Positions 1 to 64,000 of a DNA stretch of 64,000 bases are shown here, piece by piece. The number at the start of each line of letters is the position of its first letter. The first letter of the stretch is position 1. A program made the position numbers and the translations under genes. This DNA is from Acholeplasmataceae bacterium (GTDB lineage: Bacteria > Bacillota_I > Bacilli_A > Acholeplasmatales > Acholeplasmataceae), in the NCBI GenBank assembly GCA_963675245.1, contig OY775910.1, forward strand, positions 1,504,001-1,568,000. Reading direction: 5' to 3'. The notes under the pieces were generated by a model. It was given only the letters and a program-made list of their open reading frames with translations. It ran no database searches and had not been told where the DNA came from.

Positions 1-321
1 AATACGATCTTGTATATAAAGTGCAGAAGTCGTCAAAGGATATTCTTTCCATTCCTCTGTAACAGATAGAATAACATCAATTGACCTAGGATCAATACCA
101 GTTCGTTTGATTGCATCAAGTGCTGCAAGTGCTCCCATCTCTTGCGAACCATCTTCTGGTAATTTAACCGGGATTCTTTTTTCAACGATGCCGAGTTTTT
201 CAATGACAGCTTCTTCAGTCCAAAAACCATTTGTTTTTTCACTGATTTCTTTAGCTGTCATTATGCCTTCAGGTAAGTAAATACCTGTACCGACAACGCC
301 AACAGTAACTTGTTTATCCAT
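1..321 (-). CDS. 3-oxoacyl-ACP synthase III (FabH-like) family protein, 5' part; runs off the window
   Basis: Not in the ORF track. Manual translation from ATG at 321: MDKQVTVGVVGTGIYLPEGIMTAKEI...KLGIVEKR...MGALAALDAIKRTGIDPRSIDVIL, which matches the KAS III N-terminus (GxGxYLP, GIxERR-like, AAxxAL). Confidence 0.8.
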   Translation of the reverse strand, partial: MDKQVTVGVVGTGIYLPEGIMTAKEISEKTNGFWTEEAVIEKLGIVEKRIPVKLPEDGSQEMGALAALDAIKRTGIDPRSIDVILSVTEEWKEYPLTTSALYIQDRI

Positions 322-339
322 TCGGATACCTGCTTTCAA

Positions 340-1233
340 TTAGTTTAAATTCTCTTTCAGAACGTTCATAAATGCATCCAAATCATCAGTAATCACTGAA
401 TGGCCAGCATTTTCAAACGGAATAAGTGTTGCTTGATCTTTAAAATATTTTTTCATTTCTTCAGCATAACTGAATGGTACAACTAAATCTTTCTTGCCAT
501 GCAGGATGACAATAGGTGCTGTAATCAAATCCATACGACCCGATCCTTTTTCAACACCGTTTGAATCATTTGTCATATTGAAATGAACTAAACTATAATC
601 CACATCAACAAGATTTCGTTGCTTGAATATCGCATCTAAGTATAGCTCATAATCAGCATCATTAGGCTGTTTGAGGTTATAGATAACGGCATTCCATACT
701 GCTTTTAATACAGCTCTATTATTATTGGCAAAGGCATTTAATATTGGTACAACCTGAATTGGATCGTTAGATATCTCTTCTTTTGATGTAATCAGTTTAG
801 TTAATATTGGTTGTCCTTTATCATCTTTTTTAAACATTGGATAACCTTTAATACCTACTGAATCTAACAAGAATACTTTTTTAATGCGATCTTTTAAATC
901 TGCAGCTACTTCTAAAACTATACCGCCTCCAGTAGACCATCCTAAAATATTAAAATGATTTAAATGAAGTGCATCTACAAACATTTCTACATCAACTGCA
1001 AAATCATGTAATGAATTTAAATTATTCCAATAACTTGAGTCACCAAAGCCTCTTAAATCAATCGCGTAAACTTGATATGAATCTTCCAATTGTTCCATAA
1101 CAATTTGAAAGTGTACAGATGAGCTCATATTACCATGAACTAATAGGATAATATCACCTTTTGTACCAGCTTTTCGATATGCAATTGTTTCACCATTTTC
1201 AAGTTTCACATATTGCACTTGATATTGCTTCAT
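340..1233 (-). CDS. alpha/beta hydrolase resembling Bacillus intracellular PHB depolymerase PhaZ
   Basis: HGN oxyanion motif, DLRGFG, lipase box GWSTG, GKKDLVV (Asp), GHS (His). NGETIAY, GYPMFKKD..GQPI, KEEI..DP.Q and QRN.VDV recall B. thuringiensis-type PhaZ. Confidence 0.75.
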   Translation of the reverse strand: MKQYQVQYVKLENGETIAYRKAGTKGDIILLVHGNMSSSVHFQIVMEQLEDSYQVYAIDLRGFGDSSYWNNLNSLHDFAVDVEMFVDALHLNHFNILGWSTGGGIVLEVAADLKDRIKKVFLLDSVGIKGYPMFKKDDKGQPILTKLITSKEEISNDPIQVVPILNAFANNNRAVLKAVWNAVIYNLKQPNDADYELYLDAIFKQRNLVDVDYSLVHFNMTNDSNGVEKGSGRMDLITAPIVILHGKKDLVVPFSYAEEMKKYFKDQATLIPFENAGHSVITDDLDAFMNVLKENLN

Positions 1234-1952
1234 AGTCTCATTCCACCATTTGCATTAATAGTTTGTCCTGTGATATAAGATGCTTCTTCAGATGCTAAGA
1301 ATAAGGCAACATTAGCAATTTCTTGTGGTTGACCTAAACGTTTTAACATCGTCATTGCTGCAAATTGGTCTAATAAATCTTGAGGTACAGTTTTTAGAAT
1401 GTCAGTCATGATATAACCAGGAGCAATCGCGTTAACTCGTACATTTGCACCTTTTCTAGCAAATTCTTTAGCCCATGTCATTGTTAAACCAATGACACCT
1501 GCTTTTGTTGCTGCATAATTTGCTTGACCTATATTACCAAATACACCAACTACTGAACTAATATTAATAATCGATCCATAACCATTGACTTCCATAAGTG
1601 GACCAAATAAGCGTGTCATGTTAAAAACACCTTTTAAATTCACATCGATGACTAAATTCCATTGATCGTCTGTCATTTTTCTTGTCATTGAGTCGCGTGT
1701 GATACCTGCGTTATTAACAAGAATATCGACCTTTCCAAACTTCTCAATTACGTCATCATAAAATGCTTGAATTGCATTAACATCTGTGACATTCAATATG
1801 TAACCATGAACATTTTTGTGTTCATATTTTAATTCACCCATATCAGCTGCAATAACAGTTGCACCTTCATTTGCATATGTTTCAGCAATTGCTTGACCTA
1901 AACCTTGTGCACCACCTGTAACAACAGCGACTTTTCCATCTAATCTTCCCAT
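1230..1952 (-). CDS. SDR family 3-oxoacyl-(ACP/CoA) reductase (FabG/PhaB-like)
   Basis: TGGAQGLG, NNAGITRD, YAATK, VNAIAPG motifs; ATGA overlap with the hydrolase gene. Confidence 0.9.
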   Translation of the reverse strand: MGRLDGKVAVVTGGAQGLGQAIAETYANEGATVIAADMGELKYEHKNVHGYILNVTDVNAIQAFYDDVIEKFGKVDILVNNAGITRDSMTRKMTDDQWNLVIDVNLKGVFNMTRLFGPLMEVNGYGSIINISSVVGVFGNIGQANYAATKAGVIGLTMTWAKEFARKGANVRVNAIAPGYIMTDILKTVPQDLLDQFAAMTMLKRLGQPQEIANVALFLASEEASYITGQTINANGGMRL

Positions 1953-1967
1953 TTCTTTCTCCTTATA

Positions 1968-3173
1968 TTATACTTTCTTAAGAACTATAGCTGTCCCCAT
2001 ACCGCCACCGATACATAGACTAGCTAAGCCATAATTTGCATTTGTTTTTAACATTTCATGAATCAATGTAACAATAATTCTATTACCAGAGGCACCAACA
2101 GGGTGACCAAGAGCAATTGCACCACCATTAACATTAGTTATCTTTAATACATCTTCTTTGTAAACGCCAAAAGCTTCTTCTAATTCGTGAATAACACCAA
2201 GTGATTGTGCAGCAAATGCTTCATTCAATTCAATTAAATCCAAATCGCTAAAATCAAGATTTGCACGCTTTAAAGCTTGTTTAATTGCAGGTGTTGGTCC
2301 GAGACCCATAACTGAAGGATCAACGCCACCTTGTCCGACACCAATAATTTCAAATAAAGGTGTTAGATTATATTTTTTAACAGCATCTTCGCTTGCAACC
2401 ATGATAAAACTTGCACCGTCATTAATTCCTGAGGAAGTACCTGCTGTGACAGTACCATCTTTTTTGAATGCAGTACGTAAGCTTGATAATTTATCAAGGT
2501 CTGTACGACGATTAATAAATTCATCTTTTTCAAAAACAATGTCACCTTTTCTAGTTTTAATAACGATTGGTACGATTTCATCTTTAAATTTATTTGCATC
2601 GTCAGCTGCAATCGCACGTTGTTGTGACTCCCAAGCGAATGTATCTTGCATTTCACGTGTAATACCATATTTTTCAGCTATATTTTCAGCTGTAATACCC
2701 ATGTGATAGCCATTAAATGCGTCAGTTAACGCATCATAAATCATGTGATCCCTTAATGTTTGATCACCCATTTTAACACCTGTCCGTGCAGCACCAGGTA
2801 CTAAGAATGGAGCACCACTCATCGATTCTGCGCCACCAGCTACCATAATTTCAGCTAGACCAGCTTTAATTGAAGAATAAGCATTCATAACTGTTTTCAT
2901 ACCTGAACCACAAACCATATTTAGTGTTGAAGCAGGAACAGATGATGGAATGCCAGCGTTGATAGAAATCTGACGACCAACATTTTGTCCTAATCCAGCA
3001 CTTAAGATATTACCAACAAGTACTTCATCAATTGATTCAGGATTAACTTTTGAAGACACCAATAGTGCCTTTAACACTTGTGTACCAAATTCAGCTGGAT
3101 GCACTGAGCTAAGCATTCCCATGAACGAACCTATAGCACTTCTTTTCGCACCCACCACATAAACTTTACTCAT
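1968..3173 (-). CDS. acetyl-CoA C-acetyltransferase (thiolase)
   Basis: NMVCGSG, NEAFAAQ, GHPVGASG and LCIGGG catalytic motifs. Confidence 0.95.
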   Translation of the reverse strand: MSKVYVVGAKRSAIGSFMGMLSSVHPAEFGTQVLKALLVSSKVNPESIDEVLVGNILSAGLGQNVGRQISINAGIPSSVPASTLNMVCGSGMKTVMNAYSSIKAGLAEIMVAGGAESMSGAPFLVPGAARTGVKMGDQTLRDHMIYDALTDAFNGYHMGITAENIAEKYGITREMQDTFAWESQQRAIAADDANKFKDEIVPIVIKTRKGDIVFEKDEFINRRTDLDKLSSLRTAFKKDGTVTAGTSSGINDGASFIMVASEDAVKKYNLTPLFEIIGVGQGGVDPSVMGLGPTPAIKQALKRANLDFSDLDLIELNEAFAAQSLGVIHELEEAFGVYKEDVLKITNVNGGAIALGHPVGASGNRIIVTLIHEMLKTNANYGLASLCIGGGMGTAIVLKKV

Positions 3174-3290
3174 TTATATCCTCCTAGATAAAGCGTTTAC
3201 ATTTTTAACATTATAAAAGGATGCCTAAGTCGTTAATGCTTGTTTTTTATACCAACAAACACTTATTCGCTTTATACATCGTTTTTAAAC

Positions 3291-3452
3291 TGAATATATA
3301 TTCATATTACGATTTCATCATATCACAAACTTTTTTCATTGTCAACGAATTATGAATAAAAAGTCATATTAATTACAAGCGTTTACATATTTATATTTAA
3401 ATAACTAATCTTAATTTGTTTAATCATTGTAAACTTGCTGAATAAAAATTCA
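3291..3452. promoter_or_regulatory. three copies of a 14-bp palindromic operator, likely bound by the adjacent TetR
   Basis: TGAATATATATTCA (3291-3304, perfect palindrome), TGAATAAAAAGTCA (3353-3366), TGAATAAAAATTCA (3439-3452). Confidence 0.65.
3317..3345 (-). promoter_or_regulatory. sigma-70 promoter of the thiolase operon
   Basis: TTGACA (3345-3340), 17-nt spacer, extended -10 TGnTATGAT (hexamer 3322-3317). Confidence 0.7.
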
Positions 3453-3506
3453 TGTTTTTGTTGTGTTTTGACTTTTTTTAGTTTACACTAGTAATAGGTG
3501 AAATGA

Positions 3507-4115
3507 ATGAGTAAGAAAACATATCGTCTACCAAAGAGGAAAGACGGACAAAAAACATTTGATCAAATTATAGATACTGGAAAAAAACTTTTTTCCAAAC
3601 AAGGCTATGTTGCTACTTCTATTAATGAAATTATTGATGAAGCAGGTATTGCAACAGGTACTTTTTATCTATATTTTGATGATAAACTTGCGTTATACTC
3701 TTATATTCTCCTTGAGTATCACAAAAGCATTAGAAAACACATCAACGAGAAAATTAAAAACGTCCACACAAGATATGAAAAAGAAAGGCTTGGTATCAAA
3801 GCCTTCTTACAATTAGCATGGGACGACCCACTTGTTTATAAAATTATTTGGGAGTCAATGTTTATTGATGAATCACTTTTTAAGGAATACTATCAAACCT
3901 TTAGTGAAGACTATGTAAGAGGATTAAGTCATTCTGTTGAGCGTGGTGAAGTAAGAGATGATATTGATTTAGAAACTTTATCATATATTCTTATGGGTAT
4001 TTCTAACTTCGTTGGTTTACAAGTCTTATTTGGTGATACCTTAACCGAGAAAAAATTAGATATGATCGTCGATAACGTGATGAAAGTCTTAGAAATTGGT
4101 ATGTTCATAAAATAA
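3507..4115 (+). CDS. TetR/AcrR family transcriptional regulator
   Basis: N-terminal HTH (LFSKQGY..TSINEII..AGIATGTFYLYF); divergent from the thiolase operon. Confidence 0.92.
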   Translation: MSKKTYRLPKRKDGQKTFDQIIDTGKKLFSKQGYVATSINEIIDEAGIATGTFYLYFDDKLALYSYILLEYHKSIRKHINEKIKNVHTRYEKERLGIKAFLQLAWDDPLVYKIIWESMFIDESLFKEYYQTFSEDYVRGLSHSVERGEVRDDIDLETLSYILMGISNFVGLQVLFGDTLTEKKLDMIVDNVMKVLEIGMFIK

Positions 4116-4138
4116 AAGCACTCTGAGAGTGCTTTTTT
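4114..4138. terminator. bidirectional intrinsic terminator
   Basis: AAAAGCACTC-TGA-GAGTGCTTTTTT between convergent genes. Confidence 0.8.
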
Positions 4139-5192
4139 AATGATCAAATAACGATAATTGTTCGACCGACAATTTTTTATTGCCTGAAACAATGCGTTGC
4201 CATTTGGCACTTCTTCCAGTACCTAGTGGTCGAATCTTGTTCTCATCACGTAATCTCTTTAACGTCCGATCAATGGTCGCATCAGATACATTCGGATGAC
4301 GTTTTCTTAAATCATTCTTAGAAAAAATTTCAGGTAATTTCAATATACTATTTTCTAAGTTATCACTCTTATTGAGTTTCTTCTCGAATGCATATTCGTG
4401 TGCAAATGAATCAATTTCTTTATAGCTATCTAAAATAATATTGACTAAAAAGCGATTGAGCATATCTATTTGTGGATAACCTTGTTCCCAATAATAACTT
4501 GCTTGAACAAAACTATTATCCCAAGCATCTTTTACATGTAGAAAATATGTAAAGAAACTTGCATACTTGAATACACCAAAACGTCTTGAAACCATTGCAA
4601 AAAGTAGTATAGAAGCAATTAACTTATCTTGAGCACTAACAATTTTCATATTAAGAAAATCAACGTAAAAGCTCGTGATTAACTGCGTTAATTCGTGTTT
4701 CTTATCTCTTTCAGATTTATCATATAACATCATAAGTTGTTCGAGATCTTCTCGTTTACCTAATCTTGCTTTACTACCCAGCATACCTTCAGTTTTCGTG
4801 CTTGAAGGGTTAAAGTTGATGGGATCACTATGTTTCGACAATAATTTCAGTAAATTACCAACTTCATTAGGTAATAATTCAAAATCATCAAGACCATCGC
4901 GCAATTGATGTATAGCCAATTTTACATTATTTAATAAGTGTTCATCCTTGGTTCTAGGAACCATTTTCTTTTTAGCAAACAATTTAACTCTTGATTCAGT
5001 CATGCTTAAATCAAGATATTTTGCGATGGCTATAATATCTTTTTCTTCAGCTTTTTTTGAGAATGCTTGAAAATCACGACTAAACAAATCATCATAGTAA
5101 AATGATTTTCCTTTATACTCATATAATGTTAGCAAAAGTAACATCATTTCTGCGTTTATTTGGACACGCTCTATATTTTTAAGTGCGTTCAT
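4137..5192 (-). CDS. Fic-family-like protein with degenerate active site and C-terminal HTH
   Basis: Layout resembles Firmicutes Fic+HTH proteins (LLxxLYEYKGK; FYVDFL; KY.S; C-terminal FSKNDLR..HPNVSDATIDRTLKRL..G.GRSAKW), but HPFxDGNGR is replaced by MKIVSAQDK. Start moved to ATG 5192 (SD AGGAG). Confidence 0.6.
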   Translation of the reverse strand: MNALKNIERVQINAEMMLLLLTLYEYKGKSFYYDDLFSRDFQAFSKKAEEKDIIAIAKYLDLSMTESRVKLFAKKKMVPRTKDEHLLNNVKLAIHQLRDGLDDFELLPNEVGNLLKLLSKHSDPINFNPSSTKTEGMLGSKARLGKREDLEQLMMLYDKSERDKKHELTQLITSFYVDFLNMKIVSAQDKLIASILLFAMVSRRFGVFKYASFFTYFLHVKDAWDNSFVQASYYWEQGYPQIDMLNRFLVNIILDSYKEIDSFAHEYAFEKKLNKSDNLENSILKLPEIFSKNDLRKRHPNVSDATIDRTLKRLRDENKIRPLGTGRSAKWQRIVSGNKKLSVEQLSLFDH

Positions 5193-5200
5193 GACTTCTC

Positions 5201-6838
5201 CTATTCGTAACAAGATCCTCCAATAAATTCACGAATCAGTGAATTGTTTGGAACAAGTTTATCATCAAGATCAACAAAATATTTTAGGAATTTCAATAAA
5301 CGATTCGCTGTTATAAAATGTTTAGACTCTGTTGGAATAGCTCTTAGTTGTTGAAGAGCATATTTTTTTAGAACAGCTAGCTCATATGATAATTCAGAAT
5401 TAAAAACATAATCCGCTTCTTTTTGGAATGGATAAATCCATTTGAACTCACCACGTCTAACGGATTGCCACATCTCCATCGTGTCTATCGCAGGTGTCCC
5501 TCTAAATTGCTGATCTCTAACAATGCGTCTTAATAATCTTAATTCTGTAATTGAGATAGGATTATGATCATCAATATGGAGTTGTGTTTGAGGCGAAATA
5601 TAAATTTTGAATTTTTGATGTTTAGGGATAGACGCAGTCAATCGTTCATTTAAAGCGTGAATTCCCTCAATAATAATAGGTGTATCACCTTTTAGATGAA
5701 TCTTTTTACCTGCTTCTCTTTTACCGGTTTGGAAATTAAATTGTGGTAATGTAACAGGTTCACCTTGGATAAGAGCTAACATATCACGATTAAACAGGTT
5801 TAAATCTAATGCTTCAATGTGCTCTAAATCAGGTTTCCCATCGTCATCTTTAGGTGCTAAATCTTTTCCTAAATAATAATCATCAATCGAAATACGTATA
5901 GGATGAATACCTCTAGTCATCAATTCGACACGCAATCTTTTAGCAAACGTTGTTTTTCCAGAAGATGATGGTCCAGCAATGGCGATTAATCTCAATGAGT
6001 CAGAATTACTTGCAATCATGTCACCAAGTTCAGCAAGCATATGAAAATGCTTTGTTTCACACATATTAACAAATTCAATAGCTTTTTCAGAATCTTTAGA
6101 CCATTCATTCATTCTTGGAATTGTATTTCCAGATATAACTTGACCCCATCTTGCAGATTCTTTTAAGGCTTTACCAAAAGTAGGTTCATCTATAAATGGG
6201 GGAATTTCACCATTTAGCTCTGCTCTAGGATAATGTATTAAAAATCCTGGATGATAGAGTCTTAATGCGTAAGCTTCAATGTAACCGGTAGATGGCAACA
6301 TATAACCAAACATATAATTCATATACCCTTCACATTCATAAAGATTGACGTATTCTTCTTCACGATATTTAATAATATTAACCTTATCATTCATCCCAAA
6401 GGATTTATATAATTGTAGGGCTTCACCGACTGAAACACGTCGTCTGTTTATCTTGAAATCGCTAGCGATAATACGGTCTATTTCAGCTTTTAATTCATCT
6501 AGCTTATCTTGATTCAAAGTACCTTTTAAACCTTCAAATATAGCCAATATAGACCTTGAAATACTATAGTTAAAATGGATTGTTGACTGTCCAAAGATAC
6601 GATGGGCTGCCATTGCTGTAATATATCTTAATGTTGCTTCATACATGTGAATCGCATCCGGTGATTCATAACCAATAAACTTAATATCAGAATCTTTTGT
6701 TATAACATACGTTAATTCTCTTAGTCGACCATTAACAGTGGCAGCCAAGACATGCTTCCCATCGCACGCCTCAACCACTTCTTCAAGTGTTAATGGATTT
6801 TCAAACGTTAGCGTCTGATCACATACACTTAATTTCAT
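5201..6838 (-). CDS. nucleoside (uridine) kinase with N-terminal ThrRS-like domains
   Basis: N-terminal TGS/ThrRS-like region (AATVNGRLREL); C-terminal P-loop GPSSSGKTT, IDDYY, IEGIHAL, RLLRRIVRD. Confidence 0.85.
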   Translation of the reverse strand: MKLSVCDQTLTFENPLTLEEVVEACDGKHVLAATVNGRLRELTYVITKDSDIKFIGYESPDAIHMYEATLRYITAMAAHRIFGQSTIHFNYSISRSILAIFEGLKGTLNQDKLDELKAEIDRIIASDFKINRRRVSVGEALQLYKSFGMNDKVNIIKYREEEYVNLYECEGYMNYMFGYMLPSTGYIEAYALRLYHPGFLIHYPRAELNGEIPPFIDEPTFGKALKESARWGQVISGNTIPRMNEWSKDSEKAIEFVNMCETKHFHMLAELGDMIASNSDSLRLIAIAGPSSSGKTTFAKRLRVELMTRGIHPIRISIDDYYLGKDLAPKDDDGKPDLEHIEALDLNLFNRDMLALIQGEPVTLPQFNFQTGKREAGKKIHLKGDTPIIIEGIHALNERLTASIPKHQKFKIYISPQTQLHIDDHNPISITELRLLRRIVRDQQFRGTPAIDTMEMWQSVRRGEFKWIYPFQKEADYVFNSELSYELAVLKKYALQQLRAIPTESKHFITANRLLKFLKYFVDLDDKLVPNNSLIREFIGGSCYE

Positions 6839-6847
6839 ATTTTTCTC

Positions 6848-9448
6848 CTAGTTATCTTCATCATCAAAAAGATCAAATCGTGTTAAATGAATCGCTGTTT
6901 TATCTTTTGTGATGACTTGTTCTTCTTTGATTGGTGCTGGTTCTTTAAGTATTGGAATCTCTTTTCTTTTTTGTGGTTTTGCTTTCAATTCAAGATCGAT
7001 TTTTTCATGATCGATTTGAATCATTTGTGCTTGACCGTATACCTCTTCATCAATCATTTTTTTGCCAAATTTATTCGCGTTATACTTAAGTTCGTTTGCT
7101 GTTGTTTTTAATGCCCCTTTTTCAGAGACAATTAGAACTGGTACATCTTCTTTTTGCTGAGCTCTGGATAATCTTGCAATAGAAGCACCAAAATGTGGAT
7201 TAGATTTCAATCTATCAATGACTAAAATACCACGTCTGTTTCTACCGTAAGTCGGTAATTCTTCAACAACATCTTTTATAACATGACCTCTAGTCGTTAA
7301 ACAGACAAATTCATCACTTTCATGGACATATATTGCACCTACGAGTCGATCGTCATCAGCGATTGAAGCACCTTTAACGCCACCGGCTTGTAAGCCATAT
7401 AAAGGCAATTCTTCGGTTTTAAATCTGAGACAATAGCCACGCTTTGTTAATGATAATATATTTTCTTTTTCACCTCGATCGACTGAAACTAATTCATCAC
7501 CATCAGACAATTTCATTGCCTTTAACGATTTATAATAGCGCGTCACATTGAGATCTTCAATCTTAACTTGTTTCATCATACCTTGTTTTGATGCTAAAAG
7601 AAAATGCTCATGTGTGTCAAAACGATCGATCGCATGTACCTTAACAATCACTTCATCACGTTCAATTGGTGTAATATTATTAATGTATGTCCCTAAATCC
7701 TTCCATTTCTGTTCTTCAATTTTAAAGACAGGAAGGAAGATATAATTACCTAGGTTTGTAAATAACAATAATGTTTCTAATGTACTCGTCTCTCGTTCGT
7801 AAATTAGTGCATCATCTTGCTTTAATCCTGGATCTGGTGTTGCACTATAACTTCTTAAACTAGCACGTTTTACATAACCTTCTCTGGTAATACCGATAAT
7901 GACATTTTCTTCACTAATCAAATCTTTTTGATCTATTTTTATCGTTTCAATTTCATCCTCTATGATTGTTCTTCTATCATCGCCAAGGTTAACTGAAACT
8001 TCCATCAATTCTCGCTTAATAACGCGTTTTAATGCAGATTCGCTCGATAAAATATGATTTAACTCAACAATGTTTTCTTGAAGTGAATCTTGTTCGTTTT
8101 GGAGGGCAACAACATCAGTATTGGATAAGCGATAGAGTTGTAATGTAACAATCGCTTCTGCTTGAAGATCTGTAAATCCAAAAGCGGATATAATATTTTC
8201 TTTTGCGTTAGCTTTATTTTGTGATTGACGAATGATACGAATAATATCTTCAACGACTGAAACCATCTTAATTAAACCTTCAACAATATGTTGACGTTTA
8301 GTGGCTTTTTCAAGTTCATAATTTGAACGGTTTGTAATGACATCTTTTTGATGATCAACATATGCCTTCAAGATCGGTAAAATACCTACTTGAACAGGTC
8401 TATGATTCATAATAGCAACCATATTATAACTATATGAGACTTGAAGATCAGTTGATTTAAATAAAAGATTTGAAATCAGTAGTGGATCTGCACCTTTTTT
8501 TAGATCAACGGCGATTCTTAACCCCTGTTGATCTGTTTCATCTCGAATTTCAATGATATCATCTATCTTTTGGTTAATTCTTAATTGATCCATATTACGT
8601 ACTAAATCCGCTTTATTGACTTCAAAAGGTATTTCAGTAATGACAATTCTTTCTTGAGATTTAGAAATTTCTTCTACACTCGTTTTAGAACGAATGATGA
8701 TTTTACCTGAACCATTTTCAAGTGCACTTAAAATACCATCTTTCCCCTGGACAATACCTCCTGTAGGAAAATCTGGTCCTAATACAATTTTTGATAATTC
8801 AGCTACACCAATATTCTCATTTGCGAGATAAGCGATGGTCGCTTCAACCACTTCTCTTAGATTATGAGGTGGAATTTTTGTTGCGTAACCTGCTGAAATT
8901 CCCATGGCACCATTGACAAGCAAATTAGGAAATTTAGCTGGAAGAACAGTCGGTTCCAACTCTTCATCATCAAAGTTAGGAATAAAAGGAACAGTTCGCT
9001 TGTCGATATCAGCTAATAATGCTTCTGCTGCATTTGAAAGTCTGGCTTCTGTATAACGCATTGCTGCAGCACTATCACCATCTATAGAACCGTTGTTCCC
9101 ATGCATATCAATTAAGTTAACACGCATCTTAAAATCTTGACTTAATCTCACCATTGCCTCGTATATGGATGAATCACCATGAGGATGATATTTTCCCATA
9201 ACTTCACCAGCAATACGTGCTGATTTTTTATAAGGTGTGTTATGAAACATCTTTAGTTGTTGCATAGCAAATAAGATACGTCTTTGAACAGGTTTTAAAC
9301 CGTCTCTAGCATCTGGAAGTGCACGATCTTGAATAATATATTTTGAATATCGTCCAAATCGATCAGATACAATCTCTTCAAGGGTTGTTTCAATGACTGT
9401 TTCAATAAAATCATCGATTTGTTTGCTGATGTCTTTCTTAGTAGCCAT
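6848..9448 (-). CDS. parC: DNA topoisomerase IV subunit A
   Basis: DRALPDARDGLKPVQRR, YHPHGD, AAMRYTEARL; directly downstream of parE. Confidence 0.95.
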   Translation of the reverse strand: MATKKDISKQIDDFIETVIETTLEEIVSDRFGRYSKYIIQDRALPDARDGLKPVQRRILFAMQQLKMFHNTPYKKSARIAGEVMGKYHPHGDSSIYEAMVRLSQDFKMRVNLIDMHGNNGSIDGDSAAAMRYTEARLSNAAEALLADIDKRTVPFIPNFDDEELEPTVLPAKFPNLLVNGAMGISAGYATKIPPHNLREVVEATIAYLANENIGVAELSKIVLGPDFPTGGIVQGKDGILSALENGSGKIIIRSKTSVEEISKSQERIVITEIPFEVNKADLVRNMDQLRINQKIDDIIEIRDETDQQGLRIAVDLKKGADPLLISNLLFKSTDLQVSYSYNMVAIMNHRPVQVGILPILKAYVDHQKDVITNRSNYELEKATKRQHIVEGLIKMVSVVEDIIRIIRQSQNKANAKENIISAFGFTDLQAEAIVTLQLYRLSNTDVVALQNEQDSLQENIVELNHILSSESALKRVIKRELMEVSVNLGDDRRTIIEDEIETIKIDQKDLISEENVIIGITREGYVKRASLRSYSATPDPGLKQDDALIYERETSTLETLLLFTNLGNYIFLPVFKIEEQKWKDLGTYINNITPIERDEVIVKVHAIDRFDTHEHFLLASKQGMMKQVKIEDLNVTRYYKSLKAMKLSDGDELVSVDRGEKENILSLTKRGYCLRFKTEELPLYGLQAGGVKGASIADDDRLVGAIYVHESDEFVCLTTRGHVIKDVVEELPTYGRNRRGILVIDRLKSNPHFGASIARLSRAQQKEDVPVLIVSEKGALKTTANELKYNANKFGKKMIDEEVYGQAQMIQIDHEKIDLELKAKPQKRKEIPILKEPAPIKEEQVITKDKTAIHLTRFDLFDDEDN

Positions 9449-11409
9449 TATTCTACCCCCATCTCAAGATCAAAATCATCGCTCATTTCAAAATCAACGT
9501 TTTCTTCAATCCATTCTCTTCTTGGTGCGACAGCATCACCCATTAAAATAGATATTCTGCGATCTGATGCGCCAAAATCATCAATTTTCACTTGAATAAG
9601 TGATCGTTTAGTAGGATCCATAGTTGTTTCCCATAATTGGGATGCATTCATTTCACCAAGACCTTTATAACGTTGAATATTGTAAGGATTACCATCAATA
9701 TATGATTTCAATTCGTCATCACTCCATGCATAAAACGACTCTTGTTTCTTTCCACGGCCACGTGTAATTTTATATAAAGGTGGTTGTGCAATAAAGAGTC
9801 TTCCATCTTCAATAAGAGGACGCATATATCTAAAAAAGAATGTGAGCAATAAGACTTGAATGTGTGCACCATCGGTATCAGCATCAGTCATAATGATAAC
9901 TTTTTTATAATTACATTTTTTAATATTGAAATCCGGACCAAAATCAGCGCCAATCGTGTAAATCATAGTGCTGATTTCTTCATTTTTTAAAATCGTATCT
10001 AAAGATGCTTTTTCAGTATTTATAACCTTACCACGTAGCGGTAATATGGCTTGAAAGCGTCTATTTCTGCCTTGTTTTGCCGATCCACCTGCAGAATCCC
10101 CTTCCACTAAAAACAATTCGTTTTTCTCAGGATCTTTTCCTTGAGCTGGTGTCAGCTTGCCAGAAAGCGTCACTTCTTTTTTGCTCTTGGCTTTCCCAGT
10201 TCTCGCTTCTTCTCTAGCTTTACGTGCTGCTTCTCTCGCTTTTTGAGCACTTAATGCACGGTTAATAATTGAAGAAGCAACCTTTTTACTTTCTTCTAAA
10301 TAAGTAGTCATATGTTCATAAATGACACTATCTGTTGCGTTTCTGGCTTCCGGTGTACCTAATTTACCTTTTGTCTGGCCTTCAAACTCTAACACTTCTT
10401 CAGGTATACGAAGCGAAATAATGGCTATAATACCTTCTCTAATATCAGAGCCATCCAAGTTAGAATCCTTTTCTTTGATTAAACCATACTTTCTAGCATA
10501 ATCGTTGATAGATCTGGTTAAAGCTGATTTAAATCCAACCTCATGTGACCCACCATCAACTGTTCTTACATTATTAACAAATGAGATAATTTGTTCATTA
10601 TAACTATGTGTAAATTGAAGTGCAATATCAGCTTCAATAAATTTTTTCTTGTTATGTTCTAAAGCGACGTTTTGTTCAAAAACGATGACTTCATTGATGG
10701 GTTTTTTATTTTCAGCTAAAAAGTGAATATATTCTTTAATCCCTTCATCATATTGAAAGGTCACTTTTTCGCCATGACGTTGGTCATTTAAATTCATTTT
10801 TAAACCTTTAATTAGAAAAGCAGATTCTCTCATTCGCTCTTTAATTAAATCATATGAAAAAAGCGTTGTAGAAAATATTTTTGGATCTGGTTTAAACCAA
10901 ACCGTTGTTCCTGTTTTTCGTGTACTACCTAAATTAATAAGTGGCTCGATTTTTGTACCACCATTAGAAAATTTTTGTTGCCATATACCTTTATCACGGT
11001 AGACCGTGACATATAAAAATTGCGAGAGTGCATTAACGACTGATGAACCTACTCCGTGTAAGCCTCCAGATACTTTATAACCAGAGTCATCTGAGAACTT
11101 ACCACCAGCATGGAGTATAGTAAAAATAACCTCAGTTGTCGGTTTCCCTGATGCATGTGGCTTATAAGGCATACCACGCCCATTATCAGAAACTTCAATA
11201 CTGTTGTCACTTTTAATCGTTAAGGTAATTTCATCGGCATAACCAGCTAGTGCTTCATCAATTGCATTATCAATAATTTCCCATACTAAATGATGAAGAC
11301 CTCTTTGGTCTGTTGAGCCAATATACATCCCTGGTCTTTTACGGACTGCCTCCAGTCCTTCGAGAATTTGAATGGATTTTTCATCGTAAGTTTTATTCGT
11401 TCTGTTCAC
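9448..11409 (-). CDS. parE: DNA topoisomerase IV subunit B
   Basis: EAVRKRPGMYIG, EGDSAGG, PLRGK, MTDADTDG, PRREWIE; divergent from plsY as in Firmicutes. Probable GTG start at 11409. Confidence 0.95.
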   Translation of the reverse strand: MNRTNKTYDEKSIQILEGLEAVRKRPGMYIGSTDQRGLHHLVWEIIDNAIDEALAGYADEITLTIKSDNSIEVSDNGRGMPYKPHASGKPTTEVIFTILHAGGKFSDDSGYKVSGGLHGVGSSVVNALSQFLYVTVYRDKGIWQQKFSNGGTKIEPLINLGSTRKTGTTVWFKPDPKIFSTTLFSYDLIKERMRESAFLIKGLKMNLNDQRHGEKVTFQYDEGIKEYIHFLAENKKPINEVIVFEQNVALEHNKKKFIEADIALQFTHSYNEQIISFVNNVRTVDGGSHEVGFKSALTRSINDYARKYGLIKEKDSNLDGSDIREGIIAIISLRIPEEVLEFEGQTKGKLGTPEARNATDSVIYEHMTTYLEESKKVASSIINRALSAQKAREAARKAREEARTGKAKSKKEVTLSGKLTPAQGKDPEKNELFLVEGDSAGGSAKQGRNRRFQAILPLRGKVINTEKASLDTILKNEEISTMIYTIGADFGPDFNIKKCNYKKVIIMTDADTDGAHIQVLLLTFFFRYMRPLIEDGRLFIAQPPLYKITRGRGKKQESFYAWSDDELKSYIDGNPYNIQRYKGLGEMNASQLWETTMDPTKRSLIQVKIDDFGASDRRISILMGDAVAPRREWIEENVDFEMSDDFDLEMGVE

Positions 11410-11539
11410 ATTTTCACCATCTTTTTGTCTTATCCTTATTATAGCAAAAAAGATACTCAACTACAATATTTGAACATGTTTTATTTCGCGTGAAAAAAAG
11501 TATAAATCATGCTATAATAACACATATTGGAGGAAGTTT

Positions 11540-12190
11540 ATGACCTATTTATATATCATATTACTAATGATACTATCTTATCTCATGGGAAGCATTCCAA
11601 GCGGTGTTCTCGTTGGCAAAGTTTTTAAACAAATTGATATTAGACATCATGGATCAAAAAACACCGGTACAACCAATTCAATCCGTGTTTTAGGTTGGGG
11701 TTTAGGTATCCTCGTATTCTTGTTAGATATTTTAAAAGGTGGGGCTGTCATTTTCTTGATTAGAGATTTAATCGGTGACACGTCTCTTTATCAGTTTGGT
11801 AGTTTTCAATTAGGTATATTAAGTGTTTATGGTTTCATGGCGGTAATTGGACATGTTTTTCCTGTTTTTCTCAAATTCAAAGGAGGAAAAGCAGTTGCAA
11901 CTACTTCTGGTGTAATGCTAGCTATTGAGCCTTGGACATTTGTTGCAGCAGTAGCGATATTCTTACTGTTTGTCTTAATTTCTAGATACGTATCTATTTC
12001 ATCTACTGTGATTGCTTTAATCGTATTGTCTTTCTTTATTTTACGTGCTGCTTTACCAGGATATCCAATCACCAATCAACCGACAAGAATCGTTGATGCA
12101 GTGGTCATCTTGTTATGTGCTGTTGTCATTATATTAAGACATAGAGCAAATTATCAACGCTTAAAAAAAGGAACAGAAAATAAAGTCTAA
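11540..12190 (+). CDS. plsY: glycerol-3-phosphate acyltransferase
   Basis: YLMGSIP, GSKNTGTTN, DILKG, GHVFP..FKGGKAVAT motifs. Confidence 0.95.
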   Translation: MTYLYIILLMILSYLMGSIPSGVLVGKVFKQIDIRHHGSKNTGTTNSIRVLGWGLGILVFLLDILKGGAVIFLIRDLIGDTSLYQFGSFQLGILSVYGFMAVIGHVFPVFLKFKGGKAVATTSGVMLAIEPWTFVAAVAIFLLFVLISRYVSISSTVIALIVLSFFILRAALPGYPITNQPTRIVDAVVILLCAVVIILRHRANYQRLKKGTENKV

Positions 12191-12225
12191 AAAAAATGCC
12201 TTTCGCAATCGCGATTGGCTTTTTT
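12189..12225. terminator. bidirectional terminator between plsY and the yneF-like gene
   Basis: A-run, imperfect GCC/TCGC...GCGA/GGC hairpin, T-run. Confidence 0.6.
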
Positions 12226-12448
12226 ATTTGTATTGGTTCATCGAGTTTAAGATTTGTCTGACTTGTTTTTCAGAAGGTGTTCTTCCCATTTGACGCATCA
12301 TTTCACGAATCATCTGTTCATTGACAGGTGGATTTTTTTCTAAATAGCGCTTGAACCAAGTTCTTGCACCAAAAAATCCTGCTACGCCTCCAACTAACAA
12401 TACTCCGACTAAAATTACTATAAATAACCATACTTGTAATCCAGGCAT
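12224..12448 (-). CDS. YneF/UPF0154 family small membrane protein
   Basis: TM helix followed by NPPVNEQMIREMMRQMGRTPSEKQV. Confidence 0.9.
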   Translation of the reverse strand: MPGLQVWLFIVILVGVLLVGGVAGFFGARTWFKRYLEKNPPVNEQMIREMMRQMGRTPSEKQVRQILNSMNQYK

Positions 12449-12531
12449 ATGATGTTCACGCTCCTTATCGTATTTATTCTACTTGATAATTTATGAAAAT
12501 ACAAGCATTCTTAGGATTTAATGTAATATTT

Positions 12532-13077
12532 TTAAGAACTTCTTTTCTTTCTATAAATCGTGATTCTTTTTATCCCATATGTTCGTTCTCTTGTCTTTTC
12601 AAAATTTAAAACTACATCTGGTAATATTTCTTTCTTTGCAGATTCACAAACAATATATGCGCCTAATGAAACTGTGTGGTCTAAAGCTTCCATAACTTCA
12701 GCATAAACCATTAAATCATAGGGTGGATCTAAAAAAACAACATCATAAGGATATCCGATTGGGTTCGCCAAAAAAGTACGATAATCTGATTTGATTGCTA
12801 CTACTCTTTCAGGTTCACCAAATGAACTTAAATTTTTTCTCACTGTCTTTACTGCGTCAATATCATGATCGATAGCAATCGCATGCTTAGCTCCTCTACT
12901 TATCGATTCAAGTGCATAAGCCCCTGAACCAGTAAATAAATCTAATACGACAGATTGTGCATCAATCTGAATCATATTGAAGACAGCTTGTCTGACCATA
13001 TCAGCAGTTTCTCTTGTTGTCTCTTTTCCTACTCGTGATAACTTACGACCACGATATAGTCCTCCAATAATGCGCAT
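12532..13077 (-). CDS. rsmD: 16S rRNA m2G966 methyltransferase
   Basis: MRIIGG, LDLFTGSG, E..SRGA, FLDPPY. Confidence 0.92.
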   Translation of the reverse strand: MRIIGGLYRGRKLSRVGKETTRETADMVRQAVFNMIQIDAQSVVLDLFTGSGAYALESISRGAKHAIAIDHDIDAVKTVRKNLSSFGEPERVVAIKSDYRTFLANPIGYPYDVVFLDPPYDLMVYAEVMEALDHTVSLGAYIVCESAKKEILPDVVLNFEKTRERTYGIKRITIYRKKRSS

Positions 13078-13105
13078 AATAATATCCTTTCATCTCTAAT
13101 AAAAT

Positions 13106-13259
13106 AAAAAAACCCTAGAAAGCTGTGAGAACGGTTTATGTTTCACGGTGGGAATTGACTTTATCAGTATTTTGGGATTCCAATGACTTGGCTTTCGACA
13201 CCCATACTGTTAAATTCCCGATTTAAAGATTTGGGTTCCACGGCTGCTTCCTAGGTTCA
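13106..13259 (-). ncRNA. ssrS: probable 6S RNA
   Basis: About 155-nt non-coding rod: CCTAGGAAGC/GCTTTCTAGG, GTGGAAC/GTTCTCAC, central bubble, GGGAATT/AATTCCC followed by ACC, CAGTAT/ATACTG. Own promoter and terminal U-run. Confidence 0.75.
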
Positions 13260-13264
13260 CCTAC

Positions 13265-13293
13265 AATTTAACATGAACGAATGAGAAAGTCAA
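13265..13293 (-). promoter_or_regulatory. sigma-70 promoter of the putative 6S RNA
   Basis: TTGACT (13293-13288), 17 nt, TGnTAAATT (hexamer 13270-13265). Confidence 0.65.
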
Positions 13294-13305
13294 GTCCATT
13301 GATTG

Positions 13306-14760
13306 CTAATAGTAAACGCTTACACGAACGAATGTACCACCATTAATCATGAGATTTAATAGGAGGTCTCGGACCTTCGTTTCGATGACGTAGTCATCGT
13401 TAATGGATTGTATATCAATACGCGCTGTTAAATACTCATCAACTTTCAAGTCTGAAAGGGGTGTTAATTGATAGTTTTTAGACATTTCTTGCATGTCTAC
13501 TAATGTCTCAAAGTAGACGATAAAACTAATGATGATTTTGGCTCTTATATTGAGATCTGTCAACAATTCAGCTAGGTGTTGTGTGCGTGCGATAATGAAT
13601 GCAGGTTTATGGAAAAATTGTTGTTCATATTCAGATTTATTAAAATCATGAAAATAGCGCATATCCATCTTGCGTTTTAACTTTGATTCTAAATAAGTTT
13701 TAAATTTAAGGACGCGCTTTTCAGCACGATAATGAAAATGTGCATTTATTTCGACAACATCTTTACCAAAAGCATATGCAACTATAATAAATTTAAAATA
13801 ATTTGCATAGACTAAAATATCTTGGAAAATACGATCAAATTCTTTTTGTGTACCCTTGAAACGATAATCTGCACAAAGTGTATAGCTTTCGTTGTAAACA
13901 AGTGGTTCAAATAAGGCATTAGCATAAACTTCCAACTGTCTATCGACATCATAATATTGATAAATATCATACGAAACACGACGATATAAAGTAACAAGTT
14001 CCCAAATACCTACTACTATCGTAATGATAAACAATGAACCTGCTAAACTATATCGCAATGGATCTGTAAATGAGGACAGTAAAACCAGGTAAATAACTGG
14101 TGGGAATAAACTGATTGCTAAGGCTCTAAACATAGATGTAAAACCTTTTAAGTGAATAATCCAGGCGAGTAAAAATAAGATTGTTACCATATAGAAAGTG
14201 AAGAATCGTTCCCAGTTAAAGTCATCTAATGTATTCACAATCATATTGATTTGATTAATGAATAAAAAGATACCTCCAGCAATAAACAACAGCATCAAAA
14301 GTTGTCTTAAACGCAAATACCACTTCATTGTATATAACTTTCTAGATTGTGGTAGGTGATAGAAATTTTTCATTGCTTTTCTATAATCATAAAATGGCCA
14401 TTTTGAGCCATGAAAAGAAATGTGAATTGGCAACACATCACCATCACTCATTATTTTGTTTAAATAGGTTTCGAAGCGTGCTAGCGGGTTTAAAACAAAG
14501 ATAAGGGTTGCTATCATCACAATCGGAATTTGATAATCTTGTAATAAGTATAGAAATAGTGCGGTTAAGCCACCATATATGATGTAAATGAACAATTTAG
14601 GTGTACTTCCAAATATATAAATAGCCATATATACGACAATGATAAGGACACTAATCAAAAAAATACCTTGTTCATGTACTTGTGCAAAAATAAGTACAAA
14701 AGGCAGAGTTATGAGTATAATTAATATGAAGATTAAGGATATAATTATACGTCGTTTCAT
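13306..14760 (-). CDS. polytopic membrane protein of unknown function with soluble C-terminal half
   Basis: Several hydrophobic helices in the N-terminal half; start moved to MKRRII (SD GAAGGGG). Confidence 0.7.
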   Translation of the reverse strand: MKRRIIISLIFILIILITLPFVLIFAQVHEQGIFLISVLIIVVYMAIYIFGSTPKLFIYIIYGGLTALFLYLLQDYQIPIVMIATLIFVLNPLARFETYLNKIMSDGDVLPIHISFHGSKWPFYDYRKAMKNFYHLPQSRKLYTMKWYLRLRQLLMLLFIAGGIFLFINQINMIVNTLDDFNWERFFTFYMVTILFLLAWIIHLKGFTSMFRALAISLFPPVIYLVLLSSFTDPLRYSLAGSLFIITIVVGIWELVTLYRRVSYDIYQYYDVDRQLEVYANALFEPLVYNESYTLCADYRFKGTQKEFDRIFQDILVYANYFKFIIVAYAFGKDVVEINAHFHYRAEKRVLKFKTYLESKLKRKMDMRYFHDFNKSEYEQQFFHKPAFIIARTQHLAELLTDLNIRAKIIISFIVYFETLVDMQEMSKNYQLTPLSDLKVDEYLTARIDIQSINDDYVIETKVRDLLLNLMINGGTFVRVSVYY

Positions 14761-14787
14761 GAATAACCCCTTCATTTCCATTATAAC

Positions 14788-14815
14788 AAAAAATGAGTGG
14801 GAAATCCCACTCATT
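14788..14815 (-). terminator. terminator of infC-rpmI-rplT
   Basis: AATGAGTGGG-AAAT-CCCACTCATT hairpin with a U-run on the minus strand. Confidence 0.8.
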
Positions 14816-14822
14816 ACATTTT

Positions 14823-15461
14823 TTAGATAACTTTCTTCAAAGCGTCAATTAATTCAGCTTTTTTCATTGTGCTATAACCAGAAAGTTCTTTTTCTTTTGC
14901 AAGTTCTTTGAGATCTTTAACAAGCATATTGTTAAGATCAACTGAAGCTGCTTTAATAGGAGCAGCTGGTGCTTTTTCCACTTTAGGTGCTGCTTCAACT
15001 TTAGGTGCTGCTTCAGCTTTTGGAGCAGCTTTTTCAACTTTTTTAGGTACTGCAGCTTTCTTAACTGGAGCTGCTTTTTCAACAACGGTTACTTCAGGTA
15101 CATTACCTGCAATTGCATCTAATGCAATTTTGACATAAGCGCTAAATCCTTCAGGTGCATTAACTGCTAAATCAGCTAATACTTTACGGTTTACATCAAC
15201 GTGTGCTAATGCTAATCCGTGGATTAATGTCGAATACTTTGTACCATTTAACTTAGCTGCTGCATTAATACGTGAAATCCATAATTTTCTGAATTCTCTT
15301 TTTCTTTGTTTACGATCACGGTAAGCATATTGAAGTGAACGCATGACTTGTTCATGTGCTGTACGATATAATGCATGTTTTGAACCAAAATAACCTTTGG
15401 CAAGTTTTAAAATCTTTTTACGACGTGCTCTGGTTGTCGTTCCACCTTTAACTCTTGGCAT
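14823..15461 (-). CDS. rplT: 50S ribosomal protein L20 with Ala/Lys/Pro linker and C-terminal Rho-N-like domain
   Basis: MPRVKGG...[24 protein letters not shown] core; about 95-aa extension ending [34 protein letters not shown]. Confidence 0.95.
14980..15015. repeat. perfect 18-bp tandem repeat (2 copies) in the rplT linker
   Basis: ACTTTAGGTGCTGCTTCA x2, encoding EAAPKV repeats on the minus strand. Confidence 0.9.
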
Positions 15462-15473
15462 GTGTCATTCCTC

Positions 15474-15674
15474 CTACTTTAAATTCGAAATAAGTGACTT
15501 AATACGCTTTTCATCAGTAGGATGAACGCCGGTTTCGCCTCTTAATTGTCTGTTTTGTTTTGTTGTTTTTGATGCTGCTAAGTGGCCTTTAAATGCTTGA
15601 CCACGTTTAAGTTTACCTGTTCCAGTAACTTTAATTCTTTTTTTGAGTCCACTATGTGTCTTTTGTTTTGGCAT
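15474..15674 (-). CDS. rpmI: 50S ribosomal protein L35
   Basis: MPKQKTHSGLKKRIKVTGTGK; located between infC and rplT. Confidence 0.97.
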   Translation of the reverse strand: MPKQKTHSGLKKRIKVTGTGKLKRGQAFKGHLAASKTTKQNRQLRGETGVHPTDEKRIKSLISNLK

Positions 15675-15689
15675 GTTAATTACCTCTTT

Positions 15690-16223
15690 CTAATTATTCG
15701 TCGTTGGTGCAATGATTGCGACCATACTACGACCGTCCATTTTTGGTTTAGCTTCAACTGTAGCTTTATCGCCAACAGCTTCAATAAAGTTTTTAATCAC
15801 TTGTTCGCCAACATCTCGGTGCGTAATCATACGGCCATAAAAACGAATTGAAATTTTAACTTTGTCACCATGCTCTAAGAATCTTAGTGCGTGACGTAAT
15901 TTTGTTTCAAAATCATGTTTATCAATCGTTGGTGATAGTCTGATTTCTTTTAATTCAACTGTACGTTGATTTTTTTTCATTTCCCTTAATTTACGTTGTT
16001 GTTCATAACGATACTTTGAATAATTCATCAATTTGCATACAAGTGGCTTTGCGGTAGCCCCAGATACAGCAACTAAATCTAGTTCACGTTCTGTAGCAAG
16101 TGATAAAGCTTTGTCTTTACTCATTACACCAAGCTTTTCACCATCTTCAGCAATCAATAAGATCTGAACATTAGGGATGTTTTCGTTGATTAAATCAACT
16201 GTCTTGCTTTTGTTTTGCTTAAT
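15690..16223 (-). CDS. infC: translation initiation factor IF-3, AUU start
   Basis: IF3 motifs (DLVAV, KLMNYSKYRYEQ, KEIRLSP, GDKVK). The frame extends 22 codons upstream to ATT at 16223 (IKQNKSKTVDLINENI), 9 nt after the SD AAAGGAG. Confidence 0.93.
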   Translation of the reverse strand: MKQNKSKTVDLINENIPNVQILLIAEDGEKLGVMSKDKALSLATERELDLVAVSGATAKPLVCKLMNYSKYRYEQQRKLREMKKNQRTVELKEIRLSPTIDKHDFETKLRHALRFLEHGDKVKISIRFYGRMITHRDVGEQVIKNFIEAVGDKATVEAKPKMDGRSMVAIIAPTTNN

Positions 16224-16254
16224 AGCATTTCACTCCTTTATGTTGATATTTATG

Positions 16255-16365
16255 AAAAGAAAAAGTGCGTACGTCATGTACCCACTTAAAATAGTCAAAA
16301 TCGGCTTAGTGACTGGCTTGCCCATGAATGAATCATCAGGCGAGAGGGTACCTCTTCTTTTCACG
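16255..16365 (-). promoter_or_regulatory. L20 leader (ribosomal protein autoregulatory attenuator)
   Basis: AGAAGAGGTACCCTCTCGCCTGATGA...AAGTGGGTAC-ATGAC-GTACGCACTTTTT upstream of infC-rpmI-rplT, resembling the Firmicutes L20 leader with its terminator. Confidence 0.75.
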
Positions 16366-16373
16366 ACATAGTT

Positions 16374-16402
16374 ATTATACATGAGGCATATCTTATTGTC
16401 AA
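16374..16402 (-). promoter_or_regulatory. consensus sigma-70 promoter of the infC operon
   Basis: TTGACA (16402-16397), 17 nt, TATAAT (16379-16374). Confidence 0.85.
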
Positions 16403-16444
16403 GATAAAACACAATGAACTTTGTCATATTTCAAAGGGTCATCA

Positions 16445-17116
16445 TTATGCTACATGTATCTCTTTTAAGTATACCAAAAATATCAATGATAATCCATAGA
16501 TAATATTGTAATAAATAGATAGTTGATAATGACTAAACATGTGATGATAAAAAGGTAATATATAGTATAATTCGATTCTTGTTGAATCTTCTAAAACAAT
16601 GGATATTAACATATAAAATGCCACCATCAAGAACGCCGTTTGTCGATATCTTTTAGGAGTAATTAGTAGCATTAGAAAAAACAATAAGATCATATCGTAA
16701 ACAATCGAAAATGATACGATAAAGTTTGATAAGTCCATTGCTGGATATAAGAATGATGCAATCCCTAATCTTAGTACGTTGACAAATATGCATAATATAA
16801 TAATGATGATTATGTGAACACTCATTTTAAGACGAACAACTTTGTTTTTTGAGAAATAGGCATATAGAGGTTCATCGTAGAGACTATTGAAATCAAACGT
16901 AATCGTTGCAAGCAATGCAGTCAATACCACGCGCATGATTTGATGACTCACAATATCATAATAAAGAAAAACTTCTTTAGGATAAAGCAGACGGTCCAGT
17001 GCTGAATCATTCGTCACGACTATAGCTATTAAAATCGTTAAATAACATGCCAGTAATATGCCAATAGCAATCACTTTTTTCTTATGAAGCATATAATGTA
17101 ATATCAAGGTTCTCAT
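16445..17116 (-). CDS. ABC-2-like membrane permease (about 6 TM)
   Basis: Highly hydrophobic; ATGA-coupled to the upstream ABC ATPase. Confidence 0.6.
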   Translation of the reverse strand: MRTLILHYMLHKKKVIAIGILLACYLTILIAIVVTNDSALDRLLYPKEVFLYYDIVSHQIMRVVLTALLATITFDFNSLYDEPLYAYFSKNKVVRLKMSVHIIIIIILCIFVNVLRLGIASFLYPAMDLSNFIVSFSIVYDMILLFFLMLLITPKRYRQTAFLMVAFYMLISIVLEDSTRIELYYILPFYHHMFSHYQLSIYYNIIYGLSLIFLVYLKEIHVA

Positions 17117-17673
17117 AATGAAATAGTCCTTGTTTTTAACGCACTAAATACATCTGGTTGATGACTAGATACGATAATCGTCACACCTACATTCTTAAGC
17201 TCTTCTAAATAGTTAATTAACTTCTCGATACTTTTATCATCGAATCCAGATAAAGGTTCATCTAGAATAATCAATTCACCATGCCCTATCAATGTTGAAA
17301 TAATGCTTAATTTCTGCTGATTTCCTTTTGAAAGTTGATGAACATGTCTAAATAAAGGTACATCAAATAAATGTAACAAATTAGAGTTAATATCACATTT
17401 TTTCATATGCATATGAAGTTTTATAAAGTGATAACCTTCTACAAAATGCGGTAATGACATTTGTTCTGGCAAATAGCTTATTTTTGCTTTTTTTCTTTTA
17501 ATTAAACCTTTATCAGGCTTAATAAATCCAAGGATTAATCTTAAAAGTGTTGTTTTACCACTGCCATTTTTTCCTGTTAATAAAATAAATTCTCCTGTTT
17601 TTATATCAATATTATATGGCTTAATCACATCATACTTATATACATCATGAAGCGATATTAACGTTATAGACAT
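17113..17673 (-). CDS. short ABC transporter ATP-binding protein
   Basis: GKNGSGKTT, LSKGN signature, ILDEP, SSH. Confidence 0.9.
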   Translation of the reverse strand: MSITLISLHDVYKYDVIKPYNIDIKTGEFILLTGKNGSGKTTLLRLILGFIKPDKGLIKRKKAKISYLPEQMSLPHFVEGYHFIKLHMHMKKCDINSNLLHLFDVPLFRHVHQLSKGNQQKLSIISTLIGHGELIILDEPLSGFDDKSIEKLINYLEELKNVGVTIIVSSHQPDVFSALKTRTISL

Positions 17674-18430
17674 GATTTAGAACTCCTGATGAGTAAAGTA
17701 TCGCATTCTCTCTTAAATAGCTAAAATAGTCAATTATTTGCGTCTGATCATCTATATATGTTATCGCAATTGGACAAGCATATAACAATTGATCATCATG
17801 ATCGATAGTAATGGTCAATAGTTGATTGGAAATCGTATAATCAAGTTCTTGATTTAAGCCAATACTGACACTTTTAATTGTCTGTGATAATGTGTCAAAA
17901 CTAATTGCAATCTCTTTAATTCTGGCAATACTTACATCTATTTCTTTAATCGCTTCAAGACTAGTCCAAAACATATAATCGACGTCATCTTTAATATCCA
18001 TATAACTAAATGATCCAATTTCAAATAAATAATTGATACCATTAAGTAAGGTAATTTCAAGAAAGGTATTTGCTATCCAGTAATCATCATTTAAAACAGG
18101 CAACTCAAACTCGAGCATATATGTCGTATATATGTCGTTTAGATAATTTTCTTCTCCATCAATACTGATGTTTGATAAAGTCAATGCTAATTTTTTTGAT
18201 GAATCTTCATTGATCAAATAGATCGATTGATACGCATCCATGTTAGTTAATAGATGTTCATCATTGGTTAAATAAAGTGGGACATCAATACCCTGAAATG
18301 GATCCATGACACTATAATATTGTGAGATAGTAATGGCTTTATCAGCGCGTGGTTTTTGATTCAGTCTGATGACGATAACTGCTGATATAGCTAGAATGAC
18401 CAAACACATATAAGTGATAACTTGTTTCAT
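17645..18430 (-). CDS. membrane-anchored or exported acidic protein of unknown function
   Basis: N-terminal hydrophobic helix and acidic, beta-rich remainder; ATGA-coupled to 18427..19053. Confidence 0.6.
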   Translation of the reverse strand: MKQVITYMCLVILAISAVIVIRLNQKPRADKAITISQYYSVMDPFQGIDVPLYLTNDEHLLTNMDAYQSIYLINEDSSKKLALTLSNISIDGEENYLNDIYTTYMLEFELPVLNDDYWIANTFLEITLLNGINYLFEIGSFSYMDIKDDVDYMFWTSLEAIKEIDVSIARIKEIAISFDTLSQTIKSVSIGLNQELDYTISNQLLTITIDHDDQLLYACPIAITYIDDQTQIIDYFSYLRENAILYSSGVLNHVYNVNIAS

Positions 18431-19053
18431 ATTCTTGTCTTCTCTAGTCTTGTATATTGTGTTGTCACAACAAACACTTCATAACCACCTTTACTAGACC
18501 GAAACCAAAAAGCATAGTAAGCAGCTACACCATTTGTAATTTTACCTTCACCATAAATATATAAATCAACTTGTGTACCTGGATCTACTTCAATTTTAAG
18601 TTCGTATGTCTCAGTCTTTTTGGTTGTCGACGTATATTCTGCAGAGAGTTTTAGAGATCCTTCTAAATTGTTTTTGAACTTCGCACTTGTGGATGTGGAT
18701 TTAATCCCAATTGACCCTGTAGCAGATAACGATAATCTGGATGTTGAATCTTCTGTTACTTTATAGCTATAAGAAAATGGCGTATATCCATCGTTGTAAT
18801 ATGAAAACACTGTTTCTGTTACATAGCTACACCCAATATCTTTATGGACAGGGTAAACACGCCACCCAAAAAATTTTCTTTTATCGACATTTTTATAATA
18901 TTTTCGATATTCTGCACTCGTAAAATCTGATAATAATTTACCACTATCAATTTCTAATTCCTCGAACGCCTGATAATTTGAGTCAGCATAGACATTCATC
19001 GTTCCTAACAATAAAACACTAAAGCATAATAATGTAAATAATAATTTTCTCAT
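18427..19053 (-). CDS. secreted protein, candidate aerolysin/ETX-MTX2-like beta-pore-forming fold
   Basis: Signal peptide ending VYA|DS; Ser/Thr-rich alternating strands around a hairpin, then EVDPGTQVDL. The ORF is confident; the fold is speculative. Confidence 0.5.
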   Translation of the reverse strand: MRKLLFTLLCFSVLLLGTMNVYADSNYQAFEELEIDSGKLLSDFTSAEYRKYYKNVDKRKFFGWRVYPVHKDIGCSYVTETVFSYYNDGYTPFSYSYKVTEDSTSRLSLSATGSIGIKSTSTSAKFKNNLEGSLKLSAEYTSTTKKTETYELKIEVDPGTQVDLYIYGEGKITNGVAAYYAFWFRSSKGGYEVFVVTTQYTRLEKTRI

Positions 19054-19115
19054 ATTTATTCCTCCACATTATCATAGTGCCATTTAGCAATAATTACTTA
19101 AAAAAAAGAAGCCCG

Positions 19116-20369
19116 TTAGGACTTCTTCATGATTGCTTCTATATCTACGACTTCTTTGATTATATCTTTTGTTAAATTAATTGCCCCATCCTTCGTCACG
19201 ACAATATCATCTTCAATACGGATACCAATCTTTTCTTCTGCAATATATAAGCCTGGTTCTACTGTTAAAATCGCACCTTCAGGAATCGGTTCATGATACA
19301 TACCAACATCATGCACATCTAATCCAAGATAGTGACCTAAGCTATGATAGTAATATTGACTAATGTCATGATCTTCATTAATCAAGCCAAGTTTTTTTGC
19401 TCCTTCAATAAGAATTTGTTTACCATACTCATTAAATTCCTTAAAGGTTACACCAGCTTTAACCCATTCAATGGTTTTCTTGTTTGCTTCTAAAACCACT
19501 TCATAGACGGCTTTTTGACGTTCGTTGAATTTACCATTAGCAGGATAAACTCTTGTGACATCTGAACAGTAATGATCCTTTTCAACACCTAAATCAAATA
19601 AGACTAAATCACCATCGTTAATAACACCATTATTGTCAACATAATGAAGGGTTGTTGCATGTCCACCTGCTGCAGCAATCGTTTTAAATGAAGGTGATGT
19701 ATGAGCTTTATTTAAGACGTAGTTATACTCAGCTTCAATTTCGTATTCAAGCATATCTGGTTTAAGATTATCCATGATACGATCTAATCCATCTTTCGTG
19801 ATAGCAACTGCCTTTTTAATGGCACTAATTTCATCTTCGCTTTTGACCATACGAAGTTTTGCTAGCATTCTTTGACATGGTTTCACTTGCAAATATGGAA
19901 AACCAACTTGTAATTCTTTAGCAAATTGATGTGCCTTTTTATCAGGTGCATCAACCGATAAACGCTCTAAATCAAAATAAGCCGTTTTTAATTCGCCAAA
20001 CAACGCCCGTCTTGAGGTTGATAATAAAGAAGTGATCGTTTCTTTAAGACTATCAATATATAAAATGTTTGATACCTCAAGTTCTGCAATGGTTGCTGCT
20101 TCTTCTTTTTCTAGCGTCTTTCCAGTCCATAATGCTTTAATCGGATCATTTTCTTCAATGAATAAATATGTTTTCGTTTCTAAATCTCCTTTTACCATGA
20201 GTAAAGCGACATTTTCTTGGTCAATACCTGTGAGGTAAAAGAAATTGCGGTCTACTGAAAAAGGAAATGATTCATCGTTAGTTCTAATCAGTGCGCTTCC
20301 TGAAAAACTCAATGTGAATGAGTGATTATCTGCAAATTTAAAATATTGTTCTCTTCGTTGTTTATACAT
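19116..20369 (-). CDS. pepP: Xaa-Pro aminopeptidase (M24B)
   Basis: NFFYLTG N-domain; LHY, DLG, SDVTR, HSLGHYLGLDVHD, TVEPG, IRIEDD. Confidence 0.9.
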   Translation of the reverse strand: MYKQRREQYFKFADNHSFTLSFSGSALIRTNDESFPFSVDRNFFYLTGIDQENVALLMVKGDLETKTYLFIEENDPIKALWTGKTLEKEEAATIAELEVSNILYIDSLKETITSLLSTSRRALFGELKTAYFDLERLSVDAPDKKAHQFAKELQVGFPYLQVKPCQRMLAKLRMVKSEDEISAIKKAVAITKDGLDRIMDNLKPDMLEYEIEAEYNYVLNKAHTSPSFKTIAAAGGHATTLHYVDNNGVINDGDLVLFDLGVEKDHYCSDVTRVYPANGKFNERQKAVYEVVLEANKKTIEWVKAGVTFKEFNEYGKQILIEGAKKLGLINEDHDISQYYYHSLGHYLGLDVHDVGMYHEPIPEGAILTVEPGLYIAEEKIGIRIEDDIVVTKDGAINLTKDIIKEVVDIEAIMKKS

Positions 20370-22039
20370 TATAGTATCTCCTTTAATTTTTCAATATCTT
20401 CAAATATTTTCTGATCAATTGTTTTGATATATATCTCAGCTTCCTCAATTGTCTTTTTCTTTGTGCCATAATAAACTTTAAGTTTAGGTTCGGTGCCACT
20501 TGGTCTAAAGACAATCCATGTGTCATCTTCATAGTTATATTTCATCACATCTAAACGTGGAAATTTACTTTTTTCCTTTATTCCATCAATTACACTGTAA
20601 CCATTTAAGATATCATCATAACCGAGTAAATTTAATCCAAATTTCGGTGGATGCTGTCTAAAGTGTTCAACAATATTTTTGATCAGTTCAACACCTTTAG
20701 AACCAGTTAATGTCAATGAATGTGTATATTCATAATAAGCACCATATTGATCGAAGACATCATTTAGATAATCCATAAGTGTTTTATTTTCAAGTTTTAA
20801 ATGGTTTGCCATTTCAGCTAACATATAAACTGCTTGAACAGCGTCTTTATCTCTTACAAAATCAGCAATTAAACTACCATATGATTCTTCTGCACCGAAC
20901 AAATATGGGTTCTTACCATTATAAATTTCTGCCTGTTCACCTATAAACTTAAACCCAGTTAAAGTCGTTATAACCAATTGGTCAAAATCCTCAGCAATGC
21001 GTTTAATTAAGTTTGTTGTAACATTTGTTGTATAGACATGTCCATCATTTGGTAATTGATGCTTTTTCTTAAGATTTGATAATATGTAATATAATTCTAA
21101 TGCTGCTGTTTGATTACCCGTCAGTCTTATAAATTCATGTTTGTGTTTCACTGCTATACCCAATCGATCTGCATCAGGATCAGTTACCATGACAATATCT
21201 GCATTGATCTCTTTGGCATATTGAATCGTTTTATCATAGGCTTCTGCTTCTTCGGGGTTTGAAGATGATGTATGTGAGAAATTAGGATCGACAATCATCT
21301 GGGGTTGATAAGGGAAAATATCATATCCTTCTGCTTTCAGCAATTTAGGAATAACCGTTCCACCTGTGCCATGTAGTGGAGAATAAACGATTTTTAGTCG
21401 CTTAGGATCATGATTGATTGTGATGTCTTTTACACGTCTTAGATAAACATCGTCAAAAGATTCATCAACGTATTTAATTAACTCATTATCAAGTGTTTCA
21501 ATCGTAAATGGATTACTGATCTTTTCGACTTCAGATATGATGTCATCAGCCACTTCAGGGCTTACTTGAGCCCCTGTTTTATCGTAAGCTTTAAACCCAT
21601 TATAGGCTTTAGGATTATGTGATGCTGTTATCATAATACCGCCATCACAGCGCAACTCTCTGACTGCAAAACTTAGCATCGGTGTTGGTCTAAGTTCTGT
21701 AAACAAATAAGATGGAATACCTTCAAAAGCTAAGACTTTTGCGGCTTCCTTCGCAAACACTTTTGAGTCCTTTCTATTATCATATGAGATAGCTACACCA
21801 TTAAATAAACCATTATTTTTCATAAATTTAGCAAATCCCAATGTTGCTCGTCTAATGGTATAAATGTTGATACGATTTGTACCAACACCCATTAAACCGC
21901 GCATACCACCAGTACCAAAACCAAGATCTGTATAAAACGCATCTTGCTTTTCAGATTCATTTAAATGGTTGATTTCATCTCTAAGTTCATTCGTTAATTG
22001 TTGTTTGTTCCAAAAATCAAATTGTTCTTGGTAAGTCAT
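20369..22039 (-). CDS. pgm: phosphoglucomutase/phosphomannomutase
   Basis: FGTGGMRG, TASHNP, DPDADR, EESYG, RPSGTEPK; start moved to MTYQEQ (SD GAGGTG). Confidence 0.92.
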   Translation of the reverse strand: MTYQEQFDFWNKQQLTNELRDEINHLNESEKQDAFYTDLGFGTGGMRGLMGVGTNRINIYTIRRATLGFAKFMKNNGLFNGVAISYDNRKDSKVFAKEAAKVLAFEGIPSYLFTELRPTPMLSFAVRELRCDGGIMITASHNPKAYNGFKAYDKTGAQVSPEVADDIISEVEKISNPFTIETLDNELIKYVDESFDDVYLRRVKDITINHDPKRLKIVYSPLHGTGGTVIPKLLKAEGYDIFPYQPQMIVDPNFSHTSSSNPEEAEAYDKTIQYAKEINADIVMVTDPDADRLGIAVKHKHEFIRLTGNQTAALELYYILSNLKKKHQLPNDGHVYTTNVTTNLIKRIAEDFDQLVITTLTGFKFIGEQAEIYNGKNPYLFGAEESYGSLIADFVRDKDAVQAVYMLAEMANHLKLENKTLMDYLNDVFDQYGAYYEYTHSLTLTGSKGVELIKNIVEHFRQHPPKFGLNLLGYDDILNGYSVIDGIKEKSKFPRLDVMKYNYEDDTWIVFRPSGTEPKLKVYYGTKKKTIEEAEIYIKTIDQKIFEDIEKLKEIL

Positions 22040-22095
22040 GGAATCACCTCTATACCATCTATTATACAAAAAAATGACCATAAGGTCATTTCTTT

Positions 22096-22839
22096 TTAAG
22101 TATTCTTATAAAAGATTTTTAGTAATCCCTTCAAAGTCAAGTCATCATCTCTAGTAGCTTCTTCTCTACATAATGGTGCAATCTTTTCTGATAGACCACC
22201 TGTTAAGATCACTTTAAATGATTCATTCACTTCATCTTTAATACGTGAAATCATGCCATCTACTTCAGCTGCCACCCCATATGTGACACCAGATTGCATG
22301 CAATGAATGGTGTTTGTTCCTAAAACTTTTTTAGGCACTTCTATATCAATATCTGGAAGTAAAGCCGTATTACCGACTAACGCTTTGATTGAAATGTTAA
22401 CACCTGGGCTAATAACGACCCCTTTAATGGTTTTATTTTTAACATAAATATACTTAACAGCTGTACCTAAATCAACGACTAATGCAGACATTAAATCATC
22501 ATCCACACCGGCTGCATCACAAATCAAATCAGCACCAACTTCTCTTGGATGATCTGTTTTGATATTGATACCTGTTTTAATACCTGGACCTACGATTAAC
22601 GGTTCAACTCCAGTATGTTTTAATGATATTTCTCTTAATTTTTCAGTAATTCTAGGAACAACCGAAGAAATAGCAACATGTTTAATATCACTAAACTCAA
22701 ACAAACTTTTCATATCAATATAATATTGATCAGCTGTTTTAATCACATCGGTATTCAATCTGTAGACGTCGATGATTTTAAACCCATCAGATAAACCGAT
22801 CGTTACATTTGTATTTCCTACGTCAAATAATAAAATCAT
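22096..22839 (-). CDS. coaX: type III pantothenate kinase
   Basis: DVGNT, SSVVP, GAD, VDLGTA, TGG. Confidence 0.93.
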   Translation of the reverse strand: MILLFDVGNTNVTIGLSDGFKIIDVYRLNTDVIKTADQYYIDMKSLFEFSDIKHVAISSVVPRITEKLREISLKHTGVEPLIVGPGIKTGINIKTDHPREVGADLICDAAGVDDDLMSALVVDLGTAVKYIYVKNKTIKGVVISPGVNISIKALVGNTALLPDIDIEVPKKVLGTNTIHCMQSGVTYGVAAEVDGMISRIKDEVNESFKVILTGGLSEKIAPLCREEATRDDDLTLKGLLKIFYKNT

Positions 22840-22849
22840 AAAAGTACCT

Positions 22850-23611
22850 CTACTTATTCATAACCTTCTCTAAACCATATAGTATTGGCGTACCAATTAG
22901 TACTGCTAAAACGGCTTCAATGAGGCCATTTGTTACAGTTGTCGTATAGATAACATTCACAAGATTTTCTGCAGGTACATACTGTGTAACAAAATCGTAG
23001 CTAAAAACTGCTAAAGATACTAAAACCACGACAGTATGAAAGATGGTACTTAAAAGGAATGTCGCAGGAATAATGGTGCGTCTACTATCATTGTGCTTAA
23101 TAAAAGCATAATAAGCAGTCAGTACAAACCCAATAAGCACTAAGATGACTGGTATAAACCAGGCTTCATTCCAACCTGCTTGATCAATAATCACTCTGCC
23201 TGCATAATATACTGCAAAAAGCGTTAATAAACTAACAAATCCAAAAATATAAACATCAGGATTTTTAATTTTTCGCTCAATTAACTTAAATAGTTCAAAT
23301 AACCAAGCTGCAGCAACTGCAAACGCAACACGAGGTAGTACAGAAACTAACGGGTTAACAAAAGCGGGGTCAAGTATACCAACAGGTGCTGTAGTCGCTT
23401 TAACAAGCGATCCTAAACCAAAAACTAATCCTAAAATCCAACTATATCTTTTTGGTAACAAAAAAACGCCAATTAAAACCGGAATATGAATCAATGTCAT
23501 TGACAGTGGACCAAAGGTAATATAACCAATCTGTGGGACAAATGTCATTAGCAATATAATTGCTGAAAAAACCGATAATAATGTTAACGTCTGTAAATCA
23601 TTCTTCTTCAT
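22850..23611 (-). CDS. ECF transporter S component, probably pantothenate-specific (PanT-like)
   Basis: GYI...TLIHIPVLIG, FVNPLVSVLPR and TNGLIEA motifs; co-oriented upstream of coaX. Confidence 0.8.
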   Translation of the reverse strand: MKKNDLQTLTLLSVFSAIILLMTFVPQIGYITFGPLSMTLIHIPVLIGVFLLPKRYSWILGLVFGLGSLVKATTAPVGILDPAFVNPLVSVLPRVAFAVAAAWLFELFKLIERKIKNPDVYIFGFVSLLTLFAVYYAGRVIIDQAGWNEAWFIPVILVLIGFVLTAYYAFIKHNDSRRTIIPATFLLSTIFHTVVVLVSLAVFSYDFVTQYVPAENLVNVIYTTTVTNGLIEAVLAVLIGTPILYGLEKVMNK

Positions 23612-23721
23612 TTTTTTCTCCTTTTTAAGCCCAAATGGGTCTCATAAGTTACTTTTATTATACCTTGATATGATCAAACTAACAAGCATAAAGATAACGC
23701 CACATATCTGCGGCGTTCACT

Positions 23722-24564
23722 TTAATCAATATATGCACCCCAAGGGCTATTATCTGGATCAGTATAGACGCGATTTCCACGATTTAAATCATCAATCATG
23801 TTCACTTCTTCTTTTGAGAGTTTAATGTTTTGTGCATCGTAGTTTTCTTTAATTCGTTTTGGAGTGACAGATTTTGGAATCATAATGATGCCACGAGCTA
23901 ATCCCCAAGCAATGACGATTTGAGCGATTGATGCGTGATGACGATTAGCAATTGGTGCTAGTACATCTGCATATCGACCTTCAAATATGCCACCTTTCAT
24001 AAAAGGACCATAAGATTCAATCGCAATCCCTTTCTTATCAAGATATGCTTTTAGTGGTACTTGACTTAAACCAGGGTGAAGTTCTACTTGATTCACCATC
24101 GGTAAAATGTTTGCATGTGTCATTAAATCTTCAATCATATGAATCTGGAAATTAGATATACCAATGGCACGACATTTCCCCTCTTGATACAAAGATTCGA
24201 AATATGCCCATGTTTCACGATTGATTTTAGGATTATGATTTGGCCAATGTATCAAGTACAAATCAACATAGTCTGTTTGAAGTTTATCAAGTGAATCTTG
24301 AAAAGCTTTTTTCATGTGTTCTAAATTCATATGTCTCGCTTGTTTTGTCGTAATCCATATATCTTCTCTTTTAACATTTGAATCCTTAATGGCTTGACCA
24401 ACGGATTCTTCATTACCATACATTTGTGCAGTATCTATATGGCGATAACCAATTTCTAATGCATATTTGACTGTATTATAGGCACTTTCACCCTCTTTAA
24501 CTAAAAATGTCCCTAATCCAAATTGTGGCATTTCAATATTGTTATAAAGTTTAATTTTATTCAT
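23722..24564 (-). CDS. aldo/keto reductase
   Basis: GLGT, GYRHIDTAQMY, DLYLIHWP, IGISNF, NQVELHP, IPKS; start moved to MNKIK. Confidence 0.93.
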   Translation of the reverse strand: MNKIKLYNNIEMPQFGLGTFLVKEGESAYNTVKYALEIGYRHIDTAQMYGNEESVGQAIKDSNVKREDIWITTKQARHMNLEHMKKAFQDSLDKLQTDYVDLYLIHWPNHNPKINRETWAYFESLYQEGKCRAIGISNFQIHMIEDLMTHANILPMVNQVELHPGLSQVPLKAYLDKKGIAIESYGPFMKGGIFEGRYADVLAPIANRHHASIAQIVIAWGLARGIIMIPKSVTPKRIKENYDAQNIKLSKEEVNMIDDLNRGNRVYTDPDNSPWGAYID

Positions 24565-24645
24565 GTGTTTCTCCTCACTTATCGTTTTATCACTTTTATT
24601 ATATTGCGATATAAATATATAAACAAGAAAAAAGGCCATTAGCCT

Positions 24646-25701
24646 TTATTCGTTTTCAATTAATTCTCTAATTTTTAGAGGTGTTAAGTCATTTAAGACT
24701 GCAAATAGCATCTTTCTTGCATGATCCAAATCAGAAAGGTCCATCATTGCTGCTGTTGAATGAATATATCTTGCAGGTAACCCAATAGTCGTTGACAAGA
24801 TACCTTCATGCATCGAGAATGCTTTCGCTGCATCCGTGCCACCTTTAGATATATAATCTTGTGCTTTGATATCATATTTTTTTGCTAATTGTCTGAAATA
24901 TGCGAGTAATGATGCAGGCATGATATTTTTAGGATCATAGACTCTTAATAGGCATCCACCACCGAGTTTAGCAAGTGATTCTTTATCCAGCATATCATTG
25001 ACTGGACTTGCATCAAGCGCTATAAAGACATCTGGTTTTATTTTATTAATTGCTGTTTCTGCACCACGTAATCCAACTTCTTCCTGAACAGTAGCACCAA
25101 AAGCGATATGAAATGGAAGATCAACATCATTAAAAGCTTCAATGGCATCCAACGCTAAGCCACATCCATAACGATTATCAATTGCTTTTGAAATAACTTT
25201 TCGTTTGTCATATGTGTATGCAAATGGATTATCAAATAACACCATGTCACCGATTTGAACACCAGCATTGATAACGTCTTCTTTTGATGATGCACCGATA
25301 TCCAATCTTAATGCTTCAATGGTTAACTTTTGTTCTGTCTTCAAGTGAGGTGGAATAGCCCCTATAACGCCTTTGATAACACCATTGGTCGTATAGACGT
25401 TCATGACTTGTGAAATAAATACTTCACCATTTAAACCACCTGCATTAATCACTTTTAAAAGACCCAATGATGTGATGCCAGAAACAATTAATCCTACTTC
25501 ATCTTGATGTCCAGCAACCATAACTGTAGGTGCGTTTGGATCTTTTGCTTTTTTATATGCAAAAATAGATCCAAGATTATCAGTAACGATATCATATGAT
25601 GGGTATTTTTCCATAAATGCTCTCATATATTTTTTAATTGCTTGTTCATGCCCAGAAGTACCAGCAATCATCATTAAATCTTTATAGTGTGTTGGCAACA
25701 T
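24646..25701 (-). CDS. M42 family aminopeptidase
   Basis: AGHQDEVG, KAIDNR, VQEEVGLRGA, GGTDA, RYIHS. Confidence 0.9.
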   Translation of the reverse strand: MLPTHYKDLMMIAGTSGHEQAIKKYMRAFMEKYPSYDIVTDNLGSIFAYKKAKDPNAPTVMVAGHQDEVGLIVSGITSLGLLKVINAGGLNGEVFISQVMNVYTTNGVIKGVIGAIPPHLKTEQKLTIEALRLDIGASSKEDVINAGVQIGDMVLFDNPFAYTYDKRKVISKAIDNRYGCGLALDAIEAFNDVDLPFHIAFGATVQEEVGLRGAETAINKIKPDVFIALDASPVNDMLDKESLAKLGGGCLLRVYDPKNIMPASLLAYFRQLAKKYDIKAQDYISKGGTDAAKAFSMHEGILSTTIGLPARYIHSTAAMMDLSDLDHARKMLFAVLNDLTPLKIRELIENE

Positions 25702-26296
25702 GTTTTTTCTTTCCTTTCAATTGATAAATAGGTCCAATTTTTCTCTTTTTAACTTCATATTCAGTCATATACTTTGTAACATCTAAATTTCTATTGATAT
25801 CATAAATTTCAAAAGCAGTTGATAATGTATCAATCGAATCATTGAAAAAATTTATATGATCTGTTCTAAACTGCAAGATACCATTATCATTTAAAATAGA
25901 CGTATATAATGGTAGAAATGATTCTGCAGTTAAGCGTCTTTTATGGTGTTTTGTTTTTGGCCACGGATCAGAAAAATTTAAGTATATCACATCGACTTTT
26001 CTATGAGCCATATAATCACTTAAATGAATTGCATCGCCTAAAATGATTGTCAAGTTTTCAATATTTAAATTTTCTTTTTTTTCAAGCATCCGATAACAAA
26101 CATATTTATTTTTTTCTATCGCAATGAAATGTGTCTCTTTATGATCAAGTGCTAGACTCGTAATAAAGTCTCCTTTACCACTACCAATTTCAATTTCCAA
26201 ACGTTTATTTGGCAACTGAATGGCATGTATATCAGTTATAACACCTCTTGTTTTAAGGCGTGTTTCATCGACACCTTTAATTCTTTTTTGTCTCAT
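25682..26296 (-). CDS. trmB: tRNA (guanine-N7)-methyltransferase
   Basis: EIGSGKG, NFSDPWPK..HHKRRL, RTD, TEYE. Confidence 0.95.
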   Translation of the reverse strand: MRQKRIKGVDETRLKTRGVITDIHAIQLPNKRLEIEIGSGKGDFITSLALDHKETHFIAIEKNKYVCYRMLEKKENLNIENLTIILGDAIHLSDYMAHRKVDVIYLNFSDPWPKTKHHKRRLTAESFLPLYTSILNDNGILQFRTDHINFFNDSIDTLSTAFEIYDINRNLDVTKYMTEYEVKKRKIGPIYQLKGKKKHVANTL

Positions 26297-26315
26297 GAAT
26301 TACCTCTTTAAAGAT

Positions 26316-26340
26316 AAAAAGTGGTATCCACCACTTTTTT
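26316..26340. terminator. terminator after ptsH
   Basis: AAAAAGTGGT-ATCC-ACCACTTTTT. Confidence 0.7.
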
Positions 26341-26608
26341 ATCCTAATCGACCAAGTCCTTCTGTAATAATGAAATCAGAAAGTGCTTTAATGGCTTCTT
26401 CAGCATCCGGACCATCTGCATTTACACGAACCTCTTCACCCTTATAAATACCGAGTGACATAAGTCCCATAATTGATTTTAGATTAACAGTTTTACCCAT
26501 TGCATCTAATCTGATGTCAGATTGAAAGCTCATAGCGAGATTGACTAGCCTTGTTGCAGGTCGTGCGTGAATCCCATATTCAGATGTAATGAAGAATGAT
26601 TGTTCCAT
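26339..26608 (-). CDS. ptsH: phosphocarrier protein HPr
   Basis: GIHARPA (His15 site) and NLKSIMGLMSL (Ser46 site). Confidence 0.95.
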   Translation of the reverse strand: MEQSFFITSEYGIHARPATRLVNLAMSFQSDIRLDAMGKTVNLKSIMGLMSLGIYKGEEVRVNADGPDAEEAIKALSDFIITEGLGRLG

Positions 26609-26968
26609 TCATCGTTCCTCTTTTCTTTGAGTTTTAATATGATTAAGCAGACGATCGCCTTGTTCGTGTATTAATAGTGTGATCCTTTGATTATTTAGAA
26701 AAGCTGATATAGCTAGTGCTTTAAGTTTATTAACATCAACTTTATTTGGTTCTTTTAATTCAATTTGAATACGTTTGTGTTCTTTTTTAGCATTGATGAT
26801 ATTTGAGATATCGCCTAATGCTTCTAAAATGTTTTTAATGTAATCATCATCGGGTATTGGTTCTCTACGTTTCTTTTCCCAAAAGATATAAAAGATGATA
26901 ATGACAATAACAACTAGAGCTAATATAACATACGGCAAGAGTTCAATAAATGTGTTAAGTATAGGCAT
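26609..26968 (-). CDS. membrane-anchored PTS EIIB-like protein lacking the phospho-Cys
   Basis: One TM helix, then ILEALGD..NI....R..I.LK.P.KVD...LKAL (glucose-family EIIB pattern); no Cys in the protein. Start moved to MPILN (SD GGAGG). Confidence 0.65.
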   Translation of the reverse strand: MPILNTFIELLPYVILALVVIVIIIFYIFWEKKRREPIPDDDYIKNILEALGDISNIINAKKEHKRIQIELKEPNKVDVNKLKALAISAFLNNQRITLLIHEQGDRLLNHIKTQRKEER

Positions 26969-27029
26969 CTTTAAACCTCCGTTACTTTGATTATATAGAT
27001 TTTGCATTCATTTTTCAATCTATAACGTA

Positions 27030-28046
27030 CTATTTTATAAACATCGAGTCTCCAAAGGAGAAAAAACGATAGTTATTTTCAACTGCTAAACGATATGCCT
27101 TTCTGATAAAATCAGTTTCTGCGAAAGCAGACACTAACATTAAAAGCGTGGATTTAGGTAGGTGAAAGTTGGTAATCAGATGATCAACTGCTTTAAATTG
27201 ATACCCAGGATAGATAAATATATCAGTTTCAAATGACCCCGCATGAAACTTACCATCATAATTAGATTCTAATGTTCTCATAGAAGTCGTACCAACCGCC
27301 ACAATGTGTCTACCACTTTGTTTTGCTCTATTTAAGGCATCAGCAGATGATTGACTGATGGTATAAGCTTCTTTATGCATGTGATGTGCTTCAACTGTAT
27401 CAACTTGAACTGGTCTAAACGTACCAAGCCCAATGGTGAGTGTCACAGATATAATATCAATACCTTTAGATTTGATTTGTTCTAATAAATCGGGTGTGAA
27501 ATGTAATCCTGCTGTTGGGGCTGCGGCACTACCAGGATGTTCAGCGTAGACTGTTTGATACCGGCTTTGATCTTTTAATTGTTCAGTGATATAAGGGGGT
27601 AGTGGCATAGTACCTAATGCTTCTAGGACTTCCATGAAAATACCATCATAAGACATTTTATAATGTCTGATACCCTCTTCTCCAATATCAATACATTCTG
27701 CTTTCAATTGGTTGCCAAATGAGATAACAGTACCGATTTTGACACGTTTTGCTGGTTTTGTTAATGCTTCCCACTCATCATGACCAAGGGGTTTTAGCAG
27801 TAATACTTCAATGGCTGCTTTTGTTTCATCCTTTTCACCTAAAAGGCGTGCAGGAATCACTTTTGTATCATTAATAACGAGTACATCATCACTGTTAAGT
27901 TCATCGATAATATTATAAAAATGATGATGACTCATCATTTTTGTTTCTCTATTCAAGATCATTAATCGTGACTGATCCCTTTTTTGAGCAGGATGCTGAG
28001 CGATTAACGCTTTAGGTAGGTGGAAATCAAAATCACTAACTCGCAT
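27030..28046 (-). CDS. queA: S-adenosylmethionine:tRNA ribosyltransferase-isomerase
   Basis: [50 protein letters not shown]; start moved to MRVSDF. Confidence 0.95.
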
Positions 28047-29052
28047 TGTCAAATAATCCTTTATAATAAGTGACACCCAATGCATCATAAGCTTTTTGTG
28101 TTGCTACTCTGCCTCTTGGTGTTCTTCTGATATAACCTTCCATCATTAAGTAAGGTTCATAAACATCTTCTACAGTTGTTATTTCTTCTGCAATTGATGT
28201 AGCAATCGTCTCAATTCCGACAGGACCACCATTAAATTTATCAACAATCGCTTTTAGATATCGATAATCTGTGTGATCAAGCCCATTAATATCAATACCG
28301 AGTTTAGATAAAGCAAGGTCAGTAATTTCCTTTGTCACGATACCATCACCGATAATTTCAGCAAAATCTCTGACTCTTCTAAATAATCTATTTGCAATTC
28401 TTGGTGTCCCTCTTGATCTTCTAGCTAAGCTAATAACAGCAGGTTCTTCAATTTCATTTTGATAAACACCGGCTGTTCTTCTGACAATCTTTTCAAGATC
28501 TTCTGGTCCGTAATAATTCAACCTGAAAACGACACCAAAACGATCTCTTAGTGGGGCTGATAAATCACCAAATCGTGTGGTTGCACCAATGAGTGTAAAA
28601 GGTGGTAAGTCTATTCTAATGCTTCTAGATTCTGAATCTTTACCAATCACAATATCTAAAACGTAGTCTTCCATTGCTGCATATAGAACTTCTTCAACAA
28701 CTCTCGGTAATCGGTGTATTTCATCAATAAAAAGAACATCTCCAGGATTGAGTGAACTTAAAACAGCAGCTAAATCACCACTTCGTTCTATTGCAGGACC
28801 AGAGGTAACCTTAATATTCACATCTAACTCATTAGCAACAATTTGTGCTAATGTCGTTTTTCCGAGACCTGGTGGACCATATAACAACATATGATCAAGC
28901 GCTTCTTTTCTTTTTAAAGCAGCTTTAATATAAATATCTAAGACTTCTTTGATTTGATCTTGTCCCACATATTGAGAAAGTAACTGCGGACGTAGGGATT
29001 GATCTTCATCTTCCTTAATCGACATCGCAGTAACAATACGTTCTTTATCCAT
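28036..29052 (-). CDS. ruvB: Holliday junction branch migration helicase
   Basis: [29 protein letters not shown]. Confidence 0.97.
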
Positions 29053-29060
29053 GAGACCTC

Positions 29061-29615
29061 CTATTTAATAAGTAGTTGCAATGCTTGTTTGATCATTTCT
29101 TCGACACTTTGGTCAGCATTTATTTTCTTAAGCGTTTTTCTAATCTCTGTTTTCGAATATCCTAATGCCAATAAAGCTTGTGTGACATCATCTTCTTGTG
29201 TTGGGAATAGTGAATCTTCTTCACTGACAAGTTTTCCTTTTAAATCAAGAATTATCTGTTGTGCATTTTTTGTACCAATACCTGGAAATTTAGTTAAAAA
29301 CTTAACATCACCAGATTCAATGGCAAACATTGTTTCATCCACATTTGGGCTAGCCAAAATTGACATGGCACTTTTTGGACCAATTCCTGAAACACTAATG
29401 AGTTTCAAAAAAAGCTCCTTACTTTCATACGTATCAAAACCATATAAAGCATTGATATCTTCTCTTATATAATGATGAACAAAACAAGTAACTTCATCAC
29501 CTATATGATATTGATATGGATATGGTGACAGGATGAGATATCCTATCCCTTGATTCTCAATGACAATATGACTTGGTTTTACACTTGTTATAATTCCTTT
29601 TATGGTTGCGTACAT
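29061..29615 (-). CDS. ruvA: Holliday junction branch migration protein
   Basis: IRED..LYGF, VSGIGPK, PGIG.K.A.QIILDLK, AL.ALGY. Confidence 0.95.
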
Positions 29616-29721
29616 GTATTCACCTGTTCATCTAAATGTTAGCATCATTATACCATTTTTACTCGCTTTTTTCCATGCATAAATACATCTATGATATAAT
29701 AAATTTAAAGGTGATTAAAAG

Positions 29722-32700
29722 TTGAATAAAGACGAATTAAAGACAATAAAAACTGCATTTGAAGCCGAATTAAACCGTGATAAAATTTACCATCAAACCG
29801 AACGGTCTATCAGTAAACTAATTCGCGAAATTCCTTCAGAATTGAAGACAATTGCGCATCACGATAGTGATCAAAAAGCGCATTTTTCTAGTCGTATTAA
29901 TACCTTTAATGATGAATATCAGTCTAATGTATCAAACTTTGATAAAGCAATTAAACTGATTAACACTAAAAACGAAACAGAACTAAAAAATATAAAGCGT
30001 AAAAAAAATTATCAATTAGATAAAATCACAAAACGCTTCAATCAACAAATTGATACTTTAAATCAACGTCGTGAACAAGTTGAATCTGAATATAATCAAA
30101 AGTTAAAAGAAATTGAAACAACCCTTCAAAGAGATCTAGGAAGTTATCGAAAAGTATCTCAAAATGCACGTAAACTTAATCAAAAAGTCACACTAGAAAT
30201 TGAAAAAGAACAACAAGAAGCCTTAAAAGGGTTAAAAAACATTTTTGATAATTCGACGAAACAAAGAGATTTAAAACGCCAATCCTTCATTGAAGATTAT
30301 GGACAACGAAAAAAAGAAATCGATAGTAGACAACAAGATTCTACGACAAATAATAATAATGTTTATATCAGCATTAAAACAAACTATAATGAATTTTCGA
30401 TGATTTTCAATAAGAAAATCAACACCCTTAATAAAGAAAATCAAAACGCATTAAAAACTATTAAAGAGCGTTATGAGGCTAAACGCGAGCCTATTAATCA
30501 ACTTTTAATTAAGCTTAAAGATGATTACAATCGTGCTATCGAGCACTTAAAGCTTTCTCATCAAGAAGAGCTCATCAAAATGAATGAAGATTTCAAAGAT
30601 AAAAAACAACAATATGAAGAAAAAAAGGCACGTATAATTCATGAATCTAACGAAATCGTATCTTTATTAAATTCTAAATTAACGGCTTATAAAGAAGCGG
30701 TCAATCGTGATAATTTAGAATCTTCTAGACAATTAAGAAGCGAAATCAAATCAACAGATGATGAACATAAACAAGTGGATCTGCAAAAAGAAATTCGTGC
30801 AAATTTAAAAAATGCAAATAATGAATTAAATAAACAAATCATTCGAACAAATAAAGAGATTTCAGTTAAACAACGAGAATTTCATTATCGATTATACAAT
30901 CATGATTTAGCCTATTTAAAGTTAATTAATGATTGGCGACTACTCAAAACATTAACAAATTACAGATATAAGCAGTCAATCGCTAAGATTGATTTGAATT
31001 TTAATCATAATATTTCACAATCAAAAGCACAATTAGCCTTAAATGAAGCGATCTATAAACATCAAGAACAGCTTCTTAATCTTTCTTTAAATCGTGATTT
31101 ATTATCATTAGAAACGCAGTTACAGCTTGGTTCAATTATCCAAGAGAGAGAATTGAATTTGTTAACTAATGATCAACAAACCGCACTTAATATAACTAAG
31201 TTAGAACATGCACAATTGGATATAGATCATCAATTAGCCTTGGAAGAGTTGGATTTTTTACAAAAGAAAGATGAACTTTCCTATGAATACAATAAATTAA
31301 CTGTCAGTTCAAATACACAATTAGAACTTGAAAAAGCACGTAGTAGACGTGATTTTTCACTTGAAGAACAAGATATTAGAGGTGAAATCGCTAAAAAGAT
31401 TTATGAACGTAGTGAACATAACCTAGATCACGAAAAAAAGCTTTCTTTATTGGAAATCGATCACGAGATGAAGACGATCGAAATGACACAAGATAATGAC
31501 GCATTTCATATTGACTCATCCTATCGTAACCTCGCACATAAACGCATGTCATTTATGATGAAAGCATCGATCAAAAATCTAAAAAGATCGAGTATCGCTA
31601 ATGTTAATCGCGTTCGCAAAATAGATCATGAAGAATTACTGGATTATCATTATCATATTACACAATTTTTATCTTATTTGCTTCATTTACATGATAAAAG
31701 AATCTCCATGCGAAAACTCATCCATGACCTCTATTTAGCGCCATCACATCCCGAAACTTTCAAACAATCACTACAACTCGCCATACGTTTTGATCATGAA
31801 ATTGATTTAGCTATGCATGAATATATTCATACATTTGAAAATCGTTCTCGTGAAGTTTTTAAATTAAAAATTGATAACCAAAAAGATTATCGATCATTAT
31901 TAAAGCATGATGAAATCTTAAAATTCTATACTGCAAAAACAAAACGTTTAGACAGAGAACAAAAAGTCATTGAGTCAGAAATTCAACATATCGAGCAAAA
32001 CTACATTAAATTTCAATCTGATATTGATCAAAACAAATCATTTATCGCTCAACTTATTAAGATTAATGATCAAATCAAATCAGGTCTTTTACCTTTACAA
32101 ACCTCATATGATTATAGAGAAAATATAAAGCTAATTAAAAATCATCAAAAAGTGATAGCTCACTTAAAAGACAATATGAAACGTTCTGATCGTTTAATCA
32201 ATATTAAACACAAAGAAATTAATGCGCTAGCAAAAGAACAAACATCGGTTCAAAGAAGCATTGAGAATGAAACTAAAAAATTAACAAGAGAAAAAGAAAA
32301 CGAGTCACAATTCTACTTAAGACATTTAGTGAAGCTTGATAAACACTATAAAGTATTAAGTAAGAAACTCTCCCTCTTCACACATCATTCACTCTCATTT
32401 TATAGTGATTTAAAAGATTTAGTATATGTCACAAACGATGCATTGCAAAGTGCATTTAAAAAGCTTAGAACGCATCGTATGCAGTTTGAAAGACAACTCA
32501 TTGTCGCTGAACAACATCTATTAAGAGATACGTTAGCCTATTTTCAAGAATGTCAACATATTGAAGATAATCACGCAGTAGTTATCGCTAATAAGACGGC
32601 TAAATATATAAATGAAATCAATGATAATATCATAACATTCAACCATGATCAAGATAATGCATTAAAACTGCAAACAACGATGCTTTTAAAGCAAAACCGA

Positions 32701-33318
32701 GCAATGTCAAGAGATGAAATACACCAAAGAGATATACTTCATTTAAACAAAGAAAAAACAACTCATGTGGATTTACATGACATTAAGCAACTAGAAGAAA
32801 AATTGGATGCACATCTTGTTCATAGTGAATCAGAATTAAATGCACTCAATGAAAACCAACGTGCCATCGCACTACAATATGTTAAAGAAGCTGAACAAAA
32901 ATTAGATATTCATTATAAAGAGCATCAAAAGCATATTAATTTCTTTAAATCACGTTTCGCAAATACGTCAAATGATTTGGAAAGCACAAATGCAACCTTG
33001 CTAAATAAAAATCAAGTACTGCTATCACGCTATGTCGCTCAATACGCGAAAACAGTTGAAAACATGAAAAGTAAACTTGCTCATTATAATTCACAAATTG
33101 ATCATCATCTTTTAGATATTAAAAAAGCAACGGAACTTCATCACAAGGATGCTGCACTCAAAGATAAGCGCAGATTGGATGAACTGAATAACATCAAAAA
33201 TCATTTACATCGTTTTGAACAGCAGGCAGAATCAGCACAAAAGGGTACCCTTAGCAAAGAAACACTTGCATTAAAGCGTAATCTTAACTTCAAAATTAAA
33301 GCATTAAAATTAAATTAA
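29722..33318 (+). CDS. 1198-aa predicted coiled-coil protein of unknown function
   Basis: K/E/Q/L/N-rich heptad-like sequence with very few Pro/Gly; no Walker motif, TM helix or signal peptide seen. TTG start after SD AAAGGTG. Confidence 0.75.
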   Translation: MNKDELKTIKTAFEAELNRDKIYHQTERSISKLIREIPSELKTIAHHDSDQKAHFSSRINTFNDEYQSNVSNFDKAIKLINTKNETELKNIKRKKNYQLDKITKRFNQQIDTLNQRREQVESEYNQKLKEIETTLQRDLGSYRKVSQNARKLNQKVTLEIEKEQQEALKGLKNIFDNSTKQRDLKRQSFIEDYGQRKKEIDSRQQDSTTNNNNVYISIKTNYNEFSMIFNKKINTLNKENQNALKTIKERYEAKREPINQLLIKLKDDYNRAIEHLKLSHQEELIKMNEDFKDKKQQYEEKKARIIHESNEIVSLLNSKLTAYKEAVNRDNLESSRQLRSEIKSTDDEHKQVDLQKEIRANLKNANNELNKQIIRTNKEISVKQREFHYRLYNHDLAYLKLINDWRLLKTLTNYRYKQSIAKIDLNFNHNISQSKAQLALNEAIYKHQEQLLNLSLNRDLLSLETQLQLGSIIQERELNLLTNDQQTALNITKLEHAQLDIDHQLALEELDFLQKKDELSYEYNKLTVSSNTQLELEKARSRRDFSLEEQDIRGEIAKKIYERSEHNLDHEKKLSLLEIDHEMKTIEMTQDNDAFHIDSSYRNLAHKRMSFMMKASIKNLKRSSIANVNRVRKIDHEELLDYHYHITQFLSYLLHLHDKRISMRKLIHDLYLAPSHPETFKQSLQLAIRFDHEIDLAMHEYIHTFENRSREVFKLKIDNQKDYRSLLKHDEILKFYTAKTKRLDREQKVIESEIQHIEQNYIKFQSDIDQNKSFIAQLIKINDQIKSGLLPLQTSYDYRENIKLIKNHQKVIAHLKDNMKRSDRLINIKHKEINALAKEQTSVQRSIENETKKLTREKENESQFYLRHLVKLDKHYKVLSKKLSLFTHHSLSFYSDLKDLVYVTNDALQSAFKKLRTHRMQFERQLIVAEQHLLRDTLAYFQECQHIEDNHAVVIANKTAKYINEINDNIITFNHDQDNALKLQTTMLLKQNRAMSRDEIHQRDILHLNKEKTTHVDLHDIKQLEEKLDAHLVHSESELNALNENQRAIALQYVKEAEQKLDIHYKEHQKHINFFKSRFANTSNDLESTNATLLNKNQVLLSRYVAQYAKTVENMKSKLAHYNSQIDHHLLDIKKATELHHKDAALKDKRRLDELNNIKNHLHRFEQQAESAQKGTLSKETLALKRNLNFKIKALKLN

Positions 33319-33344
33319 AGAAGGTTGACATACCTTCTTTTTTT
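33317..33344 (+). terminator. intrinsic terminator
   Basis: AAAGAAGGT-TGACAT-ACCTTCTTTTTTT. Confidence 0.8.
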
Positions 33345-33433
33345 ATATAAAAATCCAACAACTTTAGTTTTTTAATTTTCTAAATAGTTAAGTTTTGGTC
33401 CATTTTTATGCGTATTTTATCAATTCTAAACAT

Positions 33434-33447
33434 TGTAAACGTTATCA
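33434..33447. promoter_or_regulatory. cre-like (CcpA/LacI-type) box upstream of the hydrogenase promoter
   Basis: TGTAAACGTTATCA fits TGWAANCGNTNWCA; extended -10 TGnTATAAT at 33489-33497. Confidence 0.55.
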
Positions 33448-33537
33448 AATAAATTTTTAATTTTGCCTCTTTATTTATAAAAAGTTCATGTTATAATTCA
33501 AGCAGAATATACGAATTATAATAGAGGAGAATTACAT

Positions 33538-34038
33538 ATGAATAAGTATGTCCCATTTGATGACAATCAGATGAAACTTTTTTATGCGCGCATTGATGAA
33601 AACCTAAAGTATCCAGGACCTTTGATGCCAACCTTACACGATGCACAAGAAGTTTTTGGTTACATTCCTATTTCTATCCAAAAAATTATCGCTGAAAAAT
33701 TAAATGTTAGTATTGCTACTATAAATGGTGTGGTCACCTTTTATAGTAATTTTTCGACTGAACCCAAAGGTGAACACCAAATTAATGTTTGTCTTGGAAC
33801 TGCTTGCTATGTTAAGGGTTCAAAAAATATTATGGAAACATTAGAAAATCATTTTCATGTAAAAGCTGGTGAAACCACAAAGGATGGCAAAGTAACATTA
33901 TGTGCCTCAAGATGTATCGGTGCATGTGGTCTAGCACCTGTTTTTTCAATTGATGAAAAAATAATTGGAACTGGATCAGTTGCAAAAGTTAATCAAGCCA
34001 TTAAAACATTGGAGGAAGAAACTGCTAATGAATCTTAA
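33538..34038 (+). CDS. NuoE-like [2Fe-2S] hydrogenase subunit (HydC/HndA-like)
   Basis: L..AQ..FGYIP, GVVTFY, VCLGTAC, CIGACGLAP. Confidence 0.9.
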   Translation: MNKYVPFDDNQMKLFYARIDENLKYPGPLMPTLHDAQEVFGYIPISIQKIIAEKLNVSIATINGVVTFYSNFSTEPKGEHQINVCLGTACYVKGSKNIMETLENHFHVKAGETTKDGKVTLCASRCIGACGLAPVFSIDEKIIGTGSVAKVNQAIKTLEEETANES

Positions 34039-34411
34039 GGACATCATTGACAATTATAATTGTACGGTATACACACCAGATTTAATTCACGAAAAAGACA
34101 TAAAATATGGTTTCTGTGCAGATTTAATGAGTGATGCACTGATTATTATCAATAGTGTCAAGGATGACGCTATATTAGCTCATGGCATGCTCATCACTGG
34201 ACTTGTTACACAACAATCAATACGTACTGCAGAGATGTTAGATATAGATGTCGTTTTACTCGTTAGAGGAAAAATACCTTCAATAAAAGTGATTGATTTA
34301 GCTTATGAGTCTAATATTATGTTGATAGCAACATCTTATACAATGTTCAATATTAGTGGGGCTTTATATGAACAAGGTATACGCGGAATTACATATAACG
34401 AACAATGGTAA
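34028..34411 (+). CDS. DRTGG-domain protein
   Basis: ADLMSDAL, LITGL, IRTAEMLD, VRGK; start moved to MNLKD (SD GGAGG). Confidence 0.8.
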   Translation: MNLKDIIDNYNCTVYTPDLIHEKDIKYGFCADLMSDALIIINSVKDDAILAHGMLITGLVTQQSIRTAEMLDIDVVLLVRGKIPSIKVIDLAYESNIMLIATSYTMFNISGALYEQGIRGITYNEQW

Positions 34412-34836
34412 ACGAATATCAGATCATTGCAAAAAACTATGAATTAGCTGGACGTGCTTCTTCTAGTATTAAAAAAGATCTGAAAAAACGGAATTTATCA
34501 CGTCAATTGATTAAAAGAATTTGCTCGGCATCCTATGAAGCTGAAATTAATGTCGTTATCCATTCTATTGGGGGATATGCAACATATCATTTTAACGATA
34601 CATATATAGAACTTAATTACTATGATGATGGACCAGGTATTCTAGATATCGAATTAGCTATGACAGAAGGTTGGTCTACAGCTAGCGAACAAGACCACAT
34701 GAACGGTTTTGGAGCGGGGATGGGTTTAGCAAATATTAAACGCTGTTCAGACATGATGGAATTGACCTCAACACCCGAAGGCACACATCTTAGATTACTC
34801 TTTTTCTTGGAGGATGCAGATGCCAATAATCAATGA
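34405..34836 (+). CDS. RsbT/anti-sigma-type Ser/Thr kinase (GHKL)
   Basis: YEAEINVVIH (N box), DDGPGI (G1), GWST, GFGAGMGL (G2). Confidence 0.85.
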   Translation: MVNEYQIIAKNYELAGRASSSIKKDLKKRNLSRQLIKRICSASYEAEINVVIHSIGGYATYHFNDTYIELNYYDDGPGILDIELAMTEGWSTASEQDHMNGFGAGMGLANIKRCSDMMELTSTPEGTHLRLLFFLEDADANNQ

Positions 34837-35158
34837 TTTACTGAAAAACGATTTGTTTAAATGTTTTACAAATACATCTACAAAGTCCAATCATTTTACA
34901 CATGTTTATACAACAGATTTGATCAGCATGGTCATTAAGCATGCCAAAAATGAACCTATTCTTATCACACAAATTTGTGCAGAGGCAACTCTTGCAGTTG
35001 CTATTATGCTTAACTTACCAGCTATTATCTTAACCGAAGATCATTTCTTCTCAGAACAGTTGATTACACGTGCAAATGATGAGCAAATTGCAGTTATTAC
35101 TACTTCTTTAACTGCATCTGATGCCATTATTGTCCTTCACGAGATGGATTTAATATGA
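34814..35158 (+). CDS. second DRTGG-like protein
   Basis: DLISMV, ILITQ, LAVA, AIIL, RA....IAVI; the start may be 34820. Confidence 0.7.
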   Translation: MQMPIINDLLKNDLFKCFTNTSTKSNHFTHVYTTDLISMVIKHAKNEPILITQICAEATLAVAIMLNLPAIILTEDHFFSEQLITRANDEQIAVITTSLTASDAIIVLHEMDLI

Positions 35159-35826
35159 TATACCATTATGATTTACATATTCACAGTGTGTTATCACCAT
35201 GTGCAGATTGTTTAATGACACCAAATAATATTCTAAATATGGCAATGATTAAAGGATTAAATGTGATTGCCATCACTGATCACAATTCGACAAAACAGTT
35301 GAAAGTCTGTGCTGAAATTGCAAAAAGTTATGATTTATTATTTATTCCAGGTGTTGAAATTACGGTTAATGAAGGATTTGATATATTAGTTTATTTTAAA
35401 TCATTAGACGATGCATTGAAATTTGATGTCATTCTAGAAAAACATTTGCCTTGCAAAACATTTGATGATAGTTATTATGGTTCCCAAGAAATCATGGATG
35501 TTAATGATGAAGTGATCTCATATTATCCTCATCTACTGATACAACCACTTAGATTAACTATAAATGCGTTATATGAGTCATTAAAACATATTGAATATTT
35601 GATTGTTATTCCACACCTGGAAAGACAGCCTAAAAATATATTAACTTACTTTAATGAATTACCTTATCATGCGATTGAGTCTAAACGTGAAATATTGACT
35701 CGCAAGCAATTACATAACTCGGATGCTCATCAAATAATTGATATTTTAGAAAGTACACAAAAGAATGAAATTGAGCTTCCTTCATTAACGATTGATGCAT
35801 TCTTTGAATATTTCAAACATGACTAA
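35155..35826 (+). CDS. PHP-domain metal-dependent phosphoesterase
   Basis: DLHIHS..SPC, ITDHN, PGVE, PH, NSDAH. Confidence 0.88.
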   Translation: MIYHYDLHIHSVLSPCADCLMTPNNILNMAMIKGLNVIAITDHNSTKQLKVCAEIAKSYDLLFIPGVEITVNEGFDILVYFKSLDDALKFDVILEKHLPCKTFDDSYYGSQEIMDVNDEVISYYPHLLIQPLRLTINALYESLKHIEYLIVIPHLERQPKNILTYFNELPYHAIESKREILTRKQLHNSDAHQIIDILESTQKNEIELPSLTIDAFFEYFKHD

Positions 35827-36313
35827 GTTTACTGATTATATTTTTGATATCGTGCAGAATAGTTTAGCTTCAAATGCATCCAACATAACGATTAAAATCA
35901 TCAAAAAAAAGAATTTAAAATTCATTGTAAAAGATAATGGATATGGTATGAGTAAAGATGAGCTTAAGCGGATAACATCACCATTTTATACGACGAGAAC
36001 GACACGTAAAATCGGACTAGGTTTATCACTCATTATTTTATTGACAGAGCAAACAAGTGGCTCATATGACATAAAATCTGTTAAAAATCATGGTACAAAG
36101 GTTACTTTTGAGTTTGATAATAAACACTTAGATTTTCCGCCAGAAGGCAATTATGGAACTTTGATTGCTGATATTTCTTCACATCAGCATATTAACCATT
36201 TATCATTTATCTATATACATCATCATAAACGATTTAAATGGCGTTATAAAGATCAATCACGACAATTAATTATTAAAGAAATTAATCAATATATTGATAG
36301 AGGTGGCTTATGA
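35819..36313 (+). CDS. stand-alone HATPase_c (histidine kinase-like ATPase)
   Basis: DIVQNS, DNGYGM, PFYTTRTTRKIGLGL, GTKV; start moved to MTKFTD. Confidence 0.82.
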   Translation: MTKFTDYIFDIVQNSLASNASNITIKIIKKKNLKFIVKDNGYGMSKDELKRITSPFYTTRTTRKIGLGLSLIILLTEQTSGSYDIKSVKNHGTKVTFEFDNKHLDFPPEGNYGTLIADISSHQHINHLSFIYIHHHKRFKWRYKDQSRQLIIKEINQYIDRGGL

Positions 36314-36681
36314 AGACTTTAGCAGAATTAAAAACAATGAGAGAAAATGCATTAAAAAAAATGACGATGCGATCCGTTAAAGAAGGATTTCGCATTCAAG
36401 TGGGTATGGGGACGTGTGGTATTGCCTCTGGTGCAAGACCAATCTTGAATTCATTTTTTGAACAAGTAGAGTTTCATGATCTTAAAAATGTCATGATTAC
36501 ACAAGTCGGTTGTATGGGTAATTGTGCACATGAACCTATGGCAGAGATTATTGATTCTTCTGGTCAATCATACATCTACTGCTCTTTAACGATTCCTATG
36601 GTTAGAGAAATTGTTGAAAAACATTTAATCAACGGTAACCCTGTTCAAAAGTATTTATTAGTTGATAGAAAGGAACTATAA
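36310..36681 (+). CDS. thioredoxin-like ferredoxin hydrogenase subunit (HydD/HndB-like)
   Basis: VGMGTCGIASGA, VGCMGNC..EP, IVEKHL.NG. Confidence 0.85.
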   Translation: MKTLAELKTMRENALKKMTMRSVKEGFRIQVGMGTCGIASGARPILNSFFEQVEFHDLKNVMITQVGCMGNCAHEPMAEIIDSSGQSYIYCSLTIPMVREIVEKHLINGNPVQKYLLVDRKEL

Positions 36682-36685
36682 AGCG

Positions 36686-38509
36686 ATGCAAGAACGTATA
36701 CAATTACTCATTTGTGGTGGCACTGGTTGCATGAGTTCCCAATCTGAAGACATTAAGAAAACTTTTGAAACCATATTATCTGAGATGAAACTTGATAAAG
36801 AAGTAGGACTGGTTTTAACTGGATGTTTTGGCCTTTGTGAAAGAGGTCCTGTCATTGTCGTATATCCTGATGAAACCTTTTATGCAAATGTCAAAATCAG
36901 TGATGTCAAAGAAATTTGTGAAGAACATCTTTTAAAAGGAAGACCTGTTAAAAGATTATTGATTAAAAATAAAGCAGATCGTAAAATTATCGAAAAATTT
37001 ACACAACTTGATTTTTATGCAAAGCAAGAAAGAATTGCCTTACGCAATTGCGGAAAGATAAATCCATTAGATATTACTGAATATATCGCTAAAGATGGTT
37101 ATGAAGCACTCGGTCAAATATTAACGCGTAAAACACCTGAAGAAGTGATAGATACGATGATCGCTTCTGGTTTACGAGGTCGTGGAGGTGGTGGTTTTCC
37201 CACTGGTTTGAAATGGCAATTTGCTAGTCGTGCACGTGGTGATCAAAAGTATGTCATTTGTAATGCAGACGAAGGAGACCCAGGTGCTTTTATGGATCGT
37301 GCTATTTTAGAAGGTGATCCTCACTCTGTATTAGAAGCGATGGCAATATGTGGCTACGCAATCGGCTCTAATCAGGGCTATATCTATGTAAGAGCTGAGT
37401 ACCCTGTAGCTGTTAAACGATTGGAACATGCGATTAATCAAGCACGTGAATTAGGATTACTCGGAAAGAATATATTCGATTCAGGTTTTTCTTTTGATAT
37501 CTCAATTAGATTGGGTGCTGGTGCATTTGTATGTGGTGAAGAAACGGCATTAATCCGCTCGATTGAAGGTGGACGTGGTATGCCAAAATTAAAGCCTCCT
37601 TTTCCAGCTATTAAGGGATTATGGGATAAATCAACAAATGTAAACAATGTAGAAACATTAGCGAATATCCCCGTTATTTTCTTAAAAGGTCCTGAGTGGT
37701 TTAAAACGATTGGTACTGACAAATCACCTGGAACAAAAGTTTTCGCTTTAGGTGGAAAAATTACGAATACGGGTCTTGTTGAAATTCCTATGGGAACGAC
37801 ACTACATGAAGTTATTTATGATATTGGTGGTGGTATTCCAAATAAAAGAGCATTTAAAGCCGTTCAAACTGGTGGTCCTTCTGGTGGATGTATTACAGCA
37901 AAGGACTTAAATACACCCATTGAATATGAAACACTTACTAAACTTGGATCAATGATGGGTTCAGGTGGCATGATTGTCATGGATGAAGATAACTGTATGG
38001 TTGACGTCGCACGTTTTTATTTGGACTTTACAGTTGATGAATCTTGTGGTAAATGCACACCTTGTCGTGAAGGTACAAAACAAATGCTCGAAATTTTAAA
38101 TCGCATTTGTGAAGGAAACGGCACGCTTCAAGACATTGATGAATTAGAGTCATTAGGCAATATGATTAAAAAAACATCATTATGTGGTCTAGGACAAACC
38201 GCACCTAACCCTGTATTGTCGACGTTAAAACACTTCAGAGAAGAGTATATTGCTCACGTTACTGATCATTTATGTCCAGCAGGTGTTTGTGCAAATTTAA
38301 CAAATTTCGTTATCGATGATAGTTGTATAGGTTGTACAAAATGTGCCAAAAATTGTCCAGTTGATGCCATTGAAGGTTCACCAAAACAGCTTCACGTCAT
38401 TGATACTGATTTATGTATCCATTGCGGTGCATGTAAAAAAGCCTGTCCAGTAGGCGCAATCTCAAGTCAACCAATCAGCAAGGAGTACGACTATGAACAA
38501 GCAAATTAA
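36686..38509 (+). CDS. NuoF-like FMN/NAD-binding hydrogenase subunit (HydB/HndC-like)
   Basis: N-terminal CGGTGC/GCFGLC; GLRGRGGGGFP, CNADEGDPG, GAFVCGEETAL, ESCGKCTPC, two C-terminal 4Fe-4S motifs. Start moved to MQERIQ. Confidence 0.93.
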   Translation: MQERIQLLICGGTGCMSSQSEDIKKTFETILSEMKLDKEVGLVLTGCFGLCERGPVIVVYPDETFYANVKISDVKEICEEHLLKGRPVKRLLIKNKADRKIIEKFTQLDFYAKQERIALRNCGKINPLDITEYIAKDGYEALGQILTRKTPEEVIDTMIASGLRGRGGGGFPTGLKWQFASRARGDQKYVICNADEGDPGAFMDRAILEGDPHSVLEAMAICGYAIGSNQGYIYVRAEYPVAVKRLEHAINQARELGLLGKNIFDSGFSFDISIRLGAGAFVCGEETALIRSIEGGRGMPKLKPPFPAIKGLWDKSTNVNNVETLANIPVIFLKGPEWFKTIGTDKSPGTKVFALGGKITNTGLVEIPMGTTLHEVIYDIGGGIPNKRAFKAVQTGGPSGGCITAKDLNTPIEYETLTKLGSMMGSGGMIVMDEDNCMVDVARFYLDFTVDESCGKCTPCREGTKQMLEILNRICEGNGTLQDIDELESLGNMIKKTSLCGLGQTAPNPVLSTLKHFREEYIAHVTDHLCPAGVCANLTNFVIDDSCIGCTKCAKNCPVDAIEGSPKQLHVIDTDLCIHCGACKKACPVGAISSQPISKEYDYEQAN

Positions 38510-40250
38510 TATTGAAATTAATGGTAAACCTTATATTGCTCATGAAAATGAAACAATTTTAGACGTTTCACAACGTCATAATGTCTACATCCCCAGATTA
38601 TGTTTCTTAAAAAATATTCATGAAGAAGGTAATTGTAGAATATGTTCTATTAAAGTTGAAGGACAAAATAATTTAAAACCTGCATGTCGTACTGTCGTAC
38701 AAGAAGGTATGAAAATAATCACGAGTGATCAAGATATATATGATTATGTATCCATGAATTTAGAATTACTTGCAAAAAAACACCATTTTGAGTGTTTCAA
38801 GTGTTCCAGAGAAGATAATTGTGAATTTCTTGATCTACTTAGAAGATATTCAGTCGAGAATGAATTCTCTCATTTATATGGTTTTAATCCAGAAGATTAT
38901 TACTACACTGATTCTTCTGGTGTCATGGTAATTGATAGTAGTAAGTGTATTTTGTGTGGCCGTTGTGTATCTGCATGTGAAAAGCAATCAGGTTTAGGCG
39001 TTATCAGTTTTAACGAACGGGGATCAAATACATATGTAGGTCCAGCACAATTCCATGAATTAGAAGATGCTGGTTGTATCTATTGTGGTAAATGTATTCA
39101 AGCATGTCCAACTGGCGCTTTACGTGAAAAAGATGATATTAAACATGTAGAACGCGCTTTAAGAGATCCACAAAAGAAAGTCGTCGTACAGGTAGCTCCT
39201 TCTGTTCGCGCCGCATTAGGTGAATCTTTTGGTATGCCCATTGGTACAAACGTTGAAGGTCAAATGTTTGAAGCTTTAAAACGTATGGGATTTGATGAAA
39301 TTATGGATACCAACTTTACTGCCGATTTAACGATTATGGAAGAAGGTACAGAATTCCTTAATCGTTTAAATCATAATGGTGTCCTTCCTTTATTTACATC
39401 ATGTTCTCCAGGATGGGTTAACTATCTAGAGCTTTACTATCCAGAATTTATTCCAAATGTCTCTTCATGTAAGTCACCCCAGCAAATGGCAGGTGCATTA
39501 ATCAAAACATATTATGCTAAAAAGATGAACTTAGATCCTAAAGATATCGTATCTGTCTCAATTATGCCATGTATCGCTAAAAAAGCTGAAGCGAGAAGAG
39601 AAGATATGGGTAGAGATGGTTATCAAGATGTTGACTATGTTTTAACGACACGTGAGTTCTCAAGAATGATAAAACGACATGATCTTGATTTAAAAACATT
39701 AAATTCATCAAAACCATTTGGCATGCTTGCAGAGTACACTGGTGCTGGTGCAATCTTTGGCGCGACCGGTGGTGTAATGGAAGCTGCGCTTAGAACACTC
39801 AGTGAAATAATTGAAGAAAAACCAACACCTATTGATTTTAAAGAAGTTCGTGGACATGCAGATATTAAAGAAGCTTCATACATTCTAAATGGTAAACATA
39901 TCAACGTAGCTGTTGTTCATGGTGGTGTAGCGATTAAAATGTTTTTAGAATCATTGAAAGACTCATCTAAACAATATCATTTTGTCGAATTTATGGGATG
40001 TACTGGTGGTTGTATTAATGGTGGGGGTCAACCAATTGTTCCAGCAAAAATTCAGGAAAAATATGATGTTCGTACACTAAGAGCAAAAGTCTTATATGAT
40101 ATTGATCAACAACAAACGCTAAGAAAATCACATGAAAACCCGTTTGTTAAAGCACTTTATGAAGAATTTTTAGAAAAACCTAACAGTCATAAAGCGCATG
40201 AATTACTGCATACATCTTATGCTAAACGCGAACCGTATGAAAATATTTAG
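38493..40250 (+). CDS. hydA: [FeFe]-hydrogenase catalytic subunit, group A
   Basis: H-cluster motifs TSCSPGW, MPCIAKKAE, EFMGCTGGCINGGGQ; N-terminal 2Fe-2S, His-ligated 4Fe-4S (HHFECFKC...C) and 2x4Fe-4S; C-terminal SHENP/HELLHT. Confidence 0.95.
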   Translation: MNKQINIEINGKPYIAHENETILDVSQRHNVYIPRLCFLKNIHEEGNCRICSIKVEGQNNLKPACRTVVQEGMKIITSDQDIYDYVSMNLELLAKKHHFECFKCSREDNCEFLDLLRRYSVENEFSHLYGFNPEDYYYTDSSGVMVIDSSKCILCGRCVSACEKQSGLGVISFNERGSNTYVGPAQFHELEDAGCIYCGKCIQACPTGALREKDDIKHVERALRDPQKKVVVQVAPSVRAALGESFGMPIGTNVEGQMFEALKRMGFDEIMDTNFTADLTIMEEGTEFLNRLNHNGVLPLFTSCSPGWVNYLELYYPEFIPNVSSCKSPQQMAGALIKTYYAKKMNLDPKDIVSVSIMPCIAKKAEARREDMGRDGYQDVDYVLTTREFSRMIKRHDLDLKTLNSSKPFGMLAEYTGAGAIFGATGGVMEAALRTLSEIIEEKPTPIDFKEVRGHADIKEASYILNGKHINVAVVHGGVAIKMFLESLKDSSKQYHFVEFMGCTGGCINGGGQPIVPAKIQEKYDVRTLRAKVLYDIDQQQTLRKSHENPFVKALYEEFLEKPNSHKAHELLHTSYAKREPYENI

Positions 40251-41142
40251 GAAATTTTTTCTGCTATCGCTATCCATATTGAGTATCATCGGTTTAACAG
40301 CTTGTAAGGAACAAATCACTCTTAAAGTGATTGTTCCTTATGGTAGTCCGTCATATGCAACACTTTATCTAAATGAGATGCGCGCTTATGATGTTGATAC
40401 TATTATTGGTGCTGATCCGTTAGTCGCAGCATTTGGTTCTGATCAATATGATGCGATTATTGCACCTACAAATCTAGGTGCTAAGTTTTATCAATCCTCA
40501 AAAGATTATCAACTAGCGGCATCCATTGTTTGGGGTAATTATTATTTAATTAGTGCTCAGGCGATCGATATCGAGAATTTAGATGATGAAACTATTTATA
40601 CATTTGGTCAAAATCAAACTCCTGACATTGTTTTAAAATATATAATGTCAGAATTACATATCTCACCTAATTATGTATACCTTTCTTCCAGTTTAGAAAT
40701 TAGTACTCAAGTGGTATTAGAACCAAATTATATTTATATGATTGCAGAACCTGATTTTAGTCAATTATCTGAGGAATTAGGATTTTTGTATTATATTAGT
40801 ATTCAAAATTATTATAAGGAAGTTACTGGTCAAGATATGTATCCACAAGCAAGTTTATTTGTAAAAAGTTCACTTAATGATGATGTCATCAATCAACTCA
40901 AAGCAGACTTAGAGGCATCAATCATTTCAATACATAATCATGATCAGATTGATAATACTGCACGATTATTATCATCAAATATGTCGACATTTTATTTGGA
41001 ACAATCAATTGAAAGATCCAATCTATCTTATCAATCGGCTAATGACGCTAAACCAGCCATAGAAGCATATTTTAATATCATTTTAGAAACTAATCCAGTT
41101 CTAATTGGTAATTGTTTACCGGAAAGTGATTTTTACAGGTAA
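40237..41142 (+). CDS. ABC substrate-binding lipoprotein (SsuA/NitT-TauT-like)
   Basis: Lipobox LTAC; DAIIAPTNLGAK, WG.YY, GQNQTPD, AEP, YPQA. Start at 40237 overlaps the hydA stop. Confidence 0.75.
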   Translation: MKIFRKFFLLSLSILSIIGLTACKEQITLKVIVPYGSPSYATLYLNEMRAYDVDTIIGADPLVAAFGSDQYDAIIAPTNLGAKFYQSSKDYQLAASIVWGNYYLISAQAIDIENLDDETIYTFGQNQTPDIVLKYIMSELHISPNYVYLSSSLEISTQVVLEPNYIYMIAEPDFSQLSEELGFLYYISIQNYYKEVTGQDMYPQASLFVKSSLNDDVINQLKADLEASIISIHNHDQIDNTARLLSSNMSTFYLEQSIERSNLSYQSANDAKPAIEAYFNIILETNPVLIGNCLPESDFYR

Positions 41143-41148
41143 CAATTC

Positions 41149-41874
41149 ATGAAAAAATTGGCTTATTTTATATCTCCTATATTGACGATTATCGCTGTCT
41201 GGTACCTACTCTATTTCATTATTGATGAACCTTTGTTGGTACCTACTTTTACTGATGTCTTAAAATCATTTGTTCATATATTCAGTCCTTCTTATATGAC
41301 AATTGTTTTAATGAGTGTATTACGACTAATTATAAGCTTTGTGATATCAGCTATACTCGGAATAAGCCTTGGTTTCATAAGCGCTAAATATCACTTATTT
41401 GAGGGATTTAATCGTCCTTTTATAACTATTTTACGTGTCATTCCAGTGCTCTCAATTATTGTTATTCTTTTTATTATTATTGGATCAACATTATCTCCTT
41501 ATGTGATTACATTCTTAATTTTATTCCCGTTATTTTATCAAGCAACCTTAGATGGAACCAAACAGATTGATCCTGCATTATTGGATGTTTTAAAACTCAA
41601 TGAAATGCATGTCAAAGAAAGTCTTAAATACGTTTATATACCATCGTTATCAGACGCTTTATTTGTTACTGTTTTTCAATCCCTAGGATTAGGCATTAAA
41701 GTGCTCGTGATGGCTGAATATTTGATGCAAGTTAATCATTCCATTGGAAAAGCAATTTATATGGCTCGAATTGAGTTAAACTATAGTATGGTTTACGCTT
41801 GGACGTTATTACTTATTTTATTGGCGGTCACTCTAGAAAGTATCGCCTTATTGATCAAAAAGAGACAAGCATAA
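41149..41874 (+). CDS. ABC permease (SsuC/TauC-like)
   Basis: S.LR, P....LRVIP, EAA-like loop, KVLVMAE, SIG. Confidence 0.85.
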   Translation: MKKLAYFISPILTIIAVWYLLYFIIDEPLLVPTFTDVLKSFVHIFSPSYMTIVLMSVLRLIISFVISAILGISLGFISAKYHLFEGFNRPFITILRVIPVLSIIVILFIIIGSTLSPYVITFLILFPLFYQATLDGTKQIDPALLDVLKLNEMHVKESLKYVYIPSLSDALFVTVFQSLGLGIKVLVMAEYLMQVNHSIGKAIYMARIELNYSMVYAWTLLLILLAVTLESIALLIKKRQA

Positions 41875-41898
41875 AAAAAATAGGGTTTGCACCCTATT
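41873..41898. terminator. terminator between the convergent ABC permease and obg
   Basis: A8 then AATAGGGT-TTGC-ACCCTATT. Confidence 0.65.
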
Positions 41899-43135
41899 CT
41901 ATAAATTCAAATTCAAAATCAAATATTTTAACGCGATCACCATTAACAGCTCCTGCTTCTCTTAATGCTTGATCTACACCAAGTGAGCGAAGTTGTCTTG
42001 CAAATCGTTTTACAGCATCTTCGTTTGTAAAGTTTACACGATCAAAGATAGTACGTAGTTTTTCACCTTCAAGAATAAACGTATCTTCATCTTTTGACAA
42101 TACAAAAGCTGGTGTTTCTTCAAACTTATAAACTTTTTCAATCTGTTCTTCTTCAATAATAGGTGCTTCCTTTAATTGTTCTTTAATGGCGTAAAGAAGC
42201 GTTTGAACATTGCTTTTATTCAATGCAGAAATACCAATAATTGTTGGTATTTTTTTCTTTAATGAGGCTAGTTTTTCTTCACTGTCTGGCATATCTATTT
42301 TATTGGCAACTATAATTTCTGGTCGAGATAATAATTTTTCATCATACATCTCTAATTCATGTCTGATTTTTTGATAATCGAGAAATGGATCGTCATGTGT
42401 AAGATCAACGATATGGACAAAAACACGACATCTTTCGATGTGTTTTAAAAAACGAATACCTAATCCATGACCTTGGTGTGCATCTTCAACGAGTCCAGGT
42501 AAATCAGCTAAAACAAATGATTGATCATCAATATCAACCATTCCTAGATGTGGTGTCAACGTTGTAAATGGATAAGCTGCTACCTTAGGTCTCGCATTTG
42601 ATACAACCGAAATAAGTGTCGATTTACCAACAGATGGATAGCCAATTAGGCCGACATCTGCTAGTACTTTTAGTTCTACACGAATTCTGAATTGTTCACC
42701 TTTATCACCATTTTCAGCAAACTTTGGTGCGGGATTTTTATGCGTCGCAAAAGCCATATTACCCCTGCCTCCCTTGCCACCTTTAGCAATAATGATTTCT
42801 TCATCATGATGCGTGACTTCACCAATTAATCTTGACTTATCTTCTGTATAAACAATCGTCCCCAAAGGTACTCTAACATACGTGTTTTCAGCATTTGCAC
42901 CATGCATACCTTTAGATTTACCACTAACACCGTTAGCAGCTTTAATATGACGGTTATAATGAAGTTTCGATAATGTGTGCATCCCTTCATCACCAACAAA
43001 AACAACGGATCCACCGTTTCCGCCATTACCGCCCCATGGGCCGCCATATTCCACATATTTTTCACGACGGAAAGAAGCCATACCGTTTCCGCCTTTTCCA
43101 CCTGTTACTTCTACTACAACATCATCTATAAACAT
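41894..43135 (-). CDS. obgE: GTPase Obg
   Basis: Gly-rich Obg fold, GYPSVGKS, YPFTT, DLPG, NKID, C-terminal OCT domain. Confidence 0.97.
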   Translation of the reverse strand: MFIDDVVVEVTGGKGGNGMASFRREKYVEYGGPWGGNGGNGGSVVFVGDEGMHTLSKLHYNRHIKAANGVSGKSKGMHGANAENTYVRVPLGTIVYTEDKSRLIGEVTHHDEEIIIAKGGKGGRGNMAFATHKNPAPKFAENGDKGEQFRIRVELKVLADVGLIGYPSVGKSTLISVVSNARPKVAAYPFTTLTPHLGMVDIDDQSFVLADLPGLVEDAHQGHGLGIRFLKHIERCRVFVHIVDLTHDDPFLDYQKIRHELEMYDEKLLSRPEIIVANKIDMPDSEEKLASLKKKIPTIIGISALNKSNVQTLLYAIKEQLKEAPIIEEEQIEKVYKFEETPAFVLSKDEDTFILEGEKLRTIFDRVNFTNEDAVKRFARQLRSLGVDQALREAGAVNGDRVKIFDFEFEFIE

Positions 43136-43168
43136 TTAATCACCCCTGAAAAAAAAGGATAACGTTGG

Positions 43169-43447
43169 TTATCCTTCGTAAACGGAAACTTGTTTTCTCT
43201 TTTTGCCGACTCTTTCATACTTGACATAGCCGGTGATTTTAGCGAAGAGTGTATCATCGCCACCACGACCGACATTATTACCAGGATGAACTTTAGTACC
43301 GCGTTGACGGTAAATGATTGATCCGGCGCTGCAATATTGGCCATCTGATAGCTTTGAGCCTAGACGTTTAGATTCTGAGTCACGACCGTTACGGGTAGAA
43401 CCAACACCTTTTTTCGATGCGAATAGCTGGATATTAAGCTTAAGCAT
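43169..43447 (-). CDS. rpmA: 50S ribosomal protein L27 with Prp-cleaved N-terminal extension
   Basis: [24 protein letters not shown]. Confidence 0.97.
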
Positions 43448-43448
43448 A

Positions 43449-43766
43449 TTATCCCTCCTCCTTTTGGTTTTTCATATATTTTGGATATTCTTTTACTAAT
43501 TCATTGAAAGTGTATTCCAAATTTGCGAACAAACCATCCACGACTGAATCATGAGATACAATGTTTGCTTCAAAATACCCTTCCTTTACAACCAAGTTGA
43601 CCTTTTTGTCAACCTTTAAACATTCTAATGCATTCGCTGTCATGATGACTGCTGTTGATACAGCAGCGCAAACAATGTCCGCACCTTTTTTGGCAAATCC
43701 TGCATGCCCTGTTACTTTAACCGAATCAATTTGCCCATTGTTTTTTTTAAAAACTGAAGAAATCAT
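43449..43766 (-). CDS. prp: ribosomal-processing cysteine protease
   Basis: GHA...G.DIVCAAVS; located between rplU and rpmA. Confidence 0.93.
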
Positions 43767-43768
43767 GG

Positions 43769-44077
43769 TTATGCTACGATTTGCTCAATGACAAGTTTTG
43801 TATAAGCTTGTCTGTGACCTTGCTTTTTACGGTATTTCTTACGGACTTTGTACTTGAAAACAATAATTTTCTTTGCACGTCCTTGTTTGATGACTTTCGC
43901 TACAACTTTCGCGCCTGGTACGACTGGTGTACCGATGAGCGTTTTTTCGCCACCGACCATAAGTACTTCATCAAAAGTGTATGTGTCGCCTGCTTCAACG
44001 TCTAATTTTTCTACGAAGATTTCTGAACCTTCTTCAACGCGAAACTGCTTACCGCCTGTCTTAATGACTGCATACAT
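43769..44077 (-). CDS. rplU: 50S ribosomal protein L21
   Basis: [11 protein letters not shown]...GHRQ.YT. Confidence 0.97.
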
Positions 44078-44106
44078 AAATGCTGTTACCTCCTTTTTTT
44101 ATTTGA

Positions 44107-44163
44107 AGACTCACTATTAAGGTAGCCAACATGGCATTTTTCACCTATTCTACGTGGTACAAC
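44107..44163 (-). promoter_or_regulatory. L21 leader
   Basis: GTACCACGTAG.ATAGGT...GCCA/TGGC...ACCT...GTGAGTCT upstream of rplU; promoter TTGACT (44198-44193), 17 nt, TAAAAT (44175-44170). Confidence 0.65.
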
Positions 44164-44260
44164 ATGAATATTTTAACGTAGTTAATATAAAAAGTCAATG
44201 AAAAAGTAGATGAAATACATTTATCTCTTCATTGACTTAATGTTTTATGCGATTAATTAA

Positions 44261-45028
44261 TTATTGTAATGCTGGTTTATTTTGATTTTGCTTAACTAAG
44301 TATAGTACAAAGACAACTCCAACAATGATAAACATAAAGAGAACTTGCCATTGTGATGGACTAAAGAATGGAAGGAATTCGCCTCTTTCATCACCACGGA
44401 AAAATTCAATAATGAAGCGGAATATAGCGTATGATCCACCATAAATAAATAAGTTATATTGCCACTTACCTTTGTTTAATAATACCAATAATACAACTGA
44501 TAAAATCAATAAGAAGAATGCTTCAATCGTTTGTGTTGGAATAACTTTTGTTGATGTCGTTACAAATTGGATGCCAATCCATGAATCTGTTGCCACGCCA
44601 TAACAACAACCAGCTGCAGTACATCCAATTCTACCAAAGAAATGAGCAACTGCTACAGAAGCCATAGCGATACTAACGGTTGGAAAAAAATGTTTTTTAA
44701 CATCAGCATTTCCAAATGCTCTTGCACCTATAATAAACGTCGCTGCACCACCAATTAATCCGCCCATGAATGTAATCCCTTGAACTTGATACGGTTCTCC
44801 TGTTTGAACGGCTTCAATATAATTATATAATTGTTGGAAACCAAATGCACATGCAAAGCCAATACCAATAGATACAAGGCTTAAAATAAGATAAAATCTA
44901 AAAACTTCGTAAGGAATCTTCAATCTTTTTGAGTAGCTATAAAGTACGAGTAATGCTGCAATAAGACCAATGAAAATCATTACATCATATGTGTGAAGCC
45001 ACTCTATACCAAATAAATATGGATACAT
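44261..45028 (-). CDS. lgt: prolipoprotein diacylglyceryl transferase
   Basis: GITFMGG, GRIGC..AGCCYG, PTQ..E, RF.IEFFRGD, SQW. Confidence 0.85.
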   Translation of the reverse strand: MYPYLFGIEWLHTYDVMIFIGLIAALLVLYSYSKRLKIPYEVFRFYLILSLVSIGIGFACAFGFQQLYNYIEAVQTGEPYQVQGITFMGGLIGGAATFIIGARAFGNADVKKHFFPTVSIAMASVAVAHFFGRIGCTAAGCCYGVATDSWIGIQFVTTSTKVIPTQTIEAFFLLILSVVLLVLLNKGKWQYNLFIYGGSYAIFRFIIEFFRGDERGEFLPFFSPSQWQVLFMFIIVGVVFVLYLVKQNQNKPALQ

Positions 45029-45104
45029 AAAAACACTCCTTTAAATGACATCTATATTATTATTATACACGATGAGATGTTATTTTGACCGGTGATGCAA
45101 ATCA

Positions 45105-46070
45105 TTACCTTGTTCCTTTTTCAAAAGGTATACCTTCAGCTTTAGGTGCATTCGACTTAGCTGAGGTAAATATAAGCACTACCAAAGTCGTTAAATATGG
45201 AAGAATTTGATAAAATGTTGTGTCAATATTCAAATTGTTTAGCCATGGAATAAGAATGACAGATGATCCTAACACATTCAAGAATGCAAATAAGAGTGCA
45301 CCAAATAATATTCTCATAGGCTTCCATTGCCCGAATATCATGACAGCTAATGCTAAGAATCCATATCCATTAACACCATCACGACCATTAATGTTAGCAT
45401 CCAAAACACCAATAGCATAGAAATAACCACCTATACCTGCAAGTAAACCTGAGATTGCAACACCCCAATAGCGCATTCTTGAGACTGATATGCCCACTGA
45501 ATCAGCTGCATGTGGATGTTCACCACATGATCTTAGTCGCAAACCAAACTTTGTTTTATATAAGACAATGCTTGCAATGATTAATATGGCGATACCTACA
45601 TACACTGTAAGATATGTATTTTGGAAGAATAAATCACCTAAAACAGGAATGTCTGCCAATAGAGGGACACGACGAATATAAAGTGAAATATTTGTCGTTA
45701 CACCATTTTCACCAAAATACATTCTTGAAAATAAGATAACCATTGCTGGTATAAACATATTGAGTGCAGTACCAGAAATAACCTGGTTTGATTTCATATT
45801 AACTGCTGAAAATGCAAGTAACATAGAATATAGGACTCCCGATGTACCTGCGATGATTAAACCAATAAGTAAAATGACTTGAACATTCATACCAGAACCT
45901 TGTACAAAGAAGACAAATAGTGCTGCAAAGAAACCACCAAATAACATAATACCTTCTAAAGCAATATTAACAACACCACTTCTTTCAGAGAACATACCAC
46001 CGAGTGCAACAACGAGTAATGCGACAGCAACAGGTAACATGTTTTGGACTAAATAATAAACAGTATCCAT
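45105..46070 (-). CDS. nucleoside ABC transporter permease (NupQ-like)
   Basis: FSERSGVVNIALEG, GLRLRSCGEHP.AA, GFLALA..IFGQWKP. Confidence 0.9.
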   Translation of the reverse strand: MDTVYYLVQNMLPVAVALLVVALGGMFSERSGVVNIALEGIMLFGGFFAALFVFFVQGSGMNVQVILLIGLIIAGTSGVLYSMLLAFSAVNMKSNQVISGTALNMFIPAMVILFSRMYFGENGVTTNISLYIRRVPLLADIPVLGDLFFQNTYLTVYVGIAILIIASIVLYKTKFGLRLRSCGEHPHAADSVGISVSRMRYWGVAISGLLAGIGGYFYAIGVLDANINGRDGVNGYGFLALAVMIFGQWKPMRILFGALLFAFLNVLGSSVILIPWLNNLNIDTTFYQILPYLTTLVVLIFTSAKSNAPKAEGIPFEKGTR

Positions 46071-47227
46071 TATGCCACCTCCCCTTCACTCGTAACTTCT
46101 GGTGTTTTAATGGCATCCTCAACCGGTTTTTTACGTCTGTTTTTAATAAAATTACCAATCACTTGATTAATGATTAATGCAAATGCCGAAAAGTAAATAA
46201 TAATCGCGATAACGACATCAATAATTTCCGGTTCATATCCGATAATTCTTGCTGCTGTACCACCACGTTGAATATAAGAAACAAAGAATGAAGAAAATAT
46301 AACACCAAATGGATTTGAGTTACCCAATAAAGCTACGGCAATCCCATTAAATCCAGCATCTGATATGACATTAATTGGTGTATACGTCATAGAACTACCC
46401 ACTAATAGAGAAGGTGCCAAAATCATTAAAGCCCCACCTAATCCAGCCAGTCCACCAGCGATACCCATCGTTAAAACAGTATTACGTTTATAATTGATAC
46501 CAGCATATTTACTTGCATCTTTTGAATAACCTGTTGCAATCAATTCATATCCAAACGTTGTTTTATACATGATTAATCCAATAATAATAGCAACAACAAT
46601 TGATATGATTAAGCCAATATTGACATTTGTACTTGATCCAAATGAAGCTAATTGTAATGCTTCAGGAATATATCTTGTACTTGAACGATCAGCCGAATAA
46701 AGTGCTGTATTATTTGTGATTAATGAATCAACTACAAACATACCAATGTAGTTTAACATGATGGATGTAATGACTTCATTCACATTTGAAAAAGCTTTTA
46801 AAACACCTGGAATAAGTCCCCACAACATACCACCTAGAATACCAGCAAGGATTGCTACAATCCAATGAATCGAACTTGGCAATGGCATCATGAAGACAAC
46901 AAATAGTGTGAAGAACATGCCCATTGTAAACTGTCCAGATGCACCAATGTTAAATAATCCCATTTTAAATGCAAATCCCACAGAAAGACCAGTCATTAAT
47001 ACTGGAACCATGAAGAATAAGACATCATCAAATCGACCAATACCACCAAATAGCAATGCACCAAAACCTCTAAATGATGCCTCTGGTTTAGAGATTATCA
47101 TGACAATAAAGCCAATTAGTAACCCTATACCAATCGCTAATAAGGTAGCTCTGAATTTTTTCATGCCATCTGATTGAAGGAAAAAGTGAAGGCGATCTTT
47201 AAATGAAAGTTCTTTTTGATTATTCAT
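46070..47227 (-). CDS. nucleoside ABC transporter permease (NupP-like)
   Basis: GLFNIGA.GQ, NEVITSIMLNY, GF.GIAVALLG; start moved to MNNQK. Confidence 0.9.
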   Translation of the reverse strand: MNNQKELSFKDRLHFFLQSDGMKKFRATLLAIGIGLLIGFIVMIISKPEASFRGFGALLFGGIGRFDDVLFFMVPVLMTGLSVGFAFKMGLFNIGASGQFTMGMFFTLFVVFMMPLPSSIHWIVAILAGILGGMLWGLIPGVLKAFSNVNEVITSIMLNYIGMFVVDSLITNNTALYSADRSSTRYIPEALQLASFGSSTNVNIGLIISIVVAIIIGLIMYKTTFGYELIATGYSKDASKYAGINYKRNTVLTMGIAGGLAGLGGALMILAPSLLVGSSMTYTPINVISDAGFNGIAVALLGNSNPFGVIFSSFFVSYIQRGGTAARIIGYEPEIIDVVIAIIIYFSAFALIINQVIGNFIKNRRKKPVEDAIKTPEVTSEGEVA

Positions 47228-48779
47228 GTTTGACCTCCATTGATTTATCCCTTTTTGCACCACTCATATATAAACCAAGTTCTTCAGGAGTTGTCTTTTT
47301 AGGATTTAATTCACCAGTAATTTCTCCTTCATACATAACAAGAATTCTATCTGATAAATCCATGACTTCGTCTAGTTCTAAGCTCATTAGAAGAACAGCT
47401 TTACCATCATCTCTAGCCTTAACAATTTGTTTATGTATAAATTCGATAGCCCCAACATCTAAGCCTCTTGTTGGTTGTACGCATATTAATAAATTACAAT
47501 TTTTCTCAATTTCTCTTGCGATAATTGCTTTTTGTTGATTACCACCACTCATACTTCTTGCGATAGTCACTGGACCTTGCCCACTTCTAACATCGTATTT
47601 CTCAATAAGTTCTTCACTATATTGACGCATAGCATTAGGTTGTAAAATACCATGTCTTTGGAATGGTTCTTGCCAATAAAGTTGCAAAATCAAATTTTTT
47701 TCAAGCGAATAATCAAGAACTAATCCATATTTTTGACGATCTTCAGGTACATGACTCATACCTAATTTAGATCTTTTTCTTATAGATTCTTTTACAATAT
47801 CATGTTCATTAAACATAATGGAACCATGCTTAATTTTATCTAATCCCGTAATTCCTTGAATGAGCTCAGATTGACCATTACCTTCGATCCCAGCTAAACA
47901 AACAATTTCCCCTTCTCTGACAGTAAAAGAAACATGCTTAACCGTATGCAAATCAGAAGTTGTTGATTTCATTGAAATATTCTTGACATCAAGGACAACC
48001 TTTCCAGGTTTAATATCTTTTTTGTCAATATTAAAATTAACGTTTCTACCAACCATCATTTTCGATAGTTCAGCTTTTGTCGTCTTTTTAACATCTACCG
48101 TACCGATGAGTTTCCCTTTGCGTAAAACTGTACATCGGTCAGCAACTGCTTTAATTTCGTTTAATTTATGTGTAATGAATAAAATTGATTTACCTTCCTT
48201 AGCAAAACCTTTCATAATATCCATTAAATCATCAATTTCTTGAGGGGTTAAAACAGCCGTAGGCTCATCAAAAATCAATATTTCGTTGTCCCGATATAAC
48301 ATTTTTAAGATTTCAACACGCTGTTGTTGACCAACAGTAATATTTTTAATCAATGCGTCTGGATCAACTTGCAATCCATATCTTTTAGATAAATCAACGA
48401 TTTTATCTCTTGCTTCTTTTTTCGTTAAGAAGCCATATTTATGCGGCTCATTGCCTAATATAATATTCTCTAAAACCGTAAATACCTCTACTAACATAAA
48501 ATGCTGATGAACCATCCCAATACCCAATTCATTAGCATCATTGGGATTGTTAATTTCAACTTTGACGCCATTTTTTCGAATTTCACCAGCTTCAGCCTGA
48601 TATATTCCAAAAAGGACACTCATTAGTGTCGATTTACCCGCACCATTTTCACCTAATAGTGCATGAATCTCACCCTTTTTTAATTGCAGAGAAATATCAT
48701 CATTAGCAACAATGCCTGGAAACTCTTTTCGGATATTTAACATCTCGATAACAAAATCTTCCAAATCTATCACCGCCAT
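47220..48779 (-). CDS. nucleoside/sugar ABC ATPase, two-domain (NupO-like)
   Basis: GENGAGKST, DEPTAVLTP, SGGNQQK, QPTRGLDVGA. Confidence 0.93.
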   Translation of the reverse strand: MAVIDLEDFVIEMLNIRKEFPGIVANDDISLQLKKGEIHALLGENGAGKSTLMSVLFGIYQAEAGEIRKNGVKVEINNPNDANELGIGMVHQHFMLVEVFTVLENIILGNEPHKYGFLTKKEARDKIVDLSKRYGLQVDPDALIKNITVGQQQRVEILKMLYRDNEILIFDEPTAVLTPQEIDDLMDIMKGFAKEGKSILFITHKLNEIKAVADRCTVLRKGKLIGTVDVKKTTKAELSKMMVGRNVNFNIDKKDIKPGKVVLDVKNISMKSTTSDLHTVKHVSFTVREGEIVCLAGIEGNGQSELIQGITGLDKIKHGSIMFNEHDIVKESIRKRSKLGMSHVPEDRQKYGLVLDYSLEKNLILQLYWQEPFQRHGILQPNAMRQYSEELIEKYDVRSGQGPVTIARSMSGGNQQKAIIAREIEKNCNLLICVQPTRGLDVGAIEFIHKQIVKARDDGKAVLLMSLELDEVMDLSDRILVMYEGEITGELNPKKTTPEELGLYMSGAKRDKSMEVKHE

Positions 48780-48836
48780 TTACATCTTTTGTTATAGTAT
48801 AGCATAAATTTAACAAGTTCTCGACCATCATATGAT

Positions 48837-48869
48837 AAAAAAAAAGAGGAGAAAATTTTTCTCCTCTTT
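48837..48869 (-). terminator. terminator after the BMP lipoprotein gene
   Basis: AAAGAGGAGAAA...TTTCTCCTCTTT hairpin with a flanking A-run. Confidence 0.75.
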
Positions 48870-48886
48870 CAAATATTATTGTTTAA

Positions 48887-50062
48887 TTATGCAACGATAA
48901 TAACTGTAACTAAATCTAAACCTAAACCTTCTTCAAGTTGAGCAGCTGTTAAGAATTCAGCAGCGATAAGTTCACCGTCTTCACCTTCTGGATCAACAAC
49001 ATCGACTTTACGTAATAATGTACCAACAGTACCATCAACTAAGTCAGCAAAGATTGCGTTGTAATCAGCTAAAGTGAATGAATCAAAACGATCGAATGCA
49101 TCAGCTGTATCATCGCCAATGACACTAGTTGGAAGACCAACACCATCATTTGAGGCATTAAAATATGTTGTTTTACCACCAAAGTCTGACCATTCAGCTT
49201 CAGTATCAACATCATAGATTGCAGCTAAAATTTGTTGGATTGAAGCAGCTAAACCTTTAGTAGCTGATGTTATAACAGTTTCACTATCATAACGTTGGTC
49301 AACGTCAACACCAATTACTTTACCTACTGGATCAGCTTCTGAAGCAGCAGCCATAACGCTCTTACCAACAGAACCACCAGCTGCGAAGATTACTTCTGCA
49401 CCAGCTTCGAACATAGCACTTGCAGTCGCTTTGTTTTCAGGACTTTCAGCAAAGTCACCTGTATAGTGATATCTAACTTCTACATCACCTGCAGTTAATC
49501 CTAATTCTTGTGCTGCATATTCAGCACCTTGTAAAAAGCCATTACCAAATGCAACAACAGCAGGAACTGCTTGTCCACCTTCGTAACCTAAGCTACGTAA
49601 GCCATCCATAACTGCTGCATAACCAGCTAAGAAACCTGATTCTTCTTCAGCATACATAACTGATGCAACGTTAGCATCTGTTCTGAATGTTGAATAGTCT
49701 GGTGTATGTGGAGCACCATCCAATAAAATGAATTTAACATCTGGATATAAAGTTTGTGCTGAGTAGATAGCTGGTTCGAATAAGAAACCAGGTGTTACAA
49801 CAACTTTAGCACCAGCGTCAACAGCATCACCAATAGCTGCTAAGTAATAATCATCTGAAATATCTTCTGGACGATAATATTGGTGTGAAATGTTATTTTC
49901 TTCAGCAAAAGCGACAACACCTTCCCAAGCACCTTGGTTGAATGATTTGTCATTGATGTCACCTTTATCAGTGATCAATGCAATTTCATATGTTGTTTCG
50001 CCACATGCAAATAATGCAACTGAAACAGCTAAAGCAAATAATACTAACAAAATTTTCTTCAT
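48887..50062 (-). CDS. BMP-family nucleoside-binding lipoprotein (NupN/PnrA-like)
   Basis: Lipobox LFAC; DKSFNQ.AWEG, GFLAG, IGVDVDQ, TSATK. Confidence 0.92.
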   Translation of the reverse strand: MKKILLVLFALAVSVALFACGETTYEIALITDKGDINDKSFNQGAWEGVVAFAEENNISHQYYRPEDISDDYYLAAIGDAVDAGAKVVVTPGFLFEPAIYSAQTLYPDVKFILLDGAPHTPDYSTFRTDANVASVMYAEEESGFLAGYAAVMDGLRSLGYEGGQAVPAVVAFGNGFLQGAEYAAQELGLTAGDVEVRYHYTGDFAESPENKATASAMFEAGAEVIFAAGGSVGKSVMAAASEADPVGKVIGVDVDQRYDSETVITSATKGLAASIQQILAAIYDVDTEAEWSDFGGKTTYFNASNDGVGLPTSVIGDDTADAFDRFDSFTLADYNAIFADLVDGTVGTLLRKVDVVDPEGEDGELIAAEFLTAAQLEEGLGLDLVTVIIVA

Positions 50063-50193
50063 TTTCCCATATTTCTCCTTATAAAATTTTTGAGACTCCT
50101 ACATCCCAATTACTAATAGTATACATACTATTTGCAAAAGATTCAATCATTATAGAACCTTTTTTACGATTTTGATAAAAAAGCACCGTCTAA

Positions 50194-51153
50194 TTACAGT
50201 GCTTCTTCTTGTTTTGACTCATTTTTATTTTTATTGCTCTTTTTGAATAAATTTGCTACTTTCTTTGGTAAAGAAATCATCGCATCACCAATGACAACAG
50301 GTAACATGCCAGTTGCTTCTAATAATGCATCTCTTCTAATCTTTTCTTTTGTAATATCAGCAGCATCCGTAAATAAATATTTTCTCGTAACAATTCCTAT
50401 TCTAAGTGTCAATAATGCATTTGATATCCCTTGTGTAACTGAGGACATTAATGGCTTAATCAGCGGTATTTCACCAATTGTATTAAGTGTTGATTGTGGT
50501 AGAACATCTGCTATATCCATATTTTCCAAACCTTCAGCAATCAATGCAGTTGTCATGACATTAATTGTTAACTTCGCTAAATTACGATAAGAGGGTCTAA
50601 ATCCACATGATTCAACAAGTTCTTTAATCATTCTAAGATTCACAATGATGACAGTAAAAAAATCAAGTCTACCATTTTGTGATATGGCTGTCGAAATCAT
50701 GACAGTTTTAGCATGTTTTCTAATCGTTTGATTTAATTGCTTTTTAATCACTTTATTATAGGTGTGATTAAGTGCTTCTTTAAGCGATTCACGATGATTA
50801 AGTGCTTGTCGTAATTTTTCTTTTTCTATGTCAGGTAGTTTATTACCATCTAACAATCTTTTTGCTACTCTTCGATAAGTAGCATGATTTCTTCTATTTC
50901 CTTCCTCATCCAATGTCGTCTCAATTGAAAACGATGGGGAGAAAACAATGATGTGTAACGGTCTGTATATCAATATATAGACAAGTAGTGCCGTCAAAGC
51001 ATAAAACGCATACTCAAGATACATAGAAACATTTCTTAATCTTTCACCAACGTCAAGCACTGATGAGAGTAGTATAAGTATAAATAAAATAATAAAACCA
51101 ATGGCTGTTAAATACCAAAATAGTTTTGTGGAGTTTCGTTTCATCAATATCAC
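50194..51153 (-). CDS. YcjF/DUF697-like membrane protein
   Basis: Two TM helices; TAISQ...D......NLRMI, QG..NALLTLRIG. The start may be 51144. Confidence 0.65.
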   Translation of the reverse strand: MILMKRNSTKLFWYLTAIGFIILFILILLSSVLDVGERLRNVSMYLEYAFYALTALLVYILIYRPLHIIVFSPSFSIETTLDEEGNRRNHATYRRVAKRLLDGNKLPDIEKEKLRQALNHRESLKEALNHTYNKVIKKQLNQTIRKHAKTVMISTAISQNGRLDFFTVIIVNLRMIKELVESCGFRPSYRNLAKLTINVMTTALIAEGLENMDIADVLPQSTLNTIGEIPLIKPLMSSVTQGISNALLTLRIGIVTRKYLFTDAADITKEKIRRDALLEATGMLPVVIGDAMISLPKKVANLFKKSNKNKNESKQEEAL

Positions 51154-51185
51154 ATCCTTATCATGATTATATCATGACTAAGGCA

Positions 51186-51869
51186 TTAAAGCGTTGTCTT
51201 CTTACTTTGTTTTATACTGTAAAATTCTTCTTTACCCAATATCAAGTGGTCAACTAAATCAATACCGATAATTTCTGATGCATTTATTAATTGTTTAGTG
51301 GTTTGAATATCTGCTCTTGATGGTTCTGAATTACCAGAGGGATGATTATGTACGATAATCATTCCAGCTGCACTATATTGAATCGCTTTTTTGAATATAT
51401 CACGAGGATGAATAACCATTTGATTCAACGTGCCTATATAGATTGTTTCCTCTTTTATGAGCTCACTTTTTACATTTAAATAAAGCACAATAAAGTGTTC
51501 TTGATCCAAATGAAGCAAATCAGGACTAAGCATGTAATATACATCATAAGGAGATGTAATTTTTGGCTTTATTTCAGTGATAGGTTTTGCCAACCTTCTC
51601 CCTAATTCTATCGCAGCAATCAAAGTGGTTGCTTTAGCAATTTTAATACCTTTAATGTGCATAAATTCTTGCACACTTAATCTTTTCATATCAGAAAGAT
51701 GTTCTATACTTGTTAAAACTTCATGTGCTAAAGCAAGCACAGAATGATCTTTTGTACCTGTTGATAACAATATTGCTAATAATTCTTCATTAGATAATGC
51801 GTGTGCACCACTCGCTAATAAGCGCTCTCTTGGACGCTCTGTTTGGTTCATTTCTCTGATTAAATACAA
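51186..51869 (-). CDS. radC: RadC (JAB domain) family protein
   Basis: RPRERL..GA..LS..ELLAILL, AAIELGRR, HPRDIF, HNHPSG...PS.AD, DHLI. Confidence 0.93.
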   Translation of the reverse strand: MYLIREMNQTERPRERLLASGAHALSNEELLAILLSTGTKDHSVLALAHEVLTSIEHLSDMKRLSVQEFMHIKGIKIAKATTLIAAIELGRRLAKPITEIKPKITSPYDVYYMLSPDLLHLDQEHFIVLYLNVKSELIKEETIYIGTLNQMVIHPRDIFKKAIQYSAAGMIIVHNHPSGNSEPSRADIQTTKQLINASEIIGIDLVDHLILGKEEFYSIKQSKKTTL

Positions 51870-51912
51870 AATAGCACCTCCTCTAGTCTATACTAGGGTA
51901 GTGCTATACCTT

Positions 51913-53146
51913 TTACTTGTAGTGATTTAATATATAACCGACAAAATGCAATGATCCAGTGATGATAATGACCTCATCACGTGTTTTTTGGTGAATGATG
52001 TTTTTTAAATAAGACAACACATCATCTTCAACATATTGTCGTCGATCAGTTTGAAAAGATTCTAGTGATACAAATCTCGGATCAGGAAATGAGACTAAGT
52101 CGAGTTGGTCACTAAAACTTTCTAGTTGAACTAACATCTTTTCAATATCCTTGTCTCCTAAAGCTGAGAAAACAATATGTACTTTATGATTGTGATAAGC
52201 TTTCTTAATTGTTTTCTTTAAAGCATCTATTGCGTGAGAATTGTGAGCTCCATCAACGATAACTAAAGGCTCAATCTCTGTAAATCTCGCAGGAATGTAA
52301 GCCTGCATCAGACCCTTTTTTATGGTATTCGTGTCAACACTAAATGGTGTTTGTTTAATTGCCTCTATCGCAAGTATGGCATTGTCAACTTGATAATCAC
52401 CATTCAGTCCTGGTTGATATCTATTACCCTTATACTCAAAGATAAGCGGTACTTCAGAAAGAATATTTACATCTCGATCTAAAAACGTCACTTCTGCGTG
52501 ATGTTTCTTCGCATAATCACTAAAAAATGGTCTTAATGTTTTATCAACAGTGGTAAGTAACTTTCCGTGCGATTTCAAAATGCCAAGCTTATTAAAAGCG
52601 ATTGATTCAAGTGTATTGCCAAGTTGTGTCATGTGATCAAATCCAATATTCGTAATTAACGATAAATCATAATGACCATATGCGTTAGTCGCATCAAGCA
52701 ATCCCCCGATACCTACTTCCATAATGACAACATCAAGATTCTGTGATTGAAAAATCATTAATGCAGCAAGTGTTAATAACTCAAAAAACGATAAACGTTC
52801 CTTATAGGTTTGTTCGAAGTCATTATTAAATGACTTGATATCTCTTAATAACATCATCAATACACGATCAGATAAAGGTTGGTCATTAATGGTAATTCGT
52901 TCATTAAAATTCAGGATATACGGAGATGTAAATGTGCCTACGTTTAATCCTTTAGCCATCAATATTTGTGTTAAATACTGACAAACAGACCCTTTACCAT
53001 TTGTCCCAGCTACATGAATCATATACGTTTCATTTAAATGTATCCCCTTCATCTCTAATGCTTGTTTCATACGCTTTAGATCTGTTTTAGGTCTAAACCT
53101 GGGTTGAGACTCAACCCACTGAATCAAAGCCTTTAAATCGGCATTC

Positions 53147-53160
<14 letters not shown>
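51913..53160 (-). CDS. folC: folylpolyglutamate synthase/dihydrofolate synthase
   Basis: HVAGTNGKGS, FTSP, EVGIGG.LDATN, DH...LG, DGAHN, TGSL. Confidence 0.93.
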
Positions 53161-55723
<2,563 letters not shown>

Positions 55724-55724
55724 T

Positions 55725-56261
55725 TTATTCATTCTCCTTAAAAAACATTTTTTTTGTGATCACATACATTTTTACATTAATCTTAGTACCATCAAAGTGA
55801 TCTCTTTTTTCATCATGCGAATAAACAAATCCACATTTATCAATCACGCGTTTAGACTGTAAATTATCTTCCGCATGACCACAAACAATTTCTTTCATCT
55901 CTGCTTCATTAAAGGCATAATCAAGTACTGCTTTAACAGCTTCAGGCGTATATGCCTTACCCCAATATGTATCATCAAGCACATAACCAATTTCACGTCT
56001 GTCTTCAATTGCATTAATGAAATTTCTAACATGTAAACCAATCGTACCAACGATGACATCTTTAGGTTTAATGGTAATAGCCCAGACTTCACCTTCAGTC
56101 ACAAGCAATTTCAATATTTTAATCGTATCCTCAATGGTTTGATGAGGAGCCCAACCAGCCATTGGGCCAATCGTTGGTTTTTTAGCATATTTAAAAAGAT
56201 CTTCTGCGTCTTCTAATCTTAAACTTCTCAGAATTAATCTTCTTGTTTCTAGTGTTTGCAT
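55725..56261 (-). CDS. RimJ/RimL-family GNAT acetyltransferase
   Basis: LETRRLILR, EIGY.L...YWGKAY..EAV, N..S.RV..KCGF. Confidence 0.88.
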   Translation of the reverse strand: MQTLETRRLILRSLRLEDAEDLFKYAKKPTIGPMAGWAPHQTIEDTIKILKLLVTEGEVWAITIKPKDVIVGTIGLHVRNFINAIEDRREIGYVLDDTYWGKAYTPEAVKAVLDYAFNEAEMKEIVCGHAEDNLQSKRVIDKCGFVYSHDEKRDHFDGTKINVKMYVITKKMFFKENE

Positions 56262-56275
56262 ATAAACCTCTTTTC

Positions 56276-56500
56276 AAAAAAAACGCCCTTAGAAAAATCT
56301 AAGGACGAATAATCGCGGTACCACCTTAGTTCTAGAATTGCTTCTAGCCCTCAAAATCTGTAACGTAGATAGACGCTGATAACTACTTATTTCACTATCA
56401 GAACTCCTTGGTGACGTTCATGACTGCAAGGACGATATTTCCACCAACAATCGCTCTCTTTAACGCTTAACGAGTCATTACTCTTCCAAATCATTGCTTT
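56276..56500 (-). promoter_or_regulatory. T-box riboswitch, valine specifier
   Basis: T-box AACTAAGGTGGTACCGCG (56331-56314); stem I with AGTA, AGAGAG, GGTGGAA; specifier GAAC-GTC-A (56415-56413); terminator CGTCCTTAGA/TCTAAGGGCG plus U-run; -10 TATAAT at 56512-56507. Confidence 0.92.
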
Positions 56501-56543
56501 GACATTATTATACTATAGGTCATCCATTTAGTAAAGCGAATAA

Positions 56544-57689
56544 TTAACCTAATTCTAATATCGGTATTTGTTCAAGAATGATATCAATTTGAATCGCAAA
56601 ATGCAATCCTTCAATACCTTCTGTCGTATTATCTACAACTTCATTGACATAACTTAAGAAATTAATACCGACAAGTTCGCCATAAATGTTAACGAGTGCT
56701 CCACCACTATTACCAGGGCTAATCGCAGCATCATGTTGAATTGATACCGTATTCGTATTACTCGTATCATCAGTATAAACCATCGGCCTGTTAATCGCTG
56801 AAATAATACCCATTGTTGCTGTATTTGGTAAATCCAGTGGTGAGCCAATTGCGAATACAAACTGTCCAACTGCTAAATCATTAATGTTTCCTAATGTAAT
56901 GACATCAAAACTTCTATCAGATGTGAATTTTAAAATGGCTAAATCATGAGTAATACTTGTCCCCAGCATTTGTGTTCTATTTCTAGCAATTTCAATCGTC
57001 CCTGAACCATCAAAAACAGTTATTGTAAAATCTCCTGTATCATAACCATCAACGACATGATGGTTTGTTAACACATAATAATCATCACCTTCATGCTTAT
57101 AAATGACGCCTGATCCACCTGATCCACTGCTGAATATACCTGATTGTGCTTCAATCATGACAACAGATTGTCTGACTTGATCTAACATATCAACGATTTG
57201 ATCTTGTAGAAGAGCGACAATGTCTAGTGATTCGATGACTATTTCTAGTAGTGATTGTTCATCAATATAATTACCACTCATAATAATATCTGTAACAATA
57301 TTGGTAACTGTTTCTTGATCAGCAATCGTTAGATTATCAGCATCAAGTATATCATTAATCATGTTTCTTATATTTTCAACCGAGTAGATTTCATTTTCAT
57401 CTAGCCATTTAGCATATAGTGTAATATCGTCATTAAAGCCAACCGAGAAGTTTGCTTCATAAAAATAATCCGAATCTAAATACCATCCATCAAAAATAAA
57501 ACCTTCTTTAGTAGGAATTTCATTTGGTACGAACATTGTTTTTCTTTGTACAATCATATCATCTATGTCACTACCACCAACTTCTTCGAACGACACGGTG
57601 ATTTCAATGATTAAAAAATCATCTGCAACACAGCCAGAAAAAACAAATAATGACATAACCAACAAAAATATGAAGTATATTCTTTTCAA
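56544..57689 (-). CDS. lipoprotein trypsin-like (HtrA-type) serine protease with InlB B-repeat, no PDZ
   Basis: Lipobox FSGC; PTKEGFIFDGWY...DITLYAKW repeat; triad TNHHV, DLA, GNSGG; the protein ends right after the protease domain. Confidence 0.85.
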   Translation of the reverse strand: MKRIYFIFLLVMSLFVFSGCVADDFLIIEITVSFEEVGGSDIDDMIVQRKTMFVPNEIPTKEGFIFDGWYLDSDYFYEANFSVGFNDDITLYAKWLDENEIYSVENIRNMINDILDADNLTIADQETVTNIVTDIIMSGNYIDEQSLLEIVIESLDIVALLQDQIVDMLDQVRQSVVMIEAQSGIFSSGSGGSGVIYKHEGDDYYVLTNHHVVDGYDTGDFTITVFDGSGTIEIARNRTQMLGTSITHDLAILKFTSDRSFDVITLGNINDLAVGQFVFAIGSPLDLPNTATMGIISAINRPMVYTDDTSNTNTVSIQHDAAISPGNSGGALVNIYGELVGINFLSYVNEVVDNTTEGIEGLHFAIQIDIILEQIPILELG

Positions 57690-57693
57690 TATT

Positions 57694-58551
57694 TTAACTC
57701 CTTACTATATATAAAATACCAATTGTACCTGGTCCACAATGACTAGAAATCACACAACCAGCATAATTTTCCATTAAATGTTTAGGTGACACCTTGGATT
57801 TTATTTGATCTATCATATAGAGTGCTTGTTTATCTGCTAGACTGTGTGTAATCATAACATAGTCTAAGTCAAGATTTTTTAATTGTGCTTCATTGAAAAA
57901 ATCTTTTAACATAATATCAAGTGCCCTTGTCATTTTACCAACAGGTTTTTTATAAACTTCAAGCTTTCCCCTTCTTACCTGGATGATAGGTTTAATACCA
58001 AGAATACCACCAATTAATTTGGCCGTGCCAGAAGCACGTCCCCCTTTGTGTAGATAGTCTAACGTCTTAATAGCAAACTGTGATCTTACTCTTGGTACGA
58101 GTCGTTCTAACTGAATTTTTATGTCTTTGGCTGATAAACCTTGATCTCTTAAATCACAAGCCTTTAAAACTAGTAAACCAATACCAGATGAAAGATTTCT
58201 TGAGTCAATAAGATATATATCATCTGACTCAAGAGAACTTTTGGCAATCATTGCAGATTGAAAAGTACCAGAAATATCTCCACCAATACCTGTATATAAA
58301 ATCTCATATCCTTCAGCTAAATACTGCTCAAAAAAAGCTAGAAATTGACCAGGTGAAATGGCTGCAGTTTTCGGTATTTCCTTTTTTTCATTAACGATAT
58401 CATACAATTCTTTTGTGGTTAAATCGATACCGTCACGATAACTATCTTCACCAAATTGAACAAGCAATGGTAAAGAATGAATCATTCTCTCTTCCCTTAT
58501 CTCACTACTAAGGTCAGCTGTTGAATCCGTTAAAATTAATACACGTTTCAT
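57694..58551 (-). CDS. DegV/FakB fatty-acid-binding protein
   Basis: TDSTADL, PKTA, SGT, DSRNLS, L.YL.KGGR, H.GPG. Confidence 0.92.
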   Translation of the reverse strand: MKRVLILTDSTADLSSEIREERMIHSLPLLVQFGEDSYRDGIDLTTKELYDIVNEKKEIPKTAAISPGQFLAFFEQYLAEGYEILYTGIGGDISGTFQSAMIAKSSLESDDIYLIDSRNLSSGIGLLVLKACDLRDQGLSAKDIKIQLERLVPRVRSQFAIKTLDYLHKGGRASGTAKLIGGILGIKPIIQVRRGKLEVYKKPVGKMTRALDIMLKDFFNEAQLKNLDLDYVMITHSLADKQALYMIDQIKSKVSPKHLMENYAGCVISSHCGPGTIGILYIVRS

Positions 58552-59132
58552 TCATGCATCTTCCCCTCTTCAAGAATTTCATCAAATAGTGCCATCGCAC
58601 CAATTTGATTAATGCGTTTGGTATTACTTATAGCAATCACAGGTATACCTAACTTTTTATGAATGATGTCGTGTTGTTTTTTACGTTTTGTTTTAGGGAT
58701 TTGATCGACTTTTGTCGCGATCACGCCAACAGGCAAACCTGATTGTTTTACATTATTAATCCATTCAATATCTAGACTAGTTGGTCCAACTTTAAAATCA
58801 ATTAACACGATAATACCCTTAAGGGGTTCAGATTCATTGATAAAATTCACAATCATTCTCATAAAGTTTTCGCTCATTGTTCTGGATCGTTTAGCATATC
58901 CATAACCCGGTGCATCTACTAAATTAAATCGTTCATCAATCTGATAAAAATTAAGAAGCAAAGTTTTTCCTGGTGTACCAGAAGTCCTTGCCAAATTTTT
59001 TCTATTTGTCAATCCATTGATAAAAGAGCTTTTACCAACATTTGATCGCCCCATAACGAGAACTTGTGGGAGGGAATCAGGTGCATCTACTACATTTTCG
59101 ATACTTTTAATATACTCAGCTTTGTCAAACAT
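58548..59132 (-). CDS. engB: ribosome biogenesis GTPase YsxC/EngB
   Basis: GRSNVGKSS, TPGKT, DAPGYGYA, TKVD. Confidence 0.95.
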   Translation of the reverse strand: MFDKAEYIKSIENVVDAPDSLPQVLVMGRSNVGKSSFINGLTNRKNLARTSGTPGKTLLLNFYQIDERFNLVDAPGYGYAKRSRTMSENFMRMIVNFINESEPLKGIIVLIDFKVGPTSLDIEWINNVKQSGLPVGVIATKVDQIPKTKRKKQHDIIHKKLGIPVIAISNTKRINQIGAMALFDEILEEGKMHE

Positions 59133-59165
59133 AAAACCCTCCTTTATCTATAATTAGATTATAAC

Positions 59166-59192
59166 AAAAAGTAGCCCAAAGGACTACTTTTT
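59166..59192. terminator. terminator after lon
   Basis: AAAAAGTAG...CTACTTTTT hairpin. Confidence 0.65.
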
Positions 59193-59200
59193 AATTCAAC

Positions 59201-61510
59201 TTACTTCAATGCATATTGAAATACTTGTTGGACATTTTCAACTGTAATGATTTTTAATGCATCTCTTACTTCTTCTGGAATATCTTCAATATCCTTTTCA
59301 TTTTCTTTAGGAATCAGGATTGTTTTTAGTCCAGAACGATGTGCAGCAATTGATTTTTCTTTTAATCCACCAATAGGAAGTACATATCCTCTTAATGTGA
59401 TTTCACCAGTCATCCCAATTTCTTTATTGACAAAACGGTGAGTAGCTGCTGAGATAATCGCTGTAGCCATTGTAATACCGGCAGATGGACCATCTTTAGG
59501 TACAGCACCTTCAGGTACATGCACATGGAAATCATTATTGTTAAAGATATCCGGATCAATACCGAATGCATCGGCATTCGCTTTAACGAATGATAACGCT
59601 GTTTGCGCTGATTCTTTCATCACATCGCCTAATTTACCTGTTAAAACGAGATTACCTTTACCTTTATAATAGGTCACTTCAACTGGCAATGTATCTCCGC
59701 CAAACGCTGTATAGGCTAAACCTGTAGCAACTCCAATTTGTTCTTTTTCATCAGCTAAGTTATGTGTAAATCTTGGTTTACCTATATAGGCAATAAGATT
59801 ATCCATCGTGATTTCAATTGTATCAATTTTCTTCATCAGAATATCTTTTATACCTTTTCTGATTAAAGCACCAATAAAGCGGTTTAATTCACGTACACCT
59901 GCTTCTCTTGTATAGTGCTGGATGATGTAGTAAATCGCGTCATCTGTGATTGAAAATTGATCGTCTTTAAGACCGTGCGCCTTCAATTGTTTTTTAATTA
60001 AGTGAAGTCTAGCAATCTTAAATTTTTCTTGTTCTGTATAACTAGATAGCTCGACAATTTCCATACGATCTCTTAATGGTGCTGGTACATTTTCTAAATA
60101 GTTCGCTGTTGTGATAAAGAGAACTTGTGATAAATCATATGGTTCTTCTAGATAGTGGTCAGAAAATTTAGCGTTTTGTTCTGGATCTAACACCTCAAGC
60201 ATTGCAGATGCTGGATCACCTTTATAATCAGATGACATTTTATCAATTTCATCTAATAGGAAGACTGGATTAACAGTTTTAGCATCTTTCATACCTTTAA
60301 TAATTCGACCAGGCATTGCTCCAATGTATGTTCTTCTATGACCTCTAATTTCAGATTCATCTCTAACGCCACCAAGTGACTGTTTGACGAACTTACGGTT
60401 TAATGCTTCTGCTATTGAAATTGCTAATGACGTTTTACCAACCCCTGGAGGCCCTGCCAAACATAAAATCGTTTGTGGATTTCTTCTTGTCATTATTTTA
60501 ACTGCGAGATATTCAATAATACGTTCTTTTACCTTATCTAGACCATAATGGTTTTGATCAAGTTTCGTTTGAACTTTATTTAAGTCATAATTATCTCTAG
60601 AAGCCTTTTTCCAAGGTAGGTCAATCAATAAATCCAAGTAACTTCTGATGATAGAAGATTCTGCCATCATCGAAGGTGTGGATTGATATCTTGCTAATTC
60701 ATTAAGTGCTTTTTCTTCAATCGCTTTAGGCATTTTAGCTTTTAATATTTTATCTCTTAGCTCATCGATTTCGTTTTCTTTTTTCGCTTTATCGCCTAAT
60801 TCGTTTTGAATCGCACGCATTTTTTCGCGCAAATAGTATTCCTTTTGATTTTCATCAATTGACTGCTTAATTTCATCATTAATTTTTTGTTCAAGATCTA
60901 AAATCATTTTAAGTTTATTAATATCTTCTAATAGCATTTTTAAACGTTTGTTTAAGTTTACCTCAACAAGATATTTAAACTTATCATTTTCATCAATTTT
61001 AAGACTATTCGCAATCAAATCTGCTACCTTTTCAGAAGGTAAGCCTTGTTTGATTTTATCTAGTGGATTACTGTTTGGAAGAAGGATTGATGACGAGTTA
61101 TTAACCACTTCTTCAACGACCATTTTAACAAGTGTCGCTTCTTCTTCAACATTACCCATTTCTGTTTCTAATTCTTCATATTCAACAACAAAGTATGGTT
61201 CAGTAACAAAGTAATCTTTAACCTTTACACGATTAATGATTTGTAACTTTGATTTATATGAGCCATTTGGCATTTTTATTTTCATATGAACCTTGACTAG
61301 TACACCAAATTCTTCAATATCTTCAGCTGTTGGTTTCTCAATCATAGGATTTCTTTGAATAATAACGATGGCATATGAACCGAAATTTCTTTCAGCTTCT
61401 TCTAATGCTTTTAAACTGATCTTACGACCAATTTCAATACGTATATCGTTATTTGGGATTGGCGTGACGCCGCGGACGACGATTGCCGGTAAACTTTTTG
61501 CTAGTTCCAT
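59201..61510 (-). CDS. lon: ATP-dependent protease La
   Basis: [31 protein letters not shown]. Confidence 0.97.
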
Positions 61511-61570
61511 CGTTTATCACCTCTTGATGAGCATAATTATACGAGAACAGTATAGCACGGTTTAATGAAA

Positions 61571-61597
61571 TTTGCAATCATAAAGCATGAGTGCCAA
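61571..61597 (-). promoter_or_regulatory. CIRCE (HrcA operator) overlapping the lon -35
   Basis: TTGGCACTC-N9-GATTGCAAA versus consensus TTAGCACTC-N9-GAGTGCTAA; -35 TTGCAA (61577-61572), 17 nt, TGnTATACT (61554-61549). Confidence 0.75.
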
Positions 61598-61605
61598 TTT
61601 GATTA

Positions 61606-62886
61606 TTATACGCGCTTAGCAGCGTCCTTAACAAGGGTATAAGCTTTGTCAACTACGATATCTTTTTCAATTAAAAACGCAGGTAAATACTGTGTAACTT
61701 GTTCTGGTTTTAGATTGTACTGCTTCGCAAATTCATCTATCTTATTATTTAATTCTTCAGGTGTAGCTTTAAGATCTTCAGCTTTAGCTACTGCTTCTAA
61801 TACAAGTGTTAATTTAACACGTTTTTCAGATTCAATCTTTGCTTGAGTTTCAAAAATTTCTTGTGTAAAACCATACATTTGTAACATCATTTCATAATCC
61901 ATATTGTATTGTTGTGCTTGACGTTTAAAGTGTTCTACTTGTTGGTTGAATTCTTCTTTAATCATTGATTCAGGTACTTCAAATGACGCATTATCAACAA
62001 CTTTTGAGAATAGTTGATCAGTAAATGCTTGATCAGCTTTTTGTTCTTTTTGAGTAAGTGTCTCATTCTTGATAGACTCTTTTAGAGCATCTACTGTTTC
62101 AACACCTTCACGGTTAAGACCCTTAACCCATTCATCATTTAATTCAGCCTTTTTAGCGACTTTCACTTCATGAACAGTGACTTTAAAAACGGCGTCTTTG
62201 CCAGCTAAATCTGCTGATTGATATTGTTCTGGGAAAGTTACATTAACATCTTTTGAATCGCCAGCTTTCATACCAATCATTTGATCTTCAAAACCTGGAA
62301 TAAATTGACCTGAACCAATTTGAAGTTGATAGTTTTCTGCTTTACCACCTTCGAAAGCAACTTCATTAACAAAACCTTCAAAATCAAAAATGGCAGTATC
62401 CATTGCTGCAATAGGTCCTTCTTTAACTTCTAACTCAGCATTTTTCGATAATAATTCATTAACTGCTTGATTGACTTCTTCATCTGTCACTTCAGCAGCT
62501 TCTACTTTAACTTCGATACCTTTGTAATCTCCTAGTTTAACTTCCGGTTTAACATCTGATTCAATAATGACATCAAAACTCTCAGTAGTTGAGATTTTTT
62601 CTGCATCATAGTCAACACTAGGTTGACCAACTAATTCAAAATCAGGGTGGTTTTGTGCGTCATGATACTTATGATGAACGACATGTTCTAGTGCATCTGG
62701 ATAAAGCGATTCAATACCAAATTTTGATTCATAAACATTTCTAGGTACATGTCCTTTTCTAAAACCTTTAATTTCTACTTCGCCTTTTTTATGTTCAAAC
62801 GCATGGCCTAAACCATGTTCAAACTCTTCTGGTGTCACTGTAAATGTGAATTTCACACGATTTGTTGCAATTTTTTCTGTTTTCAT
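61606..62886 (-). CDS. tig: trigger factor
   Basis: GFRKGHVP, FEGG, FIPGFEDQ..G, VTFPE.Y; start moved to MKTEK (SD AGGAGG). Confidence 0.96.
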   Translation of the reverse strand: MKTEKIATNRVKFTFTVTPEEFEHGLGHAFEHKKGEVEIKGFRKGHVPRNVYESKFGIESLYPDALEHVVHHKYHDAQNHPDFELVGQPSVDYDAEKISTTESFDVIIESDVKPEVKLGDYKGIEVKVEAAEVTDEEVNQAVNELLSKNAELEVKEGPIAAMDTAIFDFEGFVNEVAFEGGKAENYQLQIGSGQFIPGFEDQMIGMKAGDSKDVNVTFPEQYQSADLAGKDAVFKVTVHEVKVAKKAELNDEWVKGLNREGVETVDALKESIKNETLTQKEQKADQAFTDQLFSKVVDNASFEVPESMIKEEFNQQVEHFKRQAQQYNMDYEMMLQMYGFTQEIFETQAKIESEKRVKLTLVLEAVAKAEDLKATPEELNNKIDEFAKQYNLKPEQVTQYLPAFLIEKDIVVDKAYTLVKDAAKRV

Positions 62887-63015
62887 TTTTTTATTCCTCC
62901 TTGAGTCTTTTCGCTTTTCTATTATAGCATATAAATAAATATTATAAAGTGATTTAATTAAAGATTGCCATTTTTGGGGAATTAAGTTAAAATTAGGATA
63001 TTCGGAGGAATACAT

Positions 63016-64000
63016 ATGATAACAATTAAGGTAGTTAAATCCAACTTGGATGCTTGGCGATTCACTGAATTCCCTAATAAATTATACCGCGATGTAGAAC
63101 CCTTTGTACCTGCATTATCCATGGATGAAAGAAATGTCTTTAACCCTAAAAAAAATCCAGCTCATAACTATTGTGATAGTGTGCGTTACTTAGCCTATCA
63201 AGATGGCAAAATCATCGGTCGTGTCGCAGGTATTATTAATCATGATTGGAATAAAGCAAAAAATAGAAAAACTGTACGCTTTACAAGACTTGATATGATT
63301 GATGATATCAATGTTACAAAAGCTTTACTTGAAGCTGTTGAATCGTGGGGTAAATCAAACGGTATGGATGAAATTATCGGTCCTATTGGATTTACCGATT
63401 TAGACAGACAAGGTATGCTTGTTGATGGCTTTAATGAGCTGAATATGTTCATCACGATATACAATCACCCTTATTATATGAAACATATGACAACACTTGG
63501 TTACGCGAAAGATGTTGATTGGGTCGAAAAAAAAATAACTTGGCCAAATGAAGTACCTGAAAAAGTAAAAAGAGGTGCTAAAATTGCAAGAGATCGTTAT
63601 GGTTACAAATTAATTAAATGTGATCGTATTAAAGATGTTTTTCAATATATTTATAAAGCATTTGATACATACAATGAAGCATTTATGGATTTATATGGCT
63701 TTTATCCGATAACGAATAAGGTGATGGATTACTACATTGATCAAATGATTTCACTTGTCCAATTAGAGTATCTATGGTTTGTTGTTGATAAAGATGAAAA
63801 AGTAGTTGGTTTTGGATTGATTATGCCGAGTTTAGCAAGAGCTAACAAAAAAAATAATGGTAAACTTCTTCCCTTTGGCATATTTAGATTACTTCATGAT
63901 TTAAAGCATCATGATGTCATTGACTTTTATTTCATTGCTGTTGATCCAAGAAGTCAAAATCACGGTATGATGGCACTCTTTATGGAAGACGGTATTAAAG
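63016..64000 (+). CDS. YghO-like GNAT N-acetyltransferase, runs off the window
   Basis: Not in the ORF track. SD GGAGG, then MITIKVV...FP..LY....FVP...NP....GRVAGIIN...GPIGFTD...GMLVDGF...YN.PYY; open to the window end. Confidence 0.75.
   Translation, partial: MITIKVVKSNLDAWRFTEFPNKLYRDVEPFVPALSMDERNVFNPKKNPAHNYCDSVRYLAYQDGKIIGRVAGIINHDWNKAKNRKTVRFTRLDMIDDINVTKALLEAVESWGKSNGMDEIIGPIGFTDLDRQGMLVDGFNELNMFITIYNHPYYMKHMTTLGYAKDVDWVEKKITWPNEVPEKVKRGAKIARDRYGYKLIKCDRIKDVFQYIYKAFDTYNEAFMDLYGFYPITNKVMDYYIDQMISLVQLEYLWFVVDKDEKVVGFGLIMPSLARANKKNNGKLLPFGIFRLLHDLKHHDVIDFYFIAVDPRSQNHGMMALFMEDGIK

What the first reader, a model, noticed from the sequence alone, without database searches (positions are those of the whole stretch)
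16445..19053. Candidate pore-forming toxin or bacteriocin cassette: secreted aerolysin/ETX-MTX2-like protein, anchored partner and ABC transporter
Seen: four overlapping genes (ATGA overlaps at 18427-18430 and 17113-17116; 29-nt overlap at 17645-17673) sit between pepP and the infC promoter. The first has a cleavable signal peptide and the segment YNDGYTPFSYSYKVTEDSTSRLSLSATGSIGIKSTSTSAKFKNNLEGSLKLSAEYTSTTKKTETYELKIEVDPGTQVDL. Established: aerolysin-fold beta-PFTs (ETX/MTX2) have Ser/Thr-rich alternating strands, an amphipathic insertion hairpin and a following V-x-P-x-T-x-V turn. Inference: this could be a minimal (about 185-aa mature) pore former aimed at wall-less competitors or hosts. The anchored 261-aa protein and the ABC pair would provide immunity or assembly, as in bacteriocin self-protection loci. 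I recognise no named system with this layout.
Basis: partly seen in the sequence, partly recalled or inferred. Interest (0 to 1): 0.8.

Follow-up and report, generated by a model that had tools for sequence, protein, structure and literature searches.

The report
Core aerolysin-like protein with ABC operon
A small secreted protein with the fold of aerolysin-type pore-forming toxins is encoded with a membrane-anchored partner and an ABC transporter, and this operon is an ancient, vertically inherited core feature of Acholeplasma-like bacteria, not an accessory bacteriocin cassette.

Summary
Four co-directional, overlapping genes (A secreted 208 aa, B single-pass 261 aa, C ABC ATPase 186 aa, D six-helix permease 223 aa) lie between pepP and the infC promoter.

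The fold guess is supported. A confident model (pLDDT 88.5) matches only aerolysin-type pore formers by Foldseek and VIA-align. A family profile hits Dln1 and parasporin-2 across the hairpin. The amphipathic hairpin, an invariant Asn and a V-x-P turn are conserved in 122 relatives. No Pfam model covers A, so it is a new family inside a known superfamily.

The bacteriocin reading is weakened.
- A is single-copy in 104 of 121 genomes of its order and in six further families of the phylum.
- Its tree follows taxonomy, and it is nearly as conserved as pepP.
- The cassette was complete in 50 of 50 close loci and 35 of 40 diverse loci.
- A 0.7 Mb genome keeps it.

Best reading (confidence 0.4): a lineage-wide pore former whose partner and ABC pump guard or handle it on a murG-less (wall-less) producer. 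A housekeeping role on the cell's own membrane is not excluded.

The parts
18427..19053 (-). Gene A: secreted 208-aa protein (about 184 aa mature). It is a minimal aerolysin-type pore-forming module and founds a family not covered by Pfam.
   Evidence: ORF. No Pfam or NCBIfam hit. Model pLDDT 88.5, pTM 0.78. Fold matches are to aerolysin-type proteins only. Profile hits to Dln1 and parasporin-2.
18982..19053 (-). Signal peptide of A (residues 1-24, cleavage read as VYA|DS).
   Evidence: Read by eye. All 122 relatives have an N-terminal hydrophobic segment and only 3 have a lipobox-like motif. Signal peptidase I is present in the genome.
18640..18735 (-). Amphipathic stem hairpin of A (residues 107-138). 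Odd positions 107-123 are hydrophobic, there is a Lys-rich turn at 124-125, and even positions 126-138 are hydrophobic.
   Evidence: Column statistics over 122 sequences. The hairpin lies between strands 93-104 and 145-156 of the model. It is the part aligned to Dln1 and parasporin-2.
18793..18795 (-). Asn87, the only invariant residue of the family, at the end of strand beta1.
   Evidence: 122 of 122. It is aligned with Asn of Dln1 and parasporin-2. It plausibly corresponds to the conserved aerolysin N206 described in PMC5654971 (passages).
18580..18588 (-). V156-D157-P158 turn after strand beta3.
   Evidence: V156 is hydrophobic in 122 of 122 and P158 is Pro in 101 of 122. It is aligned with the V-P of Dln1 and parasporin-2. 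It plausibly corresponds to aerolysin V285-P286-A287 (PMC5654971).
19061..19065 (-). GGAGG ribosome-binding site, 7 nt before the ATG of A.
   Evidence: Sequence.
17645..18430 (-). Gene B: 261-aa single-pass membrane protein with an acidic extracellular domain (pI 4.05, net charge about -26) and no known family.
   Evidence: ORF. No Pfam, NCBIfam or PDB-sequence family. Unrelated to A by hhalign. Charge. Found next to A in 50 of 50 close loci and 39 of 40 diverse loci.
17113..17673 (-). Gene C: minimal ABC ATPase (186 aa).
   Evidence: PF00005, E 3.1e-21. No NCBIfam equivalog reaches its cut-off.
16445..17116 (-). Gene D: 223-aa polytopic permease, ABC-2-like.
   Evidence: ORF. 4-7 hydrophobic segments in orthologues. 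2 of 46 orthologues hit PF12730 ABC2_membrane_4, best E 8.2e-5.
19105..19128 (-). Terminator-like hairpin after pepP; upstream boundary of the cassette.
16251..16402 (-). Downstream boundary: consensus promoter (16402-16374) and L20 leader (16251-16365) of the infC-rpmI-rplT operon.

Best explanation
A is a minimal member of the aerolysin-type beta-pore-forming superfamily and founds a new sequence family. It has only the five-strand pore-forming module plus a 37-residue N-terminal cap.

Proposed mechanism:
- A is exported by Sec and cut after VYA (inferred).
- It is a soluble monomer with the stem loop (107-138) packed on the sheet (model).
- On a membrane it oligomerises and the amphipathic hairpin extends into a beta-barrel (inferred from the family).
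- B (single-pass, acidic ectodomain) and the C/D ABC-2-type pump are translationally coupled to A. On a producer whose genome lacks murG, they keep or clear A from the cell's own membrane, or hand it over in a controlled way (inferred).

The operon is ancient, vertically inherited and near-universal in Acholeplasma-like lineages. Its role is therefore lineage-wide physiology, for example releasing nutrients from neighbouring or host membranes. It is not strain-level bacteriocin warfare.
For: Fold:
- The model from 122 sequences has pLDDT 88.5 and pTM 0.78. Its strands are 62-87, 93-104, 145-156, 160-181 and 184-207, with the insertion between strands 2 and 3.
- All 6 Foldseek hits at E<=1e-3 are aerolysin-type entries: Dln1 6.9e-5, lamprey immune protein, Cry23Aa1 and parasporin-2.
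- VIA-align against 48,161 chains ranks Bombina aerolysin-like protein first (Z 6.5, rmsd 5.5, 124 aligned). Parasporin-2 and the lysenin pore follow at Z 5.9.
- All 50 rows of the second look carry toxin, aerolysin-like or HA70/HA3 titles, or Bacteroides putative-toxin titles.

Sequence:
- The family profile hits Dln1 (E 0.0017), parasporin-2 (0.0045), lamprey protein (0.046), Mpp75 (0.058) and Cry78 (0.078) over residues 85-170.
- The language-model search gives ETX/MTX2 clusters at 0.90.
- The hairpin alternation is conserved in 122 sequences.
- N87 is invariant and P158 is Pro in 101 of 122. These match the positions called most conserved in PMC5654971.

Export: signal peptides in 122 of 122 relatives and SPase I in the genome.

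Producer: no murG in the genome.

Linkage:
- The cassette is complete in 50 of 50 close and 35 of 40 diverse loci.
- One of the 5 misses (L091) was an ORF-choice artefact.
- In genus g3 the C/D pair is replaced, still with 4-nt overlaps, by two ABC_membrane+ABC_tran half-transporters. The tie is therefore to an ABC exporter as such.
Against: - No pore, oligomer or A-B contact was shown.
- TM-scores are low (0.17-0.29) and Z stays below 8. The tool warns that such values can reflect a common arrangement.
- No Pfam aerolysin-clan model reaches threshold.
- A has no receptor-binding domain.
- A shows housekeeping-level conservation. Median identity to the window in 53 close loci is A 56%, pepP 60% and infC 67%, against B 33% and D 23%.
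- A is single-copy, and its tree follows taxonomy (11 label changes where 10 is the minimum).
- A 0.7 Mb genome retains it.
- All of this is unusual for a toxin and fits a cell-intrinsic role equally well.
- The hairpin tip is Lys-rich, which is costly to push through a bilayer.
- One lineage lacks B (L084) and one lacks the ATPase (L112). The partners are therefore not strictly required.
Confidence: 0.4

Rival explanations
1. Housekeeping use on the cell's own membrane. A, held by the anchored B, assembles on the producer's surface or membrane as a gated pore, release valve, vesicle or surface scaffold. It is driven or reset by the ABC motor. The aerolysin fold has been co-opted for envelope physiology of bacteria without a wall.
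For: - Core, single-copy distribution: 104 of 121 genomes of the order, and 82 of 399 in the phylum sample, concentrated in nine families at or near 100%.
- Conservation close to pepP and infC.
- Vertical inheritance.
- Fixed position among housekeeping genes (PGM-like, pepP, infC) even in another family.
- Retained, with two B paralogues, in a 0.7 Mb genome.
- A has no receptor-binding domain, while B is anchored in the producer's own membrane.
Against: - An open aerolysin-type barrel in the only membrane of a cell would dissipate its ion gradients, and no gating element is known.
- A has a cleavable signal peptide, not an anchor.
- Large groups of wall-less relatives lack the system altogether: f16 0/54, f24 0/89, f12 0/42, f8 0/48.
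- Some A-bearing lineages have a near-threshold murG match, e.g. G151 at 248.5 bits against a cut-off of 250.25. The link to lacking a wall is therefore not strict.
Confidence: 0.3
2. A is a non-pore extracellular protein. It keeps the aerolysin-like sheet but acts as a carrier, binder or adhesin, as the non-toxic HA70/HA3 proteins do. It would take up or deliver a hydrophobic substrate (lipid, lipoglycan, pigment) moved by the ABC-2 exporter together with B.
For: - ABC-2-type pumps commonly move lipids and polymers (recalled knowledge).
- HA70/HA3 and a 'non-toxic crystal protein' appear among the fold matches.
- Strong conservation over the whole protein.
Against: The alternating hydrophobic/polar hairpin of 2 x about 14-17 residues is maintained across 122 divergent sequences. 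The Asn and V-x-P positions tied to the prepore-to-pore change are also kept. Neither would be needed for a mere binder.
Confidence: 0.2
3. One reading: an accessory bacteriocin or toxin cassette with an immunity protein and an immunity ABC transporter, used against competing strains.
For: - Secreted pore-former-like protein next to an ABC pump.
- C gives sub-threshold matches to lantibiotic-protection and lactococcin-972 ABC models: 73.7 bits against a cut-off of 309.75, and 80.1 bits against 254.85.
Against: - Not accessory. There is one copy in almost every genome of the order.
- No sign of transfer.
- A evolves slowly while B and D evolve fast. This is the opposite of co-diversifying toxin-immunity pairs.
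- The cassette sits at a fixed housekeeping locus.
- The ABC matches are generic: CcmA, FtsE and ABC-F models score the same or better.
Confidence: 0.05

Closest known systems
Aerolysin-like protein of Bombina maxima (PDB 6lhz/6lh8), the aerolysin module of the betagamma-CAT complex
   Same: Best structural match (VIA Z 6.5, rmsd 5.5 A, 124 of 152 residues aligned). Like A it is essentially a bare pore-forming module without a large receptor domain. From recall, it works together with a partner protein.
   Different: About 11% identity. It is a eukaryotic protein, is not linked to a transporter, and its partner is unrelated to B.
Dln1 / natterin-like proteins and lamprey immune protein (PDB 4zno, 5zu4)
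   Same: Best sequence-profile hit (E 0.0017) and best Foldseek hit (E 6.9e-5, prob 1.0). The alignment covers the Asn turn, the stem hairpin and the V-P turn.
   Different: These carry an N-terminal lectin domain for targeting, which A lacks. Identity is 12-14%.
Bacterial ETX/MTX2-type toxins: parasporin-2, epsilon toxin, C. perfringens enterotoxin, Mpp/Cry51-type insecticidal proteins
   Same: Same five-strand module with the insertion hairpin. Parasporin-2 gives profile E 0.0045, Foldseek E 9.9e-4 and VIA Z 5.9. ETX/MTX2 clusters appear at 0.90 in the Atlas search.
   Different: These toxins are 250-350 aa with receptor-binding domains. From recall, they are accessory, often plasmid-borne and patchy. 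PF03318 does not match A, its 122 relatives at E<=1 among the 25 families listed, or this genome. None is known to me in an operon with an anchored partner and an ABC pump.
LanFEG-type and related ABC-2 self-protection pumps of lantibiotic producers
   Same: A small ATPase plus a six-helix permease encoded beside a secreted membrane-active product. The proposed role of expelling the product from the producer's membrane is the same idea.
   Different: C reaches only 73.7 bits against the 309.75-bit cut-off of the lantibiotic-protection model. The 'product' here is a 20-kDa folded protein, not a peptide, and the locus is core rather than accessory.

Membership tests
Aerolysin-type beta-pore-forming superfamily (structural) | [quoted passage not shown] | tested here: met
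   The model (pLDDT 88.5) has strands 62-87, 93-104, [loop 105-144], 145-156, 160-181 and 184-207.
Aerolysin-type beta-pore-forming superfamily (structural) | Stem loop with alternating hydrophobic/polar residues able to form a membrane-spanning beta-hairpin. | tested here: met
   In 122 sequences, hydrophobic fractions are 0.84, 0.74, 0.95, 0.61, 0.57 and 0.64 at positions 109, 111, 115, 117, 119 and 123, and 0.93, 0.92, 0.94 and 0.70 at 126, 130, 134 and 136. Ser, Thr or Lys lie between them, and there is a Lys turn at 124-125.
Aerolysin-type beta-pore-forming superfamily (structural) | Conserved Asn at the top of strand 1 and a V-P-A-like turn after strand 3 (aerolysin N206 and V285-A287 per PMC5654971). 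| tested here: met
   N87 in 122 of 122, V156 hydrophobic in 122 of 122, P158 in 101 of 122. HMMER aligns them with the N and V-P of Dln1 and parasporin-2. Equivalence to the aerolysin residue numbers is inferred, not aligned directly.
Aerolysin-type beta-pore-forming superfamily (structural) | Significant structural similarity to solved members. | tested here: met
   Foldseek gives 6 hits at E<=1e-3, all aerolysin-type. VIA top Z is 6.5, and the top rows are all pore-forming or insecticidal proteins. Caveat: TM-scores are 0.17-0.29 and Z is below 8.
Aerolysin-type beta-pore-forming superfamily (structural) | Separate membrane- or receptor-binding domain. | tested here: not met
   Only 37 residues precede strand 1, and the strand 4-5 loop has 2 residues. 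No lectin or other domain was found by Pfam.
Aerolysin-type beta-pore-forming superfamily (structural) | Oligomerisation into a ring and membrane permeabilisation. | not testable with these tools
   This needs protein biochemistry. The complex predictor was unavailable.
Pfam ETX_MTX2 (PF03318) / Aerolysin (PF01117) | Match to the family HMM above the gathering score. | tested here: not met
   The window's A has no family at E<=1. Of 122 relatives, 2 match PF01117 (best E 7.3e-4), and PF03318 is not among the 25 most-matched families listed. The six-frame search of the genome with PF03318 found no match at E<=1.
Bacteriocin / toxin-immunity cassette | Accessory, strain-variable distribution with signs of horizontal spread. 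| tested here: not met
   104 of 121 genomes of the order have one copy each. The tree needs 11 family-label changes where 10 is the minimum, against a shuffled mean of 30.4.
Bacteriocin / toxin-immunity cassette | Dedicated immunity ABC transporter of a recognised type (lantibiotic protection, lactococcin-972 type). | tested here: not met
   TIGR03740 scores 73.7 bits against 309.75, and TIGR03608 scores 80.1 against 254.85. Generic ABC models score alike.
ABC-2 type exporter (C + D) | ABC ATPase with intact motifs plus a separate six-helix permease of the ABC-2 families. | tested here: inconclusive
   C matches PF00005 at 3.1e-21; Walker A, signature-like LSKGNQQ, Walker B and the H-loop are read by eye. 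D has no Pfam hit, and only 2 of 46 orthologues hit ABC2_membrane_4.

The most novel reading that the evidence does not exclude
An aerolysin-fold protein has been domesticated as a housekeeping component of Acholeplasma-like bacteria. Together with its anchored partner and an ABC motor it forms an ATP-controlled beta-barrel or surface assembly on the cell's own single membrane, for example a gated conduit, a vesicle-release device or an envelope scaffold. This would be the first endogenous, non-toxin use of this fold in bacteria.
Probability: 0.3. Interest if true: 0.9.

Novelty: new variant of a known kind. Interest (0 to 1): 0.72.

Why it matters
Aerolysin-type pore formers are known as accessory toxins or as immune effectors of eukaryotes. 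This one appears to have been inherited vertically since before the split of several bacterial families. It is kept at housekeeping-level conservation and is always wired to an anchored partner and an ABC exporter, in cells that in this genome lack murG.

Both readings would be new. Either a pore-forming toxin can be a stable core trait with a built-in self-protection machine, or the fold has a cell-intrinsic job. The first would bear on how bacteria without a wall feed and compete.

The protein is also among the smallest aerolysin modules (about 184 aa mature), which makes it an attractive object for pore-assembly studies and nanopore engineering. Finally, it gives a function lead for four 'hypothetical' genes found in most Acholeplasma-like genomes.

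Tried and rejected
- Complex prediction. Complex prediction for A (25-208) with B (28-261) was accepted once and failed on the server. All other hand-ins met a full or unreachable queue. The tool was then declared unavailable. A-B binding and A oligomers are therefore untested.
- First structure model. The model from 35 close sequences was poor (pLDDT 63.1, hairpin below 50). Its fold searches gave the same families only weakly. It was superseded by the 122-sequence model.
- B. No family was found by Pfam on 50 orthologues, by a PDB-sequence profile (one chance hit, E 0.025) or by the Atlas (unnamed clusters at 0.92). It is not related to A.
- 'DUF3108' name. One source gives this name to a homologue. 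Pfam did not reproduce it at E<=1.
- The search for related loci. The close alignment A1 was used instead, so named loci are all Acholeplasmataceae-like.
- Expression.
- Earlier scan notes. None were found.
- Literature. 'Acholeplasma'+'aerolysin' returned 1 irrelevant paper. 'aerolysin-like'+bacteriocin+immunity+'ABC transporter' returned 2 irrelevant papers. 'aerolysin'/'pore-forming'/'Acholeplasmataceae' returned none with the taxon. A Mollicutes core-genome query returned nothing on this operon in the listings. A. laidlawii vesicle proteome papers were listed but not read, because I had no locus tag to look for.
- Promoter. No convincing promoter for A was found between the pepP terminator and the RBS (and by eye).
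- Naming. Naming the other A-bearing families was not possible.
Full report
OBSERVATION

Under the standard bacterial code the minus strand holds four genes:
- A, 18427-19053, 208 aa
- B, 17645-18430, 261 aa
- C, 17113-17673, 186 aa
- D, 16445-17116, 223 aa

The sequence shows ATGA overlaps at A/B and C/D and a 29-nt overlap at B/C. A GGAGG lies 7 nt before the ATG of A. Under table 4 the frames run on past TGA. However, 35 homologues of A all end at the same ...RLEKxxI, so TGA is a stop here.

The upstream gene has AMP_N and Peptidase_M24 domains, so it is pepP. A terminator-like hairpin follows it. Directly after D come a 12/12 consensus promoter and a full-length but sub-threshold L20-leader match (35.1 bits against 58.7), then infC-rpmI-rplT.

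WHAT THE FOUR PROTEINS ARE

C is a minimal ABC ATPase (PF00005, E 3.1e-21). No NCBIfam equivalog reaches its cut-off. CcmA, FtsE, ABC-F, lantibiotic-protection and lactococcin-972 models all score 70-94 bits against cut-offs of 130-380.

A, B and D have no Pfam or NCBIfam family. D is a polytopic permease, and 2 of 46 orthologues touch ABC2_membrane_4.

B has one N-terminal membrane helix and a very acidic outer domain (pI 4.05 in the window; median net charge -13.8 in 39 orthologues). It has no recognisable family and is unrelated to A.

FOLD OF A

A first model from 35 close homologues was poor (pLDDT 63.1). A model from 122 diverse homologues (alignment A2) is confident, with pLDDT 88.5 and pTM 0.78. 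It has long strands at 62-87, 93-104, 145-156, 160-181 and 184-207, with an insertion at 105-144 between strands 2 and 3. This is the layout that PMC5654971 gives for the aerolysin family (passages seen).

Structural searches:
- Foldseek against the PDB gives 6 hits at E<=1e-3. All are aerolysin-type: Dln1 twice (best 6.9e-5), lamprey immune protein twice, Cry23Aa1 and parasporin-2. Next come C. perfringens enterotoxin, Cry51, LSL, Bombina aerolysin-like protein, epsilon toxin, monalysin, lysenin and HA70.
- VIA-align against 48,161 representative chains, independent of Foldseek, ranks Bombina aerolysin-like protein first (Z 6.5, rmsd 5.5 A, 124 residues). Parasporin-2 and the lysenin pore follow at Z 5.9, then Sip, a Salpingoeca lectin, Mpp75 and epsilon toxin.
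- The second look at Foldseek's list gives 25 chains at Z>=5, and every one of the 50 rows shown is of this kind.

Caveats: TM-scores are only 0.17-0.29 and no Z reaches 8, a range the tool says can be a common arrangement. That Sip, the lectin, Tpp80 and HA70 contain aerolysin-like modules is from my recall.

Independent sequence evidence removes most of that doubt.
- An HMM of the family searched against all PDB sequences returns Dln1 (E 0.0017), parasporin-2 (0.0045), lamprey protein (0.046), Mpp75 (0.058) and Cry78 (0.078) as the top five of 12 hits at E<=10. All align over residues 85-170, that is the Asn turn, the hairpin and the V-x-P turn.
- The protein-language search places ETX/MTX2 clusters at 0.90, behind 28 unnamed Mycoplasmatota clusters. 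With only 143-146 shared features this is a weak lead.
- Across 122 sequences the hairpin keeps a strict alternation. Odd positions 107-123 and even positions 126-138 are hydrophobic, with Ser, Thr or Lys between them and a Lys-Lys turn.
- The single invariant residue is N87, and P158 is Pro in 101 of 122. These fit the positions (aerolysin N206 and V285-A287) that PMC5654971 calls the most conserved of the family. The residue-to-residue equivalence is my inference.

By Pfam's own criteria A is not a member of PF03318 or PF01117. I conclude that A is a new sequence family inside the aerolysin-type superfamily. It consists of the pore-forming module alone plus a 37-residue cap.

EXPORT AND PRODUCER

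All 122 relatives start with a hydrophobic segment and an A-x-A-like site, and only 3 have a lipobox-like motif (read by pattern, no predictor). The genome has signal peptidase I and no murG match, in keeping with a wall-less cell. Names attached to homologues and related loci are Acholeplasmataceae, Mariniplasma and Peloplasma.

DISTRIBUTION

In a library of 1.84 billion representative proteins the family has only 166 clusters at E<=1e-3, nearly all 200-225 aa.

In whole genomes:
- Order sample: 104 of 121 genomes match, each once, in 31 of 33 genera. The two genera without a match have 0.6-0.9 Mb genomes.
- Class sample: 109 of 300 genomes match at E<=1e-3. Three of these hits (family f11), and a second hit in the own genome, are 47-75-residue N-terminal matches at about 5e-4 and should be discounted.
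- Phylum sample at E<=1e-5: 82 of 399 genomes match.
  - With the gene: f1 29/30, f2 11/11, f4 7/7, f19 13/13, f22 4/4, f14 7/7, f21 7/7, f7 2/2, f28 1/1.
  - Without it: f16 0/54, f24 0/89, f12 0/42, f8 0/48, f11 0/16 and others.

With the broader profile, one of the small-genome genera (g11) does have a divergent A (3 of 3, E about 1e-22). Its locus reads A'(240 aa)-B1(294)-B2(275)-C(189)-D(230). The other genus (g10) has no match, and its infC neighbourhood is rearranged.

A tree of 41 A proteins needs 11 changes of family label where 10 is the minimum; the shuffled mean is 30.4, and 0 of 200 shuffles are as low (quick method, SH-aLRT only). This fits vertical descent.

LINKAGE

I fetched 63 named loci and 40 loci from eleven families and walked downstream of A by script. 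Among loci with at least 2.3 kb of room, the order A, single-pass protein of 230-340 aa, ABC ATPase, polytopic protein of 190-260 aa holds in 50 of 50 close and 35 of 40 diverse loci.

The five misses:
- L091: an ORF-choice artefact. A 238-aa ORF does follow C.
- L110 and L118 (genus g3): A and B are followed, still with 4-nt overlaps, by two ABC_membrane+ABC_tran half-transporters.
- L112: A, B, then a 269-aa four-helix protein without an ATPase.
- L084: no B, and shortened C and D.

pepP upstream and infC downstream recur in most Acholeplasmataceae loci and in other families. L084 even keeps the PGM-like gene before pepP. The swap in g3 suggests that the functional tie is to an ABC exporter as such.

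RATES

Median identity to the window's proteins:

| Protein | 53 close loci | 35 diverse loci |
|---|---|---|
| pepP | 60% | 49% |
| A | 56% | 35% |
| C | 44.5% | 34% |
| B | 33% | 25% |
| D | 23% | 23% |
| infC | 67% | 53% |

A is therefore constrained almost like a housekeeping enzyme, while its partners drift fast.

INTERPRETATION

Shown:
- the genes;
- the fold class of A (by a confident model plus profile similarity);
- the conserved hairpin;
- the export signal;
- the operon linkage;
- core status and vertical descent.

Inferred: cleavage, oligomerisation, pore formation, and any role of B and C/D.

The fold, and selection on an alternating hairpin and on the residues tied to the prepore-to-pore change, argue that A still does what the family does, which is to insert a beta-hairpin into a membrane. 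A producer without a wall would need to keep such a protein off its own membrane. That makes a translationally coupled anchored protein plus an exporter sensible.

What does not fit the bacteriocin analogy is the biology. The gene is single-copy, shows no transfer, evolves slowly, sits at a fixed housekeeping locus, and is retained in a 0.7 Mb genome. I therefore rank the readings as follows:
- a lineage-wide pore former with built-in self-protection, perhaps for nutrient release from other membranes (0.4);
- a domesticated, cell-intrinsic use on the own membrane (0.3);
- a non-pore carrier or binder role (0.2);
- a classical accessory bacteriocin cassette (0.05).

Points that cut against my first choice:
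- there is no receptor domain;
- the hairpin tip is Lys-rich;
- A survives where B (L084) or the ATPase (L112) is gone;
- some A-bearing lineages have a near-threshold murG (G151, 248.5 bits against 250.25), so 'wall-less only' is not strict.

NOVELTY

The fold is known. New are a core, vertically inherited, ABC-coupled minimal aerolysin module in Mollicutes-type bacteria and the four-gene layout itself.

NOT DONE

- Expression, because no RNA run was listed.

Noticed in passing
window 29722-33318 (+), within 30001-34000: A 1198-aa ORF with no Pfam match at E<=1e-4. It lies in the lowest-GC stretch of the window (GC 0.29-0.30) with strongly positive AT skew (0.15-0.21), and it runs opposite to most neighbouring genes.
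   Followed up: partly
window 13306-14814 (-): A 502-aa polytopic membrane protein just downstream of rplT, with no Pfam family at E<=1e-4.
   Followed up: partly
window 16251-16365 (-): Full-length match to the ribosomal protein L20 leader (RF00558), below Rfam's gathering score (35.1 against 58.7 bits, E 3.4e-4). It sits between a perfect TTGACA-17-TATAAT promoter and infC.
   Followed up: yes
L124 3035-6711 (genus g11, about 0.7 Mb genome): A reduced genome keeps the cassette with a longer, divergent A (240 aa) and two tandem B-like anchored proteins (294 and 275 aa) before C and D. Its A homologues occur only in unnamed metagenome records.
   Followed up: partly
L110 1711-6001 and L118 1707-6001 (genus g3): The small ATPase/permease pair is replaced by two roughly 590-aa ABC_membrane+ABC_tran half-transporters in the same operon position, with 4-nt overlaps. 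This looks like a non-orthologous replacement of the pump.
   Followed up: partly
alignment A2, residues just after the signal peptide: Many of the more distant A relatives carry a conserved T-G-H motif right after the predicted cleavage site. The window's subfamily has S-N-Y-Q there instead. Meaning unknown.
   Followed up: no
L130 (genus g10, about 0.9 Mb genome): In the close relatives that lack A, infC is preceded by a DnaB-like helicase gene and tsaD rather than by pepP and the cassette. The region has been rearranged.
   Followed up: partly
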